Shown: positions 1 through 60,886 of the stretch, in pieces | Position numbering within the stretch: position 1 is the stretch's first letter | Layout: every line of letters begins with the position of its first letter | From: Escherichia coli | Lineage (GTDB): Bacteria; Pseudomonadota; Gammaproteobacteria; Enterobacterales; Enterobacteriaceae | Assembly (NCBI RefSeq): GCF_003334385.1 | Contig: NZ_QOWN01000028.1 | Length of the DNA stretch: 60,886 nt | Reading direction: 5' to 3' (one strand) | Made by a program: the position numbers and the translations under genes | The notes under the pieces: model-generated | Databases searched by the model: none | Seen by the model: only the letters and a program-made list of their open reading frames with translations | Told to the model about the DNA's origin: nothing

Positions 1-13723: not shown

Positions 13724-16700
13724 ATGACAGAACAACAAAAATTGACCTTTACGGCCTTGCAGCAGCGGCTGGATTCGCTGATGCTGCGTGACAGACTGCG
13801 TTTTTCTCGCCGTCTGCACGGCGTGAAGAAGGTTAAAAATCCTGATGCACAACAGGCCATTTTCCAGGAGATGGCGAAAGAGATTGACCAGGCGGCAGGG
13901 AAAGTCCTGCTGCGTGAAGCGGCACGACCGGAAATTACTTATCCTGACAATTTACCGGTTAGTCAGAAAAAACAGGACATTCTCGAAGCGATTCGTGATC
14001 ACCAGGTGGTGATCGTCGCCGGGGAAACGGGTTCTGGTAAAACGACTCAGTTACCGAAAATCTGTATGGAGCTGGGGCGCGGGATTAAAGGACTGATCGG
14101 CCATACCCAGCCGCGTCGTCTGGCGGCAAGAACAGTGGCGAACCGTATTGCGGAAGAGCTGAAAACGGAGCCGGGCGGTTGCATCGGTTACAAAGTGCGT
14201 TTCAGCGATCACGTAAGTGATAACACGATGGTCAAGCTGATGACCGACGGTATCCTGCTGGCGGAGATCCAGCAAGACCGCCTGCTGATGCAGTACGACA
14301 CTATCATTATTGACGAAGCGCACGAACGCAGCCTGAATATCGATTTTTTGCTCGGCTATTTGAAAGAGTTGCTGCCGCGGCGTCCTGACCTAAAAATCAT
14401 TATCACTTCCGCGACTATCGACCCGGAACGCTTTTCGCGCCACTTTAATAATGCGCCGATTATTGAAGTCTCCGGTCGGACCTATCCGGTGGAAGTGCGC
14501 TATCGCCCGATTGTTGAAGAAGCCGATGACACCGAGCGCGATCAGTTGCAGGCGATTTTTGACGCCGTAGACGAACTGAGTCAGGAAAGCCATGGCGACA
14601 TTCTGATCTTTATGAGCGGCGAGCGGGAAATCCGCGATACCGCCGATGCGCTGAACAAGCTGAACTTACGCCATACCGAAATCTTGCCGCTTTATGCGCG
14701 GCTTTCGAACAGCGAACAAAATAGGGTATTCCAGTCGCACAGCGGACGGCGCATTGTGCTGGCGACCAACGTCGCGGAAACGTCGCTGACCGTACCGGGG
14801 ATTAAATACGTTATCGACCCCGGTACAGCGCGTATCAGCCGCTACAGCTATCGCACCAAAGTGCAGCGTTTGCCGATTGAGCCGATTTCCCAGGCGTCTG
14901 CCAATCAGCGTAAAGGCCGCTGTGGTCGTGTGTCCGAAGGGATCTGTATTCGTCTCTATTCCGAAGACGATTTCCTCTCGCGCCCGGAGTTTACCGATCC
15001 GGAGATTCTGCGTACCAACCTGGCCTCGGTTATTTTGCAGATGACCGCGCTGGGGCTGGGCGATATCGCTGCGTTCCCGTTTGTCGAAGCACCGGATAAA
15101 CGCAATATCCAGGATGGCGTGCGTCTGCTCGAAGAGCTGGGCGCGATCACCACTGATGAACAGGCCAGCGCCTATAAACTGACGCCGCTCGGTCGCCAGC
15201 TCTCGCAGTTGCCTGTCGACCCACGTCTGGCGCGTATGGTGCTGGAAGCGCAAAAACATGGCTGCGTGCGTGAGGCGATGATTATCACGTCCGCGCTCTC
15301 CATTCAGGATCCGCGCGAACGTCCGATGGACAAACAGCAGGCATCGGACGAAAAACATCGTCGCTTCCACGACAAAGAGTCTGACTTTCTCGCGTTTGTG
15401 AATCTGTGGAATTATCTTGGCGAGCAGCAAAAGGCGCTTTCTTCCAACGCCTTCCGTCGCCTGTGTCGTACCGATTATCTCAACTATCTGCGCGTGCGCG
15501 AATGGCAGGATATCTACACCCAGTTGCGTCAGGTGGTGAAAGAACTTGGCATTCCGGTTAACAGCGAACCGGCGGAGTATCGCGAAATTCACATTGCGTT
15601 GCTGACCGGTTTACTTTCCCATATCGGCATGAAAGATGCCGATAAACAAGAATATACCGGCGCACGTAACGCGCGTTTCTCCATCTTCCCCGGTTCTGGT
15701 TTATTCAAAAAACCGCCTAAATGGGTAATGGTGGCGGAACTGGTAGAAACCAGCCGCCTGTGGGGGCGCATTGCTGCGCGTATCGACCCGGAATGGGTGG
15801 AGCCAGTTGCTCAGCATTTGATTAAACGCACCTACAGCGAACCGCACTGGGAACGGGCGCAGGGCGCGGTGATGGCAACGGAAAAAGTCACTGTTTATGG
15901 TTTGCCGATTGTTGCCGCGCGCAAGGTCAACTACAGCCAGATCGATCCGGCGTTATGTCGTGAACTCTTTATTCGCCACGCGCTGGTGGAAGGTGACTGG
16001 CAGACGCGTCACGCATTCTTCCGTGAAAACCTGAAACTACGGGCGGAAGTAGAAGAGCTGGAACACAAATCACGTCGCCGCGATATTCTGGTTGATGACG
16101 AAACGTTGTTTGAGTTCTACGACCAGCGCATCAGCCACGATGTAATCTCCGCTCGCCACTTCGACAGCTGGTGGAAAAAAGTCAGCCGCGAAACGCCTGA
16201 TTTGCTCAACTTTGAAAAAAGCATGTTGATCAAAGAGGGCGCAGAAAAAATCAGCAAGCTGGATTACCCGAACTTCTGGCATCAGGGCAATCTCAAGCTG
16301 CGTTTGAGCTATCAGTTTGAGCCCGGCGCGGATGCTGACGGTGTGACCGTACATATTCCGCTGCCGTTACTTAACCAGGTTGAGGAAAGCGGGTTTGAAT
16401 GGCAGATCCCCGGTCTGCGCCGCGAACTGGTGATTGCTCTGATTAAATCGTTGCCGAAACCGGTACGCCGTAATTTTGTACCCGCGCCAAACTATGCCGA
16501 AGCGTTTTTAGGCCGCGTCAAACCGCTGGAGTTACCGTTGCTCGACAGCCTTGAGCGCGAGTTACGGCGGATGACCGGCGTTACCGTTGACCGCGAAGAC
16601 TGGCACTGGGATCAGGTGCCCGATCACCTGAAAATTACCTTCCGCGTGGTGGATGACAAAAACAAGAAGCTAAAAGAAGGGCGCTCGCTACAAGATCTGA

Positions 16701-17626
16701 AAGATGCGCTGAAAGGCAAAGTGCAGGAAACGCTATCTGCGGTGGCGGATGACGGTATCGAGCAGAGCGGCTTACATATCTGGAGTTTTGGTCAGCTGCC
16801 GGAAAGCTACGAACAGAAGCGTGGCAACTACAAAGTGAAGGCGTGGCCGGCGCTGGTGGATGAGCGCGACAGTGTGGCGATCAAACTGTTTGATAACCCG
16901 CTGGAGCAAAAGCAGGCAATGTGGAACGGTCTTCGCCGTCTACTGCTGCTGAATATTCCATCGCCAATCAAATATTTACATGAAAAGTTACCGAACAAAG
17001 CCAAGCTGGGACTGTACTTTAACCCGTATGGCAAAGTGCTGGAGCTGATCGACGACTGTATCTCCTGCGGTGTGGATAAATTGATCGACGCCAATGGTGG
17101 CCCGGTCTGGACGGAAGAAGGCTTTGCTGCGCTGCATGAAAAAGTGCGTGCCGAACTGAACGACACGGTGGTGGATATTGCGAAGCAGGTCGAGCAAATC
17201 CTTACGGCAGTGTTCAATATCAACAAACGTCTGAAAGGGCGGGTGGATATGACCATGGCGCTGGGGCTTTCTGACATTAAAGCGCAGATGGGCGGGTTGG
17301 TATATCGCGGTTTTGTCACTGGTAACGGCTTCAAACGACTGGGCGACACGCTGCGATATTTGCAGGCGATTGAAAAACGGCTGGAAAAACTGGCGGTTGA
17401 TCCACATCGCGACCGTGCGCAGATGCTGAAAGTCGAAAACGTCCAGCAGGCGTGGCAGCAATGGATCAACAAACTGCCGCCCGCACGTCGTGAGGATGAA
17501 GACGTGAAAGAGATCCGTTGGATGATAGAAGAGTTGCGCGTTAGTTACTTCGCTCAACAACTTGGTACGCCTTATCCGATTTCAGATAAGCGTATTTTGC
17601 AGGCGATGGAGCAGATTAGCGGTTAA
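13724..17626 (+). CDS. hrpA: ATP-dependent DEAH-box RNA helicase HrpA
   Basis: 1300-aa ORF; Walker A GETGSGKTTQLP and DEAH box (IIDEAHERS) are visible in the translation. Confidence 0.95.
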   Translation: MTEQQKLTFTALQQRLDSLMLRDRLRFSRRLHGVKKVKNPDAQQAIFQEMAKEIDQAAGKVLLREAARPEITYPDNLPVSQKKQDILEAIRDHQVVIVAGETGSGKTTQLPKICMELGRGIKGLIGHTQPRRLAARTVANRIAEELKTEPGGCIGYKVRFSDHVSDNTMVKLMTDGILLAEIQQDRLLMQYDTIIIDEAHERSLNIDFLLGYLKELLPRRPDLKIIITSATIDPERFSRHFNNAPIIEVSGRTYPVEVRYRPIVEEADDTERDQLQAIFDAVDELSQESHGDILIFMSGEREIRDTADALNKLNLRHTEILPLYARLSNSEQNRVFQSHSGRRIVLATNVAETSLTVPGIKYVIDPGTARISRYSYRTKVQRLPIEPISQASANQRKGRCGRVSEGICIRLYSEDDFLSRPEFTDPEILRTNLASVILQMTALGLGDIAAFPFVEAPDKRNIQDGVRLLEELGAITTDEQASAYKLTPLGRQLSQLPVDPRLARMVLEAQKHGCVREAMIITSALSIQDPRERPMDKQQASDEKHRRFHDKESDFLAFVNLWNYLGEQQKALSSNAFRRLCRTDYLNYLRVREWQDIYTQLRQVVKELGIPVNSEPAEYREIHIALLTGLLSHIGMKDADKQEYTGARNARFSIFPGSGLFKKPPKWVMVAELVETSRLWGRIAARIDPEWVEPVAQHLIKRTYSEPHWERAQGAVMATEKVTVYGLPIVAARKVNYSQIDPALCRELFIRHALVEGDWQTRHAFFRENLKLRAEVEELEHKSRRRDILVDDETLFEFYDQRISHDVISARHFDSWWKKVSRETPDLLNFEKSMLIKEGAEKISKLDYPNFWHQGNLKLRLSYQFEPGADADGVTVHIPLPLLNQVEESGFEWQIPGLRRELVIALIKSLPKPVRRNFVPAPNYAEAFLGRVKPLELPLLDSLERELRRMTGVTVDREDWHWDQVPDHLKITFRVVDDKNKKLKEGRSLQDLKDALKGKVQETLSAVADDGIEQSGLHIWSFGQLPESYEQKRGNYKVKAWPALVDERDSVAIKLFDNPLEQKQAMWNGLRRLLLLNIPSPIKYLHEKLPNKAKLGLYFNPYGKVLELIDDCISCGVDKLIDANGGPVWTEEGFAALHEKVRAELNDTVVDIAKQVEQILTAVFNINKRLKGRVDMTMALGLSDIKAQMGGLVYRGFVTGNGFKRLGDTLRYLQAIEKRLEKLAVDPHRDRAQMLKVENVQQAWQQWINKLPPARREDEDVKEIRWMIEELRVSYFAQQLGTPYPISDKRILQAMEQISG

Positions 17627-17651
17627 CCCTGCTATTTGCCTGATAAAGAAA

Positions 17652-17685
17652 AAACCCGGTAAGCATTTAGCGCCGGGTTTTTTAT
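17652..17685 (+). terminator. Rho-independent terminator after hrpA
   Basis: AACCCGG...CCGGGTT hairpin followed by a T-run. Confidence 0.6.
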
Positions 17686-17897
17686 TAATTCTAAAACGGT
17701 AAGGGTAAAAATTCAGGAATTCAGAAAAATACAATTCTCTGCTGCAAGATGAATAATGTTTATCTACAGCATTTCCTTAAAAGATATGTCAGGCTTGCGG
17801 AGTGGCGGTTAAGGACATACGATTTCCTCCTTTCAGAGTGCTCCGCTTCTCACTATTATCTCACGCAGTATTCTTAAGGGAACGATAAGGAGGAACC

Positions 17898-18698
17898 ATG
17901 AACATTACCCCGTTTCCGACGCTTTCGCCGGCAACTATAGATGCCATAAATGTTATCGGACAGTGGCTGGCGCAGGATGATTTCTCCGGTGAGGTGCCGT
18001 ATCAGGCCGATTGCGTGATCCTTGCAGGCAATGCGGTTATGCCGACTATCGATGCGGCATGTAAGATTGCCCGCGATCAGCAAATTCCTTTACTGATTAG
18101 TGGTGGTATCGGTCACTCGACAACTTTTTTGTATAGCGCCATCGCACAGCATCCGCACTACAACACTATCCGCACCACTGGCAGAGCAGAAGCGACCATC
18201 CTGGCGGATATCGCTCATCAGTTCTGGCACATTCCGCATGAAAAAATCTGGATTGAAGACCAGTCAACAAACTGCGGTGAAAACGCACGCTTTAGCATCG
18301 CGCTATTGAATCAGGCCGTAGAACGAGTTCATACGGCTATCGTTGTTCAGGACCCCACCATGCAGCGGCGCACGATGGCGACGTTCCGCCGTATGACTGG
18401 GGACAATCCCGATGCACCACGCTGGTTAAGTTATCCCGGATTCGTTCCTCAGTTAGGAAATAACGCAGACAGTGTAATCTTTATTAATCAGTTACAAGGA
18501 TTATGGCCAGTTGAGCGTTATCTCTCACTACTCACTGGCGAGCTGCCGCGTTTACGCGATGATAGCGATGGCTACGGTCCCCGCGGGCGAGATTTTATCG
18601 TTCACGTTGATTTTCCGGCAGAAGTCATCCATGCATGGCAAACGCTGAAACATGATGCGGTGCTCATCGAGGCGATGGAAAGTCGCTCGTTACGTTAA
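17898..18698 (+). CDS. ydcF: DUF218-family protein YdcF
   Basis: 266-aa ORF with a strong AAGGAGG site 7 nt upstream of the ATG. Confidence 0.85.
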
Positions 18699-18894
18699 AA
18701 ATTGCCCGTTTGTGAACCACTTGTTTGCAAACGGGCATGACTCCTGACTTTTATTTCTGCCTTTTATTCCTTTTACACTTGTTTTTATGAAGCCCTTCAC
18801 AGAATTGTCCTTTCACGATGCCGTCTCTCTGATGATTGATGTTAATTAACAATGTATTCACCGAAAACAAACATATAAATCACAGGAGTCGCCC

Positions 18895-20334
18895 ATGTCA
18901 GTACCCGTTCAACATCCTATGTATATCGATGGACAGTTTGTTACCTGGCGTGGAGACGCATGGATTGATGTGGTAAACCCTGCTACAGAGGCTGTCATTT
19001 CCCGCATACCCGATGGTCAGGCCGAGGATGCCCGTAAGGCAATCGATGCAGCAGAACGTGCACAACCAGAATGGGAAGCGTTGCCTGCTATTGAACGCGC
19101 CAGTTGGTTGCGCAAAATCTCCGCCGGGATCCGCGAACGCGCCAGTGAAATCAGTGCGCTGATTGTTGAAGAAGGGGGCAAGATCCAGCAGCTGGCTGAA
19201 GTCGAAGTGGCTTTTACTGCCGACTATATCGATTACATGGCGGAGTGGGCACGGCGTTACGAGGGCGAGATTATTCAAAGCGATCGTCCAGGAGAAAATA
19301 TTCTTTTGTTTAAACGTGCGCTTGGTGTGACTACCGGCATTCTGCCGTGGAACTTCCCGTTCTTCCTCATTGCCCGCAAAATGGCTCCCGCTCTTTTGAC
19401 CGGTAATACCATCGTCATTAAACCTAGTGAATTTACGCCAAACAATGCGATTGCATTCGCCAAAATCGTCGATGAAATAGGCCTTCCGCGCGGCGTGTTT
19501 AACCTTGTACTGGGGCGTGGTGAAACCGTTGGGCAAGAACTGGCGGGTAACCCAAAGGTCGCAATGGTCAGTATGACAGGCAGCGTCTCTGCAGGTGAGA
19601 AGATCATGGCGACTGCGGCGAAAAACATCACCAAAGTGTGTCTGGAATTGGGGGGTAAAGCACCAGCTATCGTAATGGACGATGCCGATCTTGAACTGGC
19701 AGTCAAAGCCATCGTTGATTCACGCGTCATTAATAGTGGGCAAGTGTGTAACTGTGCAGAACGTGTTTATGTACAGAAAGGCATTTATGATCAGTTCGTC
19801 AATCGGCTGGGTGAAGCGATGCAGGCGGTTCAATTTGGTAACCCCGCTGAACGCAACGACATTGCGATGGGGCCGTTGATTAACGCCGCGGCGCTGGAAA
19901 GGGTCGAGCAAAAAGTGGCGCGCGCAGTAGAAGAAGGGGCGAGAGTGGCGTTCGGTGGCAAAGCGGTAGAGGGGAAAGGATATTATTATCCGCCGACATT
20001 GCTGCTGGATGTTCGCCAGGAAATGTCGATTATGCATGAGGAAACCTTTGGCCCGGTGCTGCCAGTTGTCGCATTTGACACGCTGGAAGATGCTATCTCA
20101 ATGGCTAATGACAGTGATTACGGCCTGACCTCATCAATCTATACCCAAAATCTGAACGTCGCGATGAAAGCCATTAAAGGGCTGAAGTTTGGTGAAACTT
20201 ACATCAACCGTGAAAACTTCGAAGCTATGCAAGGCTTCCACGCCGGATGGCGTAAATCCGGTATTGGCGGCGCAGATGGTAAACATGGCTTGCATGAATA
20301 TCTGCAGACCCAGGTGGTTTATTTACAGTCTTAA
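18895..20334 (+). CDS. aldA: Lactaldehyde dehydrogenase (NAD-dependent aldehyde dehydrogenase)
   Basis: 479-aa ORF; aldehyde dehydrogenase catalytic motifs (ELGGKAP, GQVCNCAERVYV) are present. Confidence 0.93.
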   Translation: MSVPVQHPMYIDGQFVTWRGDAWIDVVNPATEAVISRIPDGQAEDARKAIDAAERAQPEWEALPAIERASWLRKISAGIRERASEISALIVEEGGKIQQLAEVEVAFTADYIDYMAEWARRYEGEIIQSDRPGENILLFKRALGVTTGILPWNFPFFLIARKMAPALLTGNTIVIKPSEFTPNNAIAFAKIVDEIGLPRGVFNLVLGRGETVGQELAGNPKVAMVSMTGSVSAGEKIMATAAKNITKVCLELGGKAPAIVMDDADLELAVKAIVDSRVINSGQVCNCAERVYVQKGIYDQFVNRLGEAMQAVQFGNPAERNDIAMGPLINAAALERVEQKVARAVEEGARVAFGGKAVEGKGYYYPPTLLLDVRQEMSIMHEETFGPVLPVVAFDTLEDAISMANDSDYGLTSSIYTQNLNVAMKAIKGLKFGETYINRENFEAMQGFHAGWRKSGIGGADGKHGLHEYLQTQVVYLQS

Positions 20335-20345
20335 TGAGTGAAAGA

Positions 20346-20367
20346 GGCGGAGGTTTTTTCCTCCGCC
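20346..20367. terminator. Hairpin between convergent aldA and gapC (possible bidirectional terminator)
   Basis: GGCGGAGG-TTTTTT-CCTCCGCC perfect stem; flanking U-tracts are weak. Confidence 0.45.
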
Positions 20368-20375
20368 TGTGCGCG

Positions 20376-21388
<1,013 letters not shown>

Positions 21389-21564
21389 TCAGGAACGTTC
21401 GGATGAAAATTGATCCTTTCCAGGCTTAGACCAGGATGGCGGGATGGGCAATCTCCATTCTCACAGTGAAACGTAACGTACTGAAAACGGGTGAACAATA
21501 TTTAATGAAATTTTGAGAAAAGCCCGTTATGTTAACGGAAAATTATGTTAAAGCAGGAAATGTT

Positions 21565-22095
21565 ATGGAAAATAAATATTCAAGGTTACAAATCAGCATT
21601 CACTGGCTGGTCTTTTTACTGGTTATCGCAGCGTATTGCGCAATGGAGTTTCGTGGTTTCTTCCCACGTAGCGATCGGCCACTCATCAACATGATTCATG
21701 TTTCCTGTGGCATCTCAATTCTCGTGCTGATGGTCGTTCGTCTTTTGTTAAGGCTGAAATACCCAACCCCGCCGATTATACCTAAGCCAAAACCGATGAT
21801 GACGGGACTGGCGCATTTGGGACATTTGGTGATTTATCTCCTGTTTATTGCGCTGCCAGTGATTGGTTTGGTGATGATGTATAACCGGGGCAACCCGTGG
21901 TTTGCGTTTGGTTTGACGATGCCTTACGCTTCAGAGGCCAATTTCGAACGGGTAGATAGCTTAAAGTCGTGGCATGAAACGCTGGCGAATCTGGGATATT
22001 TTGTCATCGGGTTGCACGCTGCGGCTGCACTGGCACACCACTATTTCTGGAAGGACAACACACTTCTACGCATGATGCCGCGTAAACGTTCCTGA
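21565..22095 (+). CDS. cybB: Cytochrome b561
   Basis: ORF track 21529..22095; the internal ATG at 21565 follows an AGGA site and gives 176 aa (MENKYSRLQISIHW..); multi-pass membrane protein. Confidence 0.88.
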   Translation: MENKYSRLQISIHWLVFLLVIAAYCAMEFRGFFPRSDRPLINMIHVSCGISILVLMVVRLLLRLKYPTPPIIPKPKPMMTGLAHLGHLVIYLLFIALPVIGLVMMYNRGNPWFAFGLTMPYASEANFERVDSLKSWHETLANLGYFVIGLHAAAALAHHYFWKDNTLLRMMPRKRS

Positions 22096-22105
22096 AGGAT
22101 ATTTA

Positions 22106-22169
22106 AAGAAAACGCCTGTACTAAAACCGACCCGTGGTACAGGCGAAGAATACGGGTCTACATCGGAAG
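22106..22169 (-). ncRNA. rydC: Small regulatory RNA RydC (Hfq-dependent)
   Basis: Minus-strand sequence CUUCCGAUGUAGACCCGUAUUCUUCGCCUGUACCACGGGUCGGUUUUAGUACAGGCGUUUUCUU matches my recollection of RydC. Seen directly: the GCCUGUAC/GUACAGGC stem followed by a U-tract. Ends are approximate. Confidence 0.6.
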
Positions 22170-22339
22170 CGCCTATTATATTTATTTGTATGATAAATAA
22201 AACCATAATCCTTGCCCATACGTCCATCTGGCTTATTTTTAATCAATTCACCCGATCTTTGATCTCATCAACGGTATCAAAATAAACCAGCGTATAACGT
22301 TCAAATCGAACATAAGATTCGATAAACCATGGAGGTTAT

Positions 22340-22513
22340 ATGAAAAAACTGGCACTTATTTTGTTTATGGGAACGCTTGTTTCCTTTTATGCCGATGCCG
22401 GGCGCAAACTCTGTTCTGGTTCGAAAGGGGGGATCTCACACTGTACGGCAGGCGGCAAATTTGTCTGTAATGATGGTTCTATTAGTGCATCGAAAAAAAC
22501 ATGCACTAACTGA
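22340..22513 (+). CDS. ydcA: Small secreted cysteine-containing protein YdcA (57 aa)
   Basis: Not in the ORF track (below its length cutoff). Hand translation: ATG at 22340 with GGAGG 5 nt upstream, MKKLALILFMGTLVSFYADA signal peptide, stop TGA at 22511-22513. Confidence 0.75.
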   Translation: MKKLALILFMGTLVSFYADAGRKLCSGSKGGISHCTAGGKFVCNDGSISASKKTCTN

Positions 22514-22557
22514 AGTGTAAAAGGGGTGCCATGAGAAAATGAATCTGCTAGTCAAAT

Positions 22558-22578
22558 GCGCGGGGAAAATCCCCGCGC
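22558..22578 (-). terminator. 3' stem-loop of the hokB mRNA (terminator / fold-back element)
   Basis: GCGCGGGG-aaaat-CCCCGCGC 8-bp stem immediately downstream of the hokB stop on the minus strand. Confidence 0.5.
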
Positions 22579-22584
22579 TTGCCC

Positions 22585-22850
<266 letters not shown>

Positions 22851-23066
22851 TAGCCTGAAAACAGAAAGTCTCAGGCACCCGCAGGCATCCTATGAGGTTT
22901 CCTTAGGGACGAAAATAATCACTTCACGAAATTGCGTGCTGTTTTCCAGAATTTTTCGTCATTCGGGTTAGCCAGTTTAGCCATTCGTTACTCTCTTCAT
23001 TCCAATAGCATTAATTTTCTATGCAATAATTGTTGTAAAAATGTGACGCAAAGAGGTTTTTGGTCA

Positions 23067-23093
23067 TAAGTAATTACCGTCAAGTGCCGATGA
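23067..23093 (+). promoter_or_regulatory. Putative sigma28 (FliA) class-3 flagellar/chemotaxis promoter for trg
   Basis: GCCGATGA at 23086-23093 resembles the sigma28 -10 consensus GCCGATAA; the -35-like TAAGTAAT about 11 nt upstream is a partial match to TAAAGTTT. Sits ~40 nt upstream of the trg ATG. Confidence 0.3.
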
Positions 23094-23132
23094 CTTTCTA
23101 TCAGGAGTAAACCTGGACGAGAGACAACGGTA

Positions 23133-24773
23133 ATGAATACAACTCCCTCACAGCGATTAGGTTTTTTGCATCACATCAGGTTGGTTCCGTTATTTGCCTG
23201 CATTCTAGGCGGTATCTTAGTTCTATTCGCATTAAGTTCAGCCCTGGCTGGCTATTTCCTCTGGCAGGCCGATCGCGATCAGCGTGATGTTACTGCGGAG
23301 ATTGAGATTCGGACCGGGTTAGCGAACAGTTCAGATTTTTTGCGTTCAGCCCGGATCAATATGATTCAGGCCGGGGCTGCGAGTCGTATTGCGGAAATGG
23401 AAGCAATGAAGCGAAATATTGCGCAAGCCGAATCGGAGATTAAACAGTCGCAGCAAGGTTATCGTGCTTATCAGAATCGACCGGTGAAAACACCTGCTGA
23501 TGAAGCCCTCGACACTGAATTAAATCAACGCTTTCAGGCTTATATCACGGGTATGCAACCTATGTTGAAATATGCCAAAAATGGCATGTTTGAAGCGATT
23601 ATCAATCATGAAAGTGAGCAGATCCGACCGCTGGATAATGCTTATACCGATATTTTGAACAAAGCCGTTAAGATACGTAGCACCAGAGCCAACCAACTGG
23701 CGGAACTGGCCCATCAGCGCACCCGCCTGGGTGGGATGTTCATGATTGGCGCGTTTGTGCTTGCCCTGGTCATGACGCTGATAACATTTATGGTGCTACG
23801 TCGGATCGTCATTCGTCCACTGCAACATGCCGCACAACGGATTGAAAAAATCGCCAGTGGCGATCTGACGATGAATGATGAACCGGCGGGTCGTAATGAA
23901 ATCGGTCGCTTAAGTCGTCATTTACAGCAAATGCAGCATTCACTGGGGATGACAGTAGGGACTGTTCGACAGGGCGCGGAAGAGATTTATCGTGGCACCA
24001 GCGAAATTTCAGCTGGCAATGCGGACCTGTCATCTCGCACCGAAGAACAAGCGGCGGCTATCGAACAAACTGCCGCCAGCATGGAGCAACTCACTGCGAC
24101 GGTGAAACAGAATGCGGATAACGCGCATCATGCCAGCAAACTGGCGCAAGAGGCTTCTATTAAAGCCAGCGATGGCGGGCAGACGGTTTCCGGTGTAGTA
24201 AAAACGATGGGCGCTATCTCCACGAGTTCGAAGAAAATTTCTGAGATCACCGCCGTCATCAACAGTATTGCTTTCCAGACGAATATTCTGGCACTGAATG
24301 CTGCCGTTGAAGCCGCGCGAGCGGGTGAGCAAGGGCGTGGATTTGCCGTTGTCGCCAGCGAAGTACGGACACTCGCAAGTCGCAGCGCTCAGGCGGCGAA
24401 AGAGATTGAAGGCTTGATCAGTGAATCAGTCAGGTTAATTGACCTGGGGTCGGATGAGGTGGCAACGGCCGGGAAAACCATGAGCACTATTGTTGATGCC
24501 GTCGCGAGTGTCACACATATCATGCAGGAAATCGCCGCCGCCTCGGATGAACAAAGTAGAGGCATAACGCAGGTTAGCCAGGCGATTTCTGAAATGGATA
24601 AGGTGACGCAACAGAATGCTTCTCTGGTAGAAGAGGCCTCAGCGGCGGCGGTGTCCCTTGAAGAACAGGCGGCACGATTAACTGAGGCGGTGGATGTATT
24701 CCGTCTGCACAAACATTCTGTGTCGGCAGAACCTCGCGGAGCGGGTGAACCAGTTAGTTTCGCTACGGTGTGA
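23133..24773 (+). CDS. trg: Methyl-accepting chemotaxis protein III (ribose/galactose transducer)
   Basis: 546-aa ORF; two transmembrane segments flank a periplasmic domain; HAMP domain and the conserved MCP signalling domain with methylation helices (..[18 protein letters not shown]..) are visible. Confidence 0.93.
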
Positions 24774-24786
24774 AAATGTTCAAGGA

Positions 24787-24802
24787 GGGATCGACAGATC
24801 CC
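24787..24802. terminator. Hairpin between convergent trg and ydcI
   Basis: GGGATC-gaca-GATCCC followed by a T-rich tract. Confidence 0.4.
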
Positions 24803-24810
24803 TTCACCTT

Positions 24811-25734
24811 TCAGAACGGCATTGATTTTCGAATAGCGTTAATCATCAACTGGCAACCAGAAGAGAACGTCGCATCTACGCGGGTCAGTATTCCAATCGG
24901 TTCGCCTGCACCATGTCCCGGAACAGGCAGGGCCACCAGCGTGGCATGACGCAGGTCGTCTTTTACAGCGCCAGAAGGGACAAACCACACGTAATCGTAT
25001 TCAACCGTAAGTTGACGAGATAGCGAAGCAGACAGCGTTTCGATACAACCCGAAGGAATTTTACAGCCCTGGCTCTGCACTAATGCATCTGAATGCTGGC
25101 GTGGCGCAGTGCCTTCTGGTGATACAACGACCGGCCATTCCAGCACCCGGCTTAGCGTTACGTTCTCCTGAAGTAGCGGGTGATTAGGGCGGACAACCAG
25201 CTTCAACGATTCAAGAAACAGCAGTTCGTAATTAAGCCCGGTCATCAGTTCAGGATCTGACATCCGACCAATGCCGATATCGATTTCCCCGGTTTTTAAA
25301 CCCGCCAGAATCATAGGGTTACTCATTGTCGCAACTTGCAAGGTCGTCTCTTTTTGTTGCTGATGAAACTGACCTATAACCGAAGGTAATATCCCCAGTG
25401 CCGCAGTAGGTAGTGCACCAACCCTGACGACATCATTATTAAGACCTTCTTTACGATGAAGCGACCGTCCGGCAGTGTTGATGGCGTCAAGAACTCTGAC
25501 TGCATGCGTTAAAAATTGTTCGCCGGGTAAGGTAAGTTGCGCCCCCTGACGACCACGCTCAAACAAGCGAGCGCCAGTCAGCTGCTCCAGTTCATTCAAT
25601 GTCTTAGAGAGCGCAGGTTGACTCAAATTAAGGGTTTCAGCCGCGCGCCCCAAAGTTCCTTGTTGTGCGACAGCTACGAATGTATGAAGGTGGCGCAAAC
25701 GGATGCGCTGACTAAACAGACTATTTTTTTCCAT
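24811..25734 (-). CDS. ydcI: LysR-family transcriptional regulator
   Basis: ORF track 24811..25875 (354 aa); the internal ATG at 25734 gives 307 aa starting MEKNSLFSQRIRLRHLHTFVAVAQQGTLGRAAETLNLSQPALSK (LysR helix-turn-helix). Confidence 0.85.
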   Translation of the reverse strand: MEKNSLFSQRIRLRHLHTFVAVAQQGTLGRAAETLNLSQPALSKTLNELEQLTGARLFERGRQGAQLTLPGEQFLTHAVRVLDAINTAGRSLHRKEGLNNDVVRVGALPTAALGILPSVIGQFHQQQKETTLQVATMSNPMILAGLKTGEIDIGIGRMSDPELMTGLNYELLFLESLKLVVRPNHPLLQENVTLSRVLEWPVVVSPEGTAPRQHSDALVQSQGCKIPSGCIETLSASLSRQLTVEYDYVWFVPSGAVKDDLRHATLVALPVPGHGAGEPIGILTRVDATFSSGCQLMINAIRKSMPF

Positions 25735-25950
25735 AAGCGATGTTAAAAACGAAGCGGTGTCGCTGACAAGTGAAGTTGTTTGATTATGATAACTTGATTG
25801 CAAAATATTATTAACAATTAAAGCAATTATGTTACAGCAAAATGGATAATATTGATGTTTTCGCGGCGAGATCACAGTTTGTAAATTCTTCCCGCAAGAG
25901 TGAATGCGGTTACCTACACTCCAGATTACTGACCACTGGAGGCAGACACT

Positions 25951-27294
25951 ATGGCGAACAGCATCACGGCGGATGAGATTCGGGAACAGTTTTCGCAGGC
26001 AATGTCAGCCATGTACCAGCAAGAAGTTCCGCAATATGGCACGCTGCTGGAACTGGTAGCTGATGTGAATCTGGCTGTGCTGGAAAACAATCCTCAACTG
26101 CACGAAAAAATGGTAAATGCAGACGAGCTGGCGCGACTGAATGTTGAACGTCATGGGGCGATTCGCGTTGGGACTGCACAAGAGCTTGCTACTCTTCGGC
26201 GGATGTTTGCCATTATGGGGATGTACCCGGTGAGCTATTACGATCTCTCGCAGGCAGGGGTGCCGGTACATTCGACAGCATTTCGGCCCATTGATGATGC
26301 TTCTCTGGCGCGTAATCCCTTCCGCGTTTTTACCTCCTTACTCCGCCTTGAGCTTATCGAGAACGAAATTTTGCGCCAGAAAGCGGCGGAGATTCTGCGT
26401 CAGCGCGATATCTTCACCCCACGTTGTCGACAACTGTTAGAGGAATATGAGCAGCAGGGCGGTTTTAACGAAACACAGGCACAGGAGTTTGTGCAGGAAG
26501 CCCTGGAAACGTTTCGCTGGCACCAGTCAGCAACGGTAGATGAAGAAACCTATCGCGCATTGCACAACGAACATCGGTTGATTGCTGATGTGGTCTGTTT
26601 TCCTGGATGCCATATCAACCACCTGACGCCACGTACGCTGGATATTGACCGGGTGCAGTCGATGATGCCTGAATGCGGAATTGAACCCAAAATTCTCATC
26701 GAGGGGCCGCCGCGCCGCGAGGTACCGATTTTACTACGCCAGACCAGCTTTAAAGCACTGGAAGAGACGGTGTTGTTTGCGGGGCAGAAACAGGGCACGC
26801 ATACCGCGCGCTTTGGTGAAATTGAGCAGCGTGGCGTGGCATTAACGCCGAAAGGGCGACAACTGTATGATGATCTTCTGCGTAACGCTGGAACCGGGCA
26901 GGATAATCTCACTCACCAAATGCATTTACAGGAAACCTTCCGCACTTTTCCTGACAGTGAGTTTTTAATGCGTCAGCAAGGGTTGGCATGGTTCCGGTAC
27001 CGTCTGACGCCTTCGGGTGAGGCGCATCGTCAGGCGATTCATCCTGGAGACGATCCACAGCCCTTAATTGAACGTGGTTGGGTAGTGGCGCAACCCATCA
27101 CCTATGAAGATTTCTTGCCCGTTAGCGCGGCGGGGATCTTCCAGTCAAATCTGGGTAATGAAACGCAGACACGCAGTCACGGTAATGCCAGTCGCGAAGC
27201 ATTTGAGCAGGCGTTGGGTTGTCCGGTTTTGGATGAGTTCCAGCTTTACCAGGAAGCGGAAGAACGCAGTAAACGTCGCTGTGGTTTGCTTTAA
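25951..27294 (+). CDS. ydcJ: DUF1338-family protein YdcJ (putative metal-dependent enzyme)
   Basis: 447-aa ORF with ATG at 25951 and GGAGG upstream. Confidence 0.82.
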   Translation: MANSITADEIREQFSQAMSAMYQQEVPQYGTLLELVADVNLAVLENNPQLHEKMVNADELARLNVERHGAIRVGTAQELATLRRMFAIMGMYPVSYYDLSQAGVPVHSTAFRPIDDASLARNPFRVFTSLLRLELIENEILRQKAAEILRQRDIFTPRCRQLLEEYEQQGGFNETQAQEFVQEALETFRWHQSATVDEETYRALHNEHRLIADVVCFPGCHINHLTPRTLDIDRVQSMMPECGIEPKILIEGPPRREVPILLRQTSFKALEETVLFAGQKQGTHTARFGEIEQRGVALTPKGRQLYDDLLRNAGTGQDNLTHQMHLQETFRTFPDSEFLMRQQGLAWFRYRLTPSGEAHRQAIHPGDDPQPLIERGWVVAQPITYEDFLPVSAAGIFQSNLGNETQTRSHGNASREAFEQALGCPVLDEFQLYQEAEERSKRRCGLL

Positions 27295-27518
27295 AATCTG
27301 ACCATCCGCCTTTGCAAAAATTTGCCTGATTTTACAAACGAATCAGGCTCATCCCATCGACATAAAAAAAATGCCGATTTATGCATATTCTCTCAGTTCA
27401 ACAATTGGATTATTAATAAATATTGTCTAGAGTGAGCGGTCATAAATAAGCACTTTCTTGCCGCTGAAAACGACCAGCGCGGGACCATTCACAACACCAG
27501 AAGGACTCACTTTCAGGT

Positions 27519-29174
27519 ATGGATCGTAGACGATTTATTAAAGGTTCAATGGCTATGGCCGCCGTGTGCGGTACCAGCGGCATTGCTTCTCTTTTTTCTC
27601 AGGCGGCATTCGCGGCAGATTCTGATATTGCCGACGGGCAAACCCAGCGTTTTGACTTCTCCATTCTACAGTCAATGGCGCACGACTTAGCGCAAACAGC
27701 GTGGCGTGGTGCGCCTCGTCCGTTACCTGACACGCTGGCGACAATGACGCCGCAGGCTTATAACAGTATTCAATACGACGCCGAAAAATCGCTCTGGCAT
27801 AACGTTGAGAACCGTCAACTGGACGCTCAGTTCTTCCATATGGGAATGGGATTCCGTCGCCGCGTTCGTATGTTTTCTGTAGATCCAGCAACACATCTGG
27901 CGCGTGAAATTCACTTTCGCCCGGAGTTGTTCAAATACAACGATGCAGGTGTTGATACAAAACAATTAGAAGGGCAAAGCGATCTCGGCTTTGCCGGTTT
28001 TCGCGTGTTTAAAGCCCCCGAACTGGCGCGCCGTGATGTAGTATCATTTCTCGGCGCGAGTTATTTCCGCGCCGTTGATGATACATATCAATACGGTTTG
28101 TCGGCCCGCGGCCTGGCGATCGACACTTACACCGACAGTAAAGAAGAGTTCCCCGACTTTACCGCCTTCTGGTTTGATACGGTAAAACCGGGGGCAACTA
28201 CCTTTACCGTTTATGCGTTGCTCGATAGCGCCAGCATTACTGGTGCCTATAAGTTCACTATCCATTGTGAGAAAAGTCAGGTGATTATGGATGTGGAAAA
28301 TCACCTGTATGCGCGCAAAGACATTAAACAGCTGGGCATTGCGCCGATGACCAGTATGTTCAGCTGCGGTACTAATGAACGTCGGATGTGCGATACAATT
28401 CATCCGCAAATTCATGACTCTGATCGTCTGTCCATGTGGCGGGGCAACGGCGAGTGGATTTGCCGTCCGCTGAATAATCCGCAAAAATTGCAGTTCAATG
28501 CTTACACCGACAACAACCCGAAAGGGTTTGGTTTATTGCAACTGGATCGTGACTTCTCCCATTATCAGGACATTATGGGCTGGTATAACAAACGCCCAAG
28601 TCTGTGGGTGGAACCGCGTAACAAGTGGGGTAAGGGCACCATCGGCCTGATGGAAATCCCAACAACGGGCGAAACGCTGGATAACATTGTCTGCTTCTGG
28701 CAGCCAGAAAAAGCTGTAAAAGCAGGTGATGAGTTTGCATTCCAGTATCGTCTGTACTGGAGTGCGCAACCGCCTGTTCATTGCCCATTAGCGCGCGTTA
28801 TGGCGACGCGTACCGGCATGGGCGGTTTCTCGGAAGGTTGGGCGCCAGGTGAACACTATCCCGAAAAATGGGCGCGTCGTTTTGCCGTCGATTTCGTTGG
28901 TGGTGATCTGAAAGCTGCCGCGCCAAAAGGCATTGAGCCGGTGATTACGCTTTCCAGTGGGGAAGCGAAGCAAATCGAAATTCTCTATATTGAACCCATC
29001 GATGGTTATCGTATTCAGTTTGACTGGTATCCGACTTCGGACTCCACTGATCCGGTCGATATGCGGATGTATCTACGTTGTCAGGGGGACGCTATCAGTG
29101 AAACATGGCTGTATCAGTATTTCCCGCCAGCGCCGGATAAACGTCAGTATGTTGACGACCGCGTGATGAGTTAA
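27519..29174 (+). CDS. opgD: Glucans biosynthesis protein D (periplasmic, Tat-exported)
   Basis: 551-aa ORF; the N-terminus [19 protein letters not shown] carries a twin-arginine (RRxFIK) signal. Confidence 0.9.
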
Positions 29175-29313
29175 TCGTTTTTTCTTCGGCACCTTCTTCG
29201 GGAGGTGCCGTCTGGTTAAACACGATCCCGCTCGCATTTTTCCCTAAGTTAAATGAGTAATCTGATGGTGTGTATTTCAGATACACCTTGTCAGCCACTA
29301 ACAGGGAGTGCGT

Positions 29314-29538
29314 ATGTTTCCAGAATACCGAGATTTAATATCCCGTCTGAAAAACGAAAATCCTCGCTTTATGTCCTTGTTCGATAAACACAATAAACTT
29401 GATCATGAAATTGCCAGAAAGGAAGGTTCCGACGGTCGAGGGTACAATGCGGAAGTGGTCCGCATGAAAAAACAAAAGCTACAGTTAAAAGATGAGATGC
29501 TCAAAATCCTGCAGCAGGAGAGCGTCAAAGAGGTGTAA
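29314..29538 (+). CDS. ydcH: Small DUF465-family protein YdcH
   Basis: ORF track starts at GTG 29308; ATG at 29314 has an AGGGAG site upstream and gives 74 aa. Confidence 0.75.
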   Translation: MFPEYRDLISRLKNENPRFMSLFDKHNKLDHEIARKEGSDGRGYNAEVVRMKKQKLQLKDEMLKILQQESVKEV

Positions 29539-29548
29539 ACTTTCCTAA

Positions 29549-29571
29549 GCCGCCAGCCAGGCGGCTTTTTT
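29549..29571 (+). terminator. Rho-independent terminator after ydcH
   Basis: GCCGC-cagccag-GCGGC hairpin followed by TTTTTT. Confidence 0.6.
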
Positions 29572-29600
29572 AACAACTGCATGGATTGACTGGAGATAAG

Positions 29601-30140
29601 ATGACTGAAACGATAAAAGTAAGCGAATCACTTGAATTACATGCTGTTGCAGAAAATCACGTCAAACCTCTTTATCAGTTAATCTGTAAAAATAAAACCT
29701 GGTTACAGCAGTCGCTAAACTGGCCGCAGTTTGTTCAAAGTGAAGAGGACACGCGAAAAACGGTGCAGGGTAATGTGATGTTGCATCAACGCGGCTATGC
29801 CAAAATGTTCATGATTTTCAAAGAAGATGAACTTATCGGCGTTATCTCGTTTAATCGTATTGAACCACTGAATAAAACCGCTGAAATAGGCTACTGGCTG
29901 GACGAATCTCATCAGGGGCAGGGGATCATTTCTCAGGCGCTGCAGGCATTGATTCATCATTACGCCCAGTCTGGTGAACTTAGACGCTTCGTGATCAAAT
30001 GTCGGGTGGACAATCCGCAAAGCAACCAGGTCGCTTTGCGCAATGGTTTTATCCTTGAAGGTTGCCTGAAACAGGCTGAGTTCCTGAATGATGCCTATGA
30101 TGATGTGAACTTATACGCGCGTATTATCGATTCACAATAA
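29601..30140 (+). CDS. rimL: Ribosomal-protein-L7/L12 serine N-acetyltransferase (GNAT)
   Basis: ORF track 29586..30140; ATG at 29601 follows a GGAGA site and gives 179 aa ([16 protein letters not shown]..). Confidence 0.85.
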
Positions 30141-31112
30141 CCCTGCCAGCGGCGTTCGCGTAATGCGCTCCTCGCCGTTAATGACTTTTGGACCACGGAC
30201 ATGAACCGTGTCGCCATCAAAGGCTTCAACGACGGCGTGGTCGGTTAACTCCACATGGTTTTCAATTATCACCGCACCTGTAATACGGCTCTCACCTTGT
30301 ATGACAACGTGCTCGTCGAGCAGAATCGGTCCGCCACGTACCACGGCATTTCCGCCAACCAAGACATGATGTTTTAACACACAATTACCTTCCACAATGG
30401 CATATTCCGCCACCTGCGAACTGTAATGAATCGTCGGAATGGCATCTTCTTCTATGCCAGCTTTCACCTGCGCGTGACCGTAGACTTTAGCGCAATCGCA
30501 TAGCCAGACATTGTTCTCTTCATTACCTTCAATACTGGCAAAATCAAAAACTTCGGCGCGATGTTCAATAAAAGCATACCGGACGACGGCATCGCCATAA
30601 ATTTGTGCCTGGTGGACAATACGCGAGGCGCTAACCCTTGCGCGATCATAAATTTGGAGCAGGAGTTGATGGTCGGGCGTTAAGCCTTGTGCGGCGACGA
30701 TCATAGAATGTTGATCAATTAAGGCGTGACCAAATATTCTACATTGCCCGTAAACTAATGAGTCATGAATGGTGACGCTGTCACTTATATATGCACCCTG
30801 GCTGATTTCACTATTATCGATCCAGACGTTATCCGTTGCGTAAACCTCTCCCCACAGCACGCTGGTGCCGGTGATACGCGTATTACCGGAAATCACCGCT
30901 CCGCCGAACGCAATAGCATTCTGGTCGTAAATCCAGCAATTTCCTTCTTGTGCTAACACCGTTTCGCGATCGATCCAGCCGCCAGCGGCTCCTGCTATCA
31001 CATCGTTAAAATCGCTAATGGCGATAATCTGCCGTAATAACACATTTTTTTTAGTGCCATCTTCCTGATAACTAAAGGCTCGCTGTTCTTCACTTAGACG
31101 ATATTTGCGCAT
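30132..31112 (-). CDS. ydcK: Hexapeptide-repeat (left-handed beta-helix) protein YdcK, putative acyltransferase
   Basis: 326-aa minus-strand ORF; its 3' end overlaps the rimL 3' end by 9 nt (convergent overlap). Confidence 0.82.
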
Positions 31113-31235
31113 AGCGTTTTCCCACAGGTGACTTACTATAACCGTAGCAAATTCTGCGGCTCTGGCTATGCTCGAGAAAATTCCATAAAATGCATTTCAA
31201 ATATACTTTATAAATTAAACAAAATGAGTAAGAAG

Positions 31236-32228
31236 ATGCAGAGCGATAAAGTGCTCAATTTGCCGGCAGGCTACTTTGGTATTGTGTTGGGGACGATAGG
31301 GATGGGATTTGCCTGGCGCTATGCCAGCCAGGTTTGGCAGGTCAGCCACTGGTTAGGGGATGGGCTGGTGATTCTGGCGATGATCATCTGGGGATTATTG
31401 ACTAGCGCATTTATTGCCCGACTCATACGCTTTCCGCATAGCGTGCTGGCGGAAGTTCGCCATCCAGTGCTGAGCAGTTTTGTGAGTTTGTTTCCGGCAA
31501 CGACGATGCTGGTGGCGATTGGTTTTGTTCCGTGGTTTCGCCCACTGGCGGTGTGCCTGTTCAGTTTTGGTGTCGTGGTTCAGTTGGCTTATGCCGCCTG
31601 GCAAACTGCGGGATTATGGCGCGGATCTCACCCTGAAGAAGCTACCACGCCTGGACTGTATCTGCCGACAGTTGCCAACAACTTTATCAGCGCAATGGCC
31701 TGTGGTGCGTTGGGCTACACCGACGCCGGTCTGGTGTTTTTAGGCGCAGGCGTTTTCTCATGGCTAAGCCTTGAACCGGTGATCTTGCAGCGTCTGCGCA
31801 GTTCGGGAGAATTACCCACGGCACTGCGGACATCACTCGGCATTCAGCTCGCTCCTGCGCTGGTGGCTTGTAGTGCCTGGCTGAGCGTCAACGGCGGCGA
31901 GGGTGACACGCTGGCGAAAATGCTTTTCGGTTATGGACTGCTGCAACTGCTGTTTATGCTACGTCTGATGCCATGGTATCTCTCCCAGCCATTTAATGCT
32001 TCATTCTGGAGTTTCTCGTTCGGCGTATCTGCACTGGCAACCACCGGTTTGCATCTGGGGAGTGGCAGCGATAATGGATTTTTCCATACGCTGGCGGTGC
32101 CGCTGTTTATCTTTACCAATTTTATTATTGCAATACTGCTCATCCGTACTTTTGCGCTTCTGATGCAGGGAAAATTGTTAGTCAGAACCGAGCGCGCCGT
32201 TTTAATGAAAGCAGAGGACAAAGAATGA
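31236..32228 (+). CDS. tehA: Tellurite-resistance / dicarboxylate-transporter-family membrane protein TehA
   Basis: ORF track 31128..32228; the internal ATG at 31236 gives 330 aa ([19 protein letters not shown]..); polytopic membrane protein. Confidence 0.88.
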
Positions 32229-32818
32229 TCATTCGTGACGAAAACTATTTTACTGATAAATATGAATTAACCCGCACACACTCTGAAGTACTGGAAGCGG
32301 TGAAAGTGGTTAAACCGGGTAAAACGCTGGATCTGGGCTGTGGCAATGGTCGTAACAGTCTTTACCTGGCAGCCAATGGTTATGATGTTGACGCATGGGA
32401 TAAAAATGCCATGAGTATCGCCAACGTCGAGCGCATTAAATCCATTGAAAATCTGGATAATTTACACACCCGAGTCGTTGATCTGAATAACCTCACATTT
32501 GATAGACAGTACGATTTTATTCTTTCGACTGTGGTGCTGATGTTCCTTGAGGCTAAAACCATCCCCGGGTTGATTGCCAATATGCAACGTTGCACTAAAC
32601 CTGGTGGTTACAACCTGATTGTGGCGGCGATGGATACCGCTGATTATCCATGTACCGTCGGCTTCCCGTTTGCCTTCAAAGAGGGAGAATTACGTCGATA
32701 TTACGAAGGCTGGGAGAGGGTGAAATACAATGAAGACGTCGGCGAGCTGCACCGCACCGACGCCAACGGTAATCGTATTAAACTGCGTTTCGCCACGATG
32801 CTGGCACGTAAAAAATGA
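32225..32818 (+). CDS. tehB: Tellurite methyltransferase (SAM-dependent)
   Basis: 197-aa ORF; start overlaps the tehA stop (ATGA); SAM-binding motif [10 protein letters not shown] is present. Confidence 0.9.
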
Positions 32819-33119
32819 CCCGGTAAGCACAAAACGCGTGAAAATTCCCCACGCTGAGATGATTTACTGTTCTTCTTTTCGGTAAGCATATTTTTTATCG
32901 AAGGGATGTGAAATTAATCACAGTAGTCGAAGTTTTTAGCAGCTTAACTTACTGAAATTTAAGTACTGATGATTGACTTAGCCCCTTTTTCGGCATTGAC
33001 TATGTCGTCTGAAAAGGGGCTGAAAAATTTATTTTCACCAACACTTTTTTTGCCACAACACGAAGCGGCGCTTTTTGCTATAACTTAGAAAGTAATATAA
33101 TCATCTCAGGAAACTATTC

Positions 33120-33788
33120 ATGCGTACCACATCATTTGCGAAAGTTGCAGCTTTATGCGGCTTATTGGCTCTGTCTGGTTGTGCCTCTAAAATCACCCAG
33201 CCAGATAAATATTCTGGTTTTTTAAACAATTACTCTGATTTAAAAGAAACAACCTCGGCTACAGGTAAACCTGTTTTACGTTGGGTAGACCCGAGTTTTG
33301 ATCAAAGCAAATATGACAGCATCGTCTGGAACCCAATCACTTATTATCCGGTACCGAAACCGTCGACCCAGGTAGGGCAGAAAGTTCTGGATAAAATTTT
33401 GAACTATACCAACACCGAAATGAAAGAAGCGATAGCGCAGCGTAAACCACTGGTTACCACCGCTGGGCCGCGTAGTCTGATTTTCCGTGGGGCCATTACC
33501 GGTGTAGATACCAGCAAAGAAGGGCTGCAATTCTATGAAGTGGTTCCTGTTGCATTAGTGGTTGCGGGGACGCAAATGGCTACAGGCCACCGTACCATGG
33601 ATACTCGCCTCTATTTTGAAGGTGAGCTGATTGATGCAGCGACTAATAAACCGGTTATCAAAGTCGTTCGTCAGGGCGAAGGTAAAGACCTGAATAACGA
33701 AAGTACGCCAATGGCTTTCGAAAATATTAAACAAGTTATTGATGACATGGCGACCGATGCCACCATGTTTGACGTTAACAAAAAGTAG
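33120..33788 (+). CDS. ydcL: Lipoprotein YdcL (DUF3313)
   Basis: 222-aa ORF; signal peptide with lipobox LALSGC. Confidence 0.85.
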   Translation: MRTTSFAKVAALCGLLALSGCASKITQPDKYSGFLNNYSDLKETTSATGKPVLRWVDPSFDQSKYDSIVWNPITYYPVPKPSTQVGQKVLDKILNYTNTEMKEAIAQRKPLVTTAGPRSLIFRGAITGVDTSKEGLQFYEVVPVALVVAGTQMATGHRTMDTRLYFEGELIDAATNKPVIKVVRQGEGKDLNNESTPMAFENIKQVIDDMATDATMFDVNKK

Positions 33789-33796
33789 TTCCAGAC

Positions 33797-33821
33797 GCGC
33801 CATCGTTAGATGGCGCTTTTT
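33797..33821 (+). terminator. Perfect hairpin plus T-run immediately after ydcL; may also be the subterminal hairpin of the adjacent IS element
   Basis: GCGCCATC-gtta-GATGGCGC followed by TTTTT. The tnpA stop codon on the opposite strand lies inside the loop. Confidence 0.6.
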
Positions 33822-34312
33822 ATCCGGTGCGCCGTAAAACCCCATCCTTCAGGGCGGGGATATAAGGCGCGGTTTTCCACCTGACCAGGTGTTTGCTGTT
33901 GTTCAATGTATTGGCGGATGACGGATATTGGCGCACCTCCGCAGCTACTGGCAAAATAGCCAGGACTCCACAAAACGCCTTTGTAGTAATACCTGAATGC
34001 AATATCTGGTCGATCTCGTCGCAGTCACCTACCCGATACGCCTTTGAGGCTGTTTACCAGACTGGATATCGCCAGTTTGGGAGGATAGTTAATTAACAAA
34101 TGGACGTGATCTGGTTCGCCATCCATTTCAACCAGTTCAGCTTCAAAATCAGCACATACATTTGAAAAGTAAGTGCGTAGTTTTTCTGTCGCGTCATGGT
34201 CAAAAATCTGGCGTCGGTATCTGGTGACAAAGAGCAGGTGAACATGCATCAGGAAAACACAATGCCTTCCACGCCGGATATCGGTTTCTTTTTTCACAGA
34301 CCAAAGTATCAT
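33806..34312 (-). pseudogene. tnpA: IS200/IS605-family Y1 (HUH) transposase TnpA, interrupted by an in-frame TGA
   Basis: ORF track 34025..34312 (95 aa) contains the HUH motif (HVHLL). The same frame continues past TGA at 34025-34027 into ..SPGYFASSCGGAPISVIRQYIEQQQ.., the conserved C-terminal segment of this transposase family, ending at a stop at 33806-33808. Confidence 0.65.
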
Positions 34313-34319
34313 TTGACCT

Positions 34320-35528
34320 GTGAAACGATTACAGGCATTTAAATTCCAGTTAAGACCCGGTGGTCAACAGGAGTGTGAAATGAGGCGCTTCGCAGGCGCA
34401 TGTCGTTTCGTTTTCAATCGTGCTCTGGCACGTCAGAATGAGAATCATGAGGCCGGTAATAAATACATCCCTTACGGGAAAATGGCTTCCTGGCTGGTTG
34501 AGTGGAAAAATGCCACTGAAACGCAATGGCTTAAAGATTCTCCCTCACAGCCATTGCAACAGTCACTGAAAGACCTTGAGCGGGCTTACAAAAACTTCTT
34601 CCGGAAGCGGGCTGCTTTTCCCCGATTCAAAAAGCGGGGACAGAATGATGCATTCCGCTACCCGCAGGGCGTTAAGCTCGATCAGGAAAACAGCCGTATT
34701 TTTCTGCCGAAACTGGGCTGGATGCGCTACCGGAACAGCCGTCAGGTCACGGGTGTTGTGAAAAATGTCACTGTCAGCCAGTCCTGCGGTAAGTGGTACA
34801 TCAGTATTCAGACAGAAAGTGAAGTATCAACTCCGGTTCACCCTTCAGCATCAATGGTCGGGCTGGATGCTGGCGTGGCTAAACTCGCCACGCTGTCAGA
34901 TGGCACAGTCTTTGAGCCTGTAAACAGTTTTCAGAAAAACCAGAAGAAGCTGGCGAGACTTCAGCGACAGTTAAGCCGCAAGGTCAAATTCAGCAACAAC
35001 TGGCAAAAGCAGAAACGCAAAATACAGCGACTGCATTCCTGTATCGCAAATATCCGCAGGGACTACCTTCACAAAGTCACAACGGCCGTCAGCAAAAACC
35101 ACGCAATGATAGTCATTGAGGATTTGAAGGTCAGCAACATGTCAAAGTCAGCAGCGGGTACGGTCAGCCAGCCGGGGCGCAATGTCCGGGCAAAATCAGG
35201 TTTAAACCGTTCGATACTGGATCAGGGCTGGTATGAAATGCGCCGCCAGCTTGCGTACAAGCAGCTCTGGCGTGGCGGTCAGGTGCTTGCTGTTCCGCCA
35301 GCGTATACAAGCCAGCGTTGCGCGTACTGTGGTCATACAGCGAAAGAGAACCGCCTGTCACAAAGTAAATTCAGATGCCAGGTATGTGGATATACAGCGA
35401 ACGCCGATGTAAATGGCGCTCGCAACATTTTAGCGGCGGGGCACGCCGTTCTTGCCTGTGGAGAGATGGTGCAGTCAGGTCGCCCGTTGAAGCAGGAACC
35501 CACCGAAATGATTCAGGCGACAGCCTGA
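34320..35528 (+). CDS. insQ: IS200/IS605-family TnpB (RuvC-like RNA-guided endonuclease family; IS609 transposase B)
   Basis: 402-aa ORF starting at GTG. Conserved N-terminal [10 protein letters not shown] motif; RuvC-like motifs ([14 protein letters not shown]; [11 protein letters not shown]; DVNGARNI) and a CxxC..CxxC zinc finger (CAYCGH..CQVCGY) are all present in the translation. Confidence 0.85.
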
Positions 35529-35567
35529 ACGTAGCAGGGATCCACGTCCTTCAGGGCGTGGAGGATG

Positions 35568-36743
35568 TCAATATCGGTTTCTGTCAGCGATTAAATTCAA
35601 CACCACGTAACAAACGCCTCCGGCAATTAATCCCCAAAACGCAGAACCAATCCCGACCAGCGTCAATCCACTTGCCGTTACCAGAAATGCCACCACCGCC
35701 GCGTCTCGCTCACGCTCATTATGCAGCGCCTGATACAAACTGCCGCCGATGGTACTTAACAGCGCCAGACCTGCCAGCATCTGGATCCAACTTACGGGCA
35801 GGGCAGCCATCATCCCGGTAATGGCACTACCAAACAGACCTGCGAGCAAATAGAAAATGCCTGCAACGGCAGCGGCCAGCCAACGTTGATCTTTATCCGG
35901 ATGCGCTTCCGGGCTTTGGCAAATAGCCGCGGTGATTGCCGCAATACCGACGGAATAAACGCCGAAAGGGGAAAAAACCAGTGCCAGCAATCCAGTAAAT
36001 ACAATTAATGGCGAAACAGGAGCCGAATATCCAGCTGCTTTCATTGCTGCGATACCCGGTGCGTTTTGCGATGCCATCGTCACCAGAAAAAGGGGGAGTG
36101 CAACGCTCAGGCTGTGAGCAAACGAAAAATCAGGGGTAATATAAGTGGGGAGAACGGGTTTAAAGACAACATCAGTTGTGACAACGTCACCTTGCGCGAT
36201 GACGATCACGATCCCAATAATCATCGCGGCAATTACCGCATAGCGCGGCGCAACGGCCTTGGTTGCCAGCCATACCAGCAACATACTTCCACACAACGTA
36301 AATTGACCGTCCAGACTGGCAAACGCCTGTAAACCAAAGCGTAATAAAATCCCGGCAAGCATTGCCGCCGCAAGCGAGTGCGGAATAATGCGCATCAGAC
36401 GAGCAAAGAGTCCCGTTATGCCGCAGAGGACTATTAGCGCGTTGGTGACAATAAAAACGCCGATGGCTTCGTTAAGTGTTAGTCCCTGCAATCCGGTGAC
36501 CAACAAAGCCGCGCCAGGCGTTGACCATGCGGTGAGAACAGGTACGCGATACCATAATGTCAGAGTCAGCGTACTGACGCCCATTGCCAGCCCCAGCGCC
36601 GTCATCCAGCCAGAGATTTGTGCAGTGGTGGCTCCGGCGACAATCGCTGCTTGCCAGATTATTGCCGCTGAACTGGCGTAGCCAATTAATACCGCCAGAA
36701 ACCCCGCCAGTAGCGTGGGTGGAGGAATAGAAAACAGACGCAT
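35568..36743 (-). CDS. ydcO: BenE-family (benzoate-transporter-like) inner-membrane protein
   Basis: ORF track 35568..37004; the internal ATG at 36743 gives 391 aa (MRLFSIPPPTLLAGFLAVLIG..); highly hydrophobic polytopic protein. Confidence 0.82.
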   Translation of the reverse strand: MRLFSIPPPTLLAGFLAVLIGYASSAAIIWQAAIVAGATTAQISGWMTALGLAMGVSTLTLTLWYRVPVLTAWSTPGAALLVTGLQGLTLNEAIGVFIVTNALIVLCGITGLFARLMRIIPHSLAAAMLAGILLRFGLQAFASLDGQFTLCGSMLLVWLATKAVAPRYAVIAAMIIGIVIVIAQGDVVTTDVVFKPVLPTYITPDFSFAHSLSVALPLFLVTMASQNAPGIAAMKAAGYSAPVSPLIVFTGLLALVFSPFGVYSVGIAAITAAICQSPEAHPDKDQRWLAAAVAGIFYLLAGLFGSAITGMMAALPVSWIQMLAGLALLSTIGGSLYQALHNERERDAAVVAFLVTASGLTLVGIGSAFWGLIAGGVCYVVLNLIADRNRY

Positions 36744-36834
36744 AGTCACCTCGTGCGTTATAGCGTACAGGCACCGTAGCATTTGTCCGTTATAACGCAC
36801 AAGTGATAAACTTCCGTTTTGCCGGAGGAGTCGC

Positions 36835-60886: not shown

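Follow-up and report, generated by a model that had tools for sequence, protein, structure and literature searches.

Knowledge of RydC, a small regulatory RNA, goes back to the early 2000s; its crystal structure with Hfq, its target cfa and its repressor YieP have all been defined. RydC of Salmonella enterica is the molecule of the Hfq co-crystal and also the one with which the activation of cfa was discovered. In the crystal, the 3′ poly-U tail of RydC is placed in the proximal groove of Hfq, while the nucleotides U23/U24 and U46/U47 touch the rim of the protein; the pseudoknot of the RNA is required for its stability (PMC4337610). The free 5′ end of RydC pairs with the long isoform of the cfa mRNA, which has a 212-nt leader, over an RNase E site. 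This pairing stabilises the cfa mRNA and opposes its Rho-dependent termination. In addition, RydC modestly represses the confirmed targets pheA and trpE; reports also name yejABEF and csgD as targets. The gene itself is repressed by YieP, a GntR-family protein: a rydC′-lacZ fusion shows 20-fold higher activity in a yieP mutant of E. coli, and Northern blots detect RydC only in this mutant (PMC11340327). Owing to YieP, wild-type K-12 under standard conditions has RydC at a level that can hardly be detected.

Two other Hfq-dependent small RNAs, ArrS and CpxQ, act on cfa. The ArrS site in the cfa leader overlaps that of RydC, and ArrS also shields the mRNA from RNase E. CpxQ, which is processed from the 3′ UTR of cpxP, acts on the long cfa leader as well, but represses cfa. 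Both RNAs are unrelated to RydC in sequence, fold and locus, and neither of them contains a pseudoknot.

The window, i.e., the whole stretch of E. coli DNA that was analysed, has a length of 60,886 bases. The Rfam 15 library (4,227 families at curated thresholds) was run over both of its strands, and two matches were obtained, RydC and “sok antitoxin”. The RydC family (RF00505) matched the minus strand at 22169..22106 with a score of 92.5 bits and E = 5e-17 in the covariance-model scan; the gathering score of this family is 48 bits. The alignment is ungapped and covers model positions 1–64 of 64 with a posterior probability of 1.00. The first-pass annotation had recognised the Hfq-dependent RydC on this strand at exactly these coordinates and had named a covariance-model search as the way to check it; the search bears out the reading, and so does the comparison with E. 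coli K-12. Positions 22060–22345 of the window, which extend from the cybB end to the ydcA start and include the promoter, are 100% identical to K-12 MG1655 over 286 nt. In the K-12 reference annotation, the ncRNA gene rydC (b4597, “small regulatory RNA RydC”) is located at 1491442–1491506 on the minus strand, which corresponds to positions 22105–22169 of the window and exceeds the Rfam match by one base at the 3′ end. The 3′ ends of RydC mapped by Term-seq in K-12, 1491443 and 1491442 on the minus strand, correspond to positions 22106 and 22105, and their scores (1.25e6 and 2.4e6) are among the highest in that region of the table (PMC7815308). Based on the family match, the identity with b4597 and the Term-seq ends, the rydC gene occupies positions 22105–22169 of the minus strand and encodes a small RNA of 64–65 nt, whose +1 nucleotide is 22169 and whose 3′ end is 22106/22105.

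The neighbours are also those that the first-pass annotation had listed, both on the opposite strand to rydC. The convergent gene cybB, encoding cytochrome b561/superoxide oxidase, lies at 21565–22095 (+), and the divergent gene ydcA, encoding a small periplasmic protein, lies at 22340–22513 (+). PMC11340327 describes the same context: cybB is convergent, and in E. coli and Shigella the neighbour on the 5′ side is ydcA. Over the 286 nt compared with K-12, nothing differs: the RNA, the promoter, the allele of the probable YieP operator, the distance to cybB and the divergent position of ydcA are the same. Over 4.5 kb, the closest substitutions are two single-nucleotide changes, 21423 upstream of cybB and 22410 in ydcA. 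The former is an A>G change in the gapC–cybB intergenic region; gapC itself (20376–21376, minus strand; type I glyceraldehyde-3-phosphate dehydrogenase) is a pseudogene, as in K-12, with a frameshift and an internal stop, and appears as several pieces in the six-frame ORF list. The latter is a C-to-T change leading to the P24L substitution in YdcA (…GRKLCSG… vs …GRKPCSG…), and the records that carry the T allele name the product “hypothetical protein” and not YdcA.

Taken together, it is almost certain that positions 22105–22169 of the minus strand are rydC, the gene of a small RNA with a pseudoknot fold, repressed by YieP and activating cfa. Every defining feature of RydC that was examined is present, and no result speaks against the assignment. 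The family assignment, the identity with K-12, the pairing of the helices, the covariation of helix 2, the promoter elements, the complementarity of the seed to cfa and the distribution were computed here, while expression, the 3′ end, Hfq binding, repression by YieP and activation of cfa are taken from the literature on the identical K-12 sequence. It is likewise from the literature on this identical sequence that the segment is known to specify an RNA of about 64 nt which would bind Hfq and activate cfa. RydC of the window is thus already known and is the same as the reference copy, and its identification adds no novelty.

The RNA, counted from nt 1 at position 22169, has the sequence CUUCCGAUGUAGACCCGUAUUCUUCGCCUGUACCACGGGUCGGUUUUAGUACAGGCGUUUUCUU(U). 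Its single-stranded 5′ seed, CUUCCGAUGUAGA, comprises nt 1–13 (22157–22169). Helix 1 is formed by the 5′ arm GACCCGU (nt 12–18, 22152–22158) and the 3′ arm ACGGGUC (nt 35–41, 22129–22135), which follow the Rfam consensus pairing with seven of seven pairs being Watson–Crick. Helix 2, which is also the terminator stem, is formed by the 5′ arm CGCCUGUAC (nt 25–33, 22137–22145) and the 3′ arm GUACAGGCG (nt 49–57, 22113–22121) with nine pairs out of nine. Only helix 1 is encoded in the Rfam model, and helix 2 is the hairpin of the minimum free energy (MFE) fold; over both helices, all 16 pairs are Watson–Crick in the window. Since the 5′ arm of helix 2 sits within the loop of helix 1, the fold is an H-type pseudoknot, and this topology agrees with the published structure of RydC (PMC4337610). 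The nucleotides at U23/U24 and U46/U47 are U in the RNA of the window, too. The U-rich 3′ tail UUUUCUU(U), at 22105–22112, contains seven U in 8 nt; it serves as the terminator tail and binds the proximal face of Hfq. All of these elements are on the minus strand. Folding the single sequence by MFE gives no better result than folding shuffled sequences (z = −0.48), as expected of a method that has no means to represent a pseudoknot.

The 9-bp stem of helix 2 and the tail UUUUCUUU make up an intrinsic terminator. The first-pass annotation had noted a terminator hairpin here, and the terminator does exist; its stem, though, is at the same time helix 2 of the H-type pseudoknot and not a plain stem-loop. 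The distance of about 10 nt past the cybB stop that had been given for the hairpin holds for the 3′ terminus of this RNA, which is 10–11 nt past the stop, whereas the base of the hairpin (22113) is 18 nt past it.

Homologues of rydC were collected from five genome loci and 76 metagenome loci, nearly all of the latter being E. coli, and fell into eight RNA variants. Six distinct full-length variants, from E. coli, one divergent lineage of Escherichia, Citrobacter amalonaticus, Citrobacter koseri and a metagenomic locus that is more distant (L048), were aligned. The RF00505 threshold was passed by all seven homologous loci scanned, with 65–90 bits; L048 has a RydC score of 83.1 bits, and its CybB is 83.5% identical. 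The search patterns fixed nt 1–10 and nt 12–18, which are the seed and the 5′ arm of helix 1, and left nt 11 free. For this reason, the invariance of the seed (nt 1–10 and 12–13) is not independent evidence; nt 11 is A in six of the six variants. Helix 1 is invariant in the six variants, and since its 5′ arm was also fixed by the patterns, it provides no evidence of covariation either way.

As for the full pseudoknot, standard pairs were found in 100% of the 96 pair cells of the six variants. In helix 2, both partners are replaced in a compensatory manner between genera in four of the nine pairs (G-C to A-U, U-A to C-G, A-U to G-C and C-G to U-A). In none of 500 shuffles was the covariation score or the percentage of paired cells as high as observed, and in the control in which the 3′ partners were slid by 1–3 columns, the pairing was 27–46%. 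Given the small set of related sequences (n = 6), the covariation of helix 2 is supportive, not statistically strong, and what it suggests agrees with the published structure.

Salmonella RydC shares with the RNA of the window the family, the topology of the pseudoknot, the seed, the UU steps, the tail and the usual 3′ neighbour cybB (PMC11340327, PMC4337610). The differences are drawn by analogy with L048: at its top, helix 2 would be CGU/ACG, as in L048, vs UAC/GUA in E. coli, the loops would carry single-base insertions, the gap to cybB would be about 80 nt vs 9 nt, and the 5′ neighbour would be another gene.

The same alignment bears on the reading that the minus strand encodes a small protein here. 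Two minus-strand ORFs, 22066–22227 (53 aa) and 22121–22246 (41 aa), are indeed present in the mechanical six-frame list. However, transcription begins at 22169, downstream of both of their start codons (22227 and 22246), which are therefore absent from the RydC transcript. Moreover, L048 has two separate single-base insertions within the RNA (columns 20 and 44), which shift any frame between them, and conservation tracks base pairs rather than codons. With the starts outside the transcript and the L048 indels fitting an RNA and not a coding frame, the coding reading was rejected, and the chance that it is correct is considered negligible.

It is equally close to impossible that no independent small RNA exists and that the segment is only the 3′ UTR or terminator of cybB with an incidental Rfam match. 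The segment is located immediately downstream of cybB, as this reading would have it, but the RF00505 match (E = 5e-17) is on the strand opposite to cybB, and a perfect −10 box is correctly spaced from the 5′ end of RydC. The identical RNA has a mapped minus-strand 3′ end, Northern detection, an Hfq crystal structure and genetics. In C. amalonaticus, rydC is conserved though it is 1.6 kb away from cybB. For K-12, the assignment of the segment to the cybB 3′ UTR alone is already refuted by the published data.

The minus strand upstream of nt 1 of rydC reads ...TTTTATTTATCATACAAATAAATATAATAGGCG|C. The −10 box TATAAT is at −11..−6 (22175–22180, minus strand), and no recognisable −35 box was found in the sequence upstream; the rydC promoter is described in the same terms in PMC11340327. 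The TATAAT box is present in 82 of the 83 homologous loci. The −10 box of C. koseri rydC is TATACT. A generic promoter scan, for which a −35 box is mandatory, did not detect the rydC promoter for this reason. The only candidate that it gave nearby has a −10 hexamer whose end is at 22190; with 21 nt between it and the start site, it is too distant and was rejected.

The main text of PMC11340327 gives no location for the YieP operator at rydC. The YieP motif derived from ChIP-exo is atTTGTaTGAcaAAT, and rydC and ydcA are among the YieP targets selected for study (PMC7642389); the supplement of the same paper contains no coordinates of the rydC/ydcA site. When the motif was compared with the window, its best match across the whole stretch was the 15-bp palindrome ATTTGTATGATAAAT at 22184–22198 (read on the plus strand), i.e., −15..−29 relative to rydC, with one mismatch at a low-information position. 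This candidate operator for YieP, a repressor of the GntR/FadR type, is proposed on the basis of the motif and of conservation. The palindrome ATTTGT-N3-ACAAAT is found just upstream of the −10 box in Escherichia, in both Citrobacter species and in L048, while the sequence farther upstream diverges between the loci. In C. koseri, the centre of the palindrome is ATG vs CAT. Among the 83 loci, 65 have the perfect palindrome ATTTGTCATACAAAT, and 16 have the K-12-type form with one mismatch, ATTTATCATACAAAT (both given for the rydC strand); the window and K-12 carry the latter, minority allele. As a check, the motif was searched for in 8 kb around yohJK, the operon most strongly repressed by YieP, and the sole match, AATTGTATGATGAAT, was found 24–38 nt upstream of the yohJ start codon.

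Judging by the motif, its position and its conservation, the palindrome at 22184–22198 is the probable operator of YieP. A YieP dimer on this palindrome in the promoter spacer would block RNA polymerase and hold rydC near silent. The placing of a probable YieP operator in the spacer of the rydC promoter is a small addition to what is known about RydC. Another perfect palindrome, TTGTATGACAA, of 11 bp and the same as the core of the YieP motif, is present at 30297–30307 inside ydcK (30132–31112, minus strand). Its flanks misfit the full 15-bp motif, and it may be a chance occurrence.

The cfa gene lies outside the window, and the K-12 cfa leader was used for the analysis of the seed. The best duplex between nt 1–14 of RydC and this leader is formed by nt 3–13 with positions −109..−99 of cfa. 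It consists of 11 bp including one G-U pair, has an energy of −17.7 kcal/mol, which was equalled by one of 1000 shuffled seeds, and abuts the published RNase E site, ...UCGG|AUUAU. The search for the complement of the 11-nt seed in the cfa region, exact or with up to two mismatches, found nothing; a two-base offset of the duplex and its G-U pair kept the site from being matched. According to the proposed mechanism, the seed would pair with the cfa leader over the RNase E site with the help of Hfq, the cfa mRNA would be stabilised and Rho counteracted, and more cyclopropane fatty acid synthase would be produced. Other mRNAs, namely pheA and trpE and the reported yejABEF and csgD, would be weakly repressed by RydC.

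It was also suggested in the first-pass annotation that the rydC hairpin may terminate the transcription of cybB. In bidirectional intrinsic terminators, the stem is preceded by an A-tract and followed by a U-tract, which gives a U-run on each strand. The rydC hairpin resembles them in that one GC-rich hairpin is located between convergent units, a few bases from a stop codon: the gap between the cybB stop codon and the 3′ end of RydC is just 9 nt, and a spacing of 8–10 nt was noted in every Escherichia locus examined. The mirror hairpin on the plus strand is stable, with an 11-bp stem and −15.8 kcal/mol, and no alternative terminator-like site exists on the plus strand between cybB and ydcA. 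However, the U-run, which in a bidirectional terminator is present on both strands, is found here on the rydC strand only. The plus-strand hairpin is followed by AAGAAUAC, with one U in 8 nt vs seven in eight on the rydC strand, and UACAUCGG comes after the mirror of helix 1. The terminator scan of the plus strand detected no site in 22096–22340.

The mapped 3′ ends do not favour termination of cybB at the hairpin either: of the two convergent transcripts, only RydC has ends at it. The K-12 Term-seq tables contain no plus-strand 3′ end between 1491416 and 1492144, and none between 1491416 and sokB (PMC7815308). The only nearby plus-strand end, 1491416 (position 22079 of the window), is upstream of the hairpin and falls within cybB, where 16 nt separate it from the last base of the stop codon; it is 26–27 nt from the 3′ end of RydC, and its score is about 1e3 vs 1–2e6 for RydC (PMC7815308). 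Processing, polymerase stalling and noise are the candidate explanations of this end. The absence of a plus-strand 3′ end could be explained by low expression of cybB and is not a strict refutation.

The close spacing is not kept outside Escherichia: C. koseri has about 37 nt between cybB and rydC, L048 has about 80 nt and C. amalonaticus has about 1.6 kb. Furthermore, C. koseri has its own canonical terminator in the sense of cybB, ACCCCGCGTAATGCGGGGT followed by TTCTTTT, between the cybB remnant and rydC. In the analysed C. koseri locus (L006), this terminator is at 8732–8750. Against E. coli CybB, the cybB of this locus (8765–9295) aligns as three out-of-frame pieces and, judged by these matches, may be a pseudogene. 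The same locus contains a fluoride riboswitch at 3981–4053.

Thus, the suggestion that the rydC hairpin doubles as the terminator of cybB was not borne out, with the U-tract, scan site and Term-seq end lacking on the plus strand and the close spacing confined to Escherichia, and we regard it as unlikely. In the untranslated gap, C exceeds G on the plus strand from about 22195. Both Rho-dependent termination and read-through towards ydcA are possible for the cybB transcripts. No entries for cybB, rydC or ydcA were found in the SMRT-Cappable-seq supplements examined, which list full-length transcripts. A literature search for bidirectional terminators returned nothing relevant, and a search for cybB, rydC and terminator returned general papers only.

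If cybB of Escherichia has no terminator of its own, then, with a gap of 9 nt, the read-through transcript would contain a perfect antisense of RydC and the polymerases would collide head-on. As a result, RydC could be lowered or titrated, or the cybB transcript trimmed. We consider such interference between the two genes improbable, slightly more so than termination of cybB at the hairpin, although the weak 3′ end at 22079 would fit polymerase stalling or processing of the duplex under it.

Several other features of the window and of related loci can be noted. The second Rfam match, “sok antitoxin” (RF01794, 109.7 bits), is at 22729–22880 on the minus strand, which is the strand of hokB/mokB. 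In the K-12 reference, sokB is on the plus strand, at the equivalent of positions 22782–22838; because the match is on the opposite strand, the 157-nt RF01794 model seems to match the leader of the hok/mok mRNA and not Sok. In the divergent Escherichia strain E. coli E69 (L004), tandem hok/sok-type Rfam elements are located beside rydC, at 1742–1894 and 2238–2389, vs one in the window. The gene yncP (22539–22607, plus strand, 22 codons) is convergent with hokB (22585–22734, minus strand) and overlaps its 3′ end. Farther along the window are the toxin genes hicAB (39949–40587) and ortT (48052–48225). At 33887–35528, a remnant of IS200/IS605 tnpA, truncated and with an internal stop, adjoins an intact insQ, a gene of a TnpB-family RNA-guided endonuclease.

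The rydC locus is widespread in E. coli. A 115-base query containing rydC and its promoter was found as a single copy in 5416 of the 5426 complete E. coli genomes, and a 1.1-kb query around the site matched with at least 95% identity in 5,417 of the 5,426. The 1.1-kb query matches E. coli SCU-104 at 100%, and this strain has eight differences from the window in 50 kb. The PGAP-annotated RefSeq record of SCU-104 contains no feature between cybB and ydcA, and eight E. coli records sampled across the ranking have no annotated feature at the rydC locus. The expectation of the first-pass annotation that protein-based annotation would miss RydC is thus confirmed in these records. The automated annotation of RefSeq omits rydC, and to a protein-centred reading the locus appears as an empty gap of 244 bp.

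Should the improbable interference between cybB and rydC be true, it would couple the respiration under oxidative stress to the control of cyclopropane fatty acids. The two natural alleles of the palindrome in the rydC promoter spacer bear on the question if YieP acts on rydC directly and if the derepression of RydC varies between strains.

Follow-up and report, generated by a model that had tools for sequence, protein, structure and literature searches.

The IS609 copy between ydcL and ydcO of Escherichia coli: a tnpA pseudogene beside an apparently intact tnpB and a predicted omega-RNA

In E. coli, the well-known insertion sequence IS609 that separates ydcL from ydcO raises the question of whether a copy with an interrupted transposase gene can still make a functional complex of TnpB and its guide RNA and, if so, what retains it. 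The question was addressed in a 60,886-nt stretch of one contig (NZ_QOWN01000028.1; hereafter the window), for which a sequence-only reading of the locus was available. The element, the tnpA pseudogene and the label 'RNA-guided endonuclease' are already in the RefSeq annotation, and only the comparative selection evidence, the RNA structure and the guide and TAM assignment are added here. The literature on IS609, insQ and TnpB in K-12 yielded no functional study of IS609 TnpB.

Identity, ends and insertion site

Both the identity of the element as an IS609 copy (IS200/IS605 family) and its anatomy (Table 1) are near certain. It shared 97.7% identity over the full 1748 bp with the IS609 copy of O157 (RefSeq: 'IS200/IS605-like element IS609 family transposase'), and its locus was 99.9% identical to that of K-12 W3110 and annotated alike, the ydcL-ydcO copy being the single IS609 of that strain. 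The K-12 insQ with its tnpA pseudogene and the intact O157 copies represent the same element; compared with the intact O157 copy, the present one has Leu96 changed to TGA, has lost the tnpA stop and occupies another insertion site. The sequence-only reading had recognized an IS609-like element at 33789-35567. Its identity stood, whereas its ends were corrected to 33824 and 35571 because empty sites and a copy at another locus were compared, and the hairpin at 33797-33816, which had been counted as part of the element, belongs to the flank as the ydcL terminator.

Table 1. Coordinates of the features of the IS609 locus in the window.
Feature	Position	Strand	Remarks
TTTAT	33819-33823	+	TnpA target site (cleavage site C_L) and predicted TnpB TAM; in the flank, abuts the left end 5'
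IS609 element	33824-35571		1748 bp, no target-site duplication; from empty-site and O157 comparison
Left-end subterminal hairpin	33840-33859	+	CCCCATCC-TTCA-GGGCGGGG; preceded by GTAAAA (putative DNA guide G_L)
tnpA pseudogene	33884-34312	-	Y1 HUH transposase; codon 96 is TGA (34025-34027); own stop lost
tnpB (insQ)	34320-35528	+	402 aa, GTG start
TnpB catalytic codons	34866-34868; 35118-35120; 35406-35408	+	D183; E267; D363
TnpB zinc-finger cysteines	within 35319-35387	+	C334, C337, C353, C356
Predicted omega-RNA scaffold	35434-35571	+	Overlaps tnpB 3' end and right end; from covariation
Predicted omega-RNA helices, first three	35434-38/35444-48; 35455-59/35492-96; 35464-70/35479-84	+	
Predicted omega-RNA helices, remaining	35503-04/35537-38; 35508-16/35525-32; 35541-49/35554-62	+	
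Right-end hairpin (35541-35562) and terminal GGATGTCAA	35541-35571	+	Ends in cleavage site TCAA
ydcO stop codon TGA	35568-35570	-	Contributed by the IS609 right end
Predicted guide TATCGGTTTCTGTCAG (up to CGAT)	35572-35591	+	Abuts the right end 3'; antisense to the last ydcO codons

IS609 was inserted 3' of TTTAT, within the ydcO stop codon, through single-strand 'peel and paste' transposition. The empty ydcL-ydcO sites of Nissle 1917 and GU2018_CL13 read ...CGCTTTTTAT/TATCGGTTTCTG..., and differed from the occupied site by exactly 1748 bp, hence without target duplication. The TTTAT flank was also found at the yjfZ-ytfB copy in O157, and among 16 related loci with a matching left end, a T-rich pentamer was present in all 14 whose 5' flank was readable (TTTAT or TTTAC in 10; CTTAT, CTTAC, GTTAC or TTGAT in the rest). 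The element has no terminal inverted repeats, and look-alike subterminal hairpins, both containing CCTTCAGGGCG, stand on the same strand at its two ends. The left-end hairpin was kept in relatives, and in most of them the base 5' of it covaried with the final target base. At the other end, 69 of 80 related loci carried the terminal 12-mer GGAGGATGTCAA with no more than two mismatches (most without any), and several contigs stopped precisely at its end. The ydcO 3' end reads ...CGA TAA in the empty allele and ...CGA TAT TGA in the occupied one, so that YdcO is longer by one Tyr where the element is present.

These features resemble those of the Helicobacter pylori element IS608 (ISHp608), which serves as the mechanistic model of TnpA and likewise has a Y1 HUH transposase, inserts 3' of TTAC/TTAT-type sites without duplication, ends in TCAA on the right and carries one-strand subterminal hairpins, the base 5' of the left one mostly covarying with the target. 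In the site names used for IS608, TTTAT is C_L and GTAAAA the putative G_L. The target of IS609 here is TTTAT, compared with the TTAC/TTAT type, and tnpA and tnpB, which are co-directional in IS608, are divergent with their starts 7 nt apart, as in IS605. Among the elements compared, IS608 has the TnpA sites most like those at this locus, and the inactivity of its HpyTnpB in the assay of Meers et al. counts against activity of TnpB here.

The tnpA pseudogene

The gene tnpA is a pseudogene. With the stop replaced, TnpA scored 143 bits against the NCBIfam model NF033573 (transpos_IS200; cut-off 55) and aligned with IS608 TnpA (2A6M; E = 8.5e-19), the HUH motif and Tyr135 falling in register and Tyr135 corresponding to Y127 of IS608. 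As the sequence-only reading had described, the HUH motif (H69-V-H71) and the C-terminal segment (YIEQQ) were seen to lie in one frame broken by the TGA (34027 to 34025), which truncates TnpA upstream of the catalytic Tyr135. A second lesion changed the natural stop from TAG to CAG (33881-33883; 33883 G) and lengthened the frame by 33 codons; the RefSeq label is 'internal stop; missing C-terminus'. TGG, proposed earlier as the ancestral codon, had to be replaced by TTA (Leu96), as found in the intact O157 copy.

The same reading had allowed for a sequencing or assembly error that would leave TnpA intact. This was already refuted and has practically no probability left: the exact 57-mer with the TGA occurred in 2598 independent E. 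coli records, an internal stop is annotated there in W3110 and other complete genomes, and the loss of the tnpA stop is independent of the TGA.

Its proposal that the element is probably immobile was upheld by the missing Tyr135, by the one copy in W3110 and by K-12 mutation-accumulation lines, in which zero new IS609 insertions were recorded (PMC5009759). This copy is incapable of autonomous excision or transposition, since the TGA removes Tyr135 and the natural stop of tnpA is lost; given the truncated TnpA and the absence of insertions in those lines, it is therefore a defective member of IS609.

TnpB, the predicted RNA scaffold and its guide

The domain set of TnpB was complete, with an N-terminal HTH/WED domain, a RuvC domain (OrfB_IS605) and a zinc-ribbon target-nucleic-acid-binding domain (HTH_OrfB_IS605, PF12323; OrfB_IS605, PF01385; Cas12f1-like_TNB, PF07282), and the protein scored 379.8 bits against NF040570 (guided_TnpB; cut-off 100). 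Residues 3-376 aligned with TnpB of ISDra2 from Deinococcus radiodurans (8BF8/8EXA/8H1J; E = 1.9e-54), in what amounts to an end-to-end alignment with the zinc finger in register and D183, E267 and D363 falling on the catalytic D191, E278 and D361, although the two proteins are clearly divergent. D183 and D363 were present in all 68 aligned TnpB sequences, and at the 130 columns with conservation of 95% or more among 67 homologues the consensus residue was kept without exception; 12 amino acids differed from TnpB of the intact O157 copy. The earlier statement that the RuvC motifs and zinc finger are intact thus agrees with the alignment of the D/E/D triad and the four cysteines, and these comparisons support the conclusion that TnpB retains the features of an RNA-guided endonuclease, its nuclease activity being predicted.

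For the 3' region, the terminal 12-mer, being invariant, served as the anchor of the alignment; anchoring at the first in-frame stop codon was of no use, since several homologues are pseudogenes. In the alignment of 31 homologues, 94.4% of cells were paired under the proposed five-helix structure (~140 nt), compared with 83% in shuffles and ~40% in slid controls, and compensatory changes were found in 25 of the 35 scaffold pairs, the observed values being reached by none of 500 shuffles. RNAalifold also proposed a long-range pairing of columns 15-17 with 187-189, which involved near-invariant bases and was set aside as unsupported. The covariation supports the prediction that 35434-35571 is the expected omega-RNA scaffold. 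Its arrangement would match that of ISDra2, where the tnpB 3' end and the right end encode the RNA, and the flank provides the guide.

The Rfam scan returned sub-threshold matches only (HgcC, RF00062, 21.9 vs 50; sot0042, RF02656, 15.5 vs 88; RAGATH-18, RF03064, 25.4 vs a gathering threshold of 44.9), those to HgcC and sot0042 spanning 35465-35581 and 35524-35562. The scaffold is not a member of HgcC or sot0042 by Rfam criteria because its scores fall well short of the gathering thresholds; the archaeal sotRNAs and HgcC share with the predicted RNA a sense orientation across the tnpB 3' end and a hairpin with a UUCA loop close to the terminus. A 2015 paper on archaeal sotRNAs also describes a case from E. 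coli K12, a sense transcript across the tnpB 3' end in RNA-seq (PMC4615843). Together with the covariation, this transcript favours the suggestion of the sequence-only reading that the tnpB 3' end and right end would give rise to a guide RNA. On the + strand, the promoter scan detected no sigma-70-like promoter for tnpB or the RNA, and the ydcL terminator stands directly upstream of IS609.

As had also been proposed, the guide would read into the ydcO 3' end. The empty allele of GU2018_CL13 (TTTAT followed by TATCGGTTTCTGTCAGCGAT) matched the TAM and the 20-nt guide perfectly, and that of Nissle had one mismatch, at guide position 14; no other match to the guide with at most three mismatches was found in the 60-kb window, and the empty ydcL-ydcO site is the only TAM-flanked match known. 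The resident, occupied chromosome would not be a target because GTCAA, not TTTAT, precedes its guide match. The TAM of ISDra2 is TTGAT, which differs from the TTTAT predicted here.

The left-end junction was present in 3267 of 5426 genomes (60%). A further 1773 (about one third of those searched) matched the junction query in its flank half alone, and these genomes appear to lack the element at ydcL-ydcO. Element coverage of 80% or more, found in 4309 genomes, was not used as a measure of occupancy, as this count includes copies at other loci.

Variation among copies and retention of the element

Selection was examined in 19 orthologous ydcL-ydcO copies, a small and non-random sample of the 3267. 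The tnpB gene was intact in all 19, with 23 synonymous and 24 non-synonymous segregating sites (pN/pS = 0.30; p = 5e-5), compared with a pN/pS of 0.96 for tnpA among the same copies. The tnpA lesions comprised three nonsense mutations (E62*, Y76* and L96*) and two frameshifting deletions, and the probability that tnpA (429 nt) rather than tnpB (1209 nt) would receive all five disruptive lesions was 0.0012. In one strain, MS 196-1, tnpB at ydcL-ydcO was split by an IS3-family element; if this is added to the five lesions, the probability that no more than one of six disruptions would fall in tnpB is ~0.006. The TGA was carried by only six of the 19 copies and was discarded as a single ancient knock-out common to them all. 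It was found at three loci (ydcL-ydcO and two others), and the IS609 copies are mosaics; a clustered tract of three SNPs matched the O157 copy exactly. When only mutations private to the ydcL-ydcO locus were retained, tnpB still had a pN/pS of 0.38 (p = 0.028). At this locus, tnpA evolves neutrally and tnpB is under purifying selection, the tnpB signal being of moderate strength and confounded by exchange between IS609 copies.

These data also bear on whether a leaky TGA could still yield some full-length TnpA, with Trp96 and a 33-residue extension, which would leave the element attenuated instead of dead. In E. coli, termination at UGA is weakest when C follows, and the codon context here is TGA-C; one orthologous copy carries the stop-loss alone, its tnpA frame being otherwise open, and the allele at three loci could mean that TGA-bearing copies have moved. 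However, gene conversion among mosaic copies explains the shared allele equally well, tnpA evolves neutrally while gaining further nonsense and frameshift lesions, and zero insertions were recorded in the mutation-accumulation lines (PMC5009759), which makes residual mobility of this kind highly improbable.

According to a more serious alternative, the whole element is a decaying relic in which tnpB has not yet been broken, or has been refreshed by gene conversion from active IS609 copies; it would be silent or inactive, and no omega-RNP would be formed. The blank promoter prediction, the evident exchange between copies, the weaker signal from private mutations and the IS3-family disruption in one strain are consistent with such decay, as is HpyTnpB of IS608, which was inactive in the assay of Meers et al. 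despite intact motifs (bioRxiv 10.1101/2023.03.14.532601). Against it, gene conversion would mend tnpA no less than tnpB, whereas the disruptive lesions in the 19 copies fell in tnpA alone and non-synonymous changes in tnpB were deficient; TnpB keeps the consensus at all 130 conserved positions, the RNA retains its pairs (e.g. 35469/35480, where G-C became G-U), and a K12 transcript has been reported (PMC4615843). Simple decay is on this evidence unlikely, albeit not negligibly so.

The preferred reading is that a functional TnpB-omega-RNA complex is probably still made and retained by selection. The sequence-only reading had suggested that such a complex may persist, and the catalytic triad, the zinc finger, the 130 conserved positions and the 19 intact tnpB copies lend support to this prediction. 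The immobile IS609 copy, with tnpA and tnpB divergent as in IS605, is inherited vertically, and its intact tnpB and ~140-nt structured RNA would most likely still assemble. The fixed guide (TATCGGTTTCTGTCAG...) and the TAM TTTAT would then specify the uninterrupted ydcL-ydcO junction, that is, an empty allele arising through excision by a trans-acting TnpA or arriving by recombination from genomes that appear to lack the element there; with the resident TnpA dead, the target must come from one of these two sources. Cutting of the empty allele would favour retention of the element, as in the homing model of Meers et al. (bioRxiv 10.1101/2023.03.14.532601), and such element-level selection would explain purifying selection on tnpB despite the decay of tnpA. 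In the IS605-family TnpB/IscB systems of Geobacillus stearothermophilus studied there, the guide RNA targets the scarless donor joint and recombination restores the element; the role proposed here is the same, but in that species TnpA is active and makes the target.

That the element persists across E. coli because the complex, without TnpA, acts as an allele guardian or drive that cuts the empty ydcL-ydcO allele each time recombination or transfer joins it with the occupied one, or because it now serves the host in another way, is a tentative extension that we regard as doubtful. Taken separately, domestication of tnpB and its RNA for a host role other than element retention, such as defence or regulation near ydcO and ydcL, appears quite improbable. 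It would fit the purifying selection on tnpB after the loss of tnpA, the fixation of the element at one locus in 60% of genomes and the right end that provides the ydcO stop, with any read-out transcript antisense to ydcO, and it would have parallels in exapted relatives of TnpB. Among these, the TldR repressors are TnpB derivatives with an inactivated RuvC site and a guide directed at a promoter target. They resemble this locus in the retention of a TnpB homologue without a working transposase, whereas here the RuvC triad is intact and the predicted guide is the native flank. Further evidence against a host role is that the sole known TAM-flanked guide match is the empty site, and that about one third of the searched genomes, those matching the flank half only, appear to do without the element there. 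In the literature searched, insQ was tied to no phenotype and appeared in gene and expression lists only.

Overall, this annotated element is an ordinary one, of modest evolutionary interest in that its transposase gene is dead while tnpB and the guide-RNA region remain unbroken and under selection in different strains. K-12, in which foreign TnpB, IscB and Cas12 systems are routinely tested as the standard host, has an apparently intact TnpB of its own with a fixed guide. If active, this TnpB would offer an uncomplicated natural model, in the bacterium that has been studied best, for asking what sustains tnpB after the loss of its transposase, selfish retention against the empty allele or a role for the host.

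Boundaries and insertion site of the element

The IS609 copy lies in the E. coli gene order tehB-ydcL-[element]-ydcO-sutR. The counterpart of the region in K-12 W3110 is 99.9% identical, and RefSeq annotates there both 'insQ: RNA-guided endonuclease InsQ/TnpB family protein' and, as a pseudogene ('internal stop; ... missing C-terminus'), 'tnpA: IS200/IS605 family transposase'. The ends of the element were set against two uninterrupted ydcL-ydcO junctions (...GATGGCGCTTTTTAT|TATCGGTTTCTG...), found in Nissle 1917 (L001) and GU2018_CL13 (L094), and against the copy carried by an O157 strain at another locus, yjfZ-ytfB. The sequence-only reading had placed the ends at 33789-35567, wrongly taking in the ydcL terminator hairpin and stopping 4 nt short on the right. 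The insertion point falls within the stop codon of ydcO. Where the empty allele finishes in CGA TAA, the occupied one finishes in CGA TAT TGA, and therefore the IS supplies the stop and YdcO gains one Tyr (C-terminus ...NRY with IS609, ...NR at empty sites L001 and L094).

Coordinates of the features of the IS609 copy and its flanks
Feature	Position	Strand	Remarks
ydcL terminator hairpin	33797-33816		outside element
IS609 element	33824-35571		1748 bp; no target duplication; 3' of TTTAT; terminus GTCAA
tnpA	34312..33884	minus	HUH H69-V-H71 and C-terminal ...RQYIEQQ in same frame; single in-frame TGA at 34027..34025
tnpB	GTG start 34320		402 codons; Pfam HTH_OrfB_IS605, OrfB_IS605, Cas12f1-like_TNB
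Predicted omega-RNA helices	35434-35562		covariation in alignment A1
Predicted helix within coding sequence	35434-38/35444-48		9-14 compensatory sequences per pair
Right-end hairpin	35541-49/35554-62		predicted helix
ydcO stop codon TGA	35568-35570	minus	from IS right end

Decay of tnpA and polymorphism of tnpB

With its stop replaced, the tnpA product reached 143 bits with the NCBIfam model transpos_IS200, whose cut-off is 55, and aligned with IS608 TnpA (2A6M; E=8.5e-19), Tyr135 matching the catalytic Y127; as the TGA stands at codon 96, the nucleophile is lost. The HUH motif and the C-terminal segment do share one frame broken by this TGA, as had been described from the sequence. The suggestion that the TGA was a sequencing error is excluded by an exact 57-mer present in 2598 E. 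coli records, and the original codon was not TGG, since codon 96 reads TTA (Leu) in the O157 copy, whose TnpA is intact at 143 aa. Relative to that copy, a second lesion has turned the natural stop TAG into CAG, extending the frame by 33 codons. Leaky reading of the UGA-C context, by which some TnpA would still be made, seems extremely improbable. W3110 carries IS609 at one place only, and the element contributed 0 of the 758 insertions newly acquired by K-12 mutation-accumulation lines (PMC5009759), which, together with the lost nucleophile, bears out the proposed immobility. The divergent starts of tnpA (ATG, 34312) and tnpB (GTG, 34320) have just 7 nt between them; each promoter must therefore lie within the other gene, and the 5' transcripts would be mutually antisense. 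No promoter was predicted for tnpB.

A left-junction query matched 3267 of 5426 complete genomes of E. coli; in 1773 more it matched by its flank half alone. Nineteen orthologous copies were compared (the window, W3110, 10 spread over the identity ranking and 7 from the junction search). All 19 carried the stop-loss lesion; further tnpA lesions were L96* (6 copies), E62* (4), a 1-bp deletion (4) and Y76* (7, six of them with a 5-bp deletion as well), while one orthologous copy (L099) had none beyond the stop-loss. tnpA appears to vary neutrally (4 sites synonymous, 13 missense, 3 nonsense; pN/pS 0.96), whereas tnpB was open in 19/19 copies, where 23 of its variable sites were synonymous and 24 non-synonymous (pN/pS 0.30; binomial p = 5e-5 for the non-synonymous deficit), a difference in line with the sequence-only picture of an immobile element with a perhaps functional TnpB-RNA complex. 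The five disruptive lesions all fell in tnpA (p=0.0012 if placed by length alone). At this locus in MS 196-1 (L104), an IS3-family element splits tnpB between flanks 100% identical to the window, a recent disruption of an otherwise conserved gene; adding this event brings the length test to about 0.006 (own arithmetic). That the element is a silent relic, in which tnpB is simply not yet broken, is possible but rather unlikely.

IS609 copies exchange sequence. One copy (L006) holds a 3-SNP tract equal to the O157 copy sequence, and the Leu96-to-TGA allele was also found at the ybcL-ybcM locus of O111:H8 (L095) and the yjfZ-ytfB locus of SCU-172 (L096), in mosaic haplotypes, that of L095 with the stop-loss too. 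The same allele at two other loci implies gene conversion between copies or trans-mobilised defective copies. For tnpB mutations absent from three paralogous copies, pN/pS was 0.38 (p=0.028).

TnpB protein and predicted guide RNA

TnpB scored 379.8 bits against NCBIfam guided_TnpB, and its residues 3-376 aligned with ISDra2 TnpB (E=1.9e-54), D183/E267/D363 corresponding to D191/E278/D361. With these residues and four cysteines (C334, C337, C353 and C356), the motifs appear intact, as originally read. The majority residue was present at 130/130 columns at least 95% conserved among 67 gamma- and betaproteobacterial homologues, and no cryptic inactivating substitution was found in these columns. 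IS608 TnpB was inactive in the assays of Meers et al. though its motifs are intact (bioRxiv 10.1101/2023.03.14.532601).

Alignment A1, built from the final 170 nt in each of 31 non-redundant homologues, gave an RNAalifold consensus of 38 pairs, 25 with compensatory changes. After removal of three invariant long-range pairs, paired cells amounted to 94.4% over the 35 pairs scored, against 83% in column shuffles and 37-49% with slid partners; 25/35 pairs showed double changes, and 0/500 shuffles attained any of five measures. This covariation supports the guide-RNA scaffold proposed at the tnpB 3' end and right end, and the predicted structure is laid out as an omega-RNA scaffold should be. The terminal 12-mer GGAGGATGTCAA (35560-35571) occurred with at most 2 mismatches, mostly exactly, in 69 of 80 related loci (L014-L093), and several relatives' contigs break exactly at it. 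It is near-invariant across gamma- and betaproteobacterial relatives despite a TnpB identity of just 58-94%.

An Rfam scan of the RNA region gave sub-threshold matches only (HgcC, sot0042 and RAGATH-18), on the same bases as the predicted helices. HgcC and sotRNAs are archaeal RNAs across tnpB 3' ends. A transcript of this kind in RNA-seq data of E. coli K12 is also reported by the paper defining sotRNAs (PMC4615843). The RAGATH-18 match (35455-35498; 25.4 vs 44.9 bits) covers the second and third predicted helices, which suggests that RAGATH-18 may represent a fragment of TnpB guide RNAs.

Predicted guide, its target and proposed role

Directly 3' of the right end lies TATCGGTTTCTGTCAGCGAT, antisense to the ydcO end, so that the putative guide would read into the ydcO 3' end, as first proposed. 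The relatives' 5' flanks are TTTAT or TTTAC; in the 16 of L014-L093 with a recognisable left end (compared with window 33819-33839), the last target base changes, in most cases, in concert with the base that precedes the left-end hairpin (GTAAAA vs GTAAAG), L014 being an exception. The predicted TAM is therefore TTTAT. In IS608, a DNA guide pairs with the cleavage site in the same manner; the covariation fits such recognition, and so TAMs would be retargetable within the IS609-like clade. An IS609-like element with a TnpB 82% identical to the window's and a left end of enterobacterial type also occurs on a 2057-nt contig (L024) of Streptomyces mutabilis JCM 4400, probably as contamination.

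The GU2018_CL13 empty allele perfectly matches the predicted TAM and 20-nt guide, and that of Nissle has one mismatch to the guide, at position 14; on the occupied chromosome the guide match is preceded by GTCAA and so should be immune. The guide's first 11 nt, TATCGGTTTCT (35572-35582), recur on the same strand at 34279-34289, in the 5' part of tnpA, preceded by GCCGGA, which is not a TAM. A repeat starting at the first guide base has a chance expectation of <1e-3 (rough estimate), and it may be a coincidence.

From sequence comparison, the best-supported reading is a sharpened form of the original one: an IS609 copy that cannot move, while its TnpB and its guide RNA would still be under constraint. 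The most economical source of this constraint may be homing, the known role of IS605-family TnpB (Meers et al., bioRxiv 10.1101/2023.03.14.532601); a host-domesticated function is quite improbable. Homing would be directed at empty alleles arising from trans-acting TnpA or imported through recombination, and copies without tnpB would be prone to disappear and hence go unobserved.

Existing annotation already covers the element, the pseudogene and the RNA-guided label, and for this family the mechanism is textbook knowledge. New here are precise ends for the element, its second tnpA lesion, an RNA supported by covariation, a predicted guide and TAM for which a perfect natural target exists, and the neutral tnpA against a constrained tnpB at a single orthologous site. 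No surprise to a specialist, this tnpA/tnpB contrast merits a small experiment in K-12.
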